DNA of 64,000 nucleotides from Verrucomicrobiia bacterium. GTDB lineage: Bacteria > Verrucomicrobiota > Verrucomicrobiia > Chthoniobacterales > Terrimicrobiaceae. The stretch covers positions 1,482-65,481 of the forward strand of contig JBAXXD010000008.1 in the NCBI GenBank assembly GCA_037128135.1, given 5' to 3'. Both the position numbers and the translations under genes were made by a program. The notes beneath the pieces are model-generated. The model saw only the letters and a list, made by a program, of their open reading frames with translations. It did not search any database and was not told where the DNA came from. This document shows, piece after piece, positions 1-64,000 of the stretch. The first letter of the stretch is position 1, and each line of letters starts with the position of its first letter.

Positions 1-138
1 CGCCCCGTGACGAGCGCCTTGATCGGCGCCAGCTCCGTCGCCCAACTCGAACAGAATCTTCATGCGCTCGCCCGGCTGGAATTTGCACAAGAGGAACTCA
101 CCGGAATCGAGGAGGCGCTCCGCCTGGCTGAAGGATAG
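1..138 (+). CDS. aldo/keto reductase family protein, C-terminal fragment (5' end outside window)
   Basis: Frame +1 is open from base 1 to TAG 136-138. RPVTSALIGASSVAQLEQNLHALARLEF... resembles the conserved C-terminal end of aldo/keto reductases (recognised from memory). Confidence 0.55.
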   Translation, partial: RPVTSALIGASSVAQLEQNLHALARLEFAQEELTGIEEALRLAEG

Positions 139-320
139 CCGCTGAAAATCGGCAACATCCTGATGCTCAGCCGCAGCAAGGCGGAGTTTCTGACCTTGTA
201 TTCCTTGTGGGACATGGGAGTCCCTCCGGTGTTCTCTTGGTGCGCAATCGCCATACCCTTCGATGGTAATGGCACAAAGTAATGCTTGCCAAGCCTGCCG
301 CTCCATGACATGGAATAGAC

Positions 321-596
321 ATGGCAGCGACCATTACGAGCAAGGGGCAGATTACGATCCCTCTGGGAATCCGCCAGCGCTTCGCGTTGGCCCCCGGTGA
401 CAAACTGGAGTTTGACACCAGCGCCTCCGTGCTGACCGCACGACGGCTCATCAACAGGAGCGAATGGAGCAAGACTTTGGACGAATGGAAAAAGACCTCC
501 CGTGCCCGCCTGAAGGGACTTCCTTGGGAAAAGCTGTCGGCGGAAAAACTTGTGGATGATTTGCGTGGTGGCCCTGCGGACAAGACAGAGCCATGA
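321..596 (+). CDS. AbrB/SpoVT-fold antitoxin (VapB/MazE-like)
   Basis: 91-aa ORF. The N-terminal KGQITIPLGIRQRF matches the SpoVT/AbrB looped-hinge signature. Its stop overlaps the downstream PIN gene start (ATGA at 593-596). Confidence 0.8.
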   Translation: MAATITSKGQITIPLGIRQRFALAPGDKLEFDTSASVLTARRLINRSEWSKTLDEWKKTSRARLKGLPWEKLSAEKLVDDLRGGPADKTEP

Positions 597-1000
597 GGAC
601 GGCGATCGACTCGTCGGTGTTGTGGTCTCTGATCAAGGAGGAATCCGGTTGGGAGGCGTGGGCGGAAATCCTCCAAAGGGCGGCATCGGAGGGGCCGCTT
701 CTTGTCAGTGCGGTGACGTTTGCCGAACTTTCCCCCTCCGCTGGTGACCCCGCGACACTGACCGGTTTTCTCAATCGCCTCGGCATCCGTTATGATGACA
801 TTCGGGAAGATGCGGCATTCCTTGCCGGAAGCACATTCAAGGCATACCGACTGCGCGGAGGGCCCAGGCAGCATCTCGTCCCCGATTTTCTCATCGCCGC
901 TCATGCCCAGGTGCAGGCGGATCGCCTCGCCGCAAGGGATCGCGGTTACCTGCGCCGATGGTTTCCCCACCTGCGTTTGCTCGAACCGGCGGCAAACTGA
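593..1000 (+). CDS. PIN-domain ribonuclease toxin (VapC-like)
   Basis: 135-aa ORF with PIN-like acidic positions (AIDSSV, FAEL, VPDFLIAAHA). Translationally coupled to the upstream antitoxin. Confidence 0.8.
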   Translation: MRTAIDSSVLWSLIKEESGWEAWAEILQRAASEGPLLVSAVTFAELSPSAGDPATLTGFLNRLGIRYDDIREDAAFLAGSTFKAYRLRGGPRQHLVPDFLIAAHAQVQADRLAARDRGYLRRWFPHLRLLEPAAN

Positions 1001-1125
1001 TGGAGGCCGCCGCCGGAAAGCGCTCGAACCTTGCGGACGCTTTCGTCTCTCGCTTACCTTGCTGAGCAGCCCGAGGGCTGGCTGTCTGAATTTTATGTCC
1101 GGGAGATCAACCCCAAAGGGGGCGG

Positions 1126-3828
1126 TCAGCCGACGCGGAGCTTTTGCCGGGCGATCGCGCAGCGTTCGATGGCGGAGCGGAGGGCTTCCGAGCGGAGGGG
1201 TTTGCTGAGGTAGTCGTTCATGCCGGCGATCCGGCACCGAAGGGGATCCTCAGGCATGGCGTCTGCCGTGAGAGCGGTGATCCATGTCGTATCCCCGCGC
1301 TGGCGGAGAACGGCGGTGGCCTCGTAGCCGTCCATCTCGGGCATCTGGATATCCATCACGACAAGATCGAAGGACTCGGACTCCAGACGTTCGACGCAGA
1401 GCTTTCCGTTTTCGACAACCTGCGGGTGGTAGCCCAGGTTCCCGAGCATCTTGGTGAGCACCTTGCGGTTGATCGCATTGTCCTCTGCGATGAGGATTTT
1501 CAGAGGGAAACGGTCGGCGAGAAGTCCGGGCGAAGGGGCCGCCTCCGGCATGTCGTCCGCCGCGCGGGGCTCGAATAATCGGGTGAGGGCTTTCAGGAGT
1601 TCGGCGCGGCGCACCGGTTTGGCGATGGTGCCGGCGAGCCGGAGGGATGCGGACTGCGGAACGCGCACGATGGATGGGAAGGCGAGCTCCAGCACATGGG
1701 GGATGTTGGCGGATGCGAGCGCTGCGGCAACATCCGTAAGCACCGCGTCTGGAAGCCCCCCGTCGACGAGCGCCACATCCGGCGGCACCCCGGAACCCAA
1801 GGCCTCGCGCACCGCGGGGACGTCGCCCGCCAGAGCCGCATTCATCCCGAACGATTCGAGAACCTCCCGTGCCATCTGCCGGAATGGCGCGCTGTCGTCC
1901 ACAATGAGGACAGAACGTCCGGCAAGCGGACCGCCCGCCGGCTGAACGTTTTTTTCCGCAGCCTCATCCAGGGGAATCAGCACGACAAACTCGGCCCCTC
2001 TGCCCTCCTCGCTGTGGACAGTGATGGCGCCGCCCATGAGCGCGGCCAGCCGTCCGCAGATCGCGAGCCCGAGCCCGGTGCCGCCAAAGCGCCGCGTCGT
2101 CGAGGAATCCGCCTGGCTGAACGGCAGAAAAATCCGCTTCTGTTCGCTGCCGGAGATTCCGATCCCGGTATCCCGCACCGAGAGCATGAGGGCGTCCCCG
2201 CCCGGAAGCCACGGCCTGCGGCCGAGCGTGACGACCACCTCCCCGGAGGCTGTGAACTTCAGCGCGTTGCCGACGAGGTTGACAAGGATCTGGCGAAGGC
2301 GGCCCTCGTCGCCCGCCATCCAGTCCAGATCCGGGCACTCGAACCGCGCGAGCAGCTCGATTTTTTTCTCCGCCGCCATGAGCGCGTAGAGATCCAGAAC
2401 CTCCTCGGCGCAATTCCGCAGGGAAAACGGACGCTTCTCGAGCGTCAGCTTCGAGGACTCCATTTTTGAAAAATCCAGGATGTCGTTGATCAGGTGGAGC
2501 AGGGAGTCGCCGCACTTGCGGATCGTGTGGAGATAATCCTTCTGCTCAGCGTTGATCGCCGTGTCGAGCAGCAGGGTCGCGCACCCGATCACCCCGTTCA
2601 TCGGAGTTCGGATCTCATGGCTCATCACCGCCAGAAAATCGCTCTTCGCCCGGTCGGCCGCCTCCGCCGCGTCGCGGGAGGAAATTAGGTCGGCCTCGAA
2701 CTTTTTCTGCCGAGAAATATCGAGGAGGACGCCGTCCGCGGCGAGGAGTTTTCCATCCGGCCCGCGGGTGAGAACGCAGCGGTCCAGAAACCACACGGAG
2801 TGCCCCTCCCTGTGCAGGCAACGGTATTCGCGGACAAGCAGGGAGTCGCTCCCGTCGCGGGCACCCGCCCAGTCTTCAAGCGCGGCGGCATCTTTCGGGT
2901 GGATCCGATCCTTCCAATGCCCGGGGGCTGACGGCATTTCGCCGGGCTCGAATCCGAGGAGCGCCCGGCACTCGCCGCGCCAGAGCATCCGTCCGTCGGC
3001 GGCGTTGTAGTGGTAAATCATCTGACCAAGCGCGCTGACCAGCCTGCGATCCAGCTCCTCCGCAGCCATTTTCTCCTCGCTGACTTTCCGGGTGGTCTCC
3101 TCCTGGTGCCTGAGCCGCTGCCGGCTCCGGAAAACGAACCCGCTCACCAGCAGCGCCGCAAACAACGCAAAGCCCGACGAGACCGCGACGGAGAGGATGA
3201 CGCTCCGAAGCTGCGCGAGATAATCCGCCACATCGAGATCGAGCCCGACCGCCCCGACGTTTCGCCCGTCGCGCGTTTTCACCGGGGCGAGGGCTGTCAA
3301 AAATGTTCCAAACTCGTCGGTGAACGGTTCTTTGCTGACGTAGGAGCCGCCCTCCCGCAGGGCCTCCATCTCTGCGCGATCCTCCTCGGCCGAACGGCTC
3401 TGGTAGGGCTCCATGAGCCCGGAGGCCACCATCTTGCGGGAGAAGCCCAGACGGTCGGCCGCCGTGGCCGTATCGAGGACGAAACAAAGGCGCCCGTTTT
3501 TTTCCACGAGCGTGTAAAGGTAGGCGATCTCCGGGACGCCCCGGTGAAAAGCCACGAGCGGGGCCAGCGCCCGCTCATAATCTTCGCCGCCCTGCTGCGA
3601 GGGATCCGCCAGCTTCCCGTGCAAATCCCCGTCCACAAGCCCCGCCGCGGCGTTCACCATCCGGAGCATGTGCTCGCGGATCGTGCCCTTCTGGGCGGAA
3701 AGTGACTGGTAGCCAAGGAACCAGATGCCTGACCATGAGGTCACAAGAACAACCAAGCCCACGAAGACCGCCTCGGCGATCGGGCGCACCCGCAGTGGCT
3801 GCCGGGCAACTGGAGGATGAGGTGGCAA
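1126..3828 (-). CDS. hybrid sensor histidine kinase/response regulator
   Basis: 900-aa ORF. Two TM segments flank a periplasmic sensor region, followed by a PAS-like segment, H-box SHEIRTPMNGV and ATPase boxes (DTGIGI, GGTGLGLAI). A degenerate and a canonical receiver follow (ILIAEDNAINRKV...MDIQMPEMDG). Confidence 0.9.
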   Translation of the reverse strand: MPPHPPVARQPLRVRPIAEAVFVGLVVLVTSWSGIWFLGYQSLSAQKGTIREHMLRMVNAAAGLVDGDLHGKLADPSQQGGEDYERALAPLVAFHRGVPEIAYLYTLVEKNGRLCFVLDTATAADRLGFSRKMVASGLMEPYQSRSAEEDRAEMEALREGGSYVSKEPFTDEFGTFLTALAPVKTRDGRNVGAVGLDLDVADYLAQLRSVILSVAVSSGFALFAALLVSGFVFRSRQRLRHQEETTRKVSEEKMAAEELDRRLVSALGQMIYHYNAADGRMLWRGECRALLGFEPGEMPSAPGHWKDRIHPKDAAALEDWAGARDGSDSLLVREYRCLHREGHSVWFLDRCVLTRGPDGKLLAADGVLLDISRQKKFEADLISSRDAAEAADRAKSDFLAVMSHEIRTPMNGVIGCATLLLDTAINAEQKDYLHTIRKCGDSLLHLINDILDFSKMESSKLTLEKRPFSLRNCAEEVLDLYALMAAEKKIELLARFECPDLDWMAGDEGRLRQILVNLVGNALKFTASGEVVVTLGRRPWLPGGDALMLSVRDTGIGISGSEQKRIFLPFSQADSSTTRRFGGTGLGLAICGRLAALMGGAITVHSEEGRGAEFVVLIPLDEAAEKNVQPAGGPLAGRSVLIVDDSAPFRQMAREVLESFGMNAALAGDVPAVREALGSGVPPDVALVDGGLPDAVLTDVAAALASANIPHVLELAFPSIVRVPQSASLRLAGTIAKPVRRAELLKALTRLFEPRAADDMPEAAPSPGLLADRFPLKILIAEDNAINRKVLTKMLGNLGYHPQVVENGKLCVERLESESFDLVVMDIQMPEMDGYEATAVLRQRGDTTWITALTADAMPEDPLRCRIAGMNDYLSKPLRSEALRSAIERCAIARQKLRVG

Positions 3829-3913
3829 GGGAAACGAAAACTTATTTCAGCATAATCACTTTTCGGCGCGGCACAATCCCGGAGCGGATATTCCCGGCGA
3901 AATCCTCCGGCTT

Positions 3914-5317
3914 CTACGGCTTCGGAACCTTGAGCGGGCGGAACGATTCTTGCGGCGCGATGGCGGTGACCGAACCGACGGTCGGATGCGAGCGGATCAT
4001 TTCGGAGAATTTTCCGGCCGAGGGTTTGAGCACGCGGACGAATGTTTTGGGATCCATGGTCGAGAGCCCGAAGAGCGCCTTGTAGCCGTAGTGCCATTCG
4101 TAATTGTCGGCGAGCGACCACGTGAAATACCCGCGCACATCGTAGCCGTCGCGGATCGCGCGGCCGATCGCGGCGAGGTGGTTGCGCATATACCAGACCC
4201 GCTTGGCGTCATTTTTTGTGGCGATGCCGTTCTCGGTGATCATCATCGGCTTCCCGTAGCGGTCGCCGACGCGGCGGATTTCTTTGTAAAGGCCGCCGGG
4301 GTCGATCTGCCAGCCCATCATCGTGAAATTCGGCCCGCGGCGGTAGGGCTCCGCGAGCAGGGAGATCGGGCCGGGCGCCTGCGAGTAGTAGTAGTTGAAG
4401 CCCACGATGTCGCAGACATCATAGACCCGGTCGAGGTGATCCACGTTGCCGTGAAGCATCGTGTTGTAGATGAGCCCGCCGGGATCGAGGGGGGCACGTT
4501 CCCACCAGGGGAGCGCCTCGACGCTGAGGACTTTCGCGCCCGGCTTGATCTCCTTGATCCGAGCGGCCGCGTCGCGGAACATCTCCGCACTCGCCGCGAT
4601 CGCCAATTTGTAATGCCCGAAAGCCAGGCTCATCGCCGGCGGCCACTGGCCGACGATATAGGCGGTCGTGATCTGGCCGTTCGGCTCGTTCTGCGGGGCG
4701 TAGAATGTCGCATACGGCGACGTGGCGCGCACGATCTTGTCCACATACGCGTTCCACCTCGGGCGAGCCAGCGGGTGCAGCCAGTTCGAGCGTCCGGGCT
4801 GCTTCTTGTCATAGAGCCAGTCCGGGAACGTGAAATGCCATAGGCAGATGACCGGCTCGATGCCGGACTCCTTGAGCCGCCGTGCCATCCCGGCATACCG
4901 ACGGATCGCCTCCTCGTTGAATTTCCCGGGCTCCGGCTCGACCCGCGCCCACTCGATGCTGAACCGGTAGTGCGTGACCCCGATCCGCTTCAGCGCGGCC
5001 AGGTCGTCCTCAAACCTCGTCCACGAATACAGCGCGTTCCCTTTCTCCGGCGCCTTCTTCTGCGAAATCAGCACGTCCCAGTCGGTCGAAAAATTTTCTT
5101 TTGTGCCGGGCTTCACGCCCGGGTCCTCGTATTGGTAGCTCGCGGCCGAGACCCCCCACGCGAACCGGCTGCCGGGCTGCGGCTTCGATTTTTCCGGCCG
5201 CGGCACCGGGCCTTTTCCGAGCGGCCCCAGCGGATCGATCGGGTTCACGCAGCCGGCTTGAAAAACCAGCAGCAGGCAAGCCGCACACGGGAGCATCCGA
5301 AAAAAAAGTCTCTTCAT
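3914..5317 (-). CDS. glycoside hydrolase family 1 (beta-glucosidase-like), lipoprotein
   Basis: 467-aa ORF with a lipobox-like signal (LLLVFQAGC). GH1 motifs are present: FAWGVSAASYQYE, acid/base NEP (APQNEPNG) and nucleophile ITENG. Confidence 0.9.
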   Translation of the reverse strand: MKRLFFRMLPCAACLLLVFQAGCVNPIDPLGPLGKGPVPRPEKSKPQPGSRFAWGVSAASYQYEDPGVKPGTKENFSTDWDVLISQKKAPEKGNALYSWTRFEDDLAALKRIGVTHYRFSIEWARVEPEPGKFNEEAIRRYAGMARRLKESGIEPVICLWHFTFPDWLYDKKQPGRSNWLHPLARPRWNAYVDKIVRATSPYATFYAPQNEPNGQITTAYIVGQWPPAMSLAFGHYKLAIAASAEMFRDAAARIKEIKPGAKVLSVEALPWWERAPLDPGGLIYNTMLHGNVDHLDRVYDVCDIVGFNYYYSQAPGPISLLAEPYRRGPNFTMMGWQIDPGGLYKEIRRVGDRYGKPMMITENGIATKNDAKRVWYMRNHLAAIGRAIRDGYDVRGYFTWSLADNYEWHYGYKALFGLSTMDPKTFVRVLKPSAGKFSEMIRSHPTVGSVTAIAPQESFRPLKVPKP

Positions 5318-5428
5318 GGGCTGTCAAAGTAGATCCGGATCTGCTTGATTAAAAGACAAACCCCGGAAATCCCCCCGGAAAATGAGCGGCATGATGGAAT
5401 TGGAAAAATTGACGGGTAAACCAAAAAC

Positions 5429-5944
5429 GTGAGTCGGGTTGTATTAGAATCCGCCGAGAAGGAACTTCTCCGGCATTTGAAGCTCGGAAAGAATGTCCGT
5501 TCGACGAACGGCACCAACCGGGTGCGCGCCCTTGTCCTGGCGGCCCTGGCAAATCCTGCCGTTCAGAAGCTCTGCCAGAAATATAAGGTCGGTACCGGCG
5601 AGCTTTGCACAGCCTGCACGGAAATCCTTGATGCGATGCCCGAGCCGGCCGAATCGGCCGGACTGGGAACGGCGTTCCTCGGCGATCCCGTGCAGATGGA
5701 GAAGTTCCTTGCGGAGATCCACCGCGCCGCGCACGGCCAGCCTCGTCTGCGGCGGCACCTCGCGATCGTCGCCTGCGCCAAACGCCACGCCGCCCTGCTC
5801 GCCGCCCCCTCTCCCGCGGAGACCCGCCCGGAAATCACGCGCGCCCATCTCCTCAATTCCTCCATAATGGGCAAGCTGCCCCTCGTCCTGCTGTGCACGG
5901 CCGTCGTGGTCGCGGCGATCCTTGCCGCAGTCTATCTGCTCTGA
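5429..5944 (+). CDS. hypothetical protein with C-terminal transmembrane anchor
   Basis: 171-aa ORF (GTG start) in an otherwise empty gap. It ends in a hydrophobic segment (LPLVLLCTAVVVAAILAAVYLL). No recognisable family. The long antisense ORF 5444..6607 looks like a GC shadow. Confidence 0.4.
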   Translation: MSRVVLESAEKELLRHLKLGKNVRSTNGTNRVRALVLAALANPAVQKLCQKYKVGTGELCTACTEILDAMPEPAESAGLGTAFLGDPVQMEKFLAEIHRAAHGQPRLRRHLAIVACAKRHAALLAAPSPAETRPEITRAHLLNSSIMGKLPLVLLCTAVVVAAILAAVYLL

Positions 5945-6010
5945 AAAAAGCTGCGGCAGAAGAAGCACCCGGACTGTTGATGTCCCGGAATATTCGCGGT
6001 AGGATCGGTT

Positions 6011-6628
6011 ATGAAGTTGTCTCCCCCACGCGCTCTGGCTCTCGCAGCGGCTCTCCTGCCGCTCGTCGCGCTTGGAGGATGGCTCGTTGCGGGGCACGAT
6101 GAAAACTATGCGCTCCAAAAGTTTTTTTTCCGTGCGCGCTACGGGCGCTACGACGGCCTGATCGTTGCCTCGGGTGCCCGCTACGGCGTCCCCCCATCGC
6201 TCATCAAAGCTGTCATCTGGAGGGAGTCCCGGTTCCACCCGGAAATGCTGGGCTCCCGCGGCGAGCGCGGGCTGATGCAGATCACGGAGCGGGCCGCGCT
6301 GGATTGGGCGCGCACGGAGAAGATCGAAACCTTTGTCCCGGCCGACCTCCTCGATCCGAAAACCAATATCGAGGCCGGCACATGGTATCTTTCCAACTCC
6401 CTGCGCCATTGGTCCGGAAAGGACGACCCGATCCCCTTCGCGCTGGCCGAATACAATGCCGGGCGCACCCAGGTGAACCGCTGGGAACGTGGCTCCGGAT
6501 CCGCGGAGGGATTCGGCGCGGAAAAATTGCGCGACACCATGGACTTCCCGGCCACCCGGATCTACATCCGCTCGATTGTGGAAAGATATCGCGACTTCGA
6601 AAAGCACGGGGAATTCCCTCCGGGATAA
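6011..6628 (+). CDS. lytic transglycosylase (SLT domain)
   Basis: 205-aa ORF with an N-terminal signal/anchor. SLT catalytic region AVIWRESRFHPEMLGSRGERGLMQIT and AEYNAG motif are present. Confidence 0.85.
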   Translation: MKLSPPRALALAAALLPLVALGGWLVAGHDENYALQKFFFRARYGRYDGLIVASGARYGVPPSLIKAVIWRESRFHPEMLGSRGERGLMQITERAALDWARTEKIETFVPADLLDPKTNIEAGTWYLSNSLRHWSGKDDPIPFALAEYNAGRTQVNRWERGSGSAEGFGAEKLRDTMDFPATRIYIRSIVERYRDFEKHGEFPPG

Positions 6629-6633
6629 ACCCG

Positions 6634-6675
6634 GGCCTATTTTTCCGCCAGCTCAAAGCCGGCAGAAGGGGTCTG
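6634..6675 (-). other. short relic resembling the 3' end of the PPC-repeat gene (paralog of 23026..25314)
   Basis: CCTATTTTTCCGCCAGCTC (19 nt) is identical to 23024-23042. The minus-strand reading ...LLPGFELAEK* parallels ...LLPAIPFELAEK* at the end of the 762-aa protein. Confidence 0.35.
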
Positions 6676-6692
6676 AATGGCGCTAAGCGAAC

Positions 6693-6754
6693 GTAGAAGC
6701 GGCATCTTGACGCTTTCCCCAGAAGAGATCCAAGTGGCAAGATGCCGCTTCTAC
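6693..6754. repeat. perfect 17-bp inverted repeat (hairpin) built from a GGCAAGATGCCG-type module
   Basis: GTAGAAGCGGCATCTTG (6693-6709) is the exact reverse complement of CAAGATGCCGCTTCTAC (6738-6754), with a 28-nt spacer. A related unit occurs at 22802-22820. Confidence 0.8.
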
Positions 6755-6856
6755 ATCCCCAACCCGGCTTAACCAGTGCCCTTCAGAACCGGCCCTTTTT
6801 TCTTTTTTTTTGATTCGCAGCTCTTACGCAACCATTCTCTCACACAAATCAACCCA

Positions 6857-7591
6857 ATGAAAACCACCATCGCAAAAACCAAACAGGAATCCGGAGCTGC
6901 CGCGGCCGCGCTCGGCGCAAAACTCATCCGCGAAGCCATCTGGAAAAAGGGGAACGCCAACATCATCGTGGCCACCGGCGCCTCGCAGTTCGAAATGATC
7001 GGGCAGCTCGTCAAGGAGCCCCGGATCGACTGGGCGCGCGTCACTGCCTTCCACCTCGATGAATACGTCGGCATGCCGATCACTCATCCGGCTTCGTTCC
7101 GGAAATATCTGTGGGAACGCTTTGTGTCGCGGCTTCCCCTTCCGCTCGCCGCATTTCATTACCTCAACGGCGAAGGGGATGCGCAGAAAGAGTGCCTGCG
7201 CGTCGGGGCGATCATCGCCAAGCACCCGATCGATGTCTGCTTTGCGGGAATCGGCGAGAACGGACACCTCGCATTCAACGATCCGCCGGCCGACTTCAAA
7301 ACCGCGGCCCCTTATCTCGTGGTCCACCTTGACGAGGCCTGCCGCAAGCAGCAGATGGGCGAGGGGTGGTTCAAGGCCCTCGCCCAAGTTCCCAAGCAGG
7401 CGATCTCGATGTCCATCCGCCAGATCATGAAATCCAAGGCCATCATCTGCACGGTGCCGGACAAGCGCAAGGCGCAAGCTGTGAGCGATTGCCTCAACGG
7501 AAGTGTGACGCCCGAGCATCCGTCTTCAATTCTTCAGCGCCACAAGGCGGTCTGGTGTTTTCTCGACGCGGGATCAGCCTCACTCCTCTAA
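6857..7591 (+). CDS. nagB: glucosamine-6-phosphate deaminase
   Basis: The ORF-track start 6776 runs through a poly-T tract, so the ATG at 6857 is the likely start. Motifs: IIVATGASQ, HLDEYVG, GIGENGHLAFNDP. Confidence 0.85.
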   Translation: MKTTIAKTKQESGAAAAALGAKLIREAIWKKGNANIIVATGASQFEMIGQLVKEPRIDWARVTAFHLDEYVGMPITHPASFRKYLWERFVSRLPLPLAAFHYLNGEGDAQKECLRVGAIIAKHPIDVCFAGIGENGHLAFNDPPADFKTAAPYLVVHLDEACRKQQMGEGWFKALAQVPKQAISMSIRQIMKSKAIICTVPDKRKAQAVSDCLNGSVTPEHPSSILQRHKAVWCFLDAGSASLL

Positions 7592-7594
7592 GCC

Positions 7595-8590
7595 ATGCAC
7601 ATCGGAAAAAAATCTCTCGGGGTCGGTGGCCGGTTAGAGTGCGAGGGTGTCGCGCAGTGGAAAACCAGTCTGTTTGATATCCAGGTCAACGGGTTTGCGG
7701 GGGTGGATTTCCAGCAGCCCGATTTGGCTGCCGCCGATCTCCGTCGCGCGGTGGACGGGCTTGCCGCGCACGAGACCCGGAGGTTTTTCCTGACGCTCAT
7801 CACCGACGAGATCGGCTCGCTTTGCGCAAAGCTGCAAAACATCGAACAGATCCGGTCCGCCGACCCTGCCGTCGGCGAAGCTGCCTGCGGGTATCATCTC
7901 GAGGGGCCGTGGCTATCGCCGGAACCCGGATATCGTGGTGCCCATGACCCCCGGCACATGGGATCGCCGAGCATCGCGGATTTCGACCGTCTGCAGAAGG
8001 CCGCGGGTGGGCAAATTAAACTGCTGACCATCGCCTCGGAACTGCCAGGCAGTATCGATGTCATTCGACATGCGGTGAGCTCAGGCGTGCAGGTCTCCCT
8101 CGGGCATTCCCACGCATCCGCAGCCGATATCGACAAAGCCATCGATGCCGGAGCGAGGTTTTGCACGCATCTCGGAAACGGTGTTCCTTCAGAAATGCAC
8201 CGGCACGAAAACGTGACCCAGCGGCTGTTGTCGCGTGACGAGTTGACCGCATTTTTTATCCCGGACGGGATTCACTTGCCGCCCTTCGTTTTGAAAAACT
8301 TTTTCCGTGCCAAGCCGCAGGGAAGACGGCTTTTCACGTCGGATTGCATGGCTGCGGCGGGCGCGCCGCCTGGACGTTATCGCATCGCCCATCACGAACT
8401 CGAAGTCGGCGATGACCGGGTGGTTCGCTCCCCAGGCACTTCGTGTTTTGCGGGATCCGCATTGGCTCCGGACGAGGGGGTGCGGAACATCTGCCGCTGG
8501 CTGGGCTTGGATGAAGGCGAAGCCCGCCGCCTGTTCTCCACAGAAATTGCTGAAGCATTCGGCATCAAGCTTCCCACCCTCACTATTTGA
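7595..8590 (+). CDS. nagA: N-acetylglucosamine-6-phosphate deacetylase
   Basis: 331-aa ORF starting 4 nt after the nagB stop. Amidohydrolase/NagA motifs: DIQVNGFAGVDF, HLEGPWLS, LGHSHAS, THLGNG. The N-terminus is shorter than I expect for NagA. Confidence 0.85.
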   Translation: MHIGKKSLGVGGRLECEGVAQWKTSLFDIQVNGFAGVDFQQPDLAAADLRRAVDGLAAHETRRFFLTLITDEIGSLCAKLQNIEQIRSADPAVGEAACGYHLEGPWLSPEPGYRGAHDPRHMGSPSIADFDRLQKAAGGQIKLLTIASELPGSIDVIRHAVSSGVQVSLGHSHASAADIDKAIDAGARFCTHLGNGVPSEMHRHENVTQRLLSRDELTAFFIPDGIHLPPFVLKNFFRAKPQGRRLFTSDCMAAAGAPPGRYRIAHHELEVGDDRVVRSPGTSCFAGSALAPDEGVRNICRWLGLDEGEARRLFSTEIAEAFGIKLPTLTI

Positions 8591-8645
8591 ATGCCATGTT
8601 AGCCTTTGCCCTTCTCCGCCACAACGGCCAAGAGATTTCCAACCC

Positions 8646-10778
8646 ATGACTGCCAAACGCCTTCTCAACCCCGCCCTTAACTCTTGGTCTGTTGCGGGAC
8701 AGATCCTGACAATTGTCCTGCCCTATCCCGGAGCGGAACGCTCCACGCCAATATGGGCCGCAGCCGAGACTGAGATCGCCTTTCGAAGGCAGCCTCGGCT
8801 CGCCTGCCGCTGCACTCTGGCATTCGCAGCCATGGAACTTCAGCGTTTCCTGGTGCGCACTGTGGAGGGAATCACGATCCGCTTTGCCTCGAAACCACCC
8901 CGCGCCGGGTTCGCGCTGATCTTGGAGGCTACCACTCCGGCATCGCGTTCGGACGACTTTGCTCTGATTCCTGAGGGAACGGAGCGGCTGCGCATTCGCG
9001 GCGGAGGCCGCACCGGCACGCTCCTTGGCAGCTACGAGTTTTTGAAGCTTCAAGGCTGGCGCTGGTATGCGCCCGGGGCCGCCGGCGAGATTGCGCCGGA
9101 GGCGACCGGATTTTTACGCGCCCCCGCCGCATCGTTGGAGGAGCGTCCTGCTTTGGATGCGGGAGGCGGTTTCGATCTCGAATACTACTCGATGGAATCG
9201 GCAGACCTGCTTCTTTGGTCAGCCCGGAACGGCCTCAATGTCTGGGCCGGCCGGAGCGCCACGTTCCCGCTGGCCTGCAAACTCGGCATGACCGTCAAGG
9301 CCGGGGGCCATATCTTCGAGAGCATTCTGCATCCCGATGCGGTCCTGCCCGACGGGCGCGCGCTCTGGGATGCGCATCAAGAATGGTTCGGACTGCCAGC
9401 GGATGGCCCCCGGATCCGGGACAGCGCCCAACGCACCCAGTTCTGCGTGTCCCAGCCGGAACTCATCGAATTTTTGGGAGCCGCCCTGTTGAAACGACTT
9501 CAGAAGGACTGGAGCATCGCGGACCGCCTCGACATCTGGGGATTCGATACCTGGGGCCATACCTGCCAATGCCCGGCCTGCCGGGATCTCGGCAACCCGA
9601 CCGACGTCCTTCTTGCCTTCGCCTCCCGGATTCGCGAGTTCCTGAACCAAGCTGAAGCCGACGCACGTCTCGACCGGCATGTGACATTGATCCTTTGCGC
9701 CTACGAAGGCACTGCCTCCCTCGACGGCCCTTCCCGCCCGGTGCCGCAGAATCTGGCCGCCGACGGAACGCTGGTCACCTTTTATCCTATCAACCGCTGC
9801 TACAGGCACCCGCTCGGCGACCGGGATTGCGCAACCAACCGGCGCTACTGGGAGGCACTGAAATCCTGGACGGAAGCCCGTCCGGCCCTGAGGATCGTGA
9901 TGGGGGAATATTACAATGTCTCCAAGTTTGAAGACCTGCCGCTTCTGTTCACCGGGATCATGCAGCGCGATTGGCCGTCCTATGTCGCCGCCGGGGTTAA
10001 GGGAGCGACCTATATGCACATTCCCACGGTGGAGTGGGGAATGCGCGCCCTGACCCAAAACCTCTATGCCAGGCTGACGCGAAAGCCGGCGGCGCCGGTC
10101 GACAAATGGACAGCCGAATACTTCGATCTCTGGTATGGTGCTCACAGCAGCGCCATGGAGGAGTGCTACGAACTGACAGAGAACACCGGACGGCTTTGCG
10201 CCCAGTGGCGCGCGTGGGCCGATTGGAGCGTGCTCTGCCAAATGCAGGCCTGGGACGGCACGCCCGCCGTTGGTCCGTTGCTTCTACACGAACACCTGGG
10301 CACAATGCCGGAAGCTGTCGCAGCGGGCCGGAAGGCCCTGGCTAACTTGCGCAAAGCGTTGGATCTGGTGATGGTGGCACGTCAGCGCGAAAAGCTCGCC
10401 GCTACCGAAAATGACCTGTCTCACGGAAGAGCGATCAACCCGGCCGAGTTGCTCCGCATGCAGAGCGGAGCCCGGGTTTTAAAACATTTATCGGAAGATA
10501 TGCGTCTCCTGAGATATGGATTGGACGTGCAGGAACTCAGCGTCGATCTTATGGCGTACCATGAGGCACTGCGCCACCGGCTGACCGGAGAGGCCGCCTC
10601 GCTCTGGACCGGCATTGAGGCCGCCGCAGAGCGCCTCGAACAATATGTGGTCCCCCTCGGATTTGCCCACAACGGTCCGGGACTCAGTATAAGGGATGGC
10701 CTCGAACGCTCCCAGCTCGGCCCCGTCGTGCAACGCTGCCGCTCGTTCCGAATGCATGCAGAAGGTTTTCACAGATGA
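8646..10778 (+). CDS. DUF4838-like protein (putative glycoside-hydrolase-like), copy 1
   Basis: The ORF-track start 8307 overlaps nagA out of frame. The first ATG after the nagA stop is 8646 (~710 aa). The IVLP...AAMELQRFL N-terminus and CQCPACRD cysteine motif recall DUF4838 proteins (from memory). Confidence 0.75.
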   Translation: MTAKRLLNPALNSWSVAGQILTIVLPYPGAERSTPIWAAAETEIAFRRQPRLACRCTLAFAAMELQRFLVRTVEGITIRFASKPPRAGFALILEATTPASRSDDFALIPEGTERLRIRGGGRTGTLLGSYEFLKLQGWRWYAPGAAGEIAPEATGFLRAPAASLEERPALDAGGGFDLEYYSMESADLLLWSARNGLNVWAGRSATFPLACKLGMTVKAGGHIFESILHPDAVLPDGRALWDAHQEWFGLPADGPRIRDSAQRTQFCVSQPELIEFLGAALLKRLQKDWSIADRLDIWGFDTWGHTCQCPACRDLGNPTDVLLAFASRIREFLNQAEADARLDRHVTLILCAYEGTASLDGPSRPVPQNLAADGTLVTFYPINRCYRHPLGDRDCATNRRYWEALKSWTEARPALRIVMGEYYNVSKFEDLPLLFTGIMQRDWPSYVAAGVKGATYMHIPTVEWGMRALTQNLYARLTRKPAAPVDKWTAEYFDLWYGAHSSAMEECYELTENTGRLCAQWRAWADWSVLCQMQAWDGTPAVGPLLLHEHLGTMPEAVAAGRKALANLRKALDLVMVARQREKLAATENDLSHGRAINPAELLRMQSGARVLKHLSEDMRLLRYGLDVQELSVDLMAYHEALRHRLTGEAASLWTGIEAAAERLEQYVVPLGFAHNGPGLSIRDGLERSQLGPVVQRCRSFRMHAEGFHR

Positions 10779-10801
10779 AAGACCGTCTGCAATCTGAGCC
10801 C

Positions 10802-10829
10802 CCGTGGCTGGTCGTTAGATCAGCCACGG
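10802..10829. terminator. hairpin between convergent genes (possible bidirectional terminator)
   Basis: CCGTGGCTG (10802-10810) pairs perfectly with CAGCCACGG (10821-10829) around a 10-nt loop. It lies between the DUF4838-like stop and the isomerase stop. There is no adjacent T-run. Confidence 0.4.
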
Positions 10830-10845
10830 CTGGGCAGGTGACGGA

Positions 10846-11607
10846 TTATGCGAGCTTAAGAACTCCCTGGAGGGCGGCGGAGTCGCTGCCGTGCTTGGGG
10901 AAAAGCTCTACGCCGATGTATCCTTTGTAGCCCGTTTCTTCAATAGCCTTGAGGACGTTGGGGTAGTTGATTTCCCCGGTGCCAATTTCACAGCGGCCCG
11001 GATTGTCTGCAATATGGTAGTGGCCGATCCAAGAGGCGCCCTCGCGAATATTGCGGATCAAATTCCCTTCGGTGATTTGCTGGTGGTAAATGTCGAAGAG
11101 GACTTTCACGTAGGGGGAATTGACTTCGCGAACCGCCTCGAACGCCTCGTCCGAGCGCGCGAGGTAGTAGCCCGCGTGGTCCACCAGGAGGTTGAGTGGT
11201 TCGATGGTAAGCGTCACTCCGGCCTCAGCAAGCAGAGGCGCGGCAGCCGCAAGCCCCGCGACCAGGCTGGCGTGTTGCTCGCCGCGTGGCACCCCCGGAA
11301 GTTCGTCGCCGACCTGCGAGATGAGGGTGCGACAATTGAGCTTGGCTGCGACTTGGATCGTCTCCTTGAGCGCCTCGATGTATTCGTCCCGCTTGGATGC
11401 GTCCACTAATGAGATGAACTTGGTGCAGAACGCGGCGATCGCCACCCCGCTCGTGTTCGTAGCTTTTTTGATGGCGTCAAGATCCTCGTCCCACCAGCCC
11501 CAAAACTCGACTTGTTTGAAACCAAGTGCGCCGGCTTTGGCGATGCGCTCGGCAAAGGGAACCTCTTTGAAGAAGATATTCAGATTAGGAGAAAAGTTGA
11601 GTGACAT
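10846..11607 (-). CDS. hydroxypyruvate isomerase family / xylose-isomerase-like TIM-barrel protein
   Basis: 253-aa ORF. The N-terminus MSLNFSPNLNIFFKEVPFAERIAKAGALGFKQVEFW matches the Hyi-type pattern, and the remainder is TIM-barrel-like. Confidence 0.85.
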   Translation of the reverse strand: MSLNFSPNLNIFFKEVPFAERIAKAGALGFKQVEFWGWWDEDLDAIKKATNTSGVAIAAFCTKFISLVDASKRDEYIEALKETIQVAAKLNCRTLISQVGDELPGVPRGEQHASLVAGLAAAAPLLAEAGVTLTIEPLNLLVDHAGYYLARSDEAFEAVREVNSPYVKVLFDIYHQQITEGNLIRNIREGASWIGHYHIADNPGRCEIGTGEINYPNVLKAIEETGYKGYIGVELFPKHGSDSAALQGVLKLA

Positions 11608-11625
11608 ATATATAGGGTTGAGGAT

Positions 11626-11802
11626 TTAATAGTGGACGAGGACGCCGCTGCAGGAGGCGGGATCTTTATCGAAAGCCATCTCGGTGCCTGCGCTGACATT
11701 GGTCACGAGGGTTTGCGCCACGGACGTCCGCCCAGACGCGTGAGGGGATTCGACTTCCACAATTTGCGACGCTCGGGGCGCGCTGTACATGAGTGATTTC
11801 AT
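11626..11802 (-). CDS. small hypothetical protein (58 aa), uncertain
   Basis: Translated by hand and below the ORF-track cutoff: MKSLMYSAPRASQIVEVESPHASGRTSVAQTLVTNVSAGTEMAFDKDPASCSGVLVHY*. It stops 18 nt before the isomerase start. No family recognised. Confidence 0.25.
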   Translation of the reverse strand: MKSLMYSAPRASQIVEVESPHASGRTSVAQTLVTNVSAGTEMAFDKDPASCSGVLVHY

Positions 11803-11816
11803 AAATAGAAACTACC

Positions 11817-11857
11817 TGATAGGAAATCCCTTTTCGGGTGTTGCGGGCGTTTGCCCG
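11817..11857. repeat. interspersed module D, copy 1 (TGATAGGAAAT...GCGGGCGTTTGCCCG)
   Basis: Similar to 44908-44947 and 48988-49021. Contains a small hairpin, CGGGC-GTTT-GCCCG. Confidence 0.65.
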
Positions 11858-11880
11858 TCAATTTCAGCCGCAAGCAGCAT

Positions 11881-11923
11881 TTCCATGCTGGTTTCGTAGC
11901 GAAATGCCGCAGCGAGGTCAAGT
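11881..11923. repeat. interspersed module A, copy 1 (TTCCATGCTGGTTTCGTAGCGAAA...CGAGGTCAAGT)
   Basis: The 24-nt and 11-nt blocks match 22885-22928 apart from a 1-nt indel. The 8 nt between the blocks differ. Confidence 0.75.
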
Positions 11924-11956
11924 CTTCGCGGTCGTGACGCCATTCTGCTTCGGTGG

Positions 11957-11974
11957 TCCGGGGCGCGCCCCGGA
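11957..11974. repeat. 18-nt perfect palindrome TCCGGGGCGCGCCCCGGA
   Basis: Read directly. Self-complementary over 18 nt, in a ~750-nt non-coding stretch. Confidence 0.7.
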
Positions 11975-12085
11975 TCATGAAATGGCGGGCCCGGCGAGCT
12001 GAAAAGCTGAGATCAAGGAATAGTGAAAGAAAGCGCAAAAAAAGCCTGACGATTTTGAAGGCGTCGATTTTCAATAAACTAAATG

Positions 12086-12126
12086 CTGAAATTCAACCTG
12101 TGGCAACGCTTCTTTCTGAAATTCAA
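12086..12126. promoter_or_regulatory. direct repeat CTGAAATTCAA x2 with 30-nt period (possible regulator site)
   Basis: CTGAAATTCAA occurs at 12086-12096 and 12116-12126 in AT-richer sequence. It lies ~430 nt upstream of the MFS gene, so any function is speculative. Confidence 0.2.
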
Positions 12127-12553
12127 TCCGATCATTGATAGGCTCCCCGCGAGGCCCGGCCCCGAAGCCCCTCGTCGATGGGGGCGCCAGCGGATCCGGT
12201 CGCATCTATGGCAAAGCGCCCCGGTAGCTCGTGATTTCACCATGAGAAGGCGGGAAACTCGACCGGGGACGGGGTGTCGCCGGTCACTTGAAAAATGAGG
12301 TCGTGTCATCGCACTGGCGGGGAGTCTCCATCCTTCGCAAGTATCCGATTTGCCTTTGCTCTTGAAAACTACTAAAACCATGCAAAAACTCACGACAATA
12401 CTATGAAAATGACAATTTACGACGACAACATCACCCCGCAGGTCTGCGTTCGTCCGGGAGTCGCTGGTCGCCTTTGACTCAGGTCAGGAGACTAATGGGA
12501 AAATTCCACTCGCATCTCAATCAGCGCATCTCGATCTTATCTAAAAACCCGGG

Positions 12554-13858
12554 ATGAAAGCCGCACTGGTGTTGTCCCTGGCAGGGCTTTATTTCTTTTC
12601 GTTTATTCAGCGGGTCGGAATTCCGGGCTCAATTTTCAACGACCTCCAGAGTGAAATGAACCTGGACGCGGCGGCGGTCACCCGGCTGGGGGCGATCTAC
12701 TTGTTTGTCTATGCTTGCATGCAGCCTTTTGTCGGGCTTCTGGCCGACCGGTTTGGAGGAAGCCGGGTGGCGCTGGCAAGCGGAGTTCTGCTGGTCGCCG
12801 GAGCCACAATGTTTCCCGTTTCGCACGGCATCGAGGGACTGTATTTCAGCCGCGCTCTGGTTGGGCTTGGTGGCAGCGCGATGTTCTTGTGCATGTTCAA
12901 GGAAGCCTCCCGTTGGTTCAGCGGCAGGCATTTCACGGTGATCGTGGGGAGCTTGTCCCTGATCGGGTATTGTGGCGGGCTGGCCGGGACCAGCCCGTTT
13001 CGAATGTTGGCGGATCGCGATGGTTGGCGATCCGCGTGTCTGGTCCTCGCGGCGGGAACGGCACTCTTTCTGGTGCTGACGGGGTGGTTGAGTTGGAGGA
13101 TCGGCCACGCGGCTTCCCCCGTCAGGATTGGAAAACCCTGGCGCAATACGGTCGACGTGTTGACCAACCGCCTGAATTTCCCGGTGTTGGTCGCCTTTTC
13201 CCTGAGCTCATCCGTATCGCTTTGCCTGCAGATGACCATCGGCCAGAAATTCATCGCGGATTTTTGCGGGATCACCGCCTTGGAAGCGTCGAAACTGACC
13301 TTCGCCATGATGCTGTTCACCCTTGCCACCCTGCCGGTTTGCGGCGTCGTCAGCAAAAGGTTCCGCAACCTGCGCAAACCATTTTTGATCTTCATGGCGG
13401 CAGCGGCGGTCGCAGGGACGGCGCTGATTCTGGTTGGAATCCATTGGGTGATGCCGCCGTGGTTCTTCCTGTGCGCATTGATCCCGATGGCGATTGGCTC
13501 GGGAAGCACGCCGGTCATCCTGTCGATGATGAGGGAGCAGAATCACCCGCAGGCAGTGGCCACTTCCGTTGGCCTCTTGAACGCCTCCGTCTACTTGATG
13601 ATTGCCTTAACCACTCAGGTGTCTGGCCGTGTCTTGGAGGCGTTCCATAGCGAGGCGGTGATCACGCGTGCGTCCACGGTTTATCCTCCCGCCGCGTATG
13701 GCCTCCTGTTCGCCATCTTGCTGGCAATAGCCACAATCTCGCTCATTGCCTCGCTTTTTAGCAGAGAAACTCACGGACACATATCCCCCCTGGCCAAGGG
13801 GCTGAACCCGCACAGGGTTTGCAAGGAAGCCGAAAGTTCCCCCTGCTTGCTGGAGTAA
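12554..13858 (+). CDS. MFS transporter
   Basis: 434-aa ORF that is hydrophobic throughout, with about 12 predicted helices by eye. The MFS loop motif is present (GLLADRFGGSRV). Confidence 0.85.
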   Translation: MKAALVLSLAGLYFFSFIQRVGIPGSIFNDLQSEMNLDAAAVTRLGAIYLFVYACMQPFVGLLADRFGGSRVALASGVLLVAGATMFPVSHGIEGLYFSRALVGLGGSAMFLCMFKEASRWFSGRHFTVIVGSLSLIGYCGGLAGTSPFRMLADRDGWRSACLVLAAGTALFLVLTGWLSWRIGHAASPVRIGKPWRNTVDVLTNRLNFPVLVAFSLSSSVSLCLQMTIGQKFIADFCGITALEASKLTFAMMLFTLATLPVCGVVSKRFRNLRKPFLIFMAAAAVAGTALILVGIHWVMPPWFFLCALIPMAIGSGSTPVILSMMREQNHPQAVATSVGLLNASVYLMIALTTQVSGRVLEAFHSEAVITRASTVYPPAAYGLLFAILLAIATISLIASLFSRETHGHISPLAKGLNPHRVCKEAESSPCLLE

Positions 13859-13899
13859 ACAATAGAGTGGGGGGAAAGATGAGAGCGGTCCCGTAGATT

Positions 13900-14391
13900 T
13901 CAAGCAATACTTCGTTCGCTTTGGGCTTGGGATCGGGAACTTCGCTCCAAACGAACTTCTTTTGTGTTTCTGCTGAGGATCGCGTGCATGTTCAGCCGTT
14001 TTTCCAGGAGGTATATCCGCTCGCTGCCAACGTCACTTCGTGAACCAAAGATCTCTTTCTTCCCTTCATCGTTCCTGAGAAGGCTGAAATTGACTTGCCG
14101 CAACTTGCGTTCAATGATCTCCTCAAAATAGTCATCGTATACCCAGAAGCTCAGAACACCCTCGGGCGATTCTTTGAACATCTTTTCGAACCGGCCATTC
14201 GTCCGCAGGCAACCACCTCCGGCGGCCTTGGAGTCCGTTACAAAACTGCTTGCGGGATCTTTGAGCTGCGGGTCGTACTTGAGGATATCCTCAGGCGAAT
14301 CGAAATGATTATCGATGGTCTCGGCCATAAGCGCCGCCGATAGCAGCAGAGCCAAAAATAAAAATGCGGCTTGTCTCATTCTTTTTACCAT
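13900..14391 (-). CDS. secreted hypothetical protein
   Basis: The ORF-track version (to 14565) overlaps the upstream gene. The internal start MVKRMRQAAFLFLALLLSAALMAE is a signal peptide beginning at 14391. G+C is lower than in flanking DNA. No family recognised. Confidence 0.5.
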   Translation of the reverse strand: MVKRMRQAAFLFLALLLSAALMAETIDNHFDSPEDILKYDPQLKDPASSFVTDSKAAGGGCLRTNGRFEKMFKESPEGVLSFWVYDDYFEEIIERKLRQVNFSLLRNDEGKKEIFGSRSDVGSERIYLLEKRLNMHAILSRNTKEVRLERSSRSQAQSERSIA

Positions 14392-14488
14392 GTGAATTGA
14401 CCTGACCGGACTGTTGCCAGAGGCAGGTCGCGGGGTAAGCTGTTTTTTCTGATTCTGATAGAAAATCATCATTTGAAATAGTAACTGC

Positions 14489-16495
14489 TCACGAGACTTT
14501 TTGAAGTAGGAAGCCCCAAGCCCTGCCACCGTTGGTCTGCATCGCCACCACGACCTCGTTTGCACCTTTCCTCCAGCTCGCCGGGACGGTCAAGACATGG
14601 GAGGTGATGGGGTTGGTGGCGTTCGGGTCGCAAGCAACTGTCTTGCCGTTAAGGAAGGCCTTGAATGGGGCGTCGGCTCCGATGCTCAGCCCACCCTCGA
14701 CCGCCTTGCGCAGGGTGATCCGGCAGCGGGCGTAAACCAGGCCGTCGCGGACGCCTTCGCGGTAGAGCGGCCGGATGTCGAACATGTTCGACTCATTGTT
14801 GTTCAACGGCATGATCGGGGTGAACTTGAGGTTCTTGCCGGGAAGACCGATGGCGGCGATGCCCTTGTTGCTTTTGACGATCACGGCGGCTTCAGCCCGT
14901 CCAAGGCAGCCTGGGCGGTTCTTGCATGCCATCTTTTCGGCGGCACGGTGCTTGGCCTCGATCCCCTTCCTGGCGACGGCGACCTCTTTCTGCAGCTTCG
15001 AGAGGATGTTCTCGTCCAGCGCCAGCGCCTTCTTCTCCTCCCCCACCACCAGCATCTCGGAGAGCACACGAGCGCCCTCGGTTCCCGGGAAGGCTGCAAT
15101 GAGCCTCCTCGCCTCCTTGTAGGTGGATCGCAACCGCTCCATCTGGTTTTTCAATGCCCTGGCGACTGAGAGGATATCGTCAGGATTGTCCATGCTTGGC
15201 AGGACTTTTTTCCAGTCGGCGTAGGCGCGGTAGGCGGTGGACAGCTCGATGAGATCTTTCATGACGGCGGTGAAGCGGCCGGCCTTCTTGGTGAGTTTGG
15301 CGCCGGGGCCGAAAACCACGGTCTTGGTGTCGATCTTGTCCTGGAGCCAGTTGTCGCCGCGGAACTTGTCGCGATCGGATTTCTTGCGAAAGTCCGGGAC
15401 GTCAAATGGCTTGCCGTCCTCGTGGGAGGAGCGGCAGGCGAGGATGCCGGGGATGGTGACGTCGGCGGCGCCGTAGATGTCGAAGGGACCTTTTTCGCCG
15501 GTGAGTATCTCGCGGGCGAAATAGTAGAAGGTCCAGAAATCGCCGCCGCCGTGGCCGGTCTTGGCGGCCAGTTCGCCGAGGCCCTCCCACTGGGGATTCA
15601 TCTTGAACATCGGGGAGTGGCCGCTGGCGCCGAGGCGCAGCTTGAGGCCATCGTGGCCGATCTCGGCCGCGCCAAGGGTGCCCCAGAGCCGCTGATGATG
15701 GCTGTCGTTGGTGGCCGCGCCCATGAGGTTGCGCACGACTCCACCGTTGCTCATGCGGATGAGTGAGGGGGTCATGGTGCCGCCGTTGGCTAAGGAATCG
15801 CCAAGGTAGCCGGCCAGCTTGGGGGTGGCGGGCAGGGACTCGACCCGGACGGGGCGGGTGCCGGTGATGACCATGGCCGGCCCGAGCGAATGGGTGCAGT
15901 AGTAGTGGAAGTTGAACCAGCTCCTCCAGTTGTGGACGGTGTGCCCGGGCTGTATCGGAAGACCGTCGATGTAGGTGTAGCAGAGGCTGCGGCATTCGTG
16001 GACATACTCATACTCGCCGTACATCAGCTCGCCGAAGAGGCCTTCCTTCCAGCGGGCGGCCAGCCACATGTTGGCAGCGGAGAAGGGGTAGTTCTCGGCG
16101 AGGTTGTAGACGAGCTTGCGCTTCTCGACCTCCTCGACCAGCCGGACGCCCTCGGCCATAGTGAAGAAGGAGGTGACCTCGGACATGACGTGCTTGCCCG
16201 CCTGGAGGCACTTGATGGCGTCGTCGGCGTGGGCGGGACAGAAGGTCGCCAGCAGCACGGCGTCGAAGTCCTGCTTCAGGAACTCGTCAGCGTCGGCGGT
16301 GGCGAAGGCGCCGGGGTTGGCGGCGAGGAAGTTGTCGCGCATGTGCTGGTTGTAGTCGCAGCCGGCCACAACATCGATGTTGAGGTGCTTGCAGGTGGCG
16401 TAGAAGCTCATGCCCCGGCCAAGGCCCCAGATGCCGAGGCGTATTCGCTTGTCCGTGTCGAAGATCCCGAGATGGAGTTTTGATGTCTTCTTCAT
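14489..16495 (-). CDS. Gfo/Idh/MocA-family oxidoreductase with C-terminal beta-sandwich-like module
   Basis: 668-aa ORF. Rossmann N-terminus (RLGIWGLGRGMSF...DAVLLATFCPAHADDAIKCLQAGKHVMSEV). The last ~120 aa (…VYARCRITL…FKAFLNGKTV…GANEVVVAMQTNGGRAWGFLLQ) look like a galactose-binding-like jelly roll. Confidence 0.85.
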   Translation of the reverse strand: MKKTSKLHLGIFDTDKRIRLGIWGLGRGMSFYATCKHLNIDVVAGCDYNQHMRDNFLAANPGAFATADADEFLKQDFDAVLLATFCPAHADDAIKCLQAGKHVMSEVTSFFTMAEGVRLVEEVEKRKLVYNLAENYPFSAANMWLAARWKEGLFGELMYGEYEYVHECRSLCYTYIDGLPIQPGHTVHNWRSWFNFHYYCTHSLGPAMVITGTRPVRVESLPATPKLAGYLGDSLANGGTMTPSLIRMSNGGVVRNLMGAATNDSHHQRLWGTLGAAEIGHDGLKLRLGASGHSPMFKMNPQWEGLGELAAKTGHGGGDFWTFYYFAREILTGEKGPFDIYGAADVTIPGILACRSSHEDGKPFDVPDFRKKSDRDKFRGDNWLQDKIDTKTVVFGPGAKLTKKAGRFTAVMKDLIELSTAYRAYADWKKVLPSMDNPDDILSVARALKNQMERLRSTYKEARRLIAAFPGTEGARVLSEMLVVGEEKKALALDENILSKLQKEVAVARKGIEAKHRAAEKMACKNRPGCLGRAEAAVIVKSNKGIAAIGLPGKNLKFTPIMPLNNNESNMFDIRPLYREGVRDGLVYARCRITLRKAVEGGLSIGADAPFKAFLNGKTVACDPNATNPITSHVLTVPASWRKGANEVVVAMQTNGGRAWGFLLQKVS

Positions 16496-16715
16496 GATCC
16501 GATGATTCTAGCGCCAACCGATTCTATGGGAATGGACATCGCGGCTAATAAACCTATATTATTTCAACCATGCCCTGGCTGCCATACCATCACGACTGGA
16601 AGCCCGCATCTTTCAAAGGCGTCTTCGGCTGGAGGCGGCATTGGTTCAGACGAAATTCCGGCGAACCCGCAAAAGAATTGCCAGCGCGCGATCCCGGCCG
16701 ATACAGTCCCGCGAA

Positions 16716-17306
16716 ATGACAACAGATTCCCGCACCGAACCGGCCGCAGCAGAAATCCCCTACCGGGAGGTCCGCATGATCCGCAGAAATCTCGACGACA
16801 TCCCGCAGTTCGGATGGCCGGATGGTTTTAGCTCCCGCCGGTTTGCCGACGGCGACATGGATGTCTGGGCGAGCATCATATCGACCGACAAACACCTTGA
16901 GGCCGACCGGGCGCTTTTTGTCAGGGAATTCGGAGAGGACATCCGCCGGATCGCGGAGCGGATGTTCTTTGTGGTGTCGCCGGACGGGAAAGTCGTCGGC
17001 ACATCGACCGCATGGGAGGACCGGGATGATCACGGCGTGACCGTCGGGCGGTTGCATTGGGTATTTCTCCTGCCGGAGTATCACGGCCGGGGGCTGGCAA
17101 AACCCCTGCTGACCGAGACGCTGAACCTCATCGGTCGCTTGGGCCACCCCCGTTGTTATCTCGTCACGCAACTGACCCGCCTCCCGGCGATCAACCTCTA
17201 TCTGAAGTTCGGATTCGTGCCGGAAATCCGCACAGCGGAGGACAAGGACAACTGGAAGCTGCTGAGTCCGCACATCAGCCATCCGGCCATCCGGGATTTG
17301 GGGTAA
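16716..17306 (+). CDS. GNAT family N-acetyltransferase
   Basis: The acetyl-CoA binding region is present (LLPEYHGRGLAKPLLTETLNLIGRLG...NLYLKFGF). ATG 16716 is preferred over the TTG at 16641 used by the ORF track. Confidence 0.8.
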   Translation: MTTDSRTEPAAAEIPYREVRMIRRNLDDIPQFGWPDGFSSRRFADGDMDVWASIISTDKHLEADRALFVREFGEDIRRIAERMFFVVSPDGKVVGTSTAWEDRDDHGVTVGRLHWVFLLPEYHGRGLAKPLLTETLNLIGRLGHPRCYLVTQLTRLPAINLYLKFGFVPEIRTAEDKDNWKLLSPHISHPAIRDLG

Positions 17307-17432
17307 GTGGGAATGCCGCTCACTTAAACCAGAGTAGAACAAGCGCCACCCATTTTCTCTCAGGGGGCTTCCTGTTTCAGGATGCCTCCTGAGCAGTTAC
17401 TTAAACTATTTCCAAGATGAGCATAAATAGTT

Positions 17433-18605
17433 TTAAGGCAAGATTTCCAAGTTTTCGCTATCTCCCTCGAACAGGTGCACGGGGGCACCCGGGTTGAGCT
17501 GTTTGATGTGGAAGAATTGCACGTCCTTTACGGCCGCTTTAACCATGACAGCAAACCGGGCTCCTTTGGAAATCACATTCGTGATGACAATATTTCTGAG
17601 ATTCCCCTTTTTGTATCCCGCCCCGTATCCGGTGTAGATTTTGACGCAGCACTCGCGGGAGGAGGGGATGTCTTCCGTTACCTGATCAATCGTGATATTG
17701 TACACCGAGGGCTCCGTGGCCAGGCAAATCACAGCGTGGTGTTGCCCGCTGGTGCGGATATTCCGGATGACGATGTCATGGATGTCAGGGCAGTGAGCGG
17801 CGGCAGGGGCGTTGCCCATCGGCTGCATGGGGTAGATATAGTTTGAACCCGGGGGGGCGGAACTGTCATCCAAAGCGGTGCAGGCGACGGTATCATCACT
17901 GGTCGTGCCCGACAGATTTTCAACCAGGCAATAGGAGCATCCGTTTCTGAGGTCGATTCCGTCGCCGTTTTTCACATCGGTATTGAAGATGATATCGTGC
18001 AGGTATCCGAAGGCGCATTGATCCTGAGAGATCGCCCAGCAATGGGTCTTTTGCATGGTGAAGCCGGAGATCTCATACCGTTCAGTCGCCGACAGCAGGA
18101 TGCCTACCGTGCGCCAGCCGAAGTAATCGCCCACCCACTTCTCCACCACCCCGGTCTTTGGGTTCGCCGCCTTATAAGGAAGATCCGCCCCTTCGATCAC
18201 CGCGCCATTGCACCCTGTGATTCTTATGTTCACCGTAGGCTCAACCATGGAGCACTCGCCGTTCATGTCATCCGGATTCGGCTTGAGCCCGATAACCCGG
18301 ATGATGTTATCGAATACGCCATCCGCGAGCTTGAGCTTGCAGCCGTCGATGACAATCTCCCTGTTTGATGGCAAAAGAATCGCCCGGTCAATGAGCCAAT
18401 CTTTCGTGTCCAATACTATCGCCACTAGGGATTCGGCGTTTCCCGCAGCGTCAAACGCCGCTTCAATCGCCTCCGAATCCGTGCGTCCGTCGAGAAAATC
18501 ACACGCCTTGATCCGGGAAGCCGCAGCCCCGATCAAGATGTGTTCCGCCACAAAGACCTTAGAGTTGGGGGATCCTAGTCGCAAAGCTTTCTGGCTTGTA
18601 GGCAA
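17433..18605 (-). CDS. right-handed beta-helix glycoside hydrolase (GH28 / pectate-lyase-superfamily-like)
   Basis: 390-aa ORF. NGDGIDLRNG and TSDDTVACTAL resemble the GH28 NTDGID/GDDC(I/V)A pair. No signal peptide. One sampled line counted 29/60 G+C. Confidence 0.75.
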   Translation of the reverse strand: MPTSQKALRLGSPNSKVFVAEHILIGAAASRIKACDFLDGRTDSEAIEAAFDAAGNAESLVAIVLDTKDWLIDRAILLPSNREIVIDGCKLKLADGVFDNIIRVIGLKPNPDDMNGECSMVEPTVNIRITGCNGAVIEGADLPYKAANPKTGVVEKWVGDYFGWRTVGILLSATERYEISGFTMQKTHCWAISQDQCAFGYLHDIIFNTDVKNGDGIDLRNGCSYCLVENLSGTTSDDTVACTALDDSSAPPGSNYIYPMQPMGNAPAAAHCPDIHDIVIRNIRTSGQHHAVICLATEPSVYNITIDQVTEDIPSSRECCVKIYTGYGAGYKKGNLRNIVITNVISKGARFAVMVKAAVKDVQFFHIKQLNPGAPVHLFEGDSENLEILP

Positions 18606-18659
18606 TCATAATAGATAAGAACTCATTGCGAGCTTGATATATTTCGCAGCGATGTCAAG

Positions 18660-18938
18660 ATGCTAAATATGCACGATTTGTCGGCTCCGACCCAGAAGCA
18701 GATGGGCGAGGGGAGGTTCAAGACCATCAAACAGGTTCCCCAACAGGCGATTTCGATGTCTATCTGCCAGGTCATGAAACCAAAAGCCATCATCTGCACG
18801 GTGCCGGACAAGCGCAAGGCGCAAGCCCTGAGCGATTGCCTCACCGGAAATGTGACGCCCGTGCCCCCGTCTTCCATTCTCCAGCGCCACAAGGCGGACT
18901 GGTGCTTTCTCGACGCGGGATCCGCCTCACTCCTCTGA
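18660..18938 (+). pseudogene. nagB 3' fragment (duplicate of ~7322-7591)
   Basis: The 92-aa ORF ...QKQMGEGRFKTIKQVPQQAISMSICQVMKPKAIICTVPDKRKAQALSDCL... aligns with the last ~90 residues of NagB. The N-terminal two thirds of the enzyme are absent. Confidence 0.8.
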
Positions 18939-19154
18939 GCCAGGCGCATCGAAAAGAGATTTCTAACCAATGATTACCAAACCCATTCTCAGCCTCCCCT
19001 TAACTATTGGTCTGTTGCGGGACAGATCCTGACAATTGTCCTTCCCTATCCCGGAGCGGAACGCTCCACGCCAATATGGGCCGCAGCCGAGACGGAGATC
19101 GCCTTTCGACGGCAGCCTCGGCTCGCCTGCCGCTGCAGTCTGGCATTCGCAGCC

Positions 19155-21104
19155 ATGGAACTTCAGCGTTTCCTGGTGCGCACTGTGGAGGGAATCACGA
19201 TCCGCTTTGCCTCGAAACCACCCCGCGCCGGGTTCGCGCTGATCTTGGAGGCTACCACTCCGGCATCGCGTTCGGACGACTTTGCTCTGATTCCTGAGGG
19301 AACGGAGCGGCTGCGCATTCGCGGCGGAGGCCGCACCGGCACGCTCCTTGGCAGCTACGAGTTTTTGAAGCTTCAAGGCTGGCGCTGGTATGCGCCCGGG
19401 GCCGCCGGCGAGATTGCGCCGGAGGCGACCGGATTTTTACGCGCCCCCGCCGCATCGTTGGAGGAGCGTCCTGCTTTGGATGCGGGAGGCGGTTTCGATC
19501 TCGAATACTACTCGATGGAATCGGCAGACCTGCTTCTTTGGTCAGCCCGGAACGGCCTCAATGTCTGGGCCGGCCGGAGCGCCACGTTCCCGCTGGCCTG
19601 CAAACTCGGCATGACCGTCAAGGCCGGGGGCCATATCTTCGAGAGCATTCTGCATCCCGATGCGGTCCTGCCCGACGGGCGCGCGCTCTGGGATGCGCAT
19701 CAAGAATGGTTCGGACTGCCAGCGGATGGCCCCCGGATCCGGGACAGCGCCCAACGCACCCAGTTCTGCGTGTCCCAGCCGGAACTCATCGAATTTTTGG
19801 GAGCCGCCCTGTTGAAACGACTTCAGAAGGACTGGAGCATCGCGGACCGCCTCGACATCTGGGGATTCGATACCTGGGGCCATACCTGCCAATGCCCGGC
19901 CTGCCGGGATCTCGGCAACCCGACCGACGTCCTTCTTGCCTTCGCCTCCCGGATTCGCGAGTTCCTGAACCAAGCTGAAGCCGACGCACGTCTCGACCGG
20001 CATGTGACATTGATCCTTTGCGCCTACGAAGGCACTGCCTCCCTCGACGGCCCTTCCCGCCCGGTGCCGCAGAATCTGGCCGCCGACGGAACGCTGGTCA
20101 CCTTTTATCCTATCAACCGCTGCTACAGGCACCCGCTCGGCGACCGGGATTGCGCAACCAACCGGCGCTACTGGGAGGCACTGAAATCCTGGACGGAAGC
20201 CCGTCCGGCCCTGAGGATCGTGATGGGGGAATATTACAATGTCTCCAAGTTTGAAGACCTGCCGCTTCTGTTCACCGGGATCATGCAGCGCGATTGGCCG
20301 TCCTATGTCGCCGCCGGGGTTAAGGGAGCGACCTATATGCACATTCCCACGGTGGAGTGGGGAATGCGCGCCCTGACCCAAAACCTCTATGCCAGGCTGA
20401 CGCGAAAGCCGGCGGCGCCGGTCGACAAATGGACAGCCGAATACTTCGAGCTCTGGTATGGTGCGCACAGCGTCGCCATGGAGGAGTGCTACGAACTGAC
20501 AGAGAGCGCCGGACGGCTTTGCGCCCAATGGCGCACGTGGGCGGGTTGGAGCGTGCTCTGCCAACTGCAGGCCTGGGACGGCACGCCCGCCGTTGGTCCG
20601 TTGCTTCTGCACGAACACCTGGACACAATGCCGGAAGCTGTCGCCGTGGGCCGGAACGCCCTGGCCGACTTACGCAAAGCGTTGGATCTGGTGATAGTGG
20701 CACGTCAGCGCGAAAAGCTCGCCGCCACCGAAAATGCCCTGTCTCACGGAAGAGCGGTCAACCCGGCCGAGTTGCTCCGCATGCAGAGCGGAGCCCGGGT
20801 TTCGAAGCATTTGTCGGAAGATATGCGTCTCCTGAGATATGGATTGGACGTGCAGGAACTCATCGGCGATCTTATGGAGTACCATGAGGCACTGCGCCAC
20901 CGGCTGACCGGGGAGGCCGCCTCGCTCTGGAACGGCATTGAGGCAGTCGCAGAGCGCCTCGAACAATATGTGGTCCCCCTCGGATTTGCCCGCAACGGTC
21001 CAGGACTCAGTATACGGGATGGCCTCGAACGCTCCCAACTTGGCCCCGTCGTGCAACGCTGCCGGTCGTTCCGAATGCATGCAGAAGAAAAAGGGAGGTT
21101 ATAA
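19155..21104 (+). CDS. DUF4838-like protein, copy 2 (5' end disrupted; possibly a pseudogene)
   Basis: The 649-aa ORF is identical to copy 1 from MELQRF to ...TAEYF, then ~90-95% similar. The ancestral ATG (18970) is out of frame because of a 1-nt deletion and hits TGA at 19030-19032. Confidence 0.7.
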   Translation: MELQRFLVRTVEGITIRFASKPPRAGFALILEATTPASRSDDFALIPEGTERLRIRGGGRTGTLLGSYEFLKLQGWRWYAPGAAGEIAPEATGFLRAPAASLEERPALDAGGGFDLEYYSMESADLLLWSARNGLNVWAGRSATFPLACKLGMTVKAGGHIFESILHPDAVLPDGRALWDAHQEWFGLPADGPRIRDSAQRTQFCVSQPELIEFLGAALLKRLQKDWSIADRLDIWGFDTWGHTCQCPACRDLGNPTDVLLAFASRIREFLNQAEADARLDRHVTLILCAYEGTASLDGPSRPVPQNLAADGTLVTFYPINRCYRHPLGDRDCATNRRYWEALKSWTEARPALRIVMGEYYNVSKFEDLPLLFTGIMQRDWPSYVAAGVKGATYMHIPTVEWGMRALTQNLYARLTRKPAAPVDKWTAEYFELWYGAHSVAMEECYELTESAGRLCAQWRTWAGWSVLCQLQAWDGTPAVGPLLLHEHLDTMPEAVAVGRNALADLRKALDLVIVARQREKLAATENALSHGRAVNPAELLRMQSGARVSKHLSEDMRLLRYGLDVQELIGDLMEYHEALRHRLTGEAASLWNGIEAVAERLEQYVVPLGFARNGPGLSIRDGLERSQLGPVVQRCRSFRMHAEEKGRL

Positions 21105-21142
21105 ACGGCGACTCCCGCTGCATGACCGCACGATCCGCCTTC

Positions 21143-21265
21143 CTACAACCCGAGGTGTCGCAGGATGCGTTCGATGACGTCGGCATCGTCGATGAGCGCG
21201 TCAAGGTCGCCACCTACATACGCGCCGAAGGGATCCTTTGGGTTATAGCATTTTTGAAAATCCTC
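21143..21265 (-). mobile_element. possible transposase relic (IS91/Y2-like C-terminal motif), very tentative
   Basis: Start-less 40-codon frame on the minus strand: ...KDPFGAYVGGDLDALIDDADVIERILRHLGL*. The VIxxILxHLGL motif is one I associate with IS91/ISCR-family transposases (memory only). Confidence 0.2.
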
Positions 21266-21272
21266 TTACTTC

Positions 21273-22724
21273 CTATAATCCAAAGGACTGACCCCCAGCA
21301 CAAGTTCTATTGGGAACTCGACCGGTGACCAATACGGTTACTGAAACGCCAGGCAGTGAAAAACCAGCAATCATACCATTTGCCACGGTAACATCTGGCA
21401 ACTGGAGAAACTGCGGGTTGCAGTCTTCCGAACCCTTTCCGGAAAAGAGGAAATGCCGCACTTTTGCAAACGGGCCATGGGGTTTAAGAATGATGCGGAT
21501 ATTATTGATTGGAGCATAACCTTTGTTGATGATGATTGCGCAGAATTCCGTGCCTGTGCCATTCCTGCTTGCATAGGCGGAGATGGTGTCGGGCATCCCA
21601 GTGATGCGAACCATCTGCTCGCGCACAAACTTTCCCCAGACAGCGACGGCAAATCCTGCCGCACAGAAATTGTTTTTCCTGTCGAGGGCGTACCACTGGC
21701 TATTGCGCTCTTCCCCTTCAGGCATCCAGCGCGTTGTCCACAGCATGGTAGAGATGATACGAGGTTCCAGAAGCGCGTGCCCGAACGTGTCGCATGTGAC
21801 AATCGCGTGACCAAGATTATTGAATCCCGACCATGCCTTTTTTGTTTTGTTGAAATCCTTGGAATTCATCTCGGCAACAATGATCCGCAAACGTTTCCTG
21901 TGAATTTTCGGTGCGTATTTCTCAATGGATTCAACCGCATAATTGGCTGTTTCCAGAAGAGGTGCACCGGGATGTTTCGGGTAGTAACCGTATGAGCCCC
22001 AGTTAGTGGTATTGTATAAACTTAATGTGAGGAAATCGATATGCTTTGCTGCGACAGGCAGGAATTCCTTCCACCACTCATTGTTACAGCCGCTGGCGCC
22101 AATGAGTATGGAAGAGTCAACCGCTTTCATGGCTTTTGAAAATTCGACGACGATCCCCGCCATTTCCTTCGGCGTCGATGTTCCGTTGTGCCAGTTCTCG
22201 TTGCCAATTTCCCAATAGCGCACGCCGTATTTCTTTATGATATTGGAATACCGAACCCATGCGACCGCCATTTCAATGAACTGGCTTTTTGACATTTTCG
22301 TGCGATCTAAACTGTCATATGCCGCCACAACATAAGGCTCACACTTTAATGAATGCGCAAGTTTCACATATTCGTCAAAATTCATCCTGTATCCCGGCAT
22401 GTCCGCATAATTTCCCCGCGACAGCGGATACGGTTTCTTATAAGGAGGTATCGACCATAGGTGAAAGTCTGACTTTTCACCTCCGGGGAACCGCAGCCAG
22501 CGGACACCCATATCCCGGAGCGCATCTTTGATAGGTCGCGCCCCGTGCATGCGATTTTTATCATGGTCGCGGATATAATTGAGGTTAATGCCGATAAAAC
22601 GGTCTGCGCCTGTGCGGAGCACGCAATCCGAATGCACCACAAGATCGCATGCTGCATTTTTATTTGCGTTTTTTCGCGCCGCACCGGTTTTTAAAGAAGT
22701 CATGTTATTCCTTGCTGATAGCAA
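21273..22724 (-). CDS. clan GH-A (beta/alpha)8 glycoside hydrolase, family not assignable by eye
   Basis: 483-aa ORF. WLRFPGGEKSD and YWEIGNENW (acid/base NE) are typical of GH5/30/39/51/79-type enzymes. No signal peptide. One sampled line counted 29/60 G+C. Confidence 0.75.
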   Translation of the reverse strand: MLSARNNMTSLKTGAARKNANKNAACDLVVHSDCVLRTGADRFIGINLNYIRDHDKNRMHGARPIKDALRDMGVRWLRFPGGEKSDFHLWSIPPYKKPYPLSRGNYADMPGYRMNFDEYVKLAHSLKCEPYVVAAYDSLDRTKMSKSQFIEMAVAWVRYSNIIKKYGVRYWEIGNENWHNGTSTPKEMAGIVVEFSKAMKAVDSSILIGASGCNNEWWKEFLPVAAKHIDFLTLSLYNTTNWGSYGYYPKHPGAPLLETANYAVESIEKYAPKIHRKRLRIIVAEMNSKDFNKTKKAWSGFNNLGHAIVTCDTFGHALLEPRIISTMLWTTRWMPEGEERNSQWYALDRKNNFCAAGFAVAVWGKFVREQMVRITGMPDTISAYASRNGTGTEFCAIIINKGYAPINNIRIILKPHGPFAKVRHFLFSGKGSEDCNPQFLQLPDVTVANGMIAGFSLPGVSVTVLVTGRVPNRTCAGGQSFGL

Positions 22725-22797
22725 ATCAGCTTCTCGGGGGTCGCGAGAGGTTGCCTGTCAATCTCATACCAACTCTGCAAAACAAATGGACTCAGAA

Positions 22798-22820
22798 CAT
22801 CGGCAAGATGCCGATGCTAC
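22798..22820. repeat. hairpin plus GGCAAGATGCCG-type module
   Basis: CATCGGCA-AGA-TGCCGATG (22798-16) is an 8-bp stem with a 3-nt loop. GGCAAGATGCCGATGCTAC (22802-20) resembles the arms of the 6693-6754 inverted repeat. Confidence 0.7.
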
Positions 22821-22884
22821 GTAGCATTGGCTTCCAGCCAATGATCCATTCCACTCGAAGAGATGGTATCAGACGCCATCATAG

Positions 22885-22928
22885 TTCCCATGCTGGTTTC
22901 GTAGCGAAAAGGAGTGTCGAGGTCAAGT
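22885..22928. repeat. interspersed module A, copy 2
   Basis: TTCCCATGCTGGTTTCGTAGCGAAA...CGAGGTCAAGT matches 11881-11923. Confidence 0.75.
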
Positions 22929-22939
22929 TTGCACCCGCG

Positions 22940-22990
22940 GGCGAGTGTCTTTCACGCGCGAGATGCCCGTGCCATATGAGCTTTCGCGTC
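22940..22990. repeat. interspersed module C, copy 1 (GGCGAGTGTCTT...GAGATGCCCGTGCC...TGAGCTTTCGCGT)
   Basis: About 42 of 51 positions match 51316-51366 by hand alignment. Confidence 0.75.
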
Positions 22991-23025
22991 TTACACGCTT
23001 TCCTTGTAGCTCAGGATGTCCGGCC

Positions 23026-25314
23026 CTATTTTTCCGCCAGCTCGAATGGGATCGCCGGGAGGAGTCCCATGGAAGAGTGATACTCGCCGTCCGGCTTCTC
23101 GTTTTTCCCGGGGTTCCGCCGCGCGATCAATTCCACAATCAGATTTCCGCGCGTGCCGGGCTTGGCTTTTTCGGAGTCTGCCCGGAATGCGATTTCGACC
23201 CCGTCGTCGCAGGGCGAGACCCCCTCGACCGAGATGCCCTCGGGGGGATTTTTCAGCTCCGCCTTCATGCCGTCCTTGCGGGTGGACTTGGGGAGAAGCA
23301 CGGTGGCAAGGCCGCCGGTGGCGGAGGAAATTTTTACCGGCCCCGGCGCGACCTGCAGGGGGGTTCTCGGAGAACGGCCCGGGGGCGAATAGGCGAGCAG
23401 CTCGGTGGACGGAACGAGGTGATGATAAATGAAGGCCTGGAGCATGTCGTCGGCCGGCACGGCCTTGCGGGCGACCTGTGCGCCCGCGATCTCGGCGGTG
23501 CCCGTGATTTCGATGCGCTCGGGCGCGGGCTTCGGCGGGTTGGGGAATGTGAGCGTGGTCGTGACCGAATCGCTTCCCGCCGGGATGCATCCGCCGGAAA
23601 GCACGAACCCTTCGGGCGCGACAGAAAGCCGGATGTCGCCCGAGAACCCGTCCTTGCGCAGCGCATGAATGGTCACCGGCACCGTGACGCCCGGCGCGCC
23701 GTTGATCCCGGAGGGAACCACGCGGAGCGCGAAGTCCGGAGCTGGACGGGAGATCCGGAGCCGATAGGAAAATTCCGGCCCTCCCTGCCGCTGGGCATCG
23801 CCCAGATGGACATAGAAAATCCCGTTCGAGGGCGGCTCGAAAAAAATCCGCGAGTCCGCATGGTGGGTGAGCAAGCCGGATCCCATGTCCTCCTGGTCGT
23901 CGCTGTAGGCAAGCTGCCGGCCGGCGGCGTCGGTGATCCGCAGGAAAGAATCCAAGGGGGAGTTGAGCCTGCGCGCAAACACTTCGAACACGAGGGGCTT
24001 TCCCTTTTTGCCTTTCACGGCAAAGACATCGGTGTCGCCGGGCGGCTCGATGCGCCCGTTGATCGTCATCGGCACCGCCACGAGCGCGGCGTGGCCGGTG
24101 TCGTTGTCGGGCTCGACCGAAAAGTCCTCCGGAATCGTGTCGTGCGCGAAGGCGACATCCATCGAGAAAAATCCGTTGGCAAGTTGGGGTACGGGTTGGA
24201 TGCCTTCGCCGGGCGGCACCTCGGCCGAGAGCATCTGGCGCGGAAGATTCCATCCGGAAACTTCGACCGTCGTCGCCGAGCCGGCACTCCCGCCCAAGGG
24301 AAAGATTCCCGTGACAAAAGGAATGCGCCCTGCGGTGATCCGGTAAACAAAATCCTCGCGCCCCCGGTGCAGGGCATCGCGGATTTCCAGTTGATAATCC
24401 CCGCTCTCTTTCACATCGAAAGCCAGAACGGGATCGGGCGCGAACCGCGCGGATTGCGCCGACGCCACTTCGACGCCGGCGCTGTCAAAGACCGTGAGCA
24501 CAGCCTGAAACCAGCCGGGCACGGCGTCGGCAAGGTAGGGCATGAGATCGCGCGCCTGCGCAAAAAAGACCAGCCGCTCCCCCCTGTCCGCGTGAAAAAA
24601 ATACCGGTCGCTTTGCCCGGGCATGATCTGCCCGTTGAGAACGACGGGGAAGCGGATCGTCGGCGGAGACGGAGGTGCCGGATCGGTCGGCGCCGGACGG
24701 AGCTCCTCCGGAAAGGTGCCGACAAAAATGGCCAGCGGATTCGAGAGCCCGTTTTTTCCGAACAGCCGCAGCGTGCGCGGACCCTTCGGCGCATCGGCGG
24801 CGATTTCCAGCCGGAGGGTCACCGACTCGGCCAGTTGCTTGTTGTCCTGCCGCTTCGGATCGTTGCGCTGGTTCTGCATGATCTTGAACAGGCGGATCTC
24901 CTCTTCCGTGGCACCATCCTCCTGCAAAATCGCGGCGATGTCCTCCTTTTGGTTTTTTTTGGCAGTTCCGGCCTGGATCGCTTCCATCCTTTCTTTCCGG
25001 TGCTCCGCGAGGGCTTCACGGAATTCCTGGGCGCGCTTCCCGGGAAGCGGCCTGCTGTAGCCGACAACCGTGACCTGAACTCCCTCACCGGAAATCATGG
25101 CGGAGGTCATCTTCTCCAGGTTCTGTCCCCCGACCAAAACCTCAACAACCGATCCCATTTTCCCCCCGGCCGGATAGACGTAGGCCAGGCCGGGTTCGCT
25201 CGAGCGCTGCGCCGGGCAAAGCCCGTTGGAAAAAAGGATCCCCAGGACTGCTGCCGCCTCCAAAAAAAACCGGGTGCCTCGGCGAGGCATCCCTACCGGC
25301 GCATGGGGCCTCAC
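23026..25314 (-). CDS. secreted protein with two pre-peptidase C-terminal (PPC)-like repeats
   Basis: 762-aa ORF (GTG start overlapping the upstream stop, GTGA). N-terminal hydrophobic signal. Two PPC-like units (SDRYFFHADRGERLVFF...VFDSAGVEVA; DTDVFAVKGKKGKPLVFEV...DSFLRITDAAGRQLAYSDD). Confidence 0.75.
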   Translation of the reverse strand: MRPHAPVGMPRRGTRFFLEAAAVLGILFSNGLCPAQRSSEPGLAYVYPAGGKMGSVVEVLVGGQNLEKMTSAMISGEGVQVTVVGYSRPLPGKRAQEFREALAEHRKERMEAIQAGTAKKNQKEDIAAILQEDGATEEEIRLFKIMQNQRNDPKRQDNKQLAESVTLRLEIAADAPKGPRTLRLFGKNGLSNPLAIFVGTFPEELRPAPTDPAPPSPPTIRFPVVLNGQIMPGQSDRYFFHADRGERLVFFAQARDLMPYLADAVPGWFQAVLTVFDSAGVEVASAQSARFAPDPVLAFDVKESGDYQLEIRDALHRGREDFVYRITAGRIPFVTGIFPLGGSAGSATTVEVSGWNLPRQMLSAEVPPGEGIQPVPQLANGFFSMDVAFAHDTIPEDFSVEPDNDTGHAALVAVPMTINGRIEPPGDTDVFAVKGKKGKPLVFEVFARRLNSPLDSFLRITDAAGRQLAYSDDQEDMGSGLLTHHADSRIFFEPPSNGIFYVHLGDAQRQGGPEFSYRLRISRPAPDFALRVVPSGINGAPGVTVPVTIHALRKDGFSGDIRLSVAPEGFVLSGGCIPAGSDSVTTTLTFPNPPKPAPERIEITGTAEIAGAQVARKAVPADDMLQAFIYHHLVPSTELLAYSPPGRSPRTPLQVAPGPVKISSATGGLATVLLPKSTRKDGMKAELKNPPEGISVEGVSPCDDGVEIAFRADSEKAKPGTRGNLIVELIARRNPGKNEKPDGEYHSSMGLLPAIPFELAEK

Positions 25315-26657
25315 ATGATCTCCTTCAGGCGGCCGCCGGATTTTATGTTTCCTTTCATCTCGGGGATCAGGCGCACCGCATCATCGCCGACGTGCGGGAA
25401 TGTGCCGTCGGGGTTGATCCCGAGCAACTCATACATGCTGCCGAGGAGATCCCAGGGATAGACCGGGCGTCCGGCGACCTCCTCGCCGGTGGCGTTCGAC
25501 GCGCCGACAACGTGTCCGCCCCGGAACCCCCCGCCGGCGACCAGGACGGAAAAGACCTTGCCGAAGTGGCCGCGGCCGCCATTCCAGGGAGCTTCCCACT
25601 GCACCCGCGGGGTGCGGCCGAATTCGCCCCCGCACCAGACGATCGTGCTGTCGAGCAGGCCGCGATCCGCGAGATCCTGAAGCAGCGTGGCGAGCCCCTG
25701 GTCAAGCTCGGGAAGTTTTTTGTTCATCGCCTGGAAGTGCTCCTTGTGGGTGTCCCACCCCTTGAAGTTGATGGTGACAAATTTGGCGCCGCGCTCGACG
25801 AGCCGCCGCGCCGCGAGGCACGACTGGCCGAACGTATTGCGTCCATATTTATTGCGGAGCTCGTCGGGCTCTTTCGAGAGATTGAAAACCTCGGCGCCGT
25901 CGCCCAAGATCATGTCGTAGGCCGCGTCGCCGCATTGGCGGAACTCCGCGAACCGCTCGTCGTTGGCGAATTGTTTCCCGAGCGTGTCCAGCCGGCCGAG
26001 CAGTTCGCGCCGGGTCTTCTGGCTCTCGGGGGTAATCCCCTCGGCAACGATCCCCTCGACTGCCCACGGGGTCTTGGCCGGATCCCCTCCCGTGGCAAAC
26101 GGCTTGTAGCGCGGCCCCAAAAATCCGGCCTCGGAAAACCTTCCCTGTGTCCCGGTGAGAACGATGTAGGGCGGGATCAGACCTTTGTATCCGGCGTCAA
26201 ATCCTTTGAAGAGCGACACCACCGCGCCGATCGATGGATAGACCAGCCGCTCCCCCTCGGGATGCCCGGTCTGCATCATGTAGGCGGCGGTCTCGTGGCT
26301 GCTGTTTCCGTGGGTCATGCCCCGGATGAGAGAAAACTTGTCGGCCTGCTGCGCGAGATTCGGGAGGAGCTTGCTCAGCTGGATCCCATCCACATTGGTC
26401 GCGATCGCCTCGGTGAGCGGACCGGCATACTCGCGCCCCGCGTCGGGCTTCGGATCGAAGGTGTCGAGGTGGCAGGATCCGCCCCAGAGCCAGATCTGGA
26501 TCACCGCGTTGGCGCGCGGCGCCGCGCCGGCCGCTTCGGGCGCGGCGGCAAACCCCGACAACTGCCCGAGCACCACGGCGGCTGCGACAAGCAGGTCGCG
26601 GAGGAAAAGCGCGGAACGAAAAACTTCCGGGGAATGCCGAAAAAAAACGGGTTTCAT
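25311..26657 (-). CDS. DUF1501 domain-containing protein (sulfatase/phosphatase-like fold)
   Basis: 448-aa ORF with an N-terminal signal. Characteristic IQIWLWGGSCHLDTFDPKPDAG and WCGGEFGRTPR motifs are present. Confidence 0.9.
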   Translation of the reverse strand: MKPVFFRHSPEVFRSALFLRDLLVAAAVVLGQLSGFAAAPEAAGAAPRANAVIQIWLWGGSCHLDTFDPKPDAGREYAGPLTEAIATNVDGIQLSKLLPNLAQQADKFSLIRGMTHGNSSHETAAYMMQTGHPEGERLVYPSIGAVVSLFKGFDAGYKGLIPPYIVLTGTQGRFSEAGFLGPRYKPFATGGDPAKTPWAVEGIVAEGITPESQKTRRELLGRLDTLGKQFANDERFAEFRQCGDAAYDMILGDGAEVFNLSKEPDELRNKYGRNTFGQSCLAARRLVERGAKFVTINFKGWDTHKEHFQAMNKKLPELDQGLATLLQDLADRGLLDSTIVWCGGEFGRTPRVQWEAPWNGGRGHFGKVFSVLVAGGGFRGGHVVGASNATGEEVAGRPVYPWDLLGSMYELLGINPDGTFPHVGDDAVRLIPEMKGNIKSGGRLKEIM

Positions 26658-26661
26658 AGGA

Positions 26662-28257
26662 TCAGTGTCGGTAAAGAAATTCCGGGCTGTTCATGAGCGC
26701 CCAGGCAACATCGAGCATCTTCTGGTTTTTTCCAGTTTTCTCCGACGCTTCAAAGGCGGCGATCGTGGCGAGTTCCTCGGCCGTGGGTTGCCGGGAGAGG
26801 ATCGTCAGGTAGAGAAGTGAGACGGCCTCCTGCGAGCTTTTGGTGCCGCCGATCAGCGCGGCGAGCTTTTTGCTGTTGTTGATTTTGGAAAGAATGCTGC
26901 GCGAATTCAGCAGGCTCAGGCGCTGCGTGGTGGTGATCTTCAGCGTCCGTTCCGCAAGCAATCCGGTGTCGCGCGGCGGGCGTCCGAACAGCTCGAGGAA
27001 CGAGCTTGTGATGCTGCCGTCGGGCACCGTGATCGCCCGGGTTTCGTCCGGAAGAAACGTGAACGGCTCGGGGATCATGCTCATATATTCCTCGTGGGCT
27101 CCGGTGATCCGGTTGATGGCGTCGATGAGGACTTCCGCCTCGAGGCGGCGGACCACATACGGGCCCTCCTCGCTCTTCCCGCCGGGCGGGATCGTCGAAC
27201 GCTGGTAGGTTTCGGAATTCAGAATGATCCGCAGTAGTTGCTTTGTGTCGTAGCGGGCCGACTCGAGCTGCCTGGCCAGCCAGGCGAGGAGCGCGGGATT
27301 CGAGGGGGGATTGTCCGGCCGGCTGTCATCGGGCTCCTGGATGATGCCCTTGCCGAAAATCCAGAACCAGAGCCGGTTGGCGGCATTCTTTGCAAACGGG
27401 GATTTCGGGGAGGTGGTGAGCCACTGGAAAAAAACCTCCCGGGGATCCACATTCGGATCCAGCCTGGCTTCTGTCCCGTCGGGCAGGAGGGCCACTGCCG
27501 GACGATCCCGCTCGTTGCGCGAGCTGTCGAAGAACACGATCTCCTCTTTCCATTCTTTGGTCTTCTTGAATCCGACGCGGGAAAAAAACCGTGCGAGGCC
27601 GGCCCGTTTTTCCGGCGTCCAGTTTGCGGTGCGTTCGCCCAGGAACGTGAGGGCAGCGGCGGCCGCGAGCGCCTCGGGTTCCCGGCTGCCGGCGGCGCGG
27701 AGGAAGTTGACCTCCGGATCCCGGAAATTGCTGCCCTCGGATGTCAGCAGCCGGCGGGCGAACTCCGTGCAGGACATATTCTTCCGGAGGCTTGCGCGGA
27801 TCCATCCGTCGTATGCCTGGGCCGCGTTCGGCCAGAGGTTCACCGGAAATTCGGATTTGACCCGCAGGATGTCCCCCCACTTCATTCCCCAGTAATCCGC
27901 ATACTCGGGGCGCTCGAGCAGGCGGTTGATCAGCTCGCCCCGCTTCCCTTCGCTCTTGTCATCCAGAAACGCGGCGGCCTCCTCTTTGGTCGGCAAGGTT
28001 CCGATGACATCCAGAAAAACACGGCGCAAAAAAACCGCGTCCGAACACGACCTCGCCCGGCGGCCTCCCGCTGCCATCTGTTTTGCAACCAGGATGTCGA
28101 GGGTCGCGGAAACCGGAGAGATGAGCCGCACGACGGGCTCTCGCTCGAAGGGCAGAATCGCGGAATCCGCCGCAGCTCCGCAGGCCGCGATTCCCAAGAA
28201 GAGTCCCGAAGCTAAAAAAAATCGCATGGCCGGGCTGCAATGGGTGTTTCGCCGCAC
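26662..28257 (-). CDS. DUF1549/DUF1553 domain-containing protein (PSCyt2/PSD1 type)
   Basis: 531-aa ORF with a signal peptide. DUF1549-type DAVFLRRVFLDVIGTLPTKEEAAAFLDD and DUF1553-type NPALLAWLARQL...LLRIILNSETYQRS. Its stop lies 4 nt before the DUF1501 start. Confidence 0.9.
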   Translation of the reverse strand: MRRNTHCSPAMRFFLASGLFLGIAACGAAADSAILPFEREPVVRLISPVSATLDILVAKQMAAGGRRARSCSDAVFLRRVFLDVIGTLPTKEEAAAFLDDKSEGKRGELINRLLERPEYADYWGMKWGDILRVKSEFPVNLWPNAAQAYDGWIRASLRKNMSCTEFARRLLTSEGSNFRDPEVNFLRAAGSREPEALAAAAALTFLGERTANWTPEKRAGLARFFSRVGFKKTKEWKEEIVFFDSSRNERDRPAVALLPDGTEARLDPNVDPREVFFQWLTTSPKSPFAKNAANRLWFWIFGKGIIQEPDDSRPDNPPSNPALLAWLARQLESARYDTKQLLRIILNSETYQRSTIPPGGKSEEGPYVVRRLEAEVLIDAINRITGAHEEYMSMIPEPFTFLPDETRAITVPDGSITSSFLELFGRPPRDTGLLAERTLKITTTQRLSLLNSRSILSKINNSKKLAALIGGTKSSQEAVSLLYLTILSRQPTAEELATIAAFEASEKTGKNQKMLDVAWALMNSPEFLYRH

Positions 28258-28349
28258 ATAAAATTCCTACTCCCCATTAAACTCCGCAGGAATGAAAAGT
28301 TGCGAAACTCCGCGACTTTCCTCCGCGTCCGCAGTTGAATCCCCAAGCG

Positions 28350-29459
28350 ATGCAAAGCGCCGTTTTTTCCACCTCCAGCATTTCCCCCGGTCCCGCCACA
28401 CTCAGAACCATCGTGCATCCGGGCTGGATCGAATCGCAGATCACGCTTCAAGAGCCCGCGGACGAGCCGGGGATCCGCAGTGCGCTCGAGCGGCTGCCGG
28501 ACGGCGGGGCGGAGGCGGTGATCGGCGTGGATTTGTTCGGGACGCACGCGCAGATCTCCCGGATGGAATCGTCGGTGCGCCGCGCCGGGATCGCCGCGCC
28601 GGTCACCGCCGTCGTCTCGACCTCGCCCACCGGCGGAGGATTGCAAATGGCCGCCGCCTCCGGCATCGAACGCACGCCGCTTTTTCTCGACGGGGAAATC
28701 GCCGGATACGTTCTCGAAGATGCCGAAGCGCGCCATTGCATTCTGGGCGGCCTCAGGCCCCGGGATGCGCGGGCGTCCCGCGAAGAGCAGACAGAGGACG
28801 TGTTTTCCTCAATCGAAAAAACCCTCGCCCTCGCGGGCATGGGTTTCGAGCACGTCGTCCGAACCTGGTTCTATAATGACAAAATCTTAGACTGGTATGC
28901 TGGCTTCAACGGCGTGCGGACCGGATATTTCACCCGCCACGGCATCCGGCGCATGCCGGCCAGCACGGGTATCGGGGCGCCGAACCCCGCTGGGACAGCC
29001 CTCGTGGCAAAGGCCGTCGCCGTGCGCCCTGCGGACGGCGGGACGCGCATCCGGACCGTCCGCTCCCCGCTGCAGTGCGACGCGTTCGCCTACGGCAGCG
29101 CGTTCTGCCGCGCGCTGGAGGTCGCGGATTCCCGATCCCGCACGCTCTATATTTCCGGCACGGCCAGCATCGAGCCCGGGGGCAAAAGCGCCCGCCAAGG
29201 CGATCCTGCCGGGCAGATCGGGCTGACGATGGATGTCGTGCGCGGGATCCTCGATGAGGCCGGCATGAAAATGGAAGACGTGACGCGCGCCATCGCCTAC
29301 TTCCGCGATCCGGCCCACCTTCCGCTCTGGCAGGATTATTGCCGTCTTCTCCCCCCTCTGCCTCACGTCTCCGTCGGCTGCCACGTCTGCCGCGAGGATC
29401 TCCTCTTCGAGATCGAACTCGACGTTTCCCGCGCCCATCCTGCAGGCCGCACGGAATAA
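28350..29459 (+). CDS. FkbO/Hyg5/XanB2-type chorismatase-like protein (RidA-fold)
   Basis: VRTWFYNDKILDWYAGFNGVRTGYF, MPASTGIG, RTLYISGTASIEPGG...GDPAGQ follow the chorismatase pattern as I remember it. ATG 28350 is preferred over TTG 28335. Confidence 0.65.
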   Translation: MQSAVFSTSSISPGPATLRTIVHPGWIESQITLQEPADEPGIRSALERLPDGGAEAVIGVDLFGTHAQISRMESSVRRAGIAAPVTAVVSTSPTGGGLQMAAASGIERTPLFLDGEIAGYVLEDAEARHCILGGLRPRDARASREEQTEDVFSSIEKTLALAGMGFEHVVRTWFYNDKILDWYAGFNGVRTGYFTRHGIRRMPASTGIGAPNPAGTALVAKAVAVRPADGGTRIRTVRSPLQCDAFAYGSAFCRALEVADSRSRTLYISGTASIEPGGKSARQGDPAGQIGLTMDVVRGILDEAGMKMEDVTRAIAYFRDPAHLPLWQDYCRLLPPLPHVSVGCHVCREDLLFEIELDVSRAHPAGRTE

Positions 29460-29508
29460 GGGGCTTCAAAATTGATTATTTTACAGCCCCTAAGGATGGG
29501 CAAAAATT

Positions 29509-30624
29509 TTAGCACCCCGCATCCACTCCATACCTGCGAAAGAGTTCCCGGATCTCAGGCTCATCCTCTGCCGGAGCGTCGCCGATCATGATGATGCCCT
29601 GGGCGCTGCCCAGATGGTTGGCGATGACTTCCAAGGCCCGCCAGCCGAGAGGATCCTGACCGGTGAAGAACTGGATGAGCTTGCCGGCGTCACGGATTTT
29701 GCGATAGACCTCAGGCCATTCGGACACGCCGGGCTGGCCGGCACCGGGCACCCATTGCACGCCCTTGAGTTCGGGGATTTCCAGCAGGGAATCGAGGTGA
29801 TTCAATTGCGGCACGCCGTCGAGGTGGTAAAACGGGTTGGTCAGCTTTTTGCAGGACGCCACCAGCTCCGGCTTCGTGAACTGCTCGAACATCTCGGTGC
29901 TGATCATGTAGGAAAAATCACATTGAAGCATGTAGGAGGGGGATTCCGAGTAGATCGGAGTCCAGCTCGTGTAGCCCGGATGGGCGGGCTGGATGATGCG
30001 ATCCAGCTCGTTGAAGCATTGCCACCAGGCGTCATGCACCAGCCGGGAGGCCCGCTCGACGGCCTCGGGCACATCAATCAGATCGAGCGCCAAGGCCTCA
30101 CCGGGTCGGAATGATTGAACGACGTCGAGGGCCCCGCCCAGATCGGTCATGGCGAGGTGCACCAAACCCTCGAAGCGCTCCGCGGCTGCGGAGTAAATGT
30201 CGCAAACACGCCGGAACCAGAGATTGTCGGGATCGAAGCGCAACTCAAGATCCGGCAGCTCGATCACGTCCGGCTGGTGGAACCAAACGGTGTCATTTGC
30301 GTTTTGGAGTTCCAGCCCCATGAACGCGGCGAGGACCCCGGCTCCGAAATTCGGCCAGACATGCGGGAAGGCATCACCCAAAAAATGGCGGCACTGCAGA
30401 TCGTAGAGCCAGCGCCCGGCGATTTCGGGGGCACTCACGCTCATGTCATAGAAGCTGGTAAATCCGAGCGATGGCAGCGCGGGCTCGGGGCGTCCGGGAT
30501 CGCGCCCGGGAAGCGTGAGATGGATCAACGGGCGATCCAGCTCCCCGGCCCACCACGCGCGGTAGTTGTCACGGGTCGCCTGCCAGCGATCCGCATGAAA
30601 ATCAAGGTTGATGCTCTTTGTCAT
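29509..30624 (-). CDS. hypothetical protein (possibly URO-D/MtaA-like TIM barrel)
   Basis: The ORF-track start 30933 would overlap the divergent AraC gene. The internal ATG 30624 (MTKSINLDFHADRWQ...) gives 371 aa. Fold guess is based only on PNFGAGVLAAFMG and C-terminal VQWVPGAG segments. Confidence 0.55.
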   Translation of the reverse strand: MTKSINLDFHADRWQATRDNYRAWWAGELDRPLIHLTLPGRDPGRPEPALPSLGFTSFYDMSVSAPEIAGRWLYDLQCRHFLGDAFPHVWPNFGAGVLAAFMGLELQNANDTVWFHQPDVIELPDLELRFDPDNLWFRRVCDIYSAAAERFEGLVHLAMTDLGGALDVVQSFRPGEALALDLIDVPEAVERASRLVHDAWWQCFNELDRIIQPAHPGYTSWTPIYSESPSYMLQCDFSYMISTEMFEQFTKPELVASCKKLTNPFYHLDGVPQLNHLDSLLEIPELKGVQWVPGAGQPGVSEWPEVYRKIRDAGKLIQFFTGQDPLGWRALEVIANHLGSAQGIIMIGDAPAEDEPEIRELFRRYGVDAGC

Positions 30625-30735
30625 AGATAGTTGGAGAAAAGTGGCGGATGCCGCCTCGATCTGCGGGGAATCATAGTCTTTATTTATCTGGTTTCTTCCG
30701 GATTTCCATATTGAAATGTCCGGATAAATAAGATT

Positions 30736-31563
30736 ATGGCGAAAGTGCGATTTCAAACCTTTGATTTCAATTCCGGATTGGCTTCGCCGGCGGCGGCAAT
30801 CGGAGACATCCATCACCACCCCGAGGTGGAGTTGAATTATGTCTTCCGTGGGAAGATCACCTATTTGCACCGGGACGGTTTGCATGTGCTTCCACCGCAT
30901 CAACTGGCCATTTTTTGGGGATCGACTCCGCATAAAATCGTCTCGGCGGAACCCGGCAGTGAGATGGCTTGGATGACTGTCCCCTTAGCCTGGGTCTGGA
31001 CGTGGAATTTGCCCGAGCGATTTACGAAAACACTCATGGAAGGCCGCTGGTGGCTCTCCCCAAAATCCACTGTCGCCGATCGATTTCCCATCCGTGCCTG
31101 GGTTCAGGAAATGAAAGGAGCGACTCCATTGCGGAAGCGTGCCCTCGCCCTGGAATTGGAGGCCTGTTTTCTCTGGATGGCTGAATATTCGAATCTCTAC
31201 TCAGGTCATATTCCCACATCGGCCACCGGCCCGGGAGATCGTCTGGGACACATTGAGAGAATGGCACGCTGCATGGCGGAACGCTTTCGAGAGGATCTGG
31301 ATATTGCTGAGATCGCAGCCGCCGCCAGGCTGCACCCGAATTATGCAATGCCGCTCTTCCGACGTCACTGCGGGGTGACGATTCGTGATTACCTGCTCCA
31401 ACTCCGATTGATCCACGCGCAGCGGCTCTTAATCACCACCGATCTGAAAGTGATTGACGTCGCATTTTCCAGCGGGTTTCGTTCGCTGAGCTCGTTCTAT
31501 GAGGCCTTCTTGAAGGTTGTCAAAGTAACCCCCAAGGCATTCCGCACGCGAATGCAGGCGTAG
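30736..31563 (+). CDS. AraC family transcriptional regulator
   Basis: 275-aa ORF with a cupin-like N-terminus and a C-terminal double HTH (IAAAARLHPNYAMPLFRRHCG...DVAFSSGFRSLSSFYEAF). Confidence 0.85.
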   Translation: MAKVRFQTFDFNSGLASPAAAIGDIHHHPEVELNYVFRGKITYLHRDGLHVLPPHQLAIFWGSTPHKIVSAEPGSEMAWMTVPLAWVWTWNLPERFTKTLMEGRWWLSPKSTVADRFPIRAWVQEMKGATPLRKRALALELEACFLWMAEYSNLYSGHIPTSATGPGDRLGHIERMARCMAERFREDLDIAEIAAAARLHPNYAMPLFRRHCGVTIRDYLLQLRLIHAQRLLITTDLKVIDVAFSSGFRSLSSFYEAFLKVVKVTPKAFRTRMQA

Positions 31564-31621
31564 GATCTAAACGCTTTTGAACCACGGCTGGCTCGGATAA
31601 AGGCATGCAGGATAAATCTGG

Positions 31622-31677
31622 CCGTGCCGGACGCGCCGCCGCCAACACGCCCGACACGGGCGTGCTACAGCCGCACC
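31622..31677. repeat. interspersed module B, copy 1 (inverted relative to 51206-51260)
   Basis: The reverse complement GGTGCGGCTGTAGCACGCCCGTGTCGGGCGTGTTGGCGGCGGCGCGTCCGGCACGG matches 51206-51260 apart from small indels. Contains the hairpin CACGCCCG-TGT-CGGGCGTG. Confidence 0.75.
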
Positions 31678-31719
31678 AGACACGCTTCGCTCCGTTCCGT
31701 ATTCCGCCGGAAGCGGCAA

Positions 31720-32679
31720 TCAGAGCCCGACGGCTTTGCGCACGCGCGCCATAACCACGTCGGCGGTCGCGCGGGCTTTCACGGCGCCTTCGGTCAGCAC
31801 GCGGTCCACGAGGCTCGTGTCCACGAGGATCTCCTCGCGCCGCGCGCGCTGGGGTGCAAAATATTCCCAAATCCCGGCGAAGAGCCGCTTTTTAAGATCT
31901 CCGTAGCCGACTCCGCCGCGGAGAAAATCCGCCTCCATCGCGCGGTAGTCGGCCTCCGTGGCGACGAGTTTGTAAAGCCCGAGGATCGACGATCCCTCGA
32001 CCGGCTTCGGCGCCTCGACCGGCGTCGAGTCGGTCTTGATGCCCATGATTTTTTTCCTGAGGACTTTTTCCGGGGCGAAGATCTCGATCGTGTTCCCGTA
32101 GCTTTTGCTCATCTTCGCGCCGTCGAGTCCGGGGACGATCGCGGAGTCCTCGCGGATGCTCGGCTCGGGGAGCTTGAAGACCTCGCCGTAGGTTTCGTTC
32201 ATCTTGATGGCGATGTCGCGCGTGACCTCGAGGTGCTGCTTCTGGTCGCGTCCGACCGGCACGAGGTCGCTGTCGTAGATGAGAATGTCGGCGGCCATCA
32301 GTACCGGATACGCGAAGAGCCCGTGCGAGGCGGCCATCCCGCGCGTGGTCTTGTCCTTGAACGAATGGCACCGCTCGAGAAGCCCCATCGGCGTCACCGT
32401 GCTCAGGATCCAGGCGAGTTCGGCGACCGACGGCACATCGGACTGGCGGAAGAATACCGCCCGCGCCGGATCGAGCCCGCACGCGAGGAAATCCACCGCC
32501 AGCTCGAGCGAGTTCGCCCGGAGCGCGGCCGCGTTCTGCACCGAGGTCAGGGCGTGCAGGTCGGCGATGAAATAAAACGCCTCCCCCTTTTCCTGGAGCT
32601 CGATCGCCGGCTTCATCATGCCGAAATAGTTTCCCAAGTGGAGAGTGCCCGAGGGCTGGATGCCGGAAAGAATGCGCAT
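31720..32679 (-). CDS. trpS: tryptophan--tRNA ligase
   Basis: The internal ATG 32679 gives 319 aa: MRILSGIQPSGTLHLGNYFG (HIGH-type) and KMSKS are present. Confidence 0.9.
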   Translation of the reverse strand: MRILSGIQPSGTLHLGNYFGMMKPAIELQEKGEAFYFIADLHALTSVQNAAALRANSLELAVDFLACGLDPARAVFFRQSDVPSVAELAWILSTVTPMGLLERCHSFKDKTTRGMAASHGLFAYPVLMAADILIYDSDLVPVGRDQKQHLEVTRDIAIKMNETYGEVFKLPEPSIREDSAIVPGLDGAKMSKSYGNTIEIFAPEKVLRKKIMGIKTDSTPVEAPKPVEGSSILGLYKLVATEADYRAMEADFLRGGVGYGDLKKRLFAGIWEYFAPQRARREEILVDTSLVDRVLTEGAVKARATADVVMARVRKAVGL

Positions 32680-32801
32680 GGGGGCGAAGACTAACAGGGG
32701 ACGGGGGGCGCACGAAAAGAAAATTCCCGGCAGGCTTACGGATCTGCTGCTGCGGCGGAACCTCCTCGACAGGCACGCGGGCGGGCGGATAGATTTCCGG
32801 C

Positions 32802-33668
32802 ATGACCAGCATGACCGGACACGGGCGCGGGGAGTCCCGGACAAAAACATGGGCTGCCGTCGTGGAATGTTTTTCCGTGAACCGCAAGACCGCGGAGATC
32901 GTTTTCCACTGCGATCGCGCGGCCGCGTGGCTGGAGCCCGTGGTGCGCGAGCGGGCGATGTCCCGTGTGGTGCGCGGTCGGGTGCAGGTGAATCTCACGC
33001 TCTCGCATCCGGCGGGCAACTCCGGGGGAATTCTCGACAGCGGGCGGGCGGCGGTTTTTGTGCGCGAGGCGCGGGCGCTCCGGAAAAAGCTCGCGCTTCA
33101 CGGGGAGATCACGCTCTCGGATGTCCTGCGGGCGCCGGGCGTGGTCCGCTCGGCCGAACCCTCCGGCGAGGGAGTGAAAGAGGCGGTCCTGGCCGCGCTC
33201 GACCACGCGCTCGACGGACTCGTCTCCACGCGCCGGCGCGAAGGCGCCACCCTGCAGGCGGTGCTGGACAAAGCGATCCGGCGGCTCGGCGGGATCGCCA
33301 AAAAAATTTCGCCCCTCGCCAAGCGGGTCACGCTTCAGCAGCGCGAGTCGCTTCTTCGGCGCGTGGCGCGGGCCGGAGTCGGGATCGCGGGCGACGACCC
33401 CCGGCTCCTCACCGAGGTCGTGCTTCTCGCGGAGCGCGGCGACATCACCGAGGAGCTCCACCGGGCGGCCAGCCACATCGATCAGTTCCGGGAGAAGCTG
33501 GCTTCCGACGGCCCGGTCGGACGCACGCTGGAATTCCTCGCCCAGGAGCTCGGCCGCGAGTTCAATACCATCGGCGCAAAATCCTCCGATGCCGCGCTCG
33601 CCCGCCTGATCATCGAGGCCAAAGCGGAGCTCGACAGAATCCGCGAACAACTTGCCAACATTGAATAA
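32802..33668 (+). CDS. yicC: YicC/YloC family protein
   Basis: 288-aa ORF. MTSMTGHGRGE N-terminus, DITEELHRAASHIDQF and LEFLAQELGREFNTIGAKS C-terminal motifs. Confidence 0.85.
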   Translation: MTSMTGHGRGESRTKTWAAVVECFSVNRKTAEIVFHCDRAAAWLEPVVRERAMSRVVRGRVQVNLTLSHPAGNSGGILDSGRAAVFVREARALRKKLALHGEITLSDVLRAPGVVRSAEPSGEGVKEAVLAALDHALDGLVSTRRREGATLQAVLDKAIRRLGGIAKKISPLAKRVTLQQRESLLRRVARAGVGIAGDDPRLLTEVVLLAERGDITEELHRAASHIDQFREKLASDGPVGRTLEFLAQELGREFNTIGAKSSDAALARLIIEAKAELDRIREQLANIE

Positions 33669-34275
33669 AATCCAACGAGCGGGAATCCTCTTCGTCCTCT
33701 CCGCCCCGTCCGGAGCCGGGAAGACCACGCTCACGACCGCCCTGCGGCAGAAGCCGGACTTCGTCTATGCCGTCTCCTGCACAACCCGCCCGCCCCGGCC
33801 GGGCGAAACCGAAGGAGAAGATTATTTTTTTCTCGGGCGCGAGGAATTCCTGGCGCGGATCGCGTCGGGCGATTTTCTGGAATTCGCCGAGGTGCACGGG
33901 CAGTTTTACGGCACGCGGAAATCTCCCGTCGTGGACAATCTCGCCCGTGGGGTTGACGTGCTTGTTGACGTGGATACGGCCGGCGCGGCGAGCATCCGGA
34001 GCTGCGGGGATCCGGTCATCGCCGCCGCTCTCGCCGACGTTTTCATCATGCCTCCCGGCCTGGACGAGCTGGCGCGCCGCCTGCGCCGGCGCGGCACGGA
34101 GAGCGAGGACCAGGTCGCCACGCGCCTCCGCAACGCGGCGGCGGAGATGCGGCACTGGCGGAATTACCGCTACACCCTGATCAGCGGCTCGATGGAGGAG
34201 GATATCGAAAAATTCCGCGCCGTCATGCGGGCGGAGCGCTACCTCAGCCGGCGGCTGGAAATTCCCGGATTATGA
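33652..34275 (+). CDS. gmk: guanylate kinase
   Basis: P-loop SAPSGAGKTTL and TTRPPRPGE motif. There is no ATG upstream of the P-loop. The start is either TTG 33652 or TTG 33661. Confidence 0.9.
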   Translation: MPTLNKIQRAGILFVLSAPSGAGKTTLTTALRQKPDFVYAVSCTTRPPRPGETEGEDYFFLGREEFLARIASGDFLEFAEVHGQFYGTRKSPVVDNLARGVDVLVDVDTAGAASIRSCGDPVIAAALADVFIMPPGLDELARRLRRRGTESEDQVATRLRNAAAEMRHWRNYRYTLISGSMEEDIEKFRAVMRAERYLSRRLEIPGL

Positions 34276-34802
34276 AAACGATCGTCCTCGGCGTCACCGG
34301 ATCCATCGCCGCCTACAAAGCCGCCGACCTCACCAGCCGGCTCGTGAAAGCCGGATGCGATGTGTTCGTGGTGATGACGGCGGGCGCGCGGGAATTTGTT
34401 GCGCCGCTGACATTTCAGACGCTCTCGCGGAACCCGGTCGTCACCGGGATCTTCGACGGGCAGGAAGCCTGGTGCCCCGGCCACGTCGCGCTGGCCGACC
34501 GCGCGGATCTTCTGCTCATCGCGCCCGCGACGGCGAATGTCATCGCGAAGCTCGCCTGCGGGATTGCCGACGACGCGCTGACCTCGATCGCCCTCGCCTG
34601 CGCCGCCCCGCTGTTCATCGCCCCGGCGATGAACGGAAAAATGTGGGCGCACCCGGCGACGCGGGCCAATGTCGCGACGCTCCAGGCGCGCGGGGCCGAA
34701 TTCATCGGGCCCGAAGAGGGCCTCCTGGCCTGCGGCTACGAAGGCATCGGCCGGCTCTGGGATGTCGCGGACATCGCCGCCCGCGTCCAGGCGATGCTGT
34801 GA
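34272..34802 (+). CDS. coaC: phosphopantothenoylcysteine decarboxylase (flavoprotein, CoaC half only)
   Basis: 176-aa ORF whose start overlaps the gmk stop (ATGA). IVLGVTGSIAAYKAADLTSRLVKAG...PAMN motifs. No CoaB (synthetase) domain follows. Confidence 0.85.
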   Translation: MKTIVLGVTGSIAAYKAADLTSRLVKAGCDVFVVMTAGAREFVAPLTFQTLSRNPVVTGIFDGQEAWCPGHVALADRADLLLIAPATANVIAKLACGIADDALTSIALACAAPLFIAPAMNGKMWAHPATRANVATLQARGAEFIGPEEGLLACGYEGIGRLWDVADIAARVQAML

Positions 34803-34866
34803 GAGCGCCCGGTTTTTCCGGCCGAATGTGCTTGATCTTCCGCGCCGGCCGCCAATCCTTGTCGGC

Positions 34867-35568
34867 ATGTTCCGCGCTCTGCTCCTCGTTTTTCTGTCCG
34901 GCGTCCTTTCCGCCTCGGCCGCCGTCCAGAAGGAATACATCTTTCTCAGCGGCGGCCCCTCGCTGATCGAGTGGGAAAAATACAAGGCGGTTCCCCACGA
35001 CATCTGGTGGGGAAATTTCATCCGCGCCGCGCGCGTCCGGATCGAGCAGATCCGCAAGGAGCAGGGGCCGGAGGCCGCGATCACCTGGCTCGTTTACAAG
35101 CCCTCCTACATCCGCCGCGGCGCTCGCCAGGACAAGGCCGACCTGATCGGAAATATCCTTTCCGTCCGCGACAAATACCGCGTCAACCTGGTCTGGATCG
35201 CCAACGGTGACGACGTCATCAACTACCTCAACGCCGGCCGGCCGCGCGACGAGGTCAAAATCGCCGACTTCGAATTCTTCGGCCACTCGAACCGCGCGTG
35301 CTGGATGTTCGACTACAGCAACGAAATCGACAGCGGGTCGAAGAGCTGGCTCCACGAGAACGATCTCGCCAAGCTCCGCCGTGGGCTCTTCACCCGCGAC
35401 GCCCTGATCAAGAGCTGGAGCTGCCACACCGGCGAAAGCATGAGCCGGCTCTGGCGCCGGGCCACCGGAAAAAAGATGATCGGCGCGATCGGAAAAACCA
35501 ACTACGCCGACGGCCACCTCCGCGGCTGGATCCCCGCCCTCAGCGAGGGCGCCCGCTGGGGCGGATAA
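34867..35568 (+). CDS. secreted hypothetical protein
   Basis: The internal ATG 34867 gives the signal peptide MFRALLLVFLSGVLSASAA (233 aa). No family recognised. Confidence 0.6.
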   Translation: MFRALLLVFLSGVLSASAAVQKEYIFLSGGPSLIEWEKYKAVPHDIWWGNFIRAARVRIEQIRKEQGPEAAITWLVYKPSYIRRGARQDKADLIGNILSVRDKYRVNLVWIANGDDVINYLNAGRPRDEVKIADFEFFGHSNRACWMFDYSNEIDSGSKSWLHENDLAKLRRGLFTRDALIKSWSCHTGESMSRLWRRATGKKMIGAIGKTNYADGHLRGWIPALSEGARWGG

Positions 35569-35582
35569 GCCCGGCCGTTTTT

Positions 35583-36092
35583 TTAGCCGCGCAGCAACTC
35601 GCGGTGGAGCATGTCGAGCGCGGCGCTCGTGGCGAGCCGCTTGAACTCCCCGCGGCCGCCGGAAAAATGAAACCTGCCGCACGCGGTCGGCTTTCCTTTC
35701 CGTGCCATCGCGATGAAGACGGTTCCGACCGGCTTCCCGCGGGTGCCGCCTCCCGGCCCGGCGATGCCGGTCAGCGCGAGCGCGAAGTCGCTCCCCGCCT
35801 TCGCGAGACACCCTTCGGCCATCGCGGCGGCCACCGGCCCGCTCACCGCACCGTGAGCGCGGAGCGCGCCGCCCGGCACCCCGAGGTCGGAGATTTTCGC
35901 AGCGTTGGAATACGTCACATACCCGCGGGGAAAAACCTCCGAGGCACCGGGGACATCTGTGAGCCGGTGGGCGAGCAGGCCGCCCGAGCACGACTCGGCG
36001 GTGGAAACCGTGCAGCCCGATTCGCGGAGGTGCCCGACGATCCACCGTTCGATGCGCCCGCCCGCCCGCGCGCCGGGAACCCCGCCGCTCAT
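35583..36092 (-). CDS. pncC: CinA C-terminal domain / nicotinamide-nucleotide amidohydrolase
   Basis: TAESCSGGLLAHRLTDVPGASEVF...GYVTYSNAAK motifs. ATG 36092 overlaps the upstream stop (ATGA). Confidence 0.85.
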   Translation of the reverse strand: MSGGVPGARAGGRIERWIVGHLRESGCTVSTAESCSGGLLAHRLTDVPGASEVFPRGYVTYSNAAKISDLGVPGGALRAHGAVSGPVAAAMAEGCLAKAGSDFALALTGIAGPGGGTRGKPVGTVFIAMARKGKPTACGRFHFSGGRGEFKRLATSAALDMLHRELLRG

Positions 36093-36919
36093 CCGGCGCA
36101 GCACTTGAGGGCCTGCATCCAGCAGCGGACGCGCTCGCGCTTTTCGCCGTCCCCGCGCAGGTCATAGACGTAGAAAAGATTCGCCAGGATGCGGAGCAGA
36201 ACCTGGCGGTGGGTGGCAGCACGGAGATGGCCGTCGTTCAACACGATCCCCTGGCGGAGCAGGATCCCCTCGACATCCTGCCGCATCAAAATCCTGCCGT
36301 GGTGGAACGGATCAAAATAGACCTCGCCGTGCCGCGCGATGAAATGGCCGGGGAGGTTGATCCCCTCGATTTTCATTCCCGCGCGCGCTCCGACCATCAT
36401 GTAGAGCAGGGTCAGGGTGATCGGGATTCCGGCGCGGGTTTCGATCACGCGGGGGAGGAGGGAATTTCTTTCGCAGTAGTAGTCGTCGGTGTTGCCTCGG
36501 AACGCGAGCTCCCCGGAGAGAAAATCCGAAAGGCGCAGCACGCGCTCGCGGTTGCTCACCGCGCCGGAGATTTTCACGAGGAACTGTCGGCCCCAGGTGC
36601 TGAGCTTGTGCTCGTAGGGGAGGATGCAGACCCCCGGCTCCAGCGCCCGGGCCAGCACCCAGCAGGCCTGCTCGACATCCAGGCCGTCCCCGAAAAAATG
36701 GCAGAGAAGCGAAAACTCCTCCCCGGCAGTCCGCCCGCTGATCGTCGTGAGCACCTCGCGGACGTGCCGCGACACGCACTCGTCATCCACCCGCATCAGC
36801 TCCTGCAGGTCGGGAATCTTTTCCTCGCCGCCCGCCGCGAGCTGCTCCTTGACGAGACGGACGGTTTCCGGGTCGTTGTCGTGGAGCAGCCGGATCAGCG
36901 CCTCTTTTTGAGCAAACAT
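36089..36919 (-). CDS. transglutaminase-like/TPR (SirB1-type) protein
   Basis: 276-aa ORF. NSLLPRVIETRAGIPITLTLLYMMVGARAGMKIEGINLPGHFIARH is the SirB1/YchA-type core as I recall it. Confidence 0.7.
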   Translation of the reverse strand: MFAQKEALIRLLHDNDPETVRLVKEQLAAGGEEKIPDLQELMRVDDECVSRHVREVLTTISGRTAGEEFSLLCHFFGDGLDVEQACWVLARALEPGVCILPYEHKLSTWGRQFLVKISGAVSNRERVLRLSDFLSGELAFRGNTDDYYCERNSLLPRVIETRAGIPITLTLLYMMVGARAGMKIEGINLPGHFIARHGEVYFDPFHHGRILMRQDVEGILLRQGIVLNDGHLRAATHRQVLLRILANLFYVYDLRGDGEKRERVRCWMQALKCCAG

Positions 36920-37125
36920 TCTTTATCGAATAAAGCCGGAAAACCGATCGTTGCAAGCGCATCTTCGCCGGGCCGATCTTAGACCGGGCGAAAAAGTCAA
37001 GGATAGCCTTGACGCACGGGCTCCGGGAAATCAATCTTAACCCTTTCGCAGCGCTTGAGGCACCCACTGGCAACAGGGGGGTGCGGGGCTGCCCCAATAA
37101 CCATTTACCCAACAAACCATCACCG

Positions 37126-38160
<1,035 letters not shown>

Positions 38161-38192
38161 CTCTCCGCCGGGGCGTCCTGCCCTGATCCCGC

Positions 38193-39002
38193 ATGAAGAA
38201 GCTCAACATTGCTCTCCTGTTGGCGGTGCTCGCCGCCGGCGTTTACCTCTCGGCCCTTCCGGCCGGCGAGATGCAATCCCTGCAGGGGAGGTTCCTCTCC
38301 GTGCTGGCCCCGTTCCTCCGCACCGGCAATGCCGTGCAGGAGAAGCTCGGATCGGTCGGGCAGGAGCTCAAAACGCTCGACGAACTGGATGCGGAAAACC
38401 GGAAGCTCAGCGACCAGAACCGCGTGCTGCTCGCCACCAACAACCTTCTCCGGGAGATCGAGGCCGAGAACAACCGGCTGCGGACCGCGATCGGATACCG
38501 CGAGCGCTCGGTCTTCAATCTCCTGCCGGCACGGATCATTTCGCGCGATGCCTCGACCTGGTGGAACACGGTCCGGATCAACCGCGGGTTCGAGGACGGC
38601 GTCGAGACCGACCAGCCGGTGCTCACCGAGATCGGGCTCGTTGGAAAAACGACCACGGTCACCAAGAGCGAGTCGATCGTCGTGCTGGTCACTGATGAAA
38701 CCTGCCGCGTCGCGGCCAAGGTCGAGGGAACCCGCGAACAGGGGATCCTCTCCGGAAAACGCATCCAGGAAAGCGGGACGCCCGGCGAGCTCCATTTGAA
38801 TTTTCTGACAAAAAACGCGGTGCTCGAGCCGGGGCAGAAGGTTTATACCGCCGGCGTCGGCAGGGGGGTTTTCCCTTCGGGGATCCTGGTCGGCAGCGTC
38901 AGGGAATTTCGAACCCGTCCGCTGGACGGACAGGCGGCGGTCGATCCCGCCGTGGATCTCTCGGGGACGGAGGATGTCTTCGTGGTGGTGGGGGCGAAAT
39001 GA
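38193..39002 (+). CDS. mreC: rod shape-determining protein MreC
   Basis: 269-aa ORF with an N-terminal anchor, a coiled-coil (ELDAENRKLSDQNRVLLATNNLLREIEAENNRLR) and a beta-barrel region. Positioned directly after mreB. Confidence 0.85.
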   Translation: MKKLNIALLLAVLAAGVYLSALPAGEMQSLQGRFLSVLAPFLRTGNAVQEKLGSVGQELKTLDELDAENRKLSDQNRVLLATNNLLREIEAENNRLRTAIGYRERSVFNLLPARIISRDASTWWNTVRINRGFEDGVETDQPVLTEIGLVGKTTTVTKSESIVVLVTDETCRVAAKVEGTREQGILSGKRIQESGTPGELHLNFLTKNAVLEPGQKVYTAGVGRGVFPSGILVGSVREFRTRPLDGQAAVDPAVDLSGTEDVFVVVGAK

Positions 39003-39544
39003 AAGCGGCCACCGGGCTCGCCGCGGCCTGCGCCGGAGTTTTTCTGGCGCTTCTCCTCCAGCAGGCGCTTCCGGCTGTGCATGTCCTGCACGGGGCGCGG
39101 TTTGTTTTTGTCCCGCTGATTTTTTGCATGGCCGCGATGGCCCTGCCGTTCCCCCTGATGCTCGCGGCCGCGCTCTTCACGGGCTTTCTTTGCGATCTGA
39201 TGTATCTGCATGTGGTCGGGGGGCGGGTTGAAATCGCGCTGGGTTGCTCTATTGTTTTCTTCGTGATTTACGGAAGCGTCGCGAACGGGCTCAGGCCCGG
39301 CTATCTGCAGGGCCACTGGTGGCCGCTCATTCCTCTGGCCGGAGGCGGCACAGCGGCCTATCTCCTGATGCAGTTCGTCATGATTTCTCTGCGGCGCGAT
39401 GGCTTCGAGTTCGATGCCGCCCTGGTTTGGCGGGTGCTCGCCCCCGGGTGCATCGCCTCGGTTTTCGCGCCGATCCTTTACGCGGCGGTCAAACCGTTCG
39501 CCTCGATGCTCCCGCAGGGTTTCGCGACCGAAAGGAGATACTGA
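38999..39544 (+). CDS. mreD: rod shape-determining protein MreD
   Basis: 181-aa polytopic membrane ORF overlapping the mreC stop by 4 nt. Assigned by position and hydrophobicity. Confidence 0.7.
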   Translation: MKAATGLAAACAGVFLALLLQQALPAVHVLHGARFVFVPLIFCMAAMALPFPLMLAAALFTGFLCDLMYLHVVGGRVEIALGCSIVFFVIYGSVANGLRPGYLQGHWWPLIPLAGGGTAAYLLMQFVMISLRRDGFEFDAALVWRVLAPGCIASVFAPILYAAVKPFASMLPQGFATERRY

Positions 39545-39547
39545 TCC

Positions 39548-41776
39548 GTGAAGCGTGCCCGATCCACCACGCGTATCCTCTTTCTCGGACTCCTCATGCT
39601 CATGGCGCTCGCCGGCATCACGATGAGGCTCTGGTATGTGCAGATCGCCCGCGGCGCGGAATACACGGCGCGGATCGGGAACCGATCGCAGGTCTCGGTG
39701 CGCATCCCGGCCGTGCGCGGGGAAATCCTGGATCGGAACGGGATCAAGCTGGTCGAGAACCGCGCGAGCTTCGAAGTGGATTTCTACCTGCCGGACATGG
39801 TGCGCGCCTACCGGGAGGCGAAGGGGAAAGACAATGTGCCGGTGGTGAGCTACCGGGGGCGCGTCCACAACATGCCGCGCGATCTGCAGGAGGCGGATGT
39901 CGTGAAGATCGTCTCCGAGGAGGTCATCCCCCGCCTGGAGGAGCTCGGCGTCGCCGTGGATTTCAACGCGAACGTCCTCCAGATCCATTACCGCAACAAC
40001 CGCGAGATCCCCTACAGCTACCGCCAGGATCTGGGCTTCGAGCAGATGGCGGTCTTCTCGGAAAAAAACCTCGGGCTTCCGGGCGTCAACGTCACCGTGA
40101 AGCCGGTGCGCTGGTATGTCTATGGCTCGCTGGCCGCGCACCTCCTCGGATATGTCGGCATGCCGAACAACCTCGACAGGCTGGCCGACATCCGGGATTT
40201 TAATTTCTACGAGCCCGACATGGAGGGCAAGGCGCAGATCGAGCTTTTTCTCAACGACTTTTTGAAGGGCGAGCCGGGGGCAAGGATCCTGCAGCGCAAC
40301 GTCAAGGGGATCATCGAGGGAGAAGTCAGCCGCAAGGAACCGGTGCAGGGAAATAACGTGTTCCTCACCATTGACGCCCGCATCCAATCCTTCGCCGAGC
40401 AGGCGCTGCGGGCGATCGGCCGCGGGGCCGCCGTCGTGGTCAACCCGAAAAACGGGGACATTCTGGCGATGGCCTCGGTGCCTTCCTACGACCCCAATGT
40501 CTTCATTCCCGCGATCGCCGCGAAGGACTGGGGCGAGCTTACAAAAGACGAGACCAACCCGCTGCTGAACCGCGCGATCAGCGCGTATGCGCCGGGCTCG
40601 ACATACAAAATTCCTGTCTCGCTGGCCGGGCTCCGGGCCGGCGTGGGCGACCGCACGTTCACCTGCAGCGGCGGCGTCACCTACGGCGACAAGTTCATGA
40701 AATGCTGGGTCGTCGACAAGCGCCTCCCCCCGCATGGCACGCTCCACCTCCAGGATGCCATCAAGCATTCCTGCAACGCATTTTTCTACCAGTATGGCAA
40801 TGCGGCCGGCATCGACCAGATCGTCGCGGTCGGAAACATGCTCGGCCTCGGACAGCGATCCGGCATCCCGCTTTCCGGCGAAGCCCCCGGGGTTCTCCCC
40901 GGGCCGGAATGGCTCGCCCAGCGTGAGCCCCAGGGCCGCTGGACATCTGGCCGCACCGCGAACACTTCGATTGGCCAGGGCGACGTGCTGACCTCGCCTC
41001 TCCAAATGGCCATGGTGGCGTCGGCTGTCGCCAATGGAGGAACCGTATTTTATCCGCGCCTGATTGACCGCGTCGTCGCCCAGGACGGAACGGTTGTCTC
41101 CCAGGAGCCCGCCCGTGTGCGCGCCAATCTGGTCGCCGACGCGGGGCTCACGCCGGAGCAGATTGAAAATGTCCGCCGGGGGATGTGGAAGGTCGTGAAC
41201 GAAGGGGGCGGAACGGCCGGCCGGGCGCGCATCAAAGGCACGGAGGTCGCGGGCAAGACCGGCACCGCGCAGTTCTGGCGCTCGGGCGTGAAGGACAACC
41301 ACACGTGGTTCGTTTCGTTTGCCCCCTACGAGGATCCGAAATACGCCGTGGTCGTCTTCGTGCAGGGGGCGAAATCCGGAGGCGGCGTCTCCGCGCCGAT
41401 CGCCGCCAAGATCCTCGAGGATGTTTTGAAGACCGAGGATGGCGGGGAGCCGCCCCTGCTCGCCGCCCTCGAGCCCGCAAAGGGGAATTTCCGCTTCGTC
41501 GAAAGCGTGGACTTCGGCCGCGACATCCCCGCCGCTACGACGGTCGGTGACGATGGCGAGACGGCCGACGCCACTGCAGCCGCCGCCGCCAGCCAGGAAA
41601 ACCGCCCGGCGGCCCAGCCGAACGTGCGCGAGGCCGCCGACGAACGCGGCCGCGTCAGAAACCAGGAGGGCTCGCCGAATGCCCTCCAGAAGTTTTTCAA
41701 TTTCCTCGGCGGAAAAAAAGAGAAGAAAGACGGCGAGAACCGCCAGCAAAAACCTCCTCCCAACACCCGCCGATGA
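39548..41776 (+). CDS. mrdA: penicillin-binding protein 2 (elongation transpeptidase) with disordered C-terminal tail
   Basis: 742-aa ORF (GTG start). SxxK (GSTYK), SxN (HSCN) and KTG (AGKTGTAQ) motifs. The last ~115 aa are low-complexity. Confidence 0.9.
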   Translation: MKRARSTTRILFLGLLMLMALAGITMRLWYVQIARGAEYTARIGNRSQVSVRIPAVRGEILDRNGIKLVENRASFEVDFYLPDMVRAYREAKGKDNVPVVSYRGRVHNMPRDLQEADVVKIVSEEVIPRLEELGVAVDFNANVLQIHYRNNREIPYSYRQDLGFEQMAVFSEKNLGLPGVNVTVKPVRWYVYGSLAAHLLGYVGMPNNLDRLADIRDFNFYEPDMEGKAQIELFLNDFLKGEPGARILQRNVKGIIEGEVSRKEPVQGNNVFLTIDARIQSFAEQALRAIGRGAAVVVNPKNGDILAMASVPSYDPNVFIPAIAAKDWGELTKDETNPLLNRAISAYAPGSTYKIPVSLAGLRAGVGDRTFTCSGGVTYGDKFMKCWVVDKRLPPHGTLHLQDAIKHSCNAFFYQYGNAAGIDQIVAVGNMLGLGQRSGIPLSGEAPGVLPGPEWLAQREPQGRWTSGRTANTSIGQGDVLTSPLQMAMVASAVANGGTVFYPRLIDRVVAQDGTVVSQEPARVRANLVADAGLTPEQIENVRRGMWKVVNEGGGTAGRARIKGTEVAGKTGTAQFWRSGVKDNHTWFVSFAPYEDPKYAVVVFVQGAKSGGGVSAPIAAKILEDVLKTEDGGEPPLLAALEPAKGNFRFVESVDFGRDIPAATTVGDDGETADATAAAAASQENRPAAQPNVREAADERGRVRNQEGSPNALQKFFNFLGGKKEKKDGENRQQKPPPNTRR

Positions 41777-41824
41777 ACTCCATCACCCCGGCGCGCCCGG
41801 CGCGCCGACAACACAAGAAATCAT

Positions 41825-43405
41825 ATGATAGAAACCGTAAAACGCATTTTGGGAATCCGTAAAAAATCCACTGGCATCAAGTTGATCGTCAGCTGCGAGA
41901 AGCTTGAGAAGCGCGTCGCGCTGCTCGAGAACAACATCCTCGAGGAATACACGATCGAACGCGAGACCGACCGCAATATCGTCGGGGGCATCTACAAGGG
42001 GAAAGTCCGGAACATCGAGCACGGGATCAAGGCGATGTTCGTGGACATCGGCTTTGAAAAAAATGCCTTCCTCCAGTTCTGGGACGCGATTCCCGCCGCT
42101 TTGGACAGCGGGATCGAGTCGGTCGCCCGTGCTGGCGATGGCAAGAAAAAGAAGGCGCCCCGCATCACGCACAAGGATGTGCCGAACATCTACCCGGTCG
42201 GCTCCGATGTCATGGTGCAGGTGAAAAAGGGGCCGATCAGCAACAAGGGGCCCCGCATCACGACCGACATCAGCCTCGCCGGACGCTACCTCGTCCTCAT
42301 GCCGTTCAACGACCAGTTCGGGATCTCGCGGAAAATCGACGACCCGAAGGAGCGCGAGCGCCTGCGCAAGATTCTCCGCGAGCTCGAAGTGCCGGAGGGC
42401 ATGGGGATCATCATGCGCACGGTGGGGGCCGGGCAGCGCGCGCGTTATTTCGTCCGCGATCTGAGCATCCTCCTGGAGCAGTGGACGGAGGTTCAAAAGG
42501 GACTCGAGGAAAAGGGATCGCCGGCCTGCCTCTTCGAGGAGCCCGACCTGATCGACCGGACGGTCCGGGATTTCCTGACCGACGAGGTGGACGAGGTCAT
42601 CGTGGACGACGCGAAGGCCGCCCTGCGGATGCAGACGCTCGTCGGGCATGTCTCGAAGCGCGCGAAAAAATCCATCCAGCACTACACCGGGGCGCAGCCG
42701 GTCTTCGACTGCTTCGGCGTGCAGGCCCAGATCGACGCGGCGTTCCACCGCCAGGTCTGGCTCCCGTGCGGCGGCTACATCGTCATTGACGAGACCGAGG
42801 CGATGATCGCCGTGGACGTGAACACAGGCCGCAACAAGGGGGTCCGGGACATGGAAAAGACGATCCTCCAGACGAACCTCGAGGCGGCCGACGAGATCAC
42901 CCGCCAGCTCCGGCTGCGCAACATCGGCGGCTTGATCGTCGCCGACTTCATCGACATGAAGGGACGCCGGGATCAGCAGGCGGTCTACCAGCGCGTCAAG
43001 GATCGCCTCAAGCGCGACAAGGCCCGCACCCACGTGCTGCCGATCTCCCAGCTCGGCCTCATGGAGATGACCCGCCAGCGCGCAAACGAAAGCCTTGCCA
43101 GCGCGGTCTTCGTGGCCTGCCCGCACTGCCAGGGCAAGGGCATGATCAAAAGCCCGATGACCATGAGCGTCGAACTCCAGCGCGCGCTGCATTCGGTGAT
43201 GAGAAAAAACCAGGAGACCATCCACGAGGTCAAGGTCACCGTGCACCCGGAGCTTCTCAGCCGCCTGCGCACGGACGACGAGGATCACCTCGTCGAGATC
43301 GAACGGAGGTACGCCGGACGGCTTTCCTTCCGCGCCGACCCCACGTTCCACCAGGAAAAATTTATCATCACCGACGCGATCACGGGGGCGGAGCTCAAGA
43401 CGTAG
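41825..43405 (+). CDS. rng: ribonuclease E/G family (RNase G-like)
   Basis: 526-aa ORF. S1 domain (IYKGKVRNIEHGIKAMFVDIG), catalytic core and a CPHCQG zinc-link motif. Confidence 0.9.
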   Translation: MIETVKRILGIRKKSTGIKLIVSCEKLEKRVALLENNILEEYTIERETDRNIVGGIYKGKVRNIEHGIKAMFVDIGFEKNAFLQFWDAIPAALDSGIESVARAGDGKKKKAPRITHKDVPNIYPVGSDVMVQVKKGPISNKGPRITTDISLAGRYLVLMPFNDQFGISRKIDDPKERERLRKILRELEVPEGMGIIMRTVGAGQRARYFVRDLSILLEQWTEVQKGLEEKGSPACLFEEPDLIDRTVRDFLTDEVDEVIVDDAKAALRMQTLVGHVSKRAKKSIQHYTGAQPVFDCFGVQAQIDAAFHRQVWLPCGGYIVIDETEAMIAVDVNTGRNKGVRDMEKTILQTNLEAADEITRQLRLRNIGGLIVADFIDMKGRRDQQAVYQRVKDRLKRDKARTHVLPISQLGLMEMTRQRANESLASAVFVACPHCQGKGMIKSPMTMSVELQRALHSVMRKNQETIHEVKVTVHPELLSRLRTDDEDHLVEIERRYAGRLSFRADPTFHQEKFIITDAITGAELKT

Positions 43406-43430
43406 AAAGCCGCGAACTTCCCGCCGGTGC

Positions 43431-43505
43431 TCAGCGGCCTTTGATGGCCGTGAGGACCGCGTCGAATTTTGCGGCCTGTTCGTCGGCGTTCTCCATGCTC
43501 TCCGC
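43431..43505 (-). pseudogene. 3' relic of a PotD-like binding-protein gene (paralog of 49044..50099)
   Basis: The minus-strand frame reads *AESMENADEQAAKFDAVLTAIKGR*. DNA from ~43416 to ~43495 aligns with 49029-49108, including 15 nt beyond the stop. Compare ...EDVGEQASKFDTVLTAIKGR*. Confidence 0.6.
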
Positions 43506-43580
43506 TTATGGGCGGGAGGCCCGTGCCACACGATACTGTGGTGCCTTGTCGGTCTCCGTCTTCTTCGTTTTACAAAATCA

Positions 43581-44990
43581 TCACCGGCACAGCGCGAAGC
43601 CGCCCACGCAGGTGTTCGCGCCGAGGCCGTAGCTCTTCACCTTCACGAAAAGCTCTTTCGCGCCGCGCAGCGCCTCGGGAATCACGAACAGATTCACCGC
43701 GGCGCGGGTCTCCTCGAGCGGCGTCTCCGTCCATACCGCGCCGTCCGCCGACGCGAACACATGCACAGGCTCGCCCGTCTTGCCGTGTTTACTGAGCGCC
43801 GCCAGCACAGCGAAGCGAGTCGCGCCATTCCCCCTCTCCGCCAGCGGCAGCCGGTAGACCAGTTCGTCCACATAGAACCACCACGTGCCGCAATCCCCTC
43901 CCTTGCCGCTCACGAAGGCCGCCTTCGTGGCCTCAGGATCGTCGCCGATCAGCAGGCTCCACACCACGTCTTCTCGGCCCTCGAACGGCCGCGGGATCGG
44001 CCGCGCGGGATTGCTCCGGTCGGGCAGCGCCTCGCCCCTGAAACCCTGCTCCATATCGCAGAACACGCGGGCCGCGATGCGCCCCTCCCTCATCCCGTAG
44101 ATCCAGTAGCCGGCGACGCTCTTAACGTGTGTGATCTGGACAATCTTCGTTTTCGGTAGAGCGAAGACCACGGTGTTGTTGCTGTGCTCGTGACCCGCCA
44201 ACAGCCAGAGCGGCCCCGTATGCGCGGAAAACCCCGAGCATACCGCCGCAGGGATACCGCGCTCGCGTTCGGTCATGCCGAGCGAAGGCTGATGGACCAG
44301 CACCACGGCGGTCTGTCCCGCCGGCAACGCCGCGCATTGCGCCTTGATCCACGTCCGCTGCCGCGCATCGATCCCGCCGTCGTGCCCGCCGTTCCAGATC
44401 ATGAAGCGGATACCCGAATCCTCAAAGGTCTGATACGGCGGACAATCGGGAAAGACGGTTCGGAAAAAGGTGGCGTCCACCTCGCCCGGCAGCGTGTCGT
44501 GATTGCCGATCACCAGCTTGAGCGGAATCTCCGGGCGAAGGCTCATGAGCTTCTCACGAAGTCCCTCCAACTCCTTCCGCGCGCGGGTCAAGCCCTGCGC
44601 GTCCGGCGTGTCCCCGAAGCTGCGTGAGACGCTGCAGCCGTTGTCACCCAGCAGCGCCACGAAGCGCGGCGCGGGGCGCATCGCGTTCCACTCGTCGATC
44701 TGCCTCAGTAGATGTTGGCTGTATTCGGGATCATGCGCGTCGCCGCACACGACGAACACGCTGCTGCCCTCAGCGGCCGGATCGAACCCCGCCGGGCGGA
44801 ACGCCTCCCGCCAATCCGCCGTCCACGCCGGCTCAGCCCCCAACAACGACCAACCCGATACAGCCGACAAAAAGGCGGCGATCTTCAGGAAACTGCGTCT
44901 GTTTATCTGATTGGAAATTGATTTCGACCCTGCGGGGCGTTTGCCCGGAGTTTGAATCTGGCAGCGAGGATTTATAGCAATGATAGGCAT
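43581..44990 (-). CDS. Tat-signal metallophosphoesterase with C-terminal beta-rich domain
   Basis: 469-aa ORF. Twin-arginine NRRSFLKIAAFL. Calcineurin-like motifs VCGDAHD, GDNG, GNHD, GHEH. Confidence 0.8.
   Translation of the reverse strand: MPIIAINPRCQIQTPGKRPAGSKSISNQINRRSFLKIAAFLSAVSGWSLLGAEPAWTADWREAFRPAGFDPAAEGSSVFVVCGDAHDPEYSQHLLRQIDEWNAMRPAPRFVALLGDNGCSVSRSFGDTPDAQGLTRARKELEGLREKLMSLRPEIPLKLVIGNHDTLPGEVDATFFRTVFPDCPPYQTFEDSGIRFMIWNGGHDGGIDARQRTWIKAQCAALPAGQTAVVLVHQPSLGMTERERGIPAAVCSGFSAHTGPLWLLAGHEHSNNTVVFALPKTKIVQITHVKSVAGYWIYGMREGRIAARVFCDMEQGFRGEALPDRSNPARPIPRPFEGREDVVWSLLIGDDPEATKAAFVSGKGGDCGTWWFYVDELVYRLPLAERGNGATRFAVLAALSKHGKTGEPVHVFASADGAVWTETPLEETRAAVNLFVIPEALRGAKELFVKVKSYGLGANTCVGGFALCR
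44908..44947. repeat. interspersed module D, copy 2 (inside the 5' end of the phosphoesterase ORF)
   Basis: TGATTGGAAATTGATTTCGACCCTGCGGGGCGTTTGCCCG aligns with 11817-11857 and 48988-49021. Confidence 0.65.
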
Positions 44991-45020
44991 GGTAGGAATT
45001 GGTTTGTTTATGGGGGAAGG

Positions 45021-46634
45021 TTATCGCCGACCGTCGAGAATCTTTCTCATGTTCGCGCCGAGAATCGGGACGAGCGTATCGTCTGGCAGGTCCATCGACA
45101 GCAACCGTCCGAGCTCCCAGGCTGGTGAGTGCGCGGTCGCATCGGTGCCGAAGACGACTTGCCGGGGGCTGACACGCCGGAGGGTTTCCTCGAAAGGTTT
45201 GGAACAGCAAAAGCTGCCGCACCACTCAAGATAGACGTTGGGATTGTCGCCCGCGAGTTCTTCCGCTTCGAGCCGTCCGGTCTCGCCGCCGCCCGAGTGG
45301 CCCAGCAAAAAGACAGCTTCAGGAAAACGCTTCACAATGTCCTTGAGCATGCCGGGCTGGTTGTATGGACCGTCCCATGTGTGCAACAGGATCGGCATCC
45401 GATGGCTGTGGGCATGCTCCCAAACCGTTTCCAATCGCGGATCGGTCACCGGCAAGCGCCAGTAGTCGCACAGGAGTTTGAAACCGACAAAGAAAGACCG
45501 GGAAAAATAGTCGTCGAGTTGGGTCTTCAGTTCCCCCGCATACAAAGGGTTGAACACGACATACCCACGGAACCGATCCCCGTGCGGGCGAAGACTTTTC
45601 TCCAACGCGAAATTGCCCTCGACCGGATCACCGAGCAACGCTTCCCCGCCGGAGATGATCGCCGTCCGAATTCCGATGCGATCCATGCGCCGCAGCAAAT
45701 CCGCCGTCTCTTCTTCGATGCCTCCCTCCGCGTGCATCCACAAGCCGGATGTCCCGAGATGGCCATGCGCGTCCACGACGTCCAGGTCAAGTGGTTTGCC
45801 TTCCAAGAGGGTTTGCCAGAGATGGCCCTGACAGGAAGGGGCCGTGGATTTTCGCGTGGTGACGCCAAGAAGGCTCTCGATATTTTCGTGAGCGATCAAT
45901 TCCTTGTCTGGATCGGTGATTGGGACGTCCATCAGTTCGGCAATGCTCGCGCCGTTGTGGGCGTGCGGACCTGCGCCAAACACCAACCGGCGGACGCCGA
46001 ATTTCTCGATGATCAATTCAACCGCGCCGCGCATGTGCAGCCAGGAAGTGTCCACAAGGATGTTGTCGCGACGCGCCATCAGGTCGAGCACGGTCGCAAA
46101 CTGAGGCCACATCGTCTGCGTGTAGATGAAAGACAACCCGGGAAAATGTCCGGCCAGTTGAAGCAGATCATTCGGCGCATTGAGCTCGAAGCGATCCACC
46201 AGCACGACAGGCTTGTGCCCGGCGATTTCCGCGAGAATCGGCTCAACCTGCGCCAACGGGTGCCGCAACGTCGCAGGACAAAGACGGATGGCCCGCACCT
46301 GCCGGGAGGCAAAGGCTTGTTCGACCTGCTCCATGGCGCCCCGTTCGTAAAGCAGGCTCGGCCCGATGACGAACGCGGGAAGGAGCCGATCGGAGGCAGC
46401 TGCAAGTTCGTCCAGCAATCGTTGGTTGCCAAAGTGCGGGTTGTAGTCGCGGGCCGCGATATGAAAAACGATTGCGCTCCCGATACCGAGGCGATCCATC
46501 CGGGCCAGAAGATGCGCAGGCGTCGGAAACTCCGGCCGCACGGTCGCCGAACAACCGAAACTTCCATTCACGTCAAACCAGGTGGGCAACTTCATCAGGA
46601 ATGCCTCCGGGAACGGTGGTTTACTGAAATACAA
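45021..46634 (-). CDS. amidohydrolase-family protein, tandem two-domain
   Basis: 537-aa ORF. The C-terminal half has VVDAHGHLG (HxH) and is amidohydrolase_2-like. The N-terminal half is similar in outline but has WFDVNGSFG where HxH would be. Confidence 0.75.
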   Translation of the reverse strand: MYFSKPPFPEAFLMKLPTWFDVNGSFGCSATVRPEFPTPAHLLARMDRLGIGSAIVFHIAARDYNPHFGNQRLLDELAAASDRLLPAFVIGPSLLYERGAMEQVEQAFASRQVRAIRLCPATLRHPLAQVEPILAEIAGHKPVVLVDRFELNAPNDLLQLAGHFPGLSFIYTQTMWPQFATVLDLMARRDNILVDTSWLHMRGAVELIIEKFGVRRLVFGAGPHAHNGASIAELMDVPITDPDKELIAHENIESLLGVTTRKSTAPSCQGHLWQTLLEGKPLDLDVVDAHGHLGTSGLWMHAEGGIEEETADLLRRMDRIGIRTAIISGGEALLGDPVEGNFALEKSLRPHGDRFRGYVVFNPLYAGELKTQLDDYFSRSFFVGFKLLCDYWRLPVTDPRLETVWEHAHSHRMPILLHTWDGPYNQPGMLKDIVKRFPEAVFLLGHSGGGETGRLEAEELAGDNPNVYLEWCGSFCCSKPFEETLRRVSPRQVVFGTDATAHSPAWELGRLLSMDLPDDTLVPILGANMRKILDGRR

Positions 46635-46662
46635 ATCATCTCCGGCGTAGGTGTGGGGGCGG

Positions 46663-47985
46663 TCATGAATGGGAGAGGGTGCAAAACGCGGACAGAACCT
46701 TGTTGATGCCTGCTGCGACGGCCTCGCAATCTTCGGGCGTCCACCACTGGTTGAGGCCTACGCTGACAGATCGGTCATGGAGATCGGCCCCCACCGGGCA
46801 GCGGTCGGCCCGGCAATTGTCCGAGAAATCGCGGAAGAGGGGGAACATGTCACGATAAACATGCCAGTCGGGAGACGCGTTGCCACCCCGGTAACCGGCA
46901 CCAATCCCCTCGGCCATCAGCGCGTCGCGGATCTTGCGGCCCAGATCATGGGTCTTTGGGAAAAAGCGCAGCAGGTAGCCGATATCGCCCTCCGGATCGT
47001 TGCTCTTCTGCCAAATGATCCCGTCGAAAGCGCCTAATCTTTCCCGGATGCTCCGCCACACGGCGCGGTGACGGGAGACCACTCCGTCGAGTTTGCGGAG
47101 TTGGACAACATTGATGGCCGACTCCAGTTCGGAAAGGCGGTAGTTGGCGCCCACGAAGAGTTCGCCGGGATAACGCTCCGGTGCAAAACGATTGGATCGC
47201 CAGAGTCCTCCCGCCTCGGCCACCTGACGCACGCGGTCGTAAGAACGTTCGTCTTTCGTGATCACCATGCCGCCCTCGCCTCCCCCGATGATTTTGTAGC
47301 AGGAGATGCTGAAGCAGCCGAAGTCTCCGAGCGATCCCACTGGACGCCCCCGATAGCTTGCCCCGGGAGATTGCGCGCAATCCTCGATCACCTTCAAGTT
47401 GTGCTTGCGGGCGATGGCAAGGACGGGGTCCATGTCGCAAACAAAGCCCATGTGATGGGTTGGCACGATCACCACGGTCCGGGGGGTGACGAGAGCCTCC
47501 AGGCGGGAGGGATCCATCTGAAGGGATTCATCCACGTCGCAAAAAACGGGAGTGGCCCCCACCAAGGCCGCAGCCATGCTGGTGGCGACAAATCCGGTCG
47601 CGGGACAGATGACTTCCTTTCCCGGTCCCGCGCCCGCGCCCACCATGGCGCAATGAAGCGCGGCGGTACCGGAACTCACGGCCAGCGCATATTTGACGCC
47701 GAACTTCTCGCGGGCCAGTGCTTCGAACTGCTCCCCTTTGATCGGTTTCGGGTTGCCATAGTAGCGCCCCAGATGCGGGCCGCCCACCGGGAGGTCCTTG
47801 TCGGAGACGGCTGCGGAGAGTCGCCCCATCGCTTCCGGGTTGAACCCGAAACGCTCCGCGATGGAAAGAAACTCCTCCACACCCACTTTGGGGGGGACGT
47901 TTCCGGGTCCGGGGGAGAAAGCCTTGGGGCCACCATCTTGGGCAAGCCCCGGTGTTTCGACGTCAAGAGGTGTCAATGTGGTCAT
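46663..47985 (-). CDS. DegT/DnrJ/EryC1/StrS-family PLP aminotransferase
   Basis: 440-aa ORF. ALAVSSGTAALHCAM..., PVFCDVD, and SISCYKIIGGGEGG (putative PLP lysine). Confidence 0.85.
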   Translation of the reverse strand: MTTLTPLDVETPGLAQDGGPKAFSPGPGNVPPKVGVEEFLSIAERFGFNPEAMGRLSAAVSDKDLPVGGPHLGRYYGNPKPIKGEQFEALAREKFGVKYALAVSSGTAALHCAMVGAGAGPGKEVICPATGFVATSMAAALVGATPVFCDVDESLQMDPSRLEALVTPRTVVIVPTHHMGFVCDMDPVLAIARKHNLKVIEDCAQSPGASYRGRPVGSLGDFGCFSISCYKIIGGGEGGMVITKDERSYDRVRQVAEAGGLWRSNRFAPERYPGELFVGANYRLSELESAINVVQLRKLDGVVSRHRAVWRSIRERLGAFDGIIWQKSNDPEGDIGYLLRFFPKTHDLGRKIRDALMAEGIGAGYRGGNASPDWHVYRDMFPLFRDFSDNCRADRCPVGADLHDRSVSVGLNQWWTPEDCEAVAAGINKVLSAFCTLSHS

Positions 47986-48097
47986 GGAATATTTTCTTGC
48001 GGTTGTATAGGCAGGATCGCGGCATCTTCGCTCTGGACGCCGTTTTCTGGAATGGCTAAAAGTATCGTTTGCATATCATTTTCTATCAAAGAAAAGC

Positions 48098-48961
48098 ATG
48101 ACTTCCTCCGGCGTCATTCCACGAAACAGCAAGCTTCCAAAAGCGGCGTTGGAGATCGCCCACACTGGAGCCTCACGTTTCCACACCACCCGGTGGACAC
48201 ATCATTGCCTGCCGTATTGGGTGCTGGATGAAATCAACCAAGGGCGGCAAAAACAACGGATTGGAAAGGGGAAAGTCTTCACCCGGCTGAGCGGGCTGGC
48301 GGCTTTCTATGCGCCGGGATGCGAGTATCACGAGTGGCAGTCCGATGGCGGATCCCTCCGCGAATCCTTCATGGTCTTTTCCGCATGGGGCGATCTGGAG
48401 ATGACGCTCCGCCGGCTTGTGGGCAGGCGGGGTTGGTGCCACATCCTGGATCCGGAACATCTGATCGGCGACCGGCTTCAGCACCTCGGCGATCTTGTCT
48501 TTCGTCGCCGTCCGGGTTTCGGACTCCTGGCGCACGCGGCGATGCTGGAGTTGCTGGGCATGCTTGTCGTGGCGCCCAGAGTGGGCCCAACCAGGTTCGA
48601 AGTGCGTGCGGAGACTTGGGGAAGAAAGCGGGATCTCGTGCAATCGGTCGAAGGTTATGTGCGGGATCATGTCGCCGAGCCGTTGAGTGTCGTGGACCTT
48701 GCCGTGCACTTGAAGATGAGCCTGCCGACCTTCTCTCGCACCTATCCTCGCGTGGCGGGGGAAACCCCCGGTTGCACTGTGCGGCGTCTGAAGGTTGAGG
48801 CCGCAAAACGTTTGCTGCTTGGGGAACGGTTAGGCATCAAGGAATGCGCCCTGAGGTTGGGCTTCTCCTCCGAATTTCATTTTTCGCGCCTGTTCAAACG
48901 GCTCGAAGGCCTCCCTCCCAGCGAGTATGTGGATTCCCTTTCGCGCGGGCGCTCTGCATGA
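48098..48961 (+). CDS. AraC family transcriptional regulator
   Basis: 287-aa ORF with a C-terminal double HTH (VDLAVHLKMSLPTFSRTYPRVAGETP...ECALRLGFSSEFHFSRLFKR). Divergent from the aminotransferase operon. Confidence 0.8.
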   Translation: MTSSGVIPRNSKLPKAALEIAHTGASRFHTTRWTHHCLPYWVLDEINQGRQKQRIGKGKVFTRLSGLAAFYAPGCEYHEWQSDGGSLRESFMVFSAWGDLEMTLRRLVGRRGWCHILDPEHLIGDRLQHLGDLVFRRRPGFGLLAHAAMLELLGMLVVAPRVGPTRFEVRAETWGRKRDLVQSVEGYVRDHVAEPLSVVDLAVHLKMSLPTFSRTYPRVAGETPGCTVRRLKVEAAKRLLLGERLGIKECALRLGFSSEFHFSRLFKRLEGLPPSEYVDSLSRGRSA

Positions 48962-48987
48962 GGTCAGCGATTCGCGAAGTGCCCTCT

Positions 48988-49021
48988 GATAGGAAATTAC
49001 TTTCGGCCCCGCGGGGCGTTG
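48988..49021. repeat. interspersed module D, copy 3
   Basis: TGATAGGAAATTACTTTCGGCCCCGCGGGGCGTTG, lying between convergent genes. Confidence 0.6.
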
Positions 49022-49043
49022 ACACCCAGCTTCCCGCCGGTGC

Positions 49044-50099
49044 TCAGCGGCCTTTGATGGCCGTGAGGACAGTGTCGAATTTTGAGGCCTGCTCGCCGAC
49101 GTCCTCGAAGGTCTGCATCCTGGCCATCTCCTGATCGGTCGGGAAGCTGGCGGGATTCGCGCGCTGCCCGGGCGTCAGCAGTTTGCGGGCGGCCAGGTTC
49201 GGGTTCGTGGACGGGCGCGCGTCGGAGGCCTCCTTGCCGATCTCCGGGCGGAGGAGGAAACCGATGAAGGCTTCGGCGTTCGTCACGTTGTCTGCGGACT
49301 TCGGGATCACGAGGCTGGCGATCGCGAGGTGCGCGCCCTCGGCCGGGATCACCCACCGGAACTTTTTGTCTTTGTCGAGCAGGGCCGCCGCCTCGCTTCC
49401 CCGGACGACGCCGAGCGCCGCGTCGCCGGCGGCCAGCGCGGCCTCCGGGCTGCCGGAGACCTTCGCGAGCGGAAGCCAGCACGCCAGGAGGGCCTCCGCT
49501 TTTTTGAGGTTCTCATCGGTCGCCTCGTTGATCGGAATCCCCTGCGCGAGAAATCCCAAAGTCACGATCTCGCGGGCGTCATCCAGAACAACAATCGCCC
49601 GCCTGTTCTTCTCCACGAACACATCCGCAAATCCCCTGATGCCCTCCGGAATTTGTTCCGCGTTGAAGACGATCCCCACCGGGCTGGCGAAAAAGGGGAC
49701 GCTGAACTTGTTGCCGGGATCGAAGCTCCTGTTCAGAAAGGTCGGCGCAATATTTTTAAAATTCGGAATCCTGGCGCGGTCGATCGGATGCAGCAGTCCG
49801 TCCTTCGCCAGAGCGCCTGCGGCATCCTCGTCGGCCTCGACGAGATCGTAGGGGTCGCCGTGAAGCAGCCCGGCGAGCATTTCCTCCTTCGCTGCGTAGT
49901 TCTCGACAAAGACGGCGATGCCAGTCTCCTTTGTGAACCGGGCGATGACAGTTTGCGGGAGGGATTCCGGTCGGCAGAAGACGCGGAGCTCCCGGCTTCC
50001 GAGGGACGGCGGAACAGGAGGAACAGGCGGCACCTCCGGAGCCTTCCCGCATCCGGCCAGCGCGAGCGCGGCCAGAGCGACGAGCAGGGGCAGACGCAT
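49044..50099 (-). CDS. PotD/PotF-like periplasmic polyamine-binding lipoprotein
   Basis: 351-aa ORF with lipobox LALAGC. Family-1 solute-binding pattern (LRVFCRPESLP...YDLVEADEDAAGALAKDGLLHPID). No adjacent ABC permease or ATPase genes. Confidence 0.8.
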   Translation of the reverse strand: MRLPLLVALAALALAGCGKAPEVPPVPPVPPSLGSRELRVFCRPESLPQTVIARFTKETGIAVFVENYAAKEEMLAGLLHGDPYDLVEADEDAAGALAKDGLLHPIDRARIPNFKNIAPTFLNRSFDPGNKFSVPFFASPVGIVFNAEQIPEGIRGFADVFVEKNRRAIVVLDDAREIVTLGFLAQGIPINEATDENLKKAEALLACWLPLAKVSGSPEAALAAGDAALGVVRGSEAAALLDKDKKFRWVIPAEGAHLAIASLVIPKSADNVTNAEAFIGFLLRPEIGKEASDARPSTNPNLAARKLLTPGQRANPASFPTDQEMARMQTFEDVGEQASKFDTVLTAIKGR

Positions 50100-50105
50100 T
50101 TGAGA

Positions 50106-51077
50106 TCAGAGGATTTTCAGCCGGGTCAGATCCTGCGAATCCACGACGCCGATCGGCTGGTTGTTTTCGTTCACCACGACGAGATCGTCAATCCGGTTGT
50201 GCTCGAGGATCTGCAGGACCTCGGCCGCGAGTTTGTCCCCGGAGATCGTGATCGGGTTCCTGGTCATGAATTCCCCCACCGGGCGCGGGCCGATGTCGGG
50301 GGTTCCGGGAAAATGGCGCGCAAAATCGCCGTGGGTGAAGATCCCCTCCAGCCGCCCGTCGGCGGAAACAATCACCGCCGCACCGGCCCGGCGGGCGGTC
50401 ATTCCGCGCACCGCATCGAGCACCGAGTCGTCCGCGGAAAGCACCACCAGTTCCTCCGCCGCGCGCATGATCTGGTTGACCCGCAGGAGGAGCCCGCGAC
50501 CGAGGCTGCCGCCCGGATGGAATCGTGCGAAGTCCTCTTTCCGGAAGCCTCGCGCTTCGAGCAGTGCCATCGCAACGGCGTCGCCGAGAATGAGCATGAC
50601 CGTGGTGCTCGAGGTGGGAGCGAGGTTCAGCGGGCAGGCCTCCTGCGAAACTCCGACGTCCAGCACGGCGCTGGCGGCCTTCGCGAGTGTCGAGCCCGTG
50701 TTGCCGGTGATCGCGATCACCGGAAGCCCCATGCGCACGAATGAGGGCAGGACGGCCAGCAGCTCGTCGGTCTCCCCGCTGTGGCTCAGCGCGAGCACGA
50801 CATCCCCCTCCGCCACGACGCCCAGATCGCCGTGTAGCGCGTTCAGCGAATTCAGCACCACCGCGGGCGAGCCGGTGCTCGTCAGCGTCGCTGCAATCTT
50901 CTCCCCGATGTGGCCGGATTTCCCGACGCCCAGCACCACCACCTTCCCGCGCGCCTCGACCGCCGCCTTGATCAGATCCACCGCGCGGTCGAAATTCCCG
51001 TCCAGGCGCGCGCAGACCGCCGCCGCCTCCTCGATTTCGATTTCAAAAACCCTCTTCGCCCGTTCCAAATAATTCAT
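50106..51077 (-). CDS. kdsD: arabinose-5-phosphate isomerase (KdsD/KpsF; SIS + 2 CBS)
   Basis: The internal ATG 51077 gives 323 aa. SIS motif VVVLGVGKSGHIGEKIAATLTSTGSPA, followed by a tandem CBS pair. Confidence 0.9.
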   Translation of the reverse strand: MNYLERAKRVFEIEIEEAAAVCARLDGNFDRAVDLIKAAVEARGKVVVLGVGKSGHIGEKIAATLTSTGSPAVVLNSLNALHGDLGVVAEGDVVLALSHSGETDELLAVLPSFVRMGLPVIAITGNTGSTLAKAASAVLDVGVSQEACPLNLAPTSSTTVMLILGDAVAMALLEARGFRKEDFARFHPGGSLGRGLLLRVNQIMRAAEELVVLSADDSVLDAVRGMTARRAGAAVIVSADGRLEGIFTHGDFARHFPGTPDIGPRPVGEFMTRNPITISGDKLAAEVLQILEHNRIDDLVVVNENNQPIGVVDSQDLTRLKIL

Positions 51078-51205
51078 GCGCGCAGCATGCGCCCATCCGG
51101 CAAGCCATGAAAAGGCAAAACCGGGGAGTAACAAGTGCCACGTCACTTTTCCCGCTCGCATCCTCCAAGGGAGTCGCTCCCGGCCCGATGCCGGAAACAA
51201 AAGCT

Positions 51206-51260
51206 GGTGCGGCTGTAGCCACACCCGCGTCGGGCGTGTTGGCGGGCGCGTCCGGCACGG
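51206..51260. repeat. interspersed module B, copy 2
   Basis: GGTGCGGCTGTAGCCACACCCGCGTCGGGCGTGTTGGCGGGCGCGTCCGGCACGG is the inverted counterpart of 31622-31677. Confidence 0.75.
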
Positions 51261-51272
51261 ACGCTACAGGGG

Positions 51273-51293
51273 AAACGGGCGTCCCGCCCGTTT
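51273..51293. repeat. GC-rich hairpin AAACGGGC-GTCCC-GCCCGTTT
   Basis: 8-bp perfect stem read directly. It sits between modules B and C in the kdsD-dipeptidase gap. Confidence 0.7.
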
Positions 51294-51315
51294 GGGCGCT
51301 GGCTTTGCAAGCGCA

Positions 51316-51366
51316 GGCGAGTGTCTTCCACATCCGAGATTCCCGTGCCCGCTGAGCTTTCGCGTT
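51316..51366. repeat. interspersed module C, copy 2
   Basis: GGCGAGTGTCTTCCACATCCGAGATTCCCGTGCCCGCTGAGCTTTCGCGTT aligns with 22940-22990. Confidence 0.75.
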
Positions 51367-51410
51367 TGATGCGTCGTTGTAAAGCAGCCGTTCCAGCTGG
51401 GGCTCTTTGA

Positions 51411-52061
51411 TCATTTGGTGGACGGGTGATCGCGTTGGCCTTTTGCAAGTTCCTCTATTGAGATGTCCAAGACGGGGTACGACTTCCAATTTTGCAAATC
51501 AAAGTGCCACCACTCGGTCGCGAAGGGAGCAAACCCGTGTGAGGTCATGACGGCTTCGAGGAGTCTGGCATTGGCCGATTCCTCGGCGCTCGCCCCGGCA
51601 TAATCCCGGTGTGCCTTCTCCGTGAAGTCGTCGAAGCCCGATGGCATGGGAAGCGGATTCCCCATCAGGTCAACGAGCGCGACATCCACGGCAGTGCCGC
51701 GAGTGTGCCGGCCTTGGTTGACCGCAGGATTGCTGACGTAGCGCTCATCCTGAACGAGATCCCACATCTTTTGCTGAACGGAGAGCGGTCTGTAGCCATC
51801 GAAAACTTTCAGCGCCATTCCCTTCCCGCGCAAAGCAGATTGGACGGCGATGAGAGCGAGGCGAGCATCTTTGTGGAGCCAGACTACGGGACACGGATAG
51901 AGTTTTTCCCCTGTAAAATTCAGACGAGTCGCATAGCGGACGTCCAGCACGGGGGGATCCGGGGATTCGGCCAGATTCACCAGATCATGCGGGGCGGCGG
52001 GAACCGAGCACAGGCCGATGCCCGTCGCGAGGATGGCTGCAATAAAGAGTTTTGTGCGCAT
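51411..52061 (-). CDS. D-alanyl-D-alanine dipeptidase (VanX/DdpX-like, peptidase M15D)
   Basis: The internal ATG 52061 gives a signal peptide (MRTKLFIAAILATGIGLCS). Motifs FDGYRPLSVQ, HTRGTAVDV and EWWHFD. Confidence 0.85.
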   Translation of the reverse strand: MRTKLFIAAILATGIGLCSVPAAPHDLVNLAESPDPPVLDVRYATRLNFTGEKLYPCPVVWLHKDARLALIAVQSALRGKGMALKVFDGYRPLSVQQKMWDLVQDERYVSNPAVNQGRHTRGTAVDVALVDLMGNPLPMPSGFDDFTEKAHRDYAGASAEESANARLLEAVMTSHGFAPFATEWWHFDLQNWKSYPVLDISIEELAKGQRDHPSTK

Positions 52062-52343
52062 TTGTGCCGAGCCGGCTGACTGATACCACGCTCCCCCAGC
52101 CAATTCAACTTTCGCGCCAACTTTTGCCCCGCGCGAAAATATGGTGTGATTCACCGCTTCCACGTCGAGGCACCGGTGCGCTTTTTTCGCATTTCTTCAA
52201 ATAGCAATCTGCCTGACCTCTTCCGCTGCGTCGTGAAGCAGGAATGCAATAAAAAATGACTGACACATTCGTCCAACCAAGAACTGGTTTTCTTTCCTCC
52301 CAAGCCCTTGCGCATGGAGGCGTCGGCGCGTAAGTTCGCCGAC

Positions 52344-53216
52344 ATGAAACGCCTCACCGCCATTTTTCTTCTCACGGCCGGCGCCGCGATGGCTGCCGGC
52401 CTGCCGGACTCTGTGGTTTTTGTCGGGCGGGATCGTTTCCAGCGCCTGGTCGCCCGCGGGGCCGCGGAAAACTGGGCGGCTCTGCCGATCGGCGAGCGGG
52501 TCGCCACGGTCGGCCGCGCGCTCGTTGGCACCCCGTATTTGAATTACACGCTCGAGCTCGACCCGCGGATCGAGACCCCCTGCGTGAACATGAAGGGGAT
52601 GGACTGCTGGACGCTCTTCGAGATCGCGCTCGGAACCGCGCGCGCGCTCAAGCAAAGCCCGGATCCGCAACCGCGCGACCTGCTCCGCATGATCGAGCTC
52701 GACCGCTACCGCGGGGGCAGGTGCGATGGAAAATTCACCTCGCGCCTCCACCACCTCGAAGACTGGCTGCAGGACAACCAGCGGCGCGGGCTCGTGAAAG
52801 ACATCACGCCCGCGCTCCCGGGCGCAAGGAAGCTTTGCCGCGAGATGGACTATATGGGAGGAAAAGCCTCGCGCCTCTTCCGGCAGCTCCGGGCAGACCC
52901 CTCGATGGTTCCCGTGATGGCCCGCATCGAACGCTGGCTCTCCGAGCGCGGGATCACTTACGTTCCGAAATCCTTCGTCCCCGCCGCGGAAAAATTCCTG
53001 CGCGACGGCGACATCATCTGCATCGTCACCACATGGCACGGCGACTACACCTCGCATGTCGGGCTCGCCGTGCGCGACGCCAAGGGGACGCTCCGCTTCC
53101 TGCACGCCTCGAAAAACTCGCGCGCGGTCATCGTTGACCGACGCCTGAGCGATTACCTCAACCGGTTTTCCGGCGACGCGGGGATCATGGTCGGCCGCCC
53201 GAACGACCTCCCCTGA
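52344..53216 (+). CDS. DUF1460 (AmiA-like NlpC/P60-type) protein
   Basis: The internal ATG 52344 gives a signal peptide (MKRLTAIFLLTAGAAMA). GMDCWTLFE (Cys) and YTSHVGLAV (His) fit the DUF1460 cysteine-peptidase-like pattern (from memory). Confidence 0.7.
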   Translation: MKRLTAIFLLTAGAAMAAGLPDSVVFVGRDRFQRLVARGAAENWAALPIGERVATVGRALVGTPYLNYTLELDPRIETPCVNMKGMDCWTLFEIALGTARALKQSPDPQPRDLLRMIELDRYRGGRCDGKFTSRLHHLEDWLQDNQRRGLVKDITPALPGARKLCREMDYMGGKASRLFRQLRADPSMVPVMARIERWLSERGITYVPKSFVPAAEKFLRDGDIICIVTTWHGDYTSHVGLAVRDAKGTLRFLHASKNSRAVIVDRRLSDYLNRFSGDAGIMVGRPNDLP

Positions 53217-53243
53217 GATTCCCCGAAAAAGCCAAGCCGGGAG

Positions 53244-53954
53244 TCAGGGCGCCCGGACTCCGCCGAACCGGCGATCCCGGTTTTGAAATTCGTCCACGGC
53301 TTCGAGGAAGTCGGCCTTCACGAAATCCGGCCAGAGTTTTTTTGTGACATGGATTTCCGTGTAGCTGAGCTGCCAGAGGAGGAAGTTCGAGAGGCGCATT
53401 TCGCCGGAGGTTCGGATGAGGAGATCAGGGTCGGGGATGCCGGAGGTGTAGAGGCGGGAGGAGATGAGCTCAGGGGTGATGCTGTTGGGATCGAGCGCGC
53501 CCGCTGCCGCGTCACGGGCGATCGAGCGGATGGCATCCTGGATCTCGCCGCGGCCGCTGTAGCTCAGGGCGAGGATGACATGGAGGCGGGAGTTGTGGGC
53601 GGTCGCCGCGACGACCTCGTCGAGCTTTTTGCGGCAGGGTTTCGGCAGGTCGTCGAGCCGCCCGATCGCACGCAGGCGGACGCCCTCGCGCAGCATCTCC
53701 TCCTTTTTCTCGTTGAGGAACCGCTCGAGGAGAAGCATCAGGCCGTTGACCTCGAGCGCCGGGCGCTTCCAGTTTTCCGAGGAGAACGCGTAGAGGGTGA
53801 GGAACTCGATGCCGGTCTCCATGCAGGCTTCCACGCACTGGCGGATGGATTTCGATCCCTGCTCGTGGCCTGCCAGCCGGGGCAGGCCGCGCTGCTGCGC
53901 CCACCGTCCGTTGCCGTCCATAATGACGGCGACATGGCGCGGAATGCTTTTCAC
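53244..53954 (-). CDS. uppS: isoprenyl transferase (undecaprenyl diphosphate synthase)
   Basis: 236-aa ORF. HVAVIMDGNGRWA, FSSENWKRP and RLSNFLLWQ motifs. Confidence 0.9.
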   Translation of the reverse strand: MKSIPRHVAVIMDGNGRWAQQRGLPRLAGHEQGSKSIRQCVEACMETGIEFLTLYAFSSENWKRPALEVNGLMLLLERFLNEKKEEMLREGVRLRAIGRLDDLPKPCRKKLDEVVAATAHNSRLHVILALSYSGRGEIQDAIRSIARDAAAGALDPNSITPELISSRLYTSGIPDPDLLIRTSGEMRLSNFLLWQLSYTEIHVTKKLWPDFVKADFLEAVDEFQNRDRRFGGVRAP

Positions 53955-53959
53955 GGGGG

Positions 53960-55348
<1,389 letters not shown>

Positions 55349-55394
55349 TTACCGCCCTCCACAAAAAATTCCCCTTAACTTACTCCGTATTAAT

Positions 55395-56291
55395 ATGGCT
55401 GAACCGAAAAAGGAAACCGTTAGAATTGTTCTTCCCGCGCGCCGCGACGGCCTGCCTGTGGCCTCCACTCCGCGCGAAACGGCAATGATTAATCTTCCGG
55501 CCAAGCCGATGCCGGTTGCCGGCGGTTCCGCCCCGGCGGCTCCCTTTGGCCTCCGGCCGCCGGCCCCGTCCGGCCTGACGCCTCCCCCTCCGGCGATTCC
55601 CAGGCCGCCCTCGATGCCGCCGCCGCCGATGACGGCCGCTCCCACGCCGCCGTCCGTTCCGTCGTCGATGGCTTCCGTGACGTCCATTCCGAAGCCTCCT
55701 TCGACGATGACGCCGCCCTCGGTGCCGCCAGCGACGTCCATTTCGAAGCCGCCCTCGACGATGACGCCGCCCTCGGTGCCGCCGGAGACGTCCATTCCGA
55801 AGCCGCCCTCGGTGCCGGCGATGCCGTCCATTCCGAAGCCGCCGTCGAGTGCGGGCATCGGGGTTCCGCCGGTTGCGCCGACACTCACGCGTCCGGTGCC
55901 GCCTTCGGCACCTCCGGCACCGGCCGTTTCGCCCGCAGCTCCCAAGCCTCCGACGATTTTGCCCGGCGCATCGATTGCGCCGCTTGCGCCGAAGCCGCCC
56001 TTGGGTGGAGGATCTCCCGTCAAGCCCGTCGCCCCGGCTCCTCTCCAAGCCGAAACGAAAAAAGAGACGGCGAAGGTTCCGGCATCCGCGCCGGGAACCA
56101 AGGCGGGTCTGCCCCAGGCCACCGTTCAACTGCAGAGGCCGGCGGCCACCTCGAAGTCGCTTTCCACCAGCGGTGTCATTGTGGTGCCGCCGGGCGACTC
56201 CTCTTCCGAACTGAGCCCGGTGCTGGGCATTGCGGCGCTGGTCGTCGCGCTGCTTTCGCTCGGCGTTCAGCTCTGGATGATGCTCGCCTGA
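55395..56291 (+). CDS. proline-rich, C-terminally anchored protein
   Basis: ATG 55395 (the ORF-track start 54933 is antisense to purA). MAEPKKETVRIVLP N-terminus, ~250 aa of P/S/T/A-rich sequence, and a terminal TM (LGIAALVVALLSLGVQLWMMLA). Confidence 0.7.
   Translation: MAEPKKETVRIVLPARRDGLPVASTPRETAMINLPAKPMPVAGGSAPAAPFGLRPPAPSGLTPPPPAIPRPPSMPPPPMTAAPTPPSVPSSMASVTSIPKPPSTMTPPSVPPATSISKPPSTMTPPSVPPETSIPKPPSVPAMPSIPKPPSSAGIGVPPVAPTLTRPVPPSAPPAPAVSPAAPKPPTILPGASIAPLAPKPPLGGGSPVKPVAPAPLQAETKKETAKVPASAPGTKAGLPQATVQLQRPAATSKSLSTSGVIVVPPGDSSSELSPVLGIAALVVALLSLGVQLWMMLA
55679..55848 (+). repeat. in-frame 54-nt tandem repeat (about 3 units) inside the Pro-rich gene
   Basis: Units begin at 55679, 55733 and 55787 (GACGTCCATT(C/T)CGAAGCC...). 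They encode TSIPKPPSTMTPPSVPPA-type 18-aa repeats. The third unit is shortened. Confidence 0.8.
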
Positions 56292-56332
56292 TCGCCGGAT
56301 CCGCCGCTCTCAAATTCCAAAAAAACCAACCC

Positions 56333-56662
56333 ATGTCCAGCCCGCACGTCACCGAACTGAAAGACACCGATTTTGAAGCGTTCATCAAGAACGCAACCGC
56401 GCCCGTGCTTCTGGATTTTTGGGCCACCTGGTGCGCGCCCTGCCGGATGCTGACCCCGGTCGTCGAGGAGATCGCGGCCGAGAATGTCGGGAAGTTCGCG
56501 GTGGCGAAAGTCAATGTGGACGACTGCCCCGGAGCGGCCTCGCAGTTCGGAATCCGCAGCATTCCCACGCTGATCTACTTCAAGGGCGGCGAAAAAAAAG
56601 AGCAGTCGGTCGGGGTCTCAAGCAAGGCGGATATCGTCCGCCAGCTTGAAGCGCTGGCTTGA
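56333..56662 (+). CDS. trxA: thioredoxin
   Basis: 109-aa ORF with WCAPC active site (FWATWCAPCRM). Confidence 0.9.
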   Translation: MSSPHVTELKDTDFEAFIKNATAPVLLDFWATWCAPCRMLTPVVEEIAAENVGKFAVAKVNVDDCPGAASQFGIRSIPTLIYFKGGEKKEQSVGVSSKADIVRQLEALA

Positions 56663-56799
56663 AAAATGTCCCGCTCGGAGTTGCGGATTTTTCCGGAAAC
56701 CTCCTGTTTTTCGGGGTTTCGCTGAACTCTGTAAGCTCTTGAACTGAAGAACCGTTCCCGGGTTTGTCCGAGTTGAGCAGATAAACTCAGCCAACAGAT

Positions 56800-58458
56800 T
56801 TGACTTCTTCTCCGCCAAACTCCGCCGTCTGGGTTGTCATTCCCGTGCACAACAACGCGGGGACAATCCGGGATGTTGCGCTTGGCTGCCGCGGGATCGT
56901 TGGCAATGTGCTGATCGTGGATGACGGCAGCCGGGACGCCGATCTGCGCGAGTTGATGTCCGGCACCGGTATCCCCGTGATCCGGCACGAGACGAACTGC
57001 GGCAAGGGGGCGGCGCTTCTCACCGGTGCCCGCGAGGTCGCGAAACGCGGCGGGACGACCATGATCGCGATCGATGGCGACGGGCAGCATGACCCGGAGG
57101 ATCTCCCGGCATTTCTTCAGACCATCCAGGAGGATCCCGACGCGATCATTATCGGCGAGCGCGACATGAGCGGCGCGAATGTCCCCGGCAGAAGCCGGTT
57201 CGGGCGGAGGTTTTCGGATTTCTGGCTCCGGCTCGAAACGGGTCTGCCGCTCCGCGACACGCAGAGCGGATTCCGCGCCTATCCCGTACGCCATTTGCTC
57301 GCGCTACCGGCCTCGGGACGCAAATTTGATTTCGAAGTGGAAATTCTCGCCCTCGCCGCCTGGGCCGGACTCACGATCCGCAACGTTCCGATCCGGGTCT
57401 GGTATCCGCCTCCTCACGAGCGCGTCACGAGCTTTCGTCCGTTCCTGGACAACCTGCTGCTCACGCACCGCCACGTGCTCATCGTGCTGCGCCGCGTTCT
57501 TCCGCTCCCGCACAGGAAGCTTGTCGCTGGCACCGCGGATCCGGCCCGGAGGAAGCGCGGCAACGCGCTCGGCTTCTGGTTTTTCACCACCGCCGTCCGG
57601 CTGACCGGGCTGCGCGGGGCCTACGGGCTTCTGTTTTTTGTTAGTGCATGGTATGTGGTGTTCGACTCCTCGATCGTGCTGGCCGCGCTGGCGTATCTCA
57701 GGCGGCGGTTCCCAGCCGATGGTCTGCTGCGCCAGCGATGGAACGTCTATCAGCTTTTCATCGCGCAGGGCCGGTGCCTCATCGACCGATACTACCTCGT
57801 GCACGGCGGCGACCGCCTCCGCTTTCACCAGAGTGGCTTTGAAAAAGTCGCCCCGCTTCTCGCCGGCGAGCGCGGCTTCATCCTGCTCACCGCACACGTC
57901 GGCAACTGGCAGTCCGCCATGATCTCGCTCGAGGGATGGAACAAAACCGTCCACCTCCTGATACGCCCGGACGACGACGACCTCAGCACAAAAAAATTCG
58001 GCCTCTACCGGGAGTCCGGCCGCATCCGGACTATTAATCCCGCCGGCTACCTCGGCGGCGTGATCGGCGTGATGGCCGCGCTGGATGCGGGGGAGATCGT
58101 CTCCGTGATGGGCGACCGGGATTACAACACGCGGCGCAAATCGGCCGCCGAATTTTTCGGGGCGCCCGCCGAGTTCCCGTGCAGCGGGTTCCTCTTTGCC
58201 CATGCCGCCCGCGTCCCGCTCGCCGTGCTTTTTTCCGCCAAGACAGGGACCTACGAATATGAGGTGCGGATCGCGGGGATCATCGAGCCGCTTGCCGGGG
58301 AGCCCAAGGCCGCGTTCCTGCGCCGCGGGGTGCAGGAATACGCCGCGTTTCTGGAGGAGCATCTCCGGCGGTATCCGCTCCAGAGTTTTTTGTTCAAGGA
58401 TGTCTGGACGGGCGCGGCGTCTCCCATTAGCGTGCCGCAGACAATCGATCCGCGATGA
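56800..58458 (+). CDS. fusion protein: GT2 glycosyltransferase + LpxL/HtrB-type (lysophospholipid) acyltransferase
   Basis: 552-aa ORF (TTG start). N-half: VVIPVHNN...IVDDGSRD...DGDGQHDP (GT2). C-half: TAHVGNWQ (HxGNW(E/Q) acyltransferase motif) preceded by TM segments. Confidence 0.8.
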   Translation: MTSSPPNSAVWVVIPVHNNAGTIRDVALGCRGIVGNVLIVDDGSRDADLRELMSGTGIPVIRHETNCGKGAALLTGAREVAKRGGTTMIAIDGDGQHDPEDLPAFLQTIQEDPDAIIIGERDMSGANVPGRSRFGRRFSDFWLRLETGLPLRDTQSGFRAYPVRHLLALPASGRKFDFEVEILALAAWAGLTIRNVPIRVWYPPPHERVTSFRPFLDNLLLTHRHVLIVLRRVLPLPHRKLVAGTADPARRKRGNALGFWFFTTAVRLTGLRGAYGLLFFVSAWYVVFDSSIVLAALAYLRRRFPADGLLRQRWNVYQLFIAQGRCLIDRYYLVHGGDRLRFHQSGFEKVAPLLAGERGFILLTAHVGNWQSAMISLEGWNKTVHLLIRPDDDDLSTKKFGLYRESGRIRTINPAGYLGGVIGVMAALDAGEIVSVMGDRDYNTRRKSAAEFFGAPAEFPCSGFLFAHAARVPLAVLFSAKTGTYEYEVRIAGIIEPLAGEPKAAFLRRGVQEYAAFLEEHLRRYPLQSFLFKDVWTGAASPISVPQTIDPR

Positions 58459-58784
58459 ACCACACCGATTTCTCCAGCGAAGAGCTCCTGCCGAAAGTCC
58501 GGGCCAGGCTCAAGGAGCTCCTTGTTTCGCACCTCGCGCTGGAAGACATCACCCCGGAGGAGATCGGCGACGATGAAGCGATTTTCGGCGAGGGACTCGG
58601 GCTCGATTCGCTCGACGGCGTGGAAATCGTGGTGCTGCTCCAGCGGCAGTTCGGCGTGAACATCAAGGAGACCGAAAAGGGGAACGACCTCTTCCGATCG
58701 ATCAATACGCTGGCGAAATACATCGTCGAAAATTCCCCGAATCCGCTCGGGGTTCCCGCCGCCGCCTCCGAAGACGAAAAGTAG
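58455..58784 (+). CDS. acyl carrier protein
   Basis: 109-aa ORF whose start overlaps the upstream stop (ATGA). Phosphopantetheine site LGLDSLDGVEIV. Confidence 0.85.
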   Translation: MNHTDFSSEELLPKVRARLKELLVSHLALEDITPEEIGDDEAIFGEGLGLDSLDGVEIVVLLQRQFGVNIKETEKGNDLFRSINTLAKYIVENSPNPLGVPAAASEDEK

Positions 58785-58788
58785 CTTT

Positions 58789-59976
58789 GTGGCGGCGATT
58801 GGCATCTCGGGGCTGGGGGCGGTTTCCTCGCTTGGCAACACGATCCCCGAGACACTGGAATCATTTCGCGTTGGGCGCACCCGGCCGGGCAGGCTGACGC
58901 TGTTCGAATCGCCGCTTGATCTTCCGGTCTTCGAGGCTGCGCGGTTTCATGCGGAGCACCCATACTCCGACGGCCACCGCACGCGGGAGATGGCGCTGCA
59001 TGCGGCGCGCGAGGCGCTGGCGGACGCCGCGCTCGACCGGACCGCTCTCGACGCCGCACGGGTCGGCATCTGCCTCGGCACAACGGTCGCCAGCCAGCTC
59101 AACGACCTCGCGTTTTACCGCAGCTACAAAACCACCGGCACGGCGCCCCTGGCCCCGGTGCGCCGCTATCTCAAGGGCAATCTTGCCGAGGCGGTTGCCG
59201 CCGGGCTGGGCGTTCGGGCGATCACCGCCACTGTCACAAACGCGTGCTCCTCGGGCGCCGATGCCATTGCCATCGGCGCGCAATGGATCGAGGCCGGGCT
59301 TTGCGACATCGTGCTCGCGGGAGGAGCGGATGAATTGAACCGGGTGCCGTTGAGCGGATTTCATGCGCTCGGCCTGAGCAGCCCGCTTCCGTGCAGGCCG
59401 TTCGACAGGCGCCGGAGCGGGCTAAACCTCGGGGAAGGTGCGGGCGTCCTCATTATGGAATCCCCCGCACATGCCGCCGCCCGCGGACATGCTCCCCGCC
59501 TCGCGCTCTGCGGGCACGGCACCGCGTGCGACGCGCACCATCTCACCGCCCCGCATCCCGAGGGGCGCGGACTGAGCGCCGCGCTCGAGCGGGCGCTGGA
59601 TCTCGCCGGACTGCGACCCGGCGACATCGCGTTCGTCAACGCGCATGGCACCGGGACGCAGGACAACGATCTCATCGAGGGCCGCGCGCTCGCCGCCGTC
59701 TTCGGCCACTCGTTGCCCGTGCTCTCGACCAAAGGCTTCACCGGCCACACGCTCGGGGCGGCGGGCGGTTTGGAAGCCGTCTTCACCGGACTCGCCCTCC
59801 GCGAACGCTGGCTCCCGCCCAGCGCCGGATTTGAGGAGCAGGACGAACGCATCCCGATCACCCCGCTCAGCGAGCGCACGGAAATTTGCGGGCGGTTTGC
59901 GATCTCCACCTCGCTCGCCTTCGGCGGCAACAACACCGCCCTTTTGATCGGCCTCACCGAAGGGGGCGCACCATGA
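58789..59976 (+). CDS. beta-ketoacyl-ACP synthase (FabF-like, catalytically complete)
   Basis: 395-aa ORF (GTG start, 4 nt after the ACP stop). Cys-His-His triad: NACSSGADA, AHGTGTQ, GHTLGAAG. Confidence 0.9.
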   Translation: MAAIGISGLGAVSSLGNTIPETLESFRVGRTRPGRLTLFESPLDLPVFEAARFHAEHPYSDGHRTREMALHAAREALADAALDRTALDAARVGICLGTTVASQLNDLAFYRSYKTTGTAPLAPVRRYLKGNLAEAVAAGLGVRAITATVTNACSSGADAIAIGAQWIEAGLCDIVLAGGADELNRVPLSGFHALGLSSPLPCRPFDRRRSGLNLGEGAGVLIMESPAHAAARGHAPRLALCGHGTACDAHHLTAPHPEGRGLSAALERALDLAGLRPGDIAFVNAHGTGTQDNDLIEGRALAAVFGHSLPVLSTKGFTGHTLGAAGGLEAVFTGLALRERWLPPSAGFEEQDERIPITPLSERTEICGRFAISTSLAFGGNNTALLIGLTEGGAP

Positions 59977-61043
59977 CCGCATTCCTCAACGGCATGGGAA
60001 TCGTCGCCTCCACGGGACGGGGCACGGCCGCCCTCCGATCGGCTCTGCAACAGGGTTGGCGGCCGCCCAACACGATCGCGCTGCCCGATGGACGCGACCT
60101 GCCGGTTTACCCGCTGCCGCCCGACGCCCTCGACGATAAATCGTTCGGACGCAAAATCCGCCGCGCCGACCGCCTCGCCAGGATGGCCGTGTTGGCCGCT
60201 GCCGACGCCCTCCGCGATGCGCGGATCCAGCCCGACCCGCGCCGGATCGGGCTCGTTGTTGCCAGCGCGTTCGGCTCCCACGCCACGACGTTTGAATTCC
60301 TCGACGAGATCCTGACCTACGGCGACGCGGAGGTTTCGCCCACCGTCTTCTCCCATTCCGTCCAGAATGCCGCCGCCGCCTATGTGGCGTCCGTCCTCGA
60401 TATCCAGGGTCCGGTGATGACGCTCACGCAAGTCCATTTCGCTTTTCACCACGCGCTCGTCCTCGCCCGCCAATGGCTGGACTCCGGGCAATGCGACCAC
60501 GTGCTCGTCGGAGGCGCTGACGAACTCGGCGGCGTCATGCGGTTCATCTGGCGGTCGCTCCTTCGCGCTCCGGCCGACGGACGGCTCCGCCCGTTTGCGT
60601 TCGCAAAAGAACCCGCGGCAATTCCCGGCGAGGGGAGCGCATTTTTTCTGCTCTCCGCCAAGCCCGGTCCCTGCGCCTGCGCGAGGGTGGAACTGATCCG
60701 GATCGCCTCGTGGGTTCCGCCCGCCACGCCGCCCGGTCTGCACATCCTGGAAGCCGACGGGACGCTCGGCGACGAATCCGGCTACGCGGCCCCGGCGGCA
60801 TCCGGCGCGCGCCTCGCCGCCTATGCGCCGGTTTTTGGCAGCATGCCCTGTGGCACCCCGCTCCAATTGGCCGCCGCCGCGCTCATGCTCCAGGAGCAGG
60901 TCTGCTTCGCGACGCCGGTGCCCGGGGACTCCGGGCTCCCCCTCTGCCTCGCCACCGCGCCCCAGCCACTCGCCTCGATCCATCTCACCCGCCTCCACTG
61001 CAACGGCTCGGCGGCACACATCCAACTCACCCATCACAATTGA
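59973..61043 (+). CDS. ketosynthase-like partner lacking the active-site Cys (chain-length-factor-like)
   Basis: ATG 59973 overlaps the KS stop (ATGA). TLTQVHFAF replaces TVTNACSSG. No HGTGT or GHxxGAxG. The SPTVFSHSVQNAAAAY motif recalls the KS-N-terminal-like (Ketoacyl-synt_2) family. Confidence 0.8.
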   Translation: MTAFLNGMGIVASTGRGTAALRSALQQGWRPPNTIALPDGRDLPVYPLPPDALDDKSFGRKIRRADRLARMAVLAAADALRDARIQPDPRRIGLVVASAFGSHATTFEFLDEILTYGDAEVSPTVFSHSVQNAAAAYVASVLDIQGPVMTLTQVHFAFHHALVLARQWLDSGQCDHVLVGGADELGGVMRFIWRSLLRAPADGRLRPFAFAKEPAAIPGEGSAFFLLSAKPGPCACARVELIRIASWVPPATPPGLHILEADGTLGDESGYAAPAASGARLAAYAPVFGSMPCGTPLQLAAAALMLQEQVCFATPVPGDSGLPLCLATAPQPLASIHLTRLHCNGSAAHIQLTHHN

Positions 61044-61051
61044 CCACCATC

Positions 61052-61315
61052 ATGACGAACGCTCCCGCCGCCAGTGAAATCGAACGCGCACTCCTCACCG
61101 AAATCTCCGGCATGTTCCCGGAGGTTCCCGACATCACCTCCGCCACGCCGCTCCAACAGCTCGGGCTCGACTCGCTGCGCCTCTTCGGGATTTTTGTCCT
61201 CATCGAAAATCAATTCGGCCTGAGACTTCTCGACGGCCCTCTCACCCGAGAAATGCTCGAAAACATTTCCTCCCTCGCCGCCGAGACCGCCCGCCGCCTC
61301 GCCGCCGAAGCCTGA
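61052..61315 (+). CDS. acyl carrier protein (second copy)
   Basis: 87-aa reading from ATG 61052 (the ORF-track 60710 start overlaps the upstream gene). LGLDSLRLFGIF phosphopantetheine site. Confidence 0.8.
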   Translation: MTNAPAASEIERALLTEISGMFPEVPDITSATPLQQLGLDSLRLFGIFVLIENQFGLRLLDGPLTREMLENISSLAAETARRLAAEA

Positions 61316-61504
61316 TCCCGCGCCGCAAGGAGCCCCTCCTAAATCAGCGCGGATGATCAGGATTTCCGCAGATTCCCAAAGCTTGTTCCTGGTGGAATCA
61401 CGCAGAGCGGAGTTGGTTGGTTGCCCGGCCCGCCGGTTTCCGAACGCACACAAGGGCCGGAAATCAAACTTGACGCCAAATCGAGAGTTCCGCACTCTCA
61501 TACA

Positions 61505-64000
61505 ATGAATTTGGCAACTTCAGATAGTGTAGCAAATGCCGGGACGGCCGCGTGGAAAATGTTCCGGCCGGCCGGCGGCGAAACAACATCCCGTTTGAGC
61601 GGATCCACGAAGGCGCTGGCGGCGAGGTATCTTTCCGGCGAGATCGGCCGCTCCATGACGGAAGACAGCCTTCATCTGTCCATGCCTGGATATCATACAT
61701 TTTGCGAGTGGGAGTGTGACTGGACGCTGGCGGGTCCGCTGATGAACAGCAGTGATTCTCCGGACGGATTGGCCGCGGAAGATTTGCTGTTAGATGGCGC
61801 TCAGACGATGGAGGAGGTCAGGCTTTCAGCAAACGTCCTGCCGGAATGTTTTCATAGTGTTCATGGAAAAATCCATTTCAAGGAATTGTTCAGTTCCGCC
61901 AAAGTTCATTCCGCCGCCTATTGCTTCACAGAAATAGATACTGCTTCCGCCTGCCTGCTGCCCTTAGTGCTTGATGGCGACTGGTATTGTTCCCTATTCG
62001 TCAACGGCGAGCTGAAACACACAGGGGCCGGATGGTCCAAAATCATGAGACTTCCGCTGAAAGCCGGCCGGAATTTGATCGGCTTTCGTATTACGGGCGG
62101 TTCCGGCGGCTGGCGCGTGGTTCTGGCCAAAGGAGAATTTCTACCACTCGAAGAAAAATGCCGGGAGCCGGATCAGGCGGAGCTGTATGCGGAAGCCGTC
62201 CGATTGATCGCCTGGAATGCTCCGCTGCGGATCATCGATGGCGAAAAATTAGTTGGTGCCGCAACGCTCAAAAAAGCGATGCGTCACATCGTTCCAGCTC
62301 TGTGCTGCACTTCTGTCAGCCACACGACATTGGATTTTGAGAAAGCGCTTGCCGTTGGTTACAAAGGCATCAGGGCGGAAATTGAAGAACGGCTTTCCCG
62401 CGGCGGGCTGGATGAATGCGGAAACACGCTTCTTCACGCGATGCTTTCCTGTCTGGATTCAGCGAAAATTTGGCACGGCAGATATCTCGATGCGTTGAAG
62501 AAACTTGCCGGCGAAGGCAAAAATGATCTCGCTGGCATCATAGAGTCGTTGAATAACGTGCCGGAAAACCCGCCGGAGACGTTCCGGGAGGCGGTGCAGT
62601 CGTTGTGGATGTTATGGGATTTCCAGCGGCTGTGCGGCAACTGGAGCGGCATCGGACGGATCGACAAAATGCTTGGGCCGTATCTGAAACGCGATCTGGC
62701 GGCCGGCATAATCGACAGAGATGAGGCGCGGGAGCTGATCGCCCATTTCTGGATAAAAGGTTGTGAATGGATCACCGCGAATGCTGGCTCGGATAACGGC
62801 GATGCCCAGTTTTATCAGAACATCGTTCTCGGCGGGGTCGATGAAGCCGGAAATGACGTTGCTAACGAAGTCACTTATCTCGTCCTGGATGTCGTCGAAG
62901 AACTGCATATTTCCGACTTTCCCATCGCGGTCCGCATCTCGAAAAAGACAGATGAAATGCTTCTGCGCCGGATTGCGGAAATCCAGCGGCTCGGCGGCGG
63001 GATCATCGCGGTTTACAACGATGACCGGATTATTCCGAATCTGGTCCATTTCGGATACCCGCTGGCGGATGCCAGAGATTTTGCCAACGACGGTTGCTGG
63101 GAGATCCTGATCCCCGGCAAAACCTGTTTTGGCTACCTCGCTTTCGACGCCCTGAAAATCCTCCAGGACGTGCTCGGACTCGATGCTTCAGACGCCGACC
63201 TCAGCCAATACACCTGTTTCGATGAGTTATTCGAAGGTTTTAAGATAAAACTGAACAACCAAATCGTGCAAATGACCAGCCGTGCGGTTACAGCATTAAA
63301 AAACAATGTCACCCCCACTGTGCTGGTCGATATGCTGATTGACGGCTGTATTGAAAAGGGGCGTTCGTATTATCATCTCGGCCCGAAATACACGGCAGAG
63401 TCGCCACACGCAGGGGGGCTTCCGGACGTCGCCAACAGCCTGCAAGTGATCAAGAAACTGGTTTATGAAGATCAGGAATTTTCTCTGGCAGAACTGGCTG
63501 ACATTCTCCGTAACAACTGGGAGGGGCATGATGAAACCCGCCGGAAAATCTGTTCGCGCTTTGATTTCTACGGCAACGATTCGGAAGCCAGCAACGCGAT
63601 GATTCAAAAGGTTTTTGATGCTTACACCGGTCTGGTCGCTGAAATCCCTTCAAACGACGGGGTGCTTTTCCCTGCTGGAATCAGCACCTTCGGACGCGAG
63701 GCCAGTGCTTTTCTGCCGGGCCGGACAGCTTCGGCGGCGGGATCCAAAAAAGGAGATATTCTGGCGTTGAATTTCAGCCCGTCGCCCGGCACCGACAAAA
63801 GCGGCCCCACCGCCGTCATCAAGTCGCACTGCGCGGTGGACTTTTCCAGGCTGCCCGGCGGCACCGCGCTGGAATTGAAGATCGTTCCTTCGTCATTACA
63901 GGGAGAAAAGGGGATTGCCGCGCTGGTTGGACTCATGAAGACCTTCGTCGATCTCGGCGGAATATTCATGCAGATTGACGCGATGGATACCGCGATGCTC
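61505..64000 (+). CDS. glycyl radical enzyme (PFL-like/glycerol-dehydratase family) with ~215-aa N-terminal extension; 3' end outside window
   Basis: Translated by hand. The frame is open from 61343 to the window end, so it is absent from the ORF track. Motifs: DAQFYQNIVLGG, FANDGCWE (GCxE thiyl loop), ISTFGREASAFLPGRTASAAG, GGIFMQIDAMD. The start is uncertain (ATG at 61505, 61559, 61655 or 61682). Confidence 0.85.
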   Translation, partial: MNLATSDSVANAGTAAWKMFRPAGGETTSRLSGSTKALAARYLSGEIGRSMTEDSLHLSMPGYHTFCEWECDWTLAGPLMNSSDSPDGLAAEDLLLDGAQTMEEVRLSANVLPECFHSVHGKIHFKELFSSAKVHSAAYCFTEIDTASACLLPLVLDGDWYCSLFVNGELKHTGAGWSKIMRLPLKAGRNLIGFRITGGSGGWRVVLAKGEFLPLEEKCREPDQAELYAEAVRLIAWNAPLRIIDGEKLVGAATLKKAMRHIVPALCCTSVSHTTLDFEKALAVGYKGIRAEIEERLSRGGLDECGNTLLHAMLSCLDSAKIWHGRYLDALKKLAGEGKNDLAGIIESLNNVPENPPETFREAVQSLWMLWDFQRLCGNWSGIGRIDKMLGPYLKRDLAAGIIDRDEARELIAHFWIKGCEWITANAGSDNGDAQFYQNIVLGGVDEAGNDVANEVTYLVLDVVEELHISDFPIAVRISKKTDEMLLRRIAEIQRLGGGIIAVYNDDRIIPNLVHFGYPLADARDFANDGCWEILIPGKTCFGYLAFDALKILQDVLGLDASDADLSQYTCFDELFEGFKIKLNNQIVQMTSRAVTALKNNVTPTVLVDMLIDGCIEKGRSYYHLGPKYTAESPHAGGLPDVANSLQVIKKLVYEDQEFSLAELADILRNNWEGHDETRRKICSRFDFYGNDSEASNAMIQKVFDAYTGLVAEIPSNDGVLFPAGISTFGREASAFLPGRTASAAGSKKGDILALNFSPSPGTDKSGPTAVIKSHCAVDFSRLPGGTALELKIVPSSLQGEKGIAALVGLMKTFVDLGGIFMQIDAMDTAML

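Follow-up and report, generated by a model that had tools for sequence, protein, structure and literature searches.

What can five genes that resemble the core of an aryl polyene (APE) cluster do when none of the usual tailoring or export genes lies beside them? We addressed this question for a block of the window, the 64,000-nucleotide stretch of DNA analyzed here, which comes from a Verrucomicrobiae metagenome-assembled genome (MAG). We consider it likely that the block is the ApeJ/ApeE-like ACP/ApeO-like KS/ApeC-like dead partner/ACP2 part of a dispersed cluster that is contiguous in close Verrucomicrobial relatives. The initial annotation had described five coupled genes on the same strand of a PVC-type genome, coding for a KS, a dead KS-like partner, two ACPs, an acyltransferase, and a GT2 domain. 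The source of the MAG fits this description, re-reading the open reading frames and all four junctions gave the same coordinates (Table 1), and the Pfam searches and the alignment with FabF agree with the parts. The start codon (ATG) of ACP1 overlaps the stop codon of the fusion (ATGA, 58455-58458), and a second ATGA overlap joins the KS to its partner (59973-59976). The two remaining junctions are gaps of 4 nt between ACP1 and the KS (58785-58788) and of 8 nt between the partner and ACP2 (61044-61051). As had been noted, the neighbors are trxA upstream (TIGR01068, 2.6e-33) and a PFL-like glycyl-radical enzyme downstream.

Table 1. Genes of the block and regions of its first product, with positions in the window
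Feature	Position (nt)	Strand	Residues	Description
ApeJ-like GT2+LpxL-type fusion	56800-58458	+	552 aa	TTG start, as in NCBI protein MEI6070755.1
Fusion, N-terminal domain	56827-57444	+	~aa 10-215	GT2, Dpm1/ArnC/GtrB type
Fusion, middle region		+	~aa 214-334	helical, probably membrane-embedded
Fusion, C-terminal domain	57802-58419	+	~aa 335-540	acyltransferase, LpxL/PatA type
ACP1	58455-58784	+	109 aa	ApeE-like; PF00550
ApeO-like ketosynthase (KS)	58789-59976	+	395 aa	GTG start; active site intact
Catalytically dead KS-like partner	59973-61043	+	356 aa	PF00109 + PF13723
ACP2	61052-61315	+	87 aa	second, more divergent ACP; PF00550 at 3.6e-5

The first gene product aligns end to end with ApeJ of E. 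coli (BLASTP, 27.6% over 561 aa, E 9e-46), and Pfam recognizes Glycos_transf_2 (PF00535, 5e-16) and Lip_A_acyltrans (PF03279, 4e-11) in it. When its family profile was compared with the PDB, the N-terminal domain matched ArnC (3.7e-13), DPMS (4.9e-12), and GtrB, and its matches are restricted to lipid-phosphate glycosyltransferases, while the C-terminal domain matched PatA (3e-6) and LpxM (4e-6). A Foldseek search with the AF2 model (pLDDT 83) led to the same proteins, ArnC and PatA (TM 0.77-0.79), LpxM, DPMS, and GtrB, which provide the closest solved folds for either domain. These are separate single-function proteins, whereas both activities would be fused here, as in ApeJ. The residues invariant across 16 homologs include D41 and D42, D92/D94 (DxD), Q155-S-G-F-R159, H366, and D439. 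Judged from its sequence, the protein is an ApeJ-like bifunctional membrane enzyme. The hydroxyl acylated by PatA is the 6-OH of a lipid-linked sugar, the position that also carries the acyl group in APE lipids. The acyl donor of the fusion is presumably acyl-ACP and not acyl-CoA.

We calibrated three NCBIfam models with E. coli proteins, which identified NF006617 as the model of ApeE (E. coli ApeE passes it with 89.5 bits), NF006618 as that of ApeO, and NF006587 as that of ApeR. Both ACPs carry the DSL serine motif. NF006617 is the top model for ACP1 (65.7 bits, below the cut-off of 70), which shares 38% identity with E. coli ApeE. The match of ACP2 to the PP-binding family is weak, NCBI annotates it as a phosphopantetheine-binding protein (MEI6070759.1), and its position in the block is conserved in five related loci (L009, L095, L096, L097, and L025).

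The KS matches both the N and C ketoacyl-synt domains of Pfam and, in the alignment with E. coli FabF, retains the complete active site, Cys164/His304/Lys336/His341/Phe401, including the gating Phe. Its top NCBIfam model is NF006618, with 297.9 bits and below the cut-off, and it reaches 260.5 bits on the fabF equivalog model, for which the cut-off is 493.75. With the E. coli proteins it shares 35% (ApeO) and 30% (ApeR) identity. In a neighbor-joining tree, with one FabF and one FabB as housekeeping references, it belongs to a clade confined to APE-like clusters, sister to E. coli ApeO and apart from FabF/FabB, which speaks against a housekeeping FabF. The partner had been described as catalytically dead, and indeed its residue in place of the Cys is His, that in place of His304 is Asp, and Lys336 and His341 are both absent. 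Pfam finds only ketoacyl-synt N and Ketoacyl-synt_2 in it, and its profile matches that of the KS with 99.7% probability over 315 columns. The family counts 179 clusters at 50% identity (E<=1e-30). E. coli ApeC matches the profile of this family with 82% probability (E 1e-5), against 7% for the short-CLF profile and <1% for those of catalytic KS. From these comparisons, we regard the partner as a full-length relative of ApeC and a presumed chain-length factor. ApeC is half-size (PMC8358021), whereas this protein comprises two thiolase halves and may therefore have a role beyond setting chain length. The proposed likeness to an APE core is thus supported along the block, by the alignment with ApeJ, by ACP1 and the KS scoring best on the ApeE and ApeO models, and by the match of the partner to ApeC.

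The lack of flanking tailoring and export genes was confirmed. We found no further Ape-like, KS, or FabG-like genes in the 64 kb, and no fabH, fabD, fabG, or fabZ near the block, using tblastn and Pfam on the other large open reading frames. However, the explanation first given for this, a minimal set without tailoring and export partners of its own, which would therefore borrow FabG/FabZ, did not stand, since most partner genes are on two other contigs of the MAG (locus-tag prefix WCS31). The first of them has two B12/radical-SAM genes along with genes for a DUF3261-like protein, an ApeI-like dehydratase, a 4HBT thioesterase, and a KS-CLF fusion. The other encodes an amine oxidase, an ApeR-like KS, an ACP, a PlsC acyltransferase, an AMP-ligase, a radical-SAM/SPASM/ApeP-like dehydratase, LolA, and an MMPL-like exporter. 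Since most of the missing partners are found at two other places of the same genome, we regard the block as one fragment of a split cluster.

We place the partner genes in the same MAG, a binned rather than a closed genome, because of consecutive NCBI accessions, shared assemblies, and an exactly coinciding breakpoint. The proteins of the window (MEI6070755.1, MEI6070758.1, and MEI6070759.1), the MMPL-like protein (MEI6072410.1, WCS31_11510; neighbor MEI6072408.1, WCS31_11500), and the KS-CLF fusion (MEI6073172.1) with the adjoining DUF3261-like protein (MEI6073175.1, WCS31_15385) are all labelled 'Verrucomicrobiae bacterium', and the linear relation between accession number and locus tag puts the window at ~WCS31_03115. 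Assembly ERZ27300065 is common to locus L102 and the window contig, and assembly ERZ27300082 to loci L103 and L098. The end of L098 (fragment A) is the exact start point of the ApeJ-like gene in L095. Each gene arrangement was found again in three or four independent assemblies.

In relatives that are 50-73% identical, the block sits within a cluster of ~17 genes, which includes two dehydratase parts and a second KS/CLF pair. In L095, L096, and L097 (fusion 73%, 71%, and 50% identical to that of the window), the block is preceded, in order, by rSAM-SPASM-ApeP, LolA, MMPL-like, DUF3261, ApeI, thioesterase, KS-CLF, B12, and B12-rSAM genes, and followed by those for a 439-aa unknown protein, an FAD oxidoreductase, and a B12-rSAM enzyme. 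Variants of the cluster surround the block in L010, L008, and L006. The downstream trio was found only on a contig (L109) from a sample that also contains the population of the window, and not in the NCBI MAG. The search for the missing genes elsewhere thus recovered what is essentially a split system, with two reservations: a dedicated ketoreductase was found neither in the three loci nor in the contiguous Verrucomicrobial relatives, and the system is not a standard E. coli-type APE cluster.

A self-sufficient block is rather unlikely, one in which KS/CLF and ACPs use the housekeeping FabG/FabZ/FabI and the fusion fixes the chain to a glycolipid with no other dedicated genes. The translational coupling, the purifying selection across all five genes, and the absence of related neighbors within 64 kb are in line with it, as is L009 (75% identical), where the same five genes are isolated amid entirely different neighbors. 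The lack of a dedicated ketoreductase in the Verrucomicrobial versions also fits, and under any reading FabG is probably borrowed. However, the dehydratase parts, thioesterase, ligases, second and third KS systems, LolA, MMPL-like exporter, DUF3261 protein, and radical-SAM genes are all on the two other contigs of the MAG. Furthermore, the sample of L009 also gave a contig (L112) that has the complementary genes but lacks the ApeJ block, and the other relatives with sufficient flanks mostly embed the block in a larger cluster.

A decaying remnant, left by a rearrangement that broke the cluster and set the five genes on the way to loss, is less probable still. Near the breakpoint of fragment A (L098) there is an IS66-family transposase, and a related population has an internally deleted FAD oxidoreductase (L111). 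Besides, dN/dS is somewhat higher in the 'isolated' pair of lineages (0.18-0.24) than in two lineages with contiguous clusters (0.10-0.15). However, purifying selection acts on all five genes: between the window and L009, dN/dS is, in gene order, 0.24, 0.19, 0.21, 0.18, and 0.35 (dS ~0.6-0.8), with values far under 1 at dS ~0.65. ACP2 (0.31-0.49) exceeds the other four genes. The five reading frames are intact, their coupling and catalytic residues are kept, GC3 (0.75-0.82) is typical for the genome, and the genes on the other two fragments are intact too.

Comparison with known systems shows that this one is a radical-SAM-rich relative of APE. It has in common with the APE clusters (ApeA-R) of E. 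coli CFT073 and Xenorhabdus doucetiae the architecture of the fusion, the ApeE-like ACP, the ApeO-like KS with an ApeC-related dead partner, and the two discrete ACPs; ApeR-, ApeD-, ApeH-, ApeI-, ApeP-, ApeK-, ApeL-, ApeM-, and ApeN-like genes are found at the other loci of the MAG. We did not find the ApeQ ketoreductase, the ApeB methyltransferase, ApeA, or ApeG in the window and these loci. In contrast with E. coli, the KS and ACP1 fall under the curated ApeO/ApeE cut-offs, the gene set is divided among at least three loci, and the ApeP-like part is fused to radical-SAM/SPASM. The KS-CLF fusion, two to three B12-radical-SAM enzymes, the 439-aa unknown protein, and amine-oxidase-type and FAD oxidoreductases come in addition.

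A similar mix occurs in the radical-SAM/phytoene-desaturase-like FASII loci of Kuenenia stuttgartiensis, Desulfotalea psychrophila, and Geobacter, a type first noted in 2009 (Rattray et al. 2009, PMC2649909). These have Cys-less FabF paralogs, extra ACPs, radical-SAM/B12 enzymes, a phytoene-desaturase-like oxidase, a phenylacetyl-CoA-ligase-like enzyme, a glycosyltransferase, and a large membrane protein, whereas the window has the ApeJ/ACP/KS/CLF block only and its host is not an anammox bacterium. One metagenome survey (PMC9902471) reported antiSMASH 'ladderane' calls in several phyla, among them Verrucomicrobiota, Desulfobacterota, and Omnitrophota. Ladderane biosynthesis is very improbable here, even if the KS with its inactive FabF-like partner, the dedicated ACP, the phytoene-desaturase-like oxidase, and the B12-radical-SAM enzymes are shared with anammox loci (PMC2649909; 10.64898/2026.05.19.726425) and a Brocadiia MAG has a KS/dead-partner pair of this kind (L052). 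These lipids are known from anammox Planctomycetes only, and Desulfotalea made none despite its syntenic cluster (PMC2649909). The non-anammox calls were treated as of unknown function (PMC9902471), and the Verrucomicrobial cluster has the attachment and export genes of APE type (ApeJ, LolA, MMPL, and DUF3261).

The trio of ACP, KS, and dead partner is also found in Chitinophaga (L065, L071, L077, and L083), accompanied there by a second KS that has a short CLF, a thioesterase, an ApeI-like dehydratase, a GT2 protein, an oxidase, and a ligase. These loci are of flexirubin type; the flexirubin (flx) cluster of Chitinophaga pinensis and Flavobacterium johnsoniae, in which FlxC, I, L, N, and O are listed as the five KS-like genes, is tied to an aryl polyene product (PMC3992019). 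However, the GT2 protein there has DUF2062 and no fused LpxL-type domain, B12-radical-SAM genes are absent, and the polyene of flexirubin is esterified to dialkylresorcinol. An active KS beside a full-length inactive paralog, with a dedicated ACP, is also seen in type II PKS KS/CLF and in the anammox pair amxFabF2/amxFabFmut (PDB 9S5H), where only the heterodimer decarboxylates malonyl-ACP. The latter (chain B against the KS, 4e-59; chain C against the partner, 1.7e-4) is no nearer to the block by sequence than ordinary FabF. Aromatic-PKS CLFs have Gln at the Cys position, where our protein has His, and the cyclases/aromatases of type II PKS are absent here. Primary fatty-acid synthesis, with the KS as the FabF of the organism and the ACPs as housekeeping carriers, can be practically dismissed: the solved structures nearest to the KS by sequence are FabF enzymes (1e-60) and its FabF-type active site is complete, but it scores higher on the ApeO model than on the fabF equivalog, its clade occurs only in APE-like clusters, its gene is coupled to those of a dead partner and an ApeJ-like enzyme, and the fab genes sought are not nearby.

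With the block read as part of a dispersed APE-related cluster, its most likely function would be the synthesis of an ACP-bound chain and the transfer of this chain to a sugar carried by a lipid phosphate; we infer all catalytic steps by analogy. The KS and its partner would form a KS/CLF-type heterodimer, like ApeO-ApeC and anammox FabF2/FabFmut, extending the chain on the ACP by decarboxylative condensation with malonyl-ACP. Enzymes encoded elsewhere would reduce and dehydrate the beta-keto group, perhaps FabG for the reduction, with the ApeI-like and ApeP-like parts as candidate dehydratases. The B12-radical-SAM and FAD enzymes may modify the chain in some way. It has been proposed that ApeJ transfers GalNAc onto a lipid phosphate and then itself acylates this sugar with the ApeE-bound chain (10.1101/2020.12.19.423268). 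Similarly to ApeJ in the APE lipids of Xenorhabdus, the GT2 domain would transfer a sugar from a nucleotide sugar to a lipid phosphate, of phosphatidic-acid type or polyprenyl phosphate, after which the PatA/LpxL-type domain would place the ACP1-bound chain on that lipid-linked sugar. The LolA, MMPL-like, and DUF3261 proteins of the other loci may then deliver the completed lipid to the outer membrane.

The resemblance to the core of an aryl-polyene (APE) cluster that had been proposed for this locus holds. The ORF listing and a direct reading of the junctions confirm five coupled genes on the same strand. Two of their junctions are ATGA overlaps (58455-58458 and 59973-59976); the other two are gaps of 4 and 8 nt. 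The parts list of a GT2-acyltransferase fusion, two ACPs, an intact ketosynthase (hereafter the block KS) and a dead KS-like partner (KSL) is upheld by Pfam and by alignment with FabF. The neighbours are indeed trxA upstream and a PFL-like glycyl-radical enzyme downstream. Annotation places no other APE genes alongside, and a tblastn search with all 18 Ape proteins of E. coli against the 64-kb window matched the cassette and nothing else. The source is the MAG of an uncultured member of the Verrucomicrobiae, in agreement with the PVC-type genome that had been supposed.

Genes of the block, and the two further cluster fragments of the same MAG
Feature	Location	Strand	Description
Gene 1, GT2 + LpxL-type fusion	56800-58458	+	552 aa, TTG start; Pfam GT2 and Lip_A_acyltrans
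Gene 2, ACP1	58455-58784	+	109 aa; Pfam PP-binding
Gene 3, block KS	58789-59976	+	395 aa, GTG start; Pfam both ketoacyl-synthase domains
Gene 4, KSL	59973-61043	+	356 aa; Pfam N-terminal KS domain and Ketoacyl-synt_2 only
Gene 5, ACP2	61052-61315	+	87 aa; Pfam PP-binding
Fragment A	L098-L101, four assemblies		DUF3261-like, ApeI-like, thioesterase, KS-CLF, B12, B12-radical-SAM
Fragment C	L102-L104, three assemblies		AMP-ligase, amine oxidase, ApeR-like KS, ACP, PlsC acyltransferase, AMP-ligase, rSAM/SPASM/ApeP-like, LolA, MMPL-like exporter

The remaining genes of the window are unrelated to the block (histidine kinase, GH1, DUF4838 proteins, MFS transporter, a DUF1501/PSD1/PSCyt2 trio, class I tRNA synthetase, MreBC, RNase G, purA, uppS). 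There are no tRNA genes or Rfam matches within the window, and a scan of it for promoters and terminators did no better than on shuffled sequence. At 23026-28257, genes for PSCyt2/PSD1 (DUF1549/DUF1553) and for DUF1501, a pair typical of Planctomycetes and Verrucomicrobia, lie beside that of a 762-aa protein without Pfam match. Two ORFs overlap on opposite strands at 55349-56291. Gene callers pick the Gly-rich one on the - strand (257 aa). The product of the + strand ORF is rich in proline, with repeats of PKPPS/TMTPPSVPP units and a hydrophobic anchor at the C-terminus; this ORF looks the more likely reading because its GC3 (0.77, against 0.71 for the - frame) is nearer the genome norm of about 0.8. 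The glycyl-radical gene (~61500-64000, running off the window end) has a GC3 of 0.62 against 0.75-0.82 in its neighbours, and overall GC falls to 0.54 in the last 2 kb of the window; this gene may have been acquired recently.

The APE cluster of E. coli CFT073 served as the reference set. Gene 1 has the architecture of ApeJ, a GT2 domain fused to an LpxL-type acyltransferase: the two proteins align end to end (27.6% identity over 561 aa, E 9e-46), share both Pfam domains, in the same order, and both score best on the PpgS model of NCBIfam. Searched by sequence against the PDB, the N-terminal domain matched solely lipid-phosphate glycosyltransferases (ArnC 3.7e-13, DPMS 4.9e-12, GtrB 1.7e-7). 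A single-sequence phmmer search of the acyltransferase domain against the PDB gave no meaningful match, and hence a family profile and a fold search were needed. The profile matched PatA (3e-6) and LpxM (4e-6). The fold search, with an AlphaFold model of the fusion (pLDDT 83, pTM 0.72), retrieved ArnC (2.7e-11) and PatA (TM 0.77-0.79, rmsd 3.5 A), followed by LpxM, DPMS and GtrB. Sixteen homologues of the fusion keep the DDGS, DxDGQH and QSGFR motifs, plus H366 and D439 in the acyltransferase half. For the ApeJ of Xenorhabdus, it was proposed that GalNAc is placed onto the phosphate of diacylglycerol phosphate and that the 6-OH of this sugar is subsequently esterified with the ApeE-bound polyene (10.1101/2020.12.19.423268). 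The domain matches of the fusion fit this proposal.

The E. coli Ape proteins were also run against NCBIfam to calibrate its PRK models (NF006618 for ApeO, NF006617 for ApeE, NF006587 for ApeR). The block KS is 35% identical to ApeO (1e-60) and 30% to ApeR, and its best model is NF006618, with 297.9 bits, under the cut-off of 407 (E. coli ApeO scores 556). For ACP1, the nearest Ape protein is ApeE (38% identity); it scores 65.7 bits on NF006617, just below the cut-off of 70 (E. coli ApeE scores 89.5). Judged from their sequences, the two proteins are thus ApeO-like and ApeE-like, yet outside the curated families. The initial annotation had raised the possibility that the KS is the housekeeping FabF, which we reject: it obtains 260.5 bits on the fabF equivalog TIGR03150, far under the cut-off of 493.75, and in a neighbour-joining tree of 99 KS-type proteins its clade is sister to the E. 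coli ApeO group, apart from E. coli FabF and FabB (one sequence each). All members of this clade come from APE-like clusters.

Alignment with E. coli FabF shows that the block KS keeps Cys164, His304, Lys336, His341 and Phe401. KSL has His at the Cys position, Asp at the His304 position, and nothing at the third catalytic position. Across its family (179 clusters at 50% identity, E<=1e-30), the residue at the Cys position varies (His, Asp, Glu, Arg, Gly, Tyr) and Asp is usual at the His304 position. The KSL profile matches that of the block KS with 99.7% probability over 315 columns, and both thiolase halves are kept. A BLASTP search of KSL against E. coli ApeC gave no match, and the relationship is seen by profile comparison only: ApeC matches the KSL profile with 82% probability (E 1e-5) and the short-CLF (chain-length factor) profile with 7%, and has no match to the profiles of catalytic KS. 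ApeC and short CLFs were compared here as separate profiles, since pooling the two overstated the link to KSL. Canonical ApeC is half-size (PMC8358021). KSL, with 356 aa and both halves, does not have this single thiolase fold, and the profile match therefore points to a full-length relative of ApeC.

We followed homologues of the fusion to the contigs that carry them. In L095 (73% identity), L096 (71%) and L097 (50%), the block lies mid-way in one long operon-like cluster. Before it are found a rSAM/SPASM-ApeP-like fusion, LolA, a MMPL-like exporter of ~800 aa, DUF3261, an ApeI-like dehydratase and a 4HBT thioesterase, and then a second KS and its short CLF, which in Verrucomicrobia are fused to each other, followed by a B12-binding protein and a B12-radical-SAM. 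After it come a 439-aa protein, a FAD oxidoreductase and another B12-radical-SAM, the latter preceded in L097 by an AMP-ligase. Variants of the same cluster surround the block in L010 (48%), L008 (62%) and L006 (Desulfuromusa kysingii). At least 80 further genome loci have this pattern, in many phyla, including Lentisphaerota (with the cultured Victivallis vadensis and Oligosphaera ethanolica), Desulfobacterota, Nitrospirota, Omnitrophota, Elusimicrobiota and Myxococcota. The trio of ACP, KS and KSL also occurs in flexirubin-type loci of Chitinophaga and, as a fusion, in Bacteroidales. A contig scan with the fusion alignment gave, among the matches listed, distant relatives only (<=58% identity on the GT2 part), and neither the MAG of the window nor its close relatives.

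The second KS and the short CLF form one protein of ~606 aa in Verrucomicrobia (L098 10001-11821; L095 5470-7308; L008 8196-10004) and are separate genes in Desulfobacterota, Nitrospirota and Chitinophaga; in Bacteroidales, it is the equivalents of the block KS and KSL that are fused instead (~570-750 aa). The radical-SAM/SPASM and ApeP-like dehydratase parts make a single protein of ~500 aa (L102 7820-9364; L095 1-845; L008 5784-7262). This fusion, of which we found no published description, is conserved across the cluster family and ties radical chemistry physically to the dehydratase step. The ~439-aa protein (L095 14480-15799; L109 5519-6838), directly after ACP2 in contiguous clusters, has no Pfam match. 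It has an invariant F-D-H-x-L-x-D-x-x-G-A motif, which we take to resemble the HxxxD of acyltransferases of the condensation and wax-ester-synthase type. The 431-aa protein of L102 is a different one.

The block stands alone, without the cluster genes around it, only in the window and in L009 (75% identity, quite different neighbours). We therefore searched with the KS-CLF fusion and the MMPL-like protein of L095. The matches include a KS-CLF protein (P0133, MEI6073172.1, 71% identical) and an exporter (P0260, MEI6072410.1, WCS31_11510, 74%), both from a "Verrucomicrobiae bacterium" MAG. The window proteins are MEI6070755.1 (fusion), MEI6070758.1 (KSL) and MEI6070759.1 (ACP2). Accessions and locus tags of this MAG are linearly related (WCS31_06585/MEI6071439, WCS31_11500/MEI6072408, WCS31_15385/MEI6073175; about 0.986 proteins per gene), which puts its first protein near MEI6070141 and the fusion gene near WCS31_03115. 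Hence, the window lies inside the same genome record as fragments A and C. The fragments also share assemblies with it and with each other: L102 and the window contig are in ERZ27300065, L103 and L098 in ERZ27300082. Tetranucleotide correlations of the window with L098 and L102 (r 0.976-0.986) agree with a single genome and are not discriminating, because the relative L009 scores 0.974.

Fragment A, in which the B12 gene has 421 aa and the B12-radical-SAM 457 aa (L098), stops exactly at the point where the ApeJ-like gene starts in L095. Right after this breakpoint are lplA, parB and an IS66-family transposase (L098 14674-17759), a hint that insertion sequences had a part in the break-up of the cluster. 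For the KS of fragment C, the best model is that of ApeR (396.6 bits, under the cut-off of 470); the MMPL-like exporter of this fragment has 803 aa (L102). Together, L098 and L102 hold much that the window lacks: the starter ligase, priming KS, ApeD-type acyltransferase and LolA/MMPL/DUF3261 set, the ApeI-like and ApeP-like dehydratase parts, the B12-radical-SAM enzymes, the amine oxidase and the rSAM-SPASM. The B12-radical-SAM and oxidase genes are contiguous with the block in L095, L096, L097 and L010. No ApeQ-like ketoreductase was found in the three loci of the MAG, nor in L095-L097. The downstream trio is present on L109, from a sample holding this population (a B12-radical-SAM, the 439-aa protein at 76% and the FAD oxidoreductase at 69-71% identity); it is not in the NCBI record of the MAG, and L109 is a candidate fourth fragment only. 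In L112, from the JGI sample that gave L009, the genes of fragment C adjoin those of the downstream trio (439-aa protein, oxidoreductase, radical-SAM), and there is no ApeJ block. Given this complementary content, the cluster is likely to be similarly dispersed in the L009 lineage.

These results do not support the idea of a minimal stand-alone pathway, as most partner genes are on two other contigs of the same MAG. It had been foreseen that the rest of the cluster might turn up elsewhere in the genome, and with fragments A and C this is essentially the case. The cassette forms a single piece of a dispersed cluster, whose family is recognised but chemically uncharacterised.

The separated block is unlikely to be a relic. 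All five ORFs are intact, with a GC3 of 0.75-0.82, typical of the genome. Pairwise NG86 estimates of dN/dS between the window and L009 are 0.24 for the fusion, 0.19 for ACP1, 0.21 for the block KS, 0.18 for KSL and 0.35 for ACP2 (dS 0.60-0.78). Between L095 and L096, two lineages with contiguous clusters, ACP2 has 0.31 and the other four genes have 0.10-0.15. The block genes are thus maintained by selection, which is perhaps slightly relaxed. In a related population of the same lake sample, the FAD oxidoreductase (L111 4556-4969) seems internally deleted (residues 35-133 and 350-389 of 394 align), and some lineages may be losing parts of the pathway.

A study of 2009 noticed this type of cluster in Kuenenia, Desulfotalea and Geobacter, and tabulated the Cys-lacking FabF deviation for Kuste3348 and for paralogues of R. 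baltica and Geobacter (PMC2649909). The window likewise has a Cys-less FabF paralogue beside an active KS and a dedicated ACP; the B12-radical-SAM and phytoene-desaturase-like oxidase of this type are shared too, in L098 and L102 rather than in the window. Unlike the APE cluster (ApeA-R), the window has no dedicated ketoreductase and dehydratase pair (ApeQ, ApeI/ApeP). A metagenome survey reported antiSMASH "ladderane" calls in Verrucomicrobiota, Desulfobacterota, Omnitrophota and other phyla, and treated their function outside anammox as unknown (PMC9902471). A ladderane product was considered and set aside as improbable, since these lipids are known only from anammox bacteria and the syntenic Desulfotalea cluster yielded none (PMC2649909). 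The minimal set of an aromatic type II PKS is dismissed because KSL has His, not Gln, at the KS cysteine position and Pfam reveals no cyclase or aromatase domains in the window or related loci. Our literature search found no published product of a radical-SAM-rich APE-like cluster.

Beyond the observed homology, active-site status, gene order and coupling, split arrangement and purifying selection, a route can be sketched by analogy. The block KS and KSL would form a KS/CLF heterodimer that extends the ACP-bound chain, as in ApeO-ApeC and in the anammox pair FabF2/FabFmut, which acts only as a heterodimer. Beta-keto reduction would fall to a ketoreductase encoded outside the three loci, possibly FabG, and dehydration to the ApeI-like and ApeP-like parts encoded elsewhere in the MAG. 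If the fusion works like ApeJ, its GT2 domain would put a sugar on a lipid phosphate and its PatA-like domain would move the ACP1-bound chain onto this sugar, with export via LolA, the MMPL-like protein and the DUF3261 protein. Tentatively, and with more doubt than confidence, we suggest that the radical-SAM-rich APE-like clusters of anaerobic PVC, Desulfobacterota, Omnitrophota and others make an undescribed class of outer-membrane glycophospholipids, whose polyene or acyl chain is remodelled by B12-radical-SAM enzymes (e.g., by methylation, cyclisation or cross-linking) in a route related to that of ladderanes, the block being an autonomous sub-pathway that builds the sugar-linked chain. If so, this autonomy would explain how the block could be moved in one piece and persist, as it has in at least two lineages.

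The stripped-down polyene or lipid pathway that the locus seemed to promise does not stand, and the direct value of the finding is therefore modest; the window itself gives no direct handle on the chemistry of the product. The case illustrates that a cluster may look "minimal" in a MAG window only because a single locus is viewed, here one of at least three pieces, each reproducibly assembled. The genes for ApeJ, ACP, KS and CLF keep their order and coupling and behave like one relocatable unit, which supports the idea that the KS/KSL pair and ACP1 feed the ApeJ-type acyltransferase. The wider KSL-type family includes cultivable hosts (Victivallis, Oligosphaera, Desulfuromusa, Desulfovibrio). 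Its clusters have ingredients in common with the loci proposed to make ladderanes in anammox bacteria, and solving the product of these clusters would bear on that question.

What the first reader, a model, noticed from the sequence alone, without database searches (positions are those of the whole stretch)
61505..64000. Glycyl radical enzyme with an unusual ~215-residue N-terminal extension containing a beta-sandwich-like module
The frame is open from 61343 to the window end, giving 832 codons from ATG 61505 with the Gly-radical domain still to come. From ~62170 onward it is a clear PFL-like/dehydratase-type GRE (DGCWE thiyl loop, GGIFMQIDAMD). Upstream there is no in-frame start near the domain boundary; the nearest Met lies inside the module. 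The extension includes a jelly-roll-like segment similar to the C-terminus of the oxidoreductase at 14489-14850. I know of no characterised GRE carrying a carbohydrate-binding-like N-terminal domain. The gene also sits in lower-GC DNA.
Basis: partly seen in the sequence, partly recalled or inferred. Interest (0 to 1): 0.7.

Follow-up and report, generated by a model that had tools for sequence, protein, structure and literature searches.

The report
Radical enzyme with inserted sugar-binding-like domain
This is a real oxygen-sensitive radical enzyme gene (a glycyl radical enzyme) carrying a roughly 160-residue beta-sandwich domain of the kind found on sugar-cleaving enzymes; the domain is spliced in just after the enzyme's conserved N-terminal helix, which makes it a rare but modest variant of a known enzyme class.

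Summary
The ORF is real. ATG 61505 opens an 832-codon frame that is cut by the window end. It is identical to NCBI MEI6070760.1, a partial "pyruvate formate lyase family protein" from a Verrucomicrobiae MAG. That record supplies the missing Gly loop, VRISGWSARF.

The "N-terminal extension" is really an insertion. Residues 28-53 (SRLSGSTKALAARYLSGEIGRSM) carry the conserved N-terminal motif of a large uncharacterised GRE family of 700-750 aa, mainly from Lentisphaerota. In that family the motif lies about 6-18 residues before the YAEAVRLIA helix. Here about 155-160 residues separate them.

The inserted module (about residues 54-215) folds with confidence as a beta-sandwich (pLDDT 88.7). It most resembles GH2 N-terminal and PA14 sugar-binding domains. 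It is 44% identical to a domain inserted in a GH127 glycosidase, and it evolves under purifying selection (dN/dS 0.23-0.44).

Module-bearing GREs form one small clade found in many independent assemblies, often beside glycosidases, AraC regulators and an alcohol dehydrogenase. The gene keeps about 0.51-0.54 GC in hosts of 0.47-0.64 GC and sits in unrelated neighbourhoods, which points to horizontal transfer.

Substrate and module function remain inferred. I rate it a new variant of a known kind, of moderate interest.

The parts
61458..61504 (+). A 47-bp upstream segment that travels with the gene. It is conserved with the 93%-identical copy in locus L001 and contains TTGACG. Sequence further upstream is unrelated between the two contigs.
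   Evidence: blastn homology between the window and L001 starts at window position 61458. The sigma-70 consensus scan found no promoter here.
61505..61663 (+). The native N-terminus of the GRE (residues 1-53). It includes the family motif SRLSGSTKALAARYLSGEIGRSM at residues 28-53 (61586-61663). The start codon is ATG 61505.
   Evidence: Residues about 26-50 of the short-form homologues match residues 28-53 here at 54-77% identity. In the 117-sequence alignment L31, L38 and G45 are invariant, and R30, T35, A39, G48 and R49 are nearly invariant. Nucleotide conservation with the 79%-identical L003 begins 2 bp before the ATG. NCBI annotates the same start in P0211.
61664..62149 (+). The inserted beta-sandwich module (about residues 54-215). 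The unit shared with GH127 proteins spans residues 63-222, which is 61691-62170.
   Evidence: The module is absent from more than 100 short-form homologues and present in P0001-P0009, P0122, P0123 and P0128. The AF2 model of residues 50-222 has pLDDT 88.7 and pTM 0.85 with about 10 strands. Foldseek matches GH2 N-terminal and PA14 domains at E 3e-5 and TMq about 0.5. It is 44% identical to P0125 residues 531-693, E 1e-39. dN/dS is 0.23-0.44.
62150..64000 (+). The GRE catalytic core (residues 216-832), cut by the window end. It comprises the PFL-like barrel and the start of the glycyl-radical domain.
   Evidence: Pfam PF02901 scores 335.7 bits and PF01228 scores 36.8 bits. The full-length AF2 model has pLDDT 85.8, and Foldseek matches 1,2-propanediol dehydratase, glycerol dehydratase, HypD and CutC at E 1e-37 to 1e-30. 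The remaining 29 residues, including VRISGWSARF, are seen in the identical record P0211.
62321..62323 (+). His273 in the SVSHTT motif. It aligns with His166 of the Roseburia 1,2-propanediol dehydratase.
   Evidence: HMMER alignment to 5i2a. The residue is invariant in the 20-sequence alignment and nearly invariant in the 117-sequence alignment.
63095..63103 (+). The thiyl-radical loop Cys531-Trp532-Glu533 (GCWE). It is equivalent to the GCVE loop of dehydratase and lyase GREs.
   Evidence: Alignment to 5i2a and 2f3o. The residues are invariant in the 20-sequence alignment and nearly invariant in the 117-sequence alignment.
14498..14791 (-). C-terminal beta-sandwich domain of the GFO_IDH_MocA/GH109-like oxidoreductase. 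It is a distant member of the same domain superfamily as the GRE module.
   Evidence: hmmsearch with an 82-sequence module profile against all window ORFs gave E 2.3e-6 and 22.4 bits, with the next-best ORF at E 2.

Best explanation
Shown:
- The gene encodes one polypeptide. It belongs to an uncharacterised, mainly Lentisphaerota family of glycyl radical enzymes.
- The core has the standard radical relay. The glycine lies in VRISGWSARF, just beyond the window end, and the thiyl cysteine is C531 in a Cys-x-Glu loop (GCWE). His273 occupies the position of the diol-dehydratase histidine.
- In one small sub-clade, a roughly 155-160-residue beta-sandwich domain was inserted once between the conserved first N-terminal helix motif (residues 28-53) and the YAEAVRLIA helix (residue 228 onward).
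- The same domain subfamily is inserted in cytoplasmic-looking GH127 glycosidases. More distant relatives decorate other carbohydrate-active enzymes.
- The domain is under purifying selection.

Inferred:
- The enzyme is activated by a separate radical-SAM activase encoded elsewhere in the genome.
- It carries out a 1,2-elimination (dehydration or C-X cleavage) on a hydroxylated, sugar-derived small molecule. The carbonyl product is handled by an adjacent alcohol dehydrogenase.
- The module is a context-independent accessory domain. It most likely binds a sugar or glycoside moiety, either to recruit or orient the substrate or to sense a ligand.
- The gene reached this high-GC Verrucomicrobiae genome by horizontal transfer from a Lentisphaerota-like donor.
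For: Anatomy:
- Pfam, NCBIfam, PDB and Foldseek all place the core among eliminase GREs.
- The insertion is bracketed by family-conserved sequence.
- No stop codon or frameshift occurs in the window copy or in nine full-length orthologues from JGI, ENA, Logan and NCBI assemblies.
- dN/dS is 0.23-0.44 for the module and 0.13-0.27 for the core.

Single origin:
- Window plus P0001-P0009 are monophyletic in a neighbour-joining tree of the core. Adding the split form P0066/P0122 brings in only one short form.
- All module-bearing GRE fragments share the same insertion site.

Nature of the module:
- The AF2 model has pLDDT 88.7.
- Foldseek top hits are LacZ and beta-glucuronidase domain 1, the GH3 BcpE2 PA14 domain, and the Cea1A adhesin.
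- There are 79 relatives among 1.84 billion representative proteins. Those scanned carry GH127, GHL6/GH42M, GH16, BNR and CBM4_9 domains.
- It is 44% identical to the insert in GH127 protein P0125.
- Some relatives give sub-threshold PA14, GH2_N, BetaGal_ABD2 and RhaB_D2 hits.

Genomic context:
- Long forms lie beside AraC plus Zn-ADH plus GH106, beside GH43, SASA and Rha78A_N, and beside AraC plus a GH95-like gene.
- Short forms show AraC-GRE-activase-Fe-ADH next to a sugar transporter and GH31, and GRE-activase.

Horizontal transfer:
- Gene GC is 0.51-0.54 in hosts of 0.47-0.64 GC.
- The window copy is 93% identical at nucleotide level to L001, with unrelated flanks.
Against: - No sugar-binding Pfam model reaches threshold on the module. 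Fold matches are only TMq about 0.5 at 8-17% identity, and beta-sandwiches serve many roles.
- No activase lies in the 64-kb window or next to any of the five long-form loci examined.
- NCBIfam scores are far below every subfamily and equivalog cut-off.
- The Asp447 equivalent of glycerol dehydratase is not conserved, so the chemistry cannot be read off known enzymes.
I could not see where the module sits relative to the active-site funnel, the dimer interface or the Gly loop.
- The gene lies at the end of a MAG contig, so a chimeric join at about 61458 in this particular assembly cannot be excluded.
Confidence: 0.55

Rival explanations
1. The module is real and translated, but its role is protein-protein rather than ligand binding. 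It could act as an extra oligomerisation surface, as a docking or shielding element for the activase or the Gly-radical domain, or as a tether to a partner enzyme.
For: The insertion site lies in the N-terminal helical region. The review PMC6325248 says this region contributes to GRE dimerisation, and the known GRE add-ons it describes (encapsulation peptides, the approximately 350-aa CutC extension, the approximately 60-aa insertion in propanediol dehydratases) are organisational rather than catalytic. The module evolves faster than the core. No sugar-binding model passes threshold.
Against: The same domain subfamily, at 44% identity over its whole length, is inserted in an unrelated GH127 enzyme. 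More distant relatives sit on many different CAZymes. This argues for a host-independent function such as ligand binding. No microcompartment shell genes occur in any neighbourhood examined.
Confidence: 0.27
2. The module is a tolerated passenger. A mobile beta-sandwich domain landed in a permissive surface loop and contributes nothing to function.
For: The variant is rare, with only about four clusters at 50% identity among 1.84 billion representative proteins. Closely related short forms evidently work without the module. Selective constraint on the module is looser than on the core.
Against: dN/dS is 0.23-0.26 at dS of about 0.8-1.1, which shows sustained purifying selection. The module is retained in lineages that have diverged to 48% module identity (P0122, P0123). 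It is also retained after transfer into hosts with different GC content.
Confidence: 0.1
3. This is an annotation or assembly artefact. Either translation really starts near 62150, so that the module is a separate or dead upstream gene, or the architecture comes from a chimeric assembly or a sequencing error.
For: In-frame GTG 62117 and TTG 62204 exist. The gene sits at a contig end directly after a sharp GC shift. Some database entries (P0122+P0066, P0123, P0121) are split or truncated.
Against: The family's conserved N-terminal motif lies upstream of the module, in the same frame. Nine uninterrupted orthologues of 857-890 aa come from independent samples and pipelines. The module is under purifying selection. 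In L001 the gene lies inside a 116-kb contig with both flanks present. A start at 62117 or 62204 would delete a motif that is invariant across 117 homologues.
Confidence: 0.03

Closest known systems
B12-independent diol and glycerol dehydratase-type glycyl radical enzymes (Roseburia inulinivorans 1,2-propanediol dehydratase, PDB 5i2a/5i2g; Clostridium butyricum glycerol dehydratase, 1r8w; HypD, 6vxc)
   Same: They share the ten-stranded barrel fold (Foldseek E 1e-37 to 1e-35, about 720 aligned columns). They share the Cys-x-Glu thiyl loop, the His at the SVSHTT position and the RVxG-type Gly loop. Some loci in the family also have an adjacent alcohol dehydrogenase and activase.
   Different: Identity is only 22-25%. 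About 70 positions of the Pfam PFL-like profile (88-156) are missing. The loop is GCWE rather than GCVE, and the Asp447 equivalent is absent. Scores are far below the TIGR01774 and equivalog cut-offs. None of these enzymes carries a beta-sandwich domain.
The uncharacterised short-form GRE family of Lentisphaerota, Victivallales and Planctomycetota MAGs (for example HCE43218.1/OGV55608.1 = P0010, 715 aa)
   Same: Identity over the core is 56-70%. They share the same N-terminal motif RLSxxTRxLAARYLSGEIGRS, the same catalytic residues, and the same kind of neighbourhood with AraC regulators, glycosidases and alcohol dehydrogenases.
   Different: They lack the approximately 155-160-residue module. 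In them the N-terminal motif lies only about 6-18 residues before the YAEAVRLIA helix.
Known add-ons of microcompartment-associated GREs: short N-terminal encapsulation peptides, the approximately 350-aa N-terminal extension of GRM2 CutC, and the approximately 60-aa insertion in GRM3-5 propanediol dehydratases (PMC6325248)
   Same: These show that extra sequence at or near the N-terminus of a GRE is tolerated and already documented.
   Different: Those add-ons are helical peptides or a degenerate copy of the GRE N-terminal region, and they are linked to shell-protein loci. This module is an all-beta domain of CAZyme origin, and no shell genes were seen nearby.
GH2 N-terminal sugar-binding jelly-roll and PA14 domains (LacZ domain 1, beta-glucuronidases, the GH3 BcpE2 PA14 insert, the Cea1A adhesin)
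   Same: These are the best fold matches of the module model (E 3e-5, TMq 0.45-0.54). Relatives of the module carry a PA14-like 'sDDg..vWlNG' strand motif and give sub-threshold PA14 and GH2_N hits. PA14 is also known as an inserted domain in glycosidases; this last point is from my own knowledge.
   Different: Identity is 8-17%. No Pfam model reaches threshold on the window module. No ligand-binding residues could be assigned.
GH127-family proteins carrying the same inserted domain (P0125 from GCA_964392985.1; P0190)
   Same: P0125 is 44% identical to the module over 163 residues (E 1e-39). In these proteins the domain is likewise inserted inside the host protein, between the GH127 middle domain and the C-terminal IYRGPvLL domain.
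   Different: The host enzyme is a glycoside hydrolase, not a radical enzyme.

Membership tests
Glycyl radical enzyme superfamily | A PFL-like barrel domain scoring above the Pfam gathering threshold, with a GRE fold | tested here: met
   PF02901 scores 335.7 bits against a cut-off of 24.3. The AF2 model matches GRE structures at E 1e-37.
Glycyl radical enzyme superfamily | A C-terminal glycyl-radical domain with the RVxG glycine loop | tested here: met
   PF01228 scores 36.8 bits against a cut-off of 22.2 on the truncated part. The loop itself lies beyond the window. It is present as VRISGWSARF in P0211, whose first 832 residues are identical to the window protein, and in all aligned homologues.
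Glycyl radical enzyme superfamily | A conserved thiyl-radical cysteine on the Cys loop | tested here: met
   C531 aligns with the Cys of GCVE in 5i2a and 2f3o. It is invariant in the 20-sequence alignment and nearly invariant in the 117-sequence alignment.
Glycyl radical enzyme superfamily | A cognate radical-SAM activating enzyme | tested here: inconclusive
   tblastn with the L007 activase found none in the window, and none lies next to the five long-form loci examined. An activase is adjacent in short-form loci L007 and L009. The rest of this genome is not available.
PFL2/glycerol-dehydratase subfamily (TIGR01774) and its characterised equivalogs (HypD, CutC, HpsG/HpfG, indoleacetate and HPA decarboxylases, PflB) | An NCBIfam score above the curated cut-off | tested here: not met
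   TIGR01774 scores 291 against 678, HypD 268 against 1100, CutC 204 against 1050, and all others score lower.
Eliminase-type (dehydratase/lyase) GREs | A Cys-x-Glu motif, with the Glu acting as general base, plus an active-site His at the diol-dehydratase position | tested here: met
   GCWE (C531, E533) and H273 align with GCVE and His166 of 5i2a. The catalytic roles of these residues are taken from established knowledge of glycerol dehydratase and propanediol dehydratase, not tested here.
Glycerol / 1,2-propanediol dehydratase | The Asp447 equivalent (the GWHD segment) of the diol-binding site | tested here: not met
   The alignment places F542-G543 (F-S in P0004) opposite H-D.
PA14 / GH2_N / galactose-binding-like sugar-binding domains | A match to the Pfam model above threshold | tested here: not met
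   The window module gives no hit even at E up to 10. Only 3 of 36 relatives hit PA14, best E 6e-4, and 2 hit GH2_N, all below threshold.
PA14 / GH2_N / galactose-binding-like sugar-binding domains | Beta-sandwich or jelly-roll fold similarity | tested here: met
   The Foldseek top 50 hits are GH2 domain 1, GH3 PA14, GH31 and Cea1A, at E 3e-5 to 2e-4 and TMq 0.35-0.54, using a model with pLDDT 88.7.
Carbohydrate-binding module (functional sense) | Demonstrated binding of a carbohydrate ligand | not testable with these tools
   The only evidence is association: relatives of the module sit on GH127, GH16, GHL6, BNR and CBM4_9 proteins.
Microcompartment (GRM) GRE add-ons | A helical encapsulation peptide or duplicated GRE N-terminal region, with shell-protein genes in the locus | tested here: not met
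   The module is all-beta. No BMC shell Pfam families appear in any of the eleven neighbourhoods listed. The defining features are taken from PMC6325248.

The most novel reading that the evidence does not exclude
This GRE clade acts directly on a carbohydrate: a free deoxy- or anhydro-sugar, a glycoside or a short oligosaccharide imported into the cytoplasm. The inserted beta-sandwich would then be a true carbohydrate-binding module that positions the substrate at the radical active site. That would make it the first glycyl radical enzyme with a CBM, and a radical route in anaerobic glycan catabolism by PVC-group bacteria.
Probability: 0.13. Interest if true: 0.8.

Novelty: new variant of a known kind. 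Interest (0 to 1): 0.42.

Why it matters
GREs carry out difficult anaerobic chemistry, and new substrates are still being discovered for them. The most recent include sugar-phosphate derivatives, shown by the PflD and YbiW structures released in 2024.

A GRE that has captured a domain otherwise seen on glycosidases, and that sits among rhamnosidase, fucosidase-like and arabinofuranosidase-type genes next to an alcohol dehydrogenase, marks a large uncharacterised GRE family as a candidate for radical steps in polysaccharide-derived sugar breakdown. The family belongs to PVC-group bacteria: Lentisphaerota, Planctomycetota and Verrucomicrobiota.

The long and short forms provide a natural with-and-without-module comparison. 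The same domain inserted in GH127 enzymes offers an independent way to learn what the domain binds.

If the module turns out to be only structural, this is a curiosity of domain shuffling plus a clear case of single-gene horizontal transfer.

Tried and rejected
- Pairwise BLASTP and hhalign with the shallow 10-sequence profile found no link between the module and the oxidoreductase C-terminus. Only a broader profile did.
- The first MAFFT alignment of 20 sequences misplaced the short-form N-terminal motif against the last strands of the module. This was corrected with local BLAST and with the 117-sequence alignment.
- The second and third homologous-protein searches, using module profiles, returned only 4 and 7 short proteins. 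They added little beyond the representative search.
- Literature searches found nothing on this clade or on this architecture. The term pairs were GRE with Lentisphaerae, Victivallales, carbohydrate-binding, PA14, and domain insertion or beta-sandwich.
- The sigma-70 promoter and terminator scan of 61250-61700 found nothing.
- tblastn for an activase in the window found nothing.
- Model coordinates are not exposed to run_python. I could not measure how the module is placed against the barrel.
- I considered a mobile cassette. A 21-nt inverted repeat brackets the gene in L001, but its left arm lies outside the segment shared with the window and its chance probability is not negligible. I left it as an aside.
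- I considered a microcompartment encapsulation role and rejected it: the fold is all-beta and no shell genes are nearby.
Full report

The + frame is open from 61343 to the window end, and ATG 61505 gives 832 codons. Pfam finds PFL-like at residues 271-729 (E 8e-100), with a weak extra match at residues 224-269 to profile positions 42-87. It also finds the beginning of the Gly_radical domain at 756-832. The NDGCWE loop and GGIFMQIDAMD are present. GC falls from about 0.60-0.73 to 0.51-0.56 at about 61500. The gene's GC3 is 0.62, against 0.75-0.85 for its neighbours.

The window protein is identical over all 832 residues to P0211. That protein is NCBI MEI6070760.1, [quoted passage not shown], 861 aa, on a 65,568-bp contig. 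The deposited record uses the same start codon and adds 29 residues containing the glycyl loop VRISGWSARF. The source contig itself ends 14 codons before the stop seen in orthologues.

**2. The extension is an insertion.**

A search with the whole protein returned two groups:
- Nine close relatives of 857-890 aa, at 72-94% identity, covering 97-100% of the query.
- More than 100 proteins of 700-750 aa, at 56-70% identity, covering only about 73-80% of the query. These come from Lentisphaerota, Victivallales, Planctomycetota and similar MAGs.

Local BLAST of the short forms' first 130 residues against the window protein gave two blocks. Their residues about 26-50 (RLSxxTRxLAARYLSGEIGRS) match window residues 28-53 at 54-77% identity. 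Their residues about 56-130 match window residues 213-290. In the short forms the two blocks lie about 6-18 residues apart; here they lie about 160 apart.

The 117-sequence alignment agrees. L31, L38 and G45 are invariant, and R30, T35, A39, G48 and R49 are nearly invariant. Conservation then resumes at P222.

So residues 1-53 are the enzyme's own N-terminus, and residues about 54-215 are foreign. This answers the start-codon question. A start near 62150 would remove a motif conserved across the whole family. In-frame GTG 62117 and TTG 62204 exist, but there is no in-frame ATG between 62045 and 62279. Nucleotide conservation with the 79%-identical L003 copy begins 2 bp before ATG 61505, and the MNLAT start is conserved in L001, L002 and L003.

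**3. Is the module a working part of the protein?**

Nine orthologues from independent JGI, ENA, Logan and NCBI assemblies keep the frame open through the module.

| Comparison | Module dN/dS | Module dS | Core dN/dS |
|---|---|---|---|
| window vs L003 | 0.23 | 1.08 | 0.13 |
| L001 vs L003 | 0.26 | 0.82 | 0.13 |
| window vs L001 | 0.44 | 0.16 | 0.27 |

These values show that the module is less constrained than the barrel but clearly under purifying selection.

More divergent carriers also exist. P0122 has a 48%-identical module and lies on the same 5,741-bp contig as the core fragment P0066. P0123 and P0128 are further fragments. All have the module at the same site behind the LAARYLxGEIGR motif.

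In a neighbour-joining tree of the core, the window protein plus P0001-P0009 form one clade. Adding P0066 enlarges the clade by only one short form, P0013. A single insertion event is the simplest reading. This tree is a quick distance tree, not a rigorous test.

**4. What is the module?**

No Pfam model hits it. A profile of the ten GRE modules was searched against 1.84 billion representative proteins and found 79 relatives at E <= 1e-3. Apart from the GRE carriers, the relatives I scanned are multidomain carbohydrate-active proteins:
- GH127 (P0125, P0190)
- GHL6/GH42M-like
- GH16
- BNR or sialidase-like proteins
- CBM4_9-containing proteins

The closest is P0125, at 44% identity over 163 residues (E 1e-39). 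There the domain is again inserted inside the host, between the GH127 middle domain and the C-terminal IYRGPvLL domain. P0125 has no obvious signal peptide.

AlphaFold2 on residues 50-222, with a 36-sequence alignment, gave pLDDT 88.7 and pTM 0.85 with an approximately ten-strand beta-sandwich. Foldseek against the PDB puts the N-terminal sugar-binding jelly-roll of GH2 enzymes (LacZ, beta-glucuronidases), the PA14 domain of GH3 BcpE2 and the PA14 adhesin Cea1A on top. These matches have E 3e-5 to 2e-4, TMq about 0.35-0.54 and 8-17% identity. Some relatives give sub-threshold PA14, GH2_N, BetaGal_ABD2 and RhaB_D2 hits.

BLASTP and a shallow hhalign profile found nothing.

**5. What is the core?**

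The full-length model has pLDDT 85.8 and pTM 0.86. It matches 1,2-propanediol dehydratase, glycerol dehydratase, HypD, CutC, PflD/YbiW and IseG at E 1e-37 to 1e-30 and 20-25% identity. Sequence search of the PDB ranks the same enzymes.

Residue equivalences from the alignment:
- C531 and E533 (GCWE) align with GCVE.
- H273 aligns with His166 of the propanediol dehydratase.
- The Asp447 equivalent of glycerol dehydratase is not conserved.

All NCBIfam scores are far below cut-off: TIGR01774 scores 291 against 678 and HypD 268 against 1100. About 70 PFL-like profile positions (88-156) are skipped. The protein is therefore a GRE with eliminase hallmarks, but it is not a member of any characterised subfamily.

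**6. Context and mobility.**

In the window the gene follows an unrelated lipid-type cluster: a GT2 plus lipid-A acyltransferase fusion, two ketosynthases and an ACP. No activase lies in the 64 kb.

Long-form neighbourhoods differ from each other:
- CstA downstream in L001
- Housekeeping genes around P0001
- AraC plus a GH95-like gene in L003
- AraC, Zn-ADH, GRE, AraC and GH106 in L008
- GH43, SASA and Rha78A_N around P0002

Short-form neighbourhoods:
- AraC, GRE, activase and Fe-ADH beside an SSF transporter and GH31 in L007
- GRE and activase in L009
- Sulfatase, GH32 and AraC in L005

Gene GC compared with flanking GC:

| Locus | Gene GC | Flank GC |
|---|---|---|
| window | 0.54 | 0.64 |
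| L001 | 0.535 | 0.61-0.62 |
| L003 | 0.51 | 0.47-0.48 |

Window and L001 are 93% identical at nucleotide level from 61458 (47 bp upstream of the ATG) onward, with unrelated flanks. This pattern fits horizontal transfer of a single gene. A chimeric join in this MAG contig cannot be strictly excluded, but in L001 the gene is embedded with both flanks in a 116-kb contig.

**7. Most likely mechanism.**

The following are shown: the anatomy, the catalytic motifs, the insertion, its CAZyme origin, the selective constraint, and the glycan-related context.

The following are inferred. An activase encoded elsewhere installs the glycyl radical at the Gly of VRISGWSARF. C531 relays the radical. E533 and H273 assist a 1,2-elimination on a hydroxylated, sugar-derived substrate, and the carbonyl product is reduced or oxidised by the neighbouring dehydrogenase.

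The same domain subfamily serves two unrelated host enzymes, a GRE and a GH127 glycosidase. A host-independent role such as binding a sugar moiety is therefore more likely than a GRE-specific structural role. A protein-protein role remains a serious rival. I could not inspect model coordinates to see where the module sits.

**8. Comparison with what is known, and novelty.**

Documented GRE add-ons are microcompartment encapsulation peptides, the approximately 350-aa GRM2 CutC extension (a degenerate GRE N-terminal copy) and an approximately 60-aa insertion in GRM3-5 propanediol dehydratases (PMC6325248). None is a beta-sandwich of CAZyme type, and no shell genes occur near this family.

Neither the PDB nor the searchable literature shows a GRE with such a domain. 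The protein is already in NCBI under a generic name.

I rate it a new variant of a known kind. It is a rare architecture, with about four clusters at 50% identity, inside a sizeable uncharacterised GRE family. Interest is moderate. The architecture gives a concrete lead to a possible carbohydrate-linked GRE function, but nothing here shows new chemistry.

Noticed in passing
window 61505-64000; P0010-P0120: The short-form parent family is itself uncharacterised. Its members are 700-750 aa, mainly from Lentisphaerota, Victivallales and Planctomycetota. The family scores below all NCBIfam cut-offs, has a GCWE thiyl loop and lacks about 70 PFL-like profile positions. AraC regulators, an activase, Fe- or Zn-dependent alcohol dehydrogenases, glycosidases and sulfatases recur as neighbours.
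   Followed up: partly
window 61458-64000; L001 9900-12600: The gene behaves as a horizontally transferred single gene. Its GC is 0.51-0.54 whatever the host GC (0.47-0.64). The window and L001 copies are 93% identical at nucleotide level, with unrelated flanks. Homology starts 47 bp upstream of the ATG, in a segment containing TTGACG.
   Followed up: partly
L001 9850-9870 and 12583-12603: A 21-nt inverted repeat (86% complementary) brackets the GRE gene in L001, about 97 bp upstream of the ATG and 9 bp after the stop. The left arm lies outside the segment shared with the window. It could be chance or a local cassette boundary.
   Followed up: no
window 14489-16495 (-): A 668-aa GFO_IDH_MocA/GH109_C-like oxidoreductase ends in a beta-sandwich domain at 14498-14791 (-). 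That domain is distantly related to the GRE module (profile E 2.3e-6). A sugar-oxidoreductase carrying a CAZyme-type accessory domain is typical of PVC bacteria.
   Followed up: partly
L010 6001-8406 (P0125); P0190: GH127-family proteins without an obvious signal peptide carry the same module, inserted between the GH127 middle domain and the C-terminal domain. The module therefore behaves as a nested, insertable domain in at least two unrelated enzyme families.
   Followed up: partly
window 56800-61315 (+): Directly upstream of the GRE lies a lipid or polyketide-like cluster. It comprises a GT2 fused to a lipid-A-type acyltransferase (56800-58458), two ketosynthase-like genes (58789-59976 and 59886-61043, overlapping by 91 bp) and a small ACP (61052-61315).
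   Followed up: no
P0122 + P0066 (same 5,741-bp ENA contig); P0121; P0123: Several database entries for divergent long forms are split or truncated by frameshifts right after or inside the module. These may be assembly errors or genuine decay of the long form in some lineages.
   Followed up: no
window end (64000) / NCBI contig end: The source MAG contig breaks inside the GRE gene, 14 codons before the stop. An assembly break at that point is what one would expect if near-identical copies of this gene exist in several co-occurring genomes.
   Followed up: no
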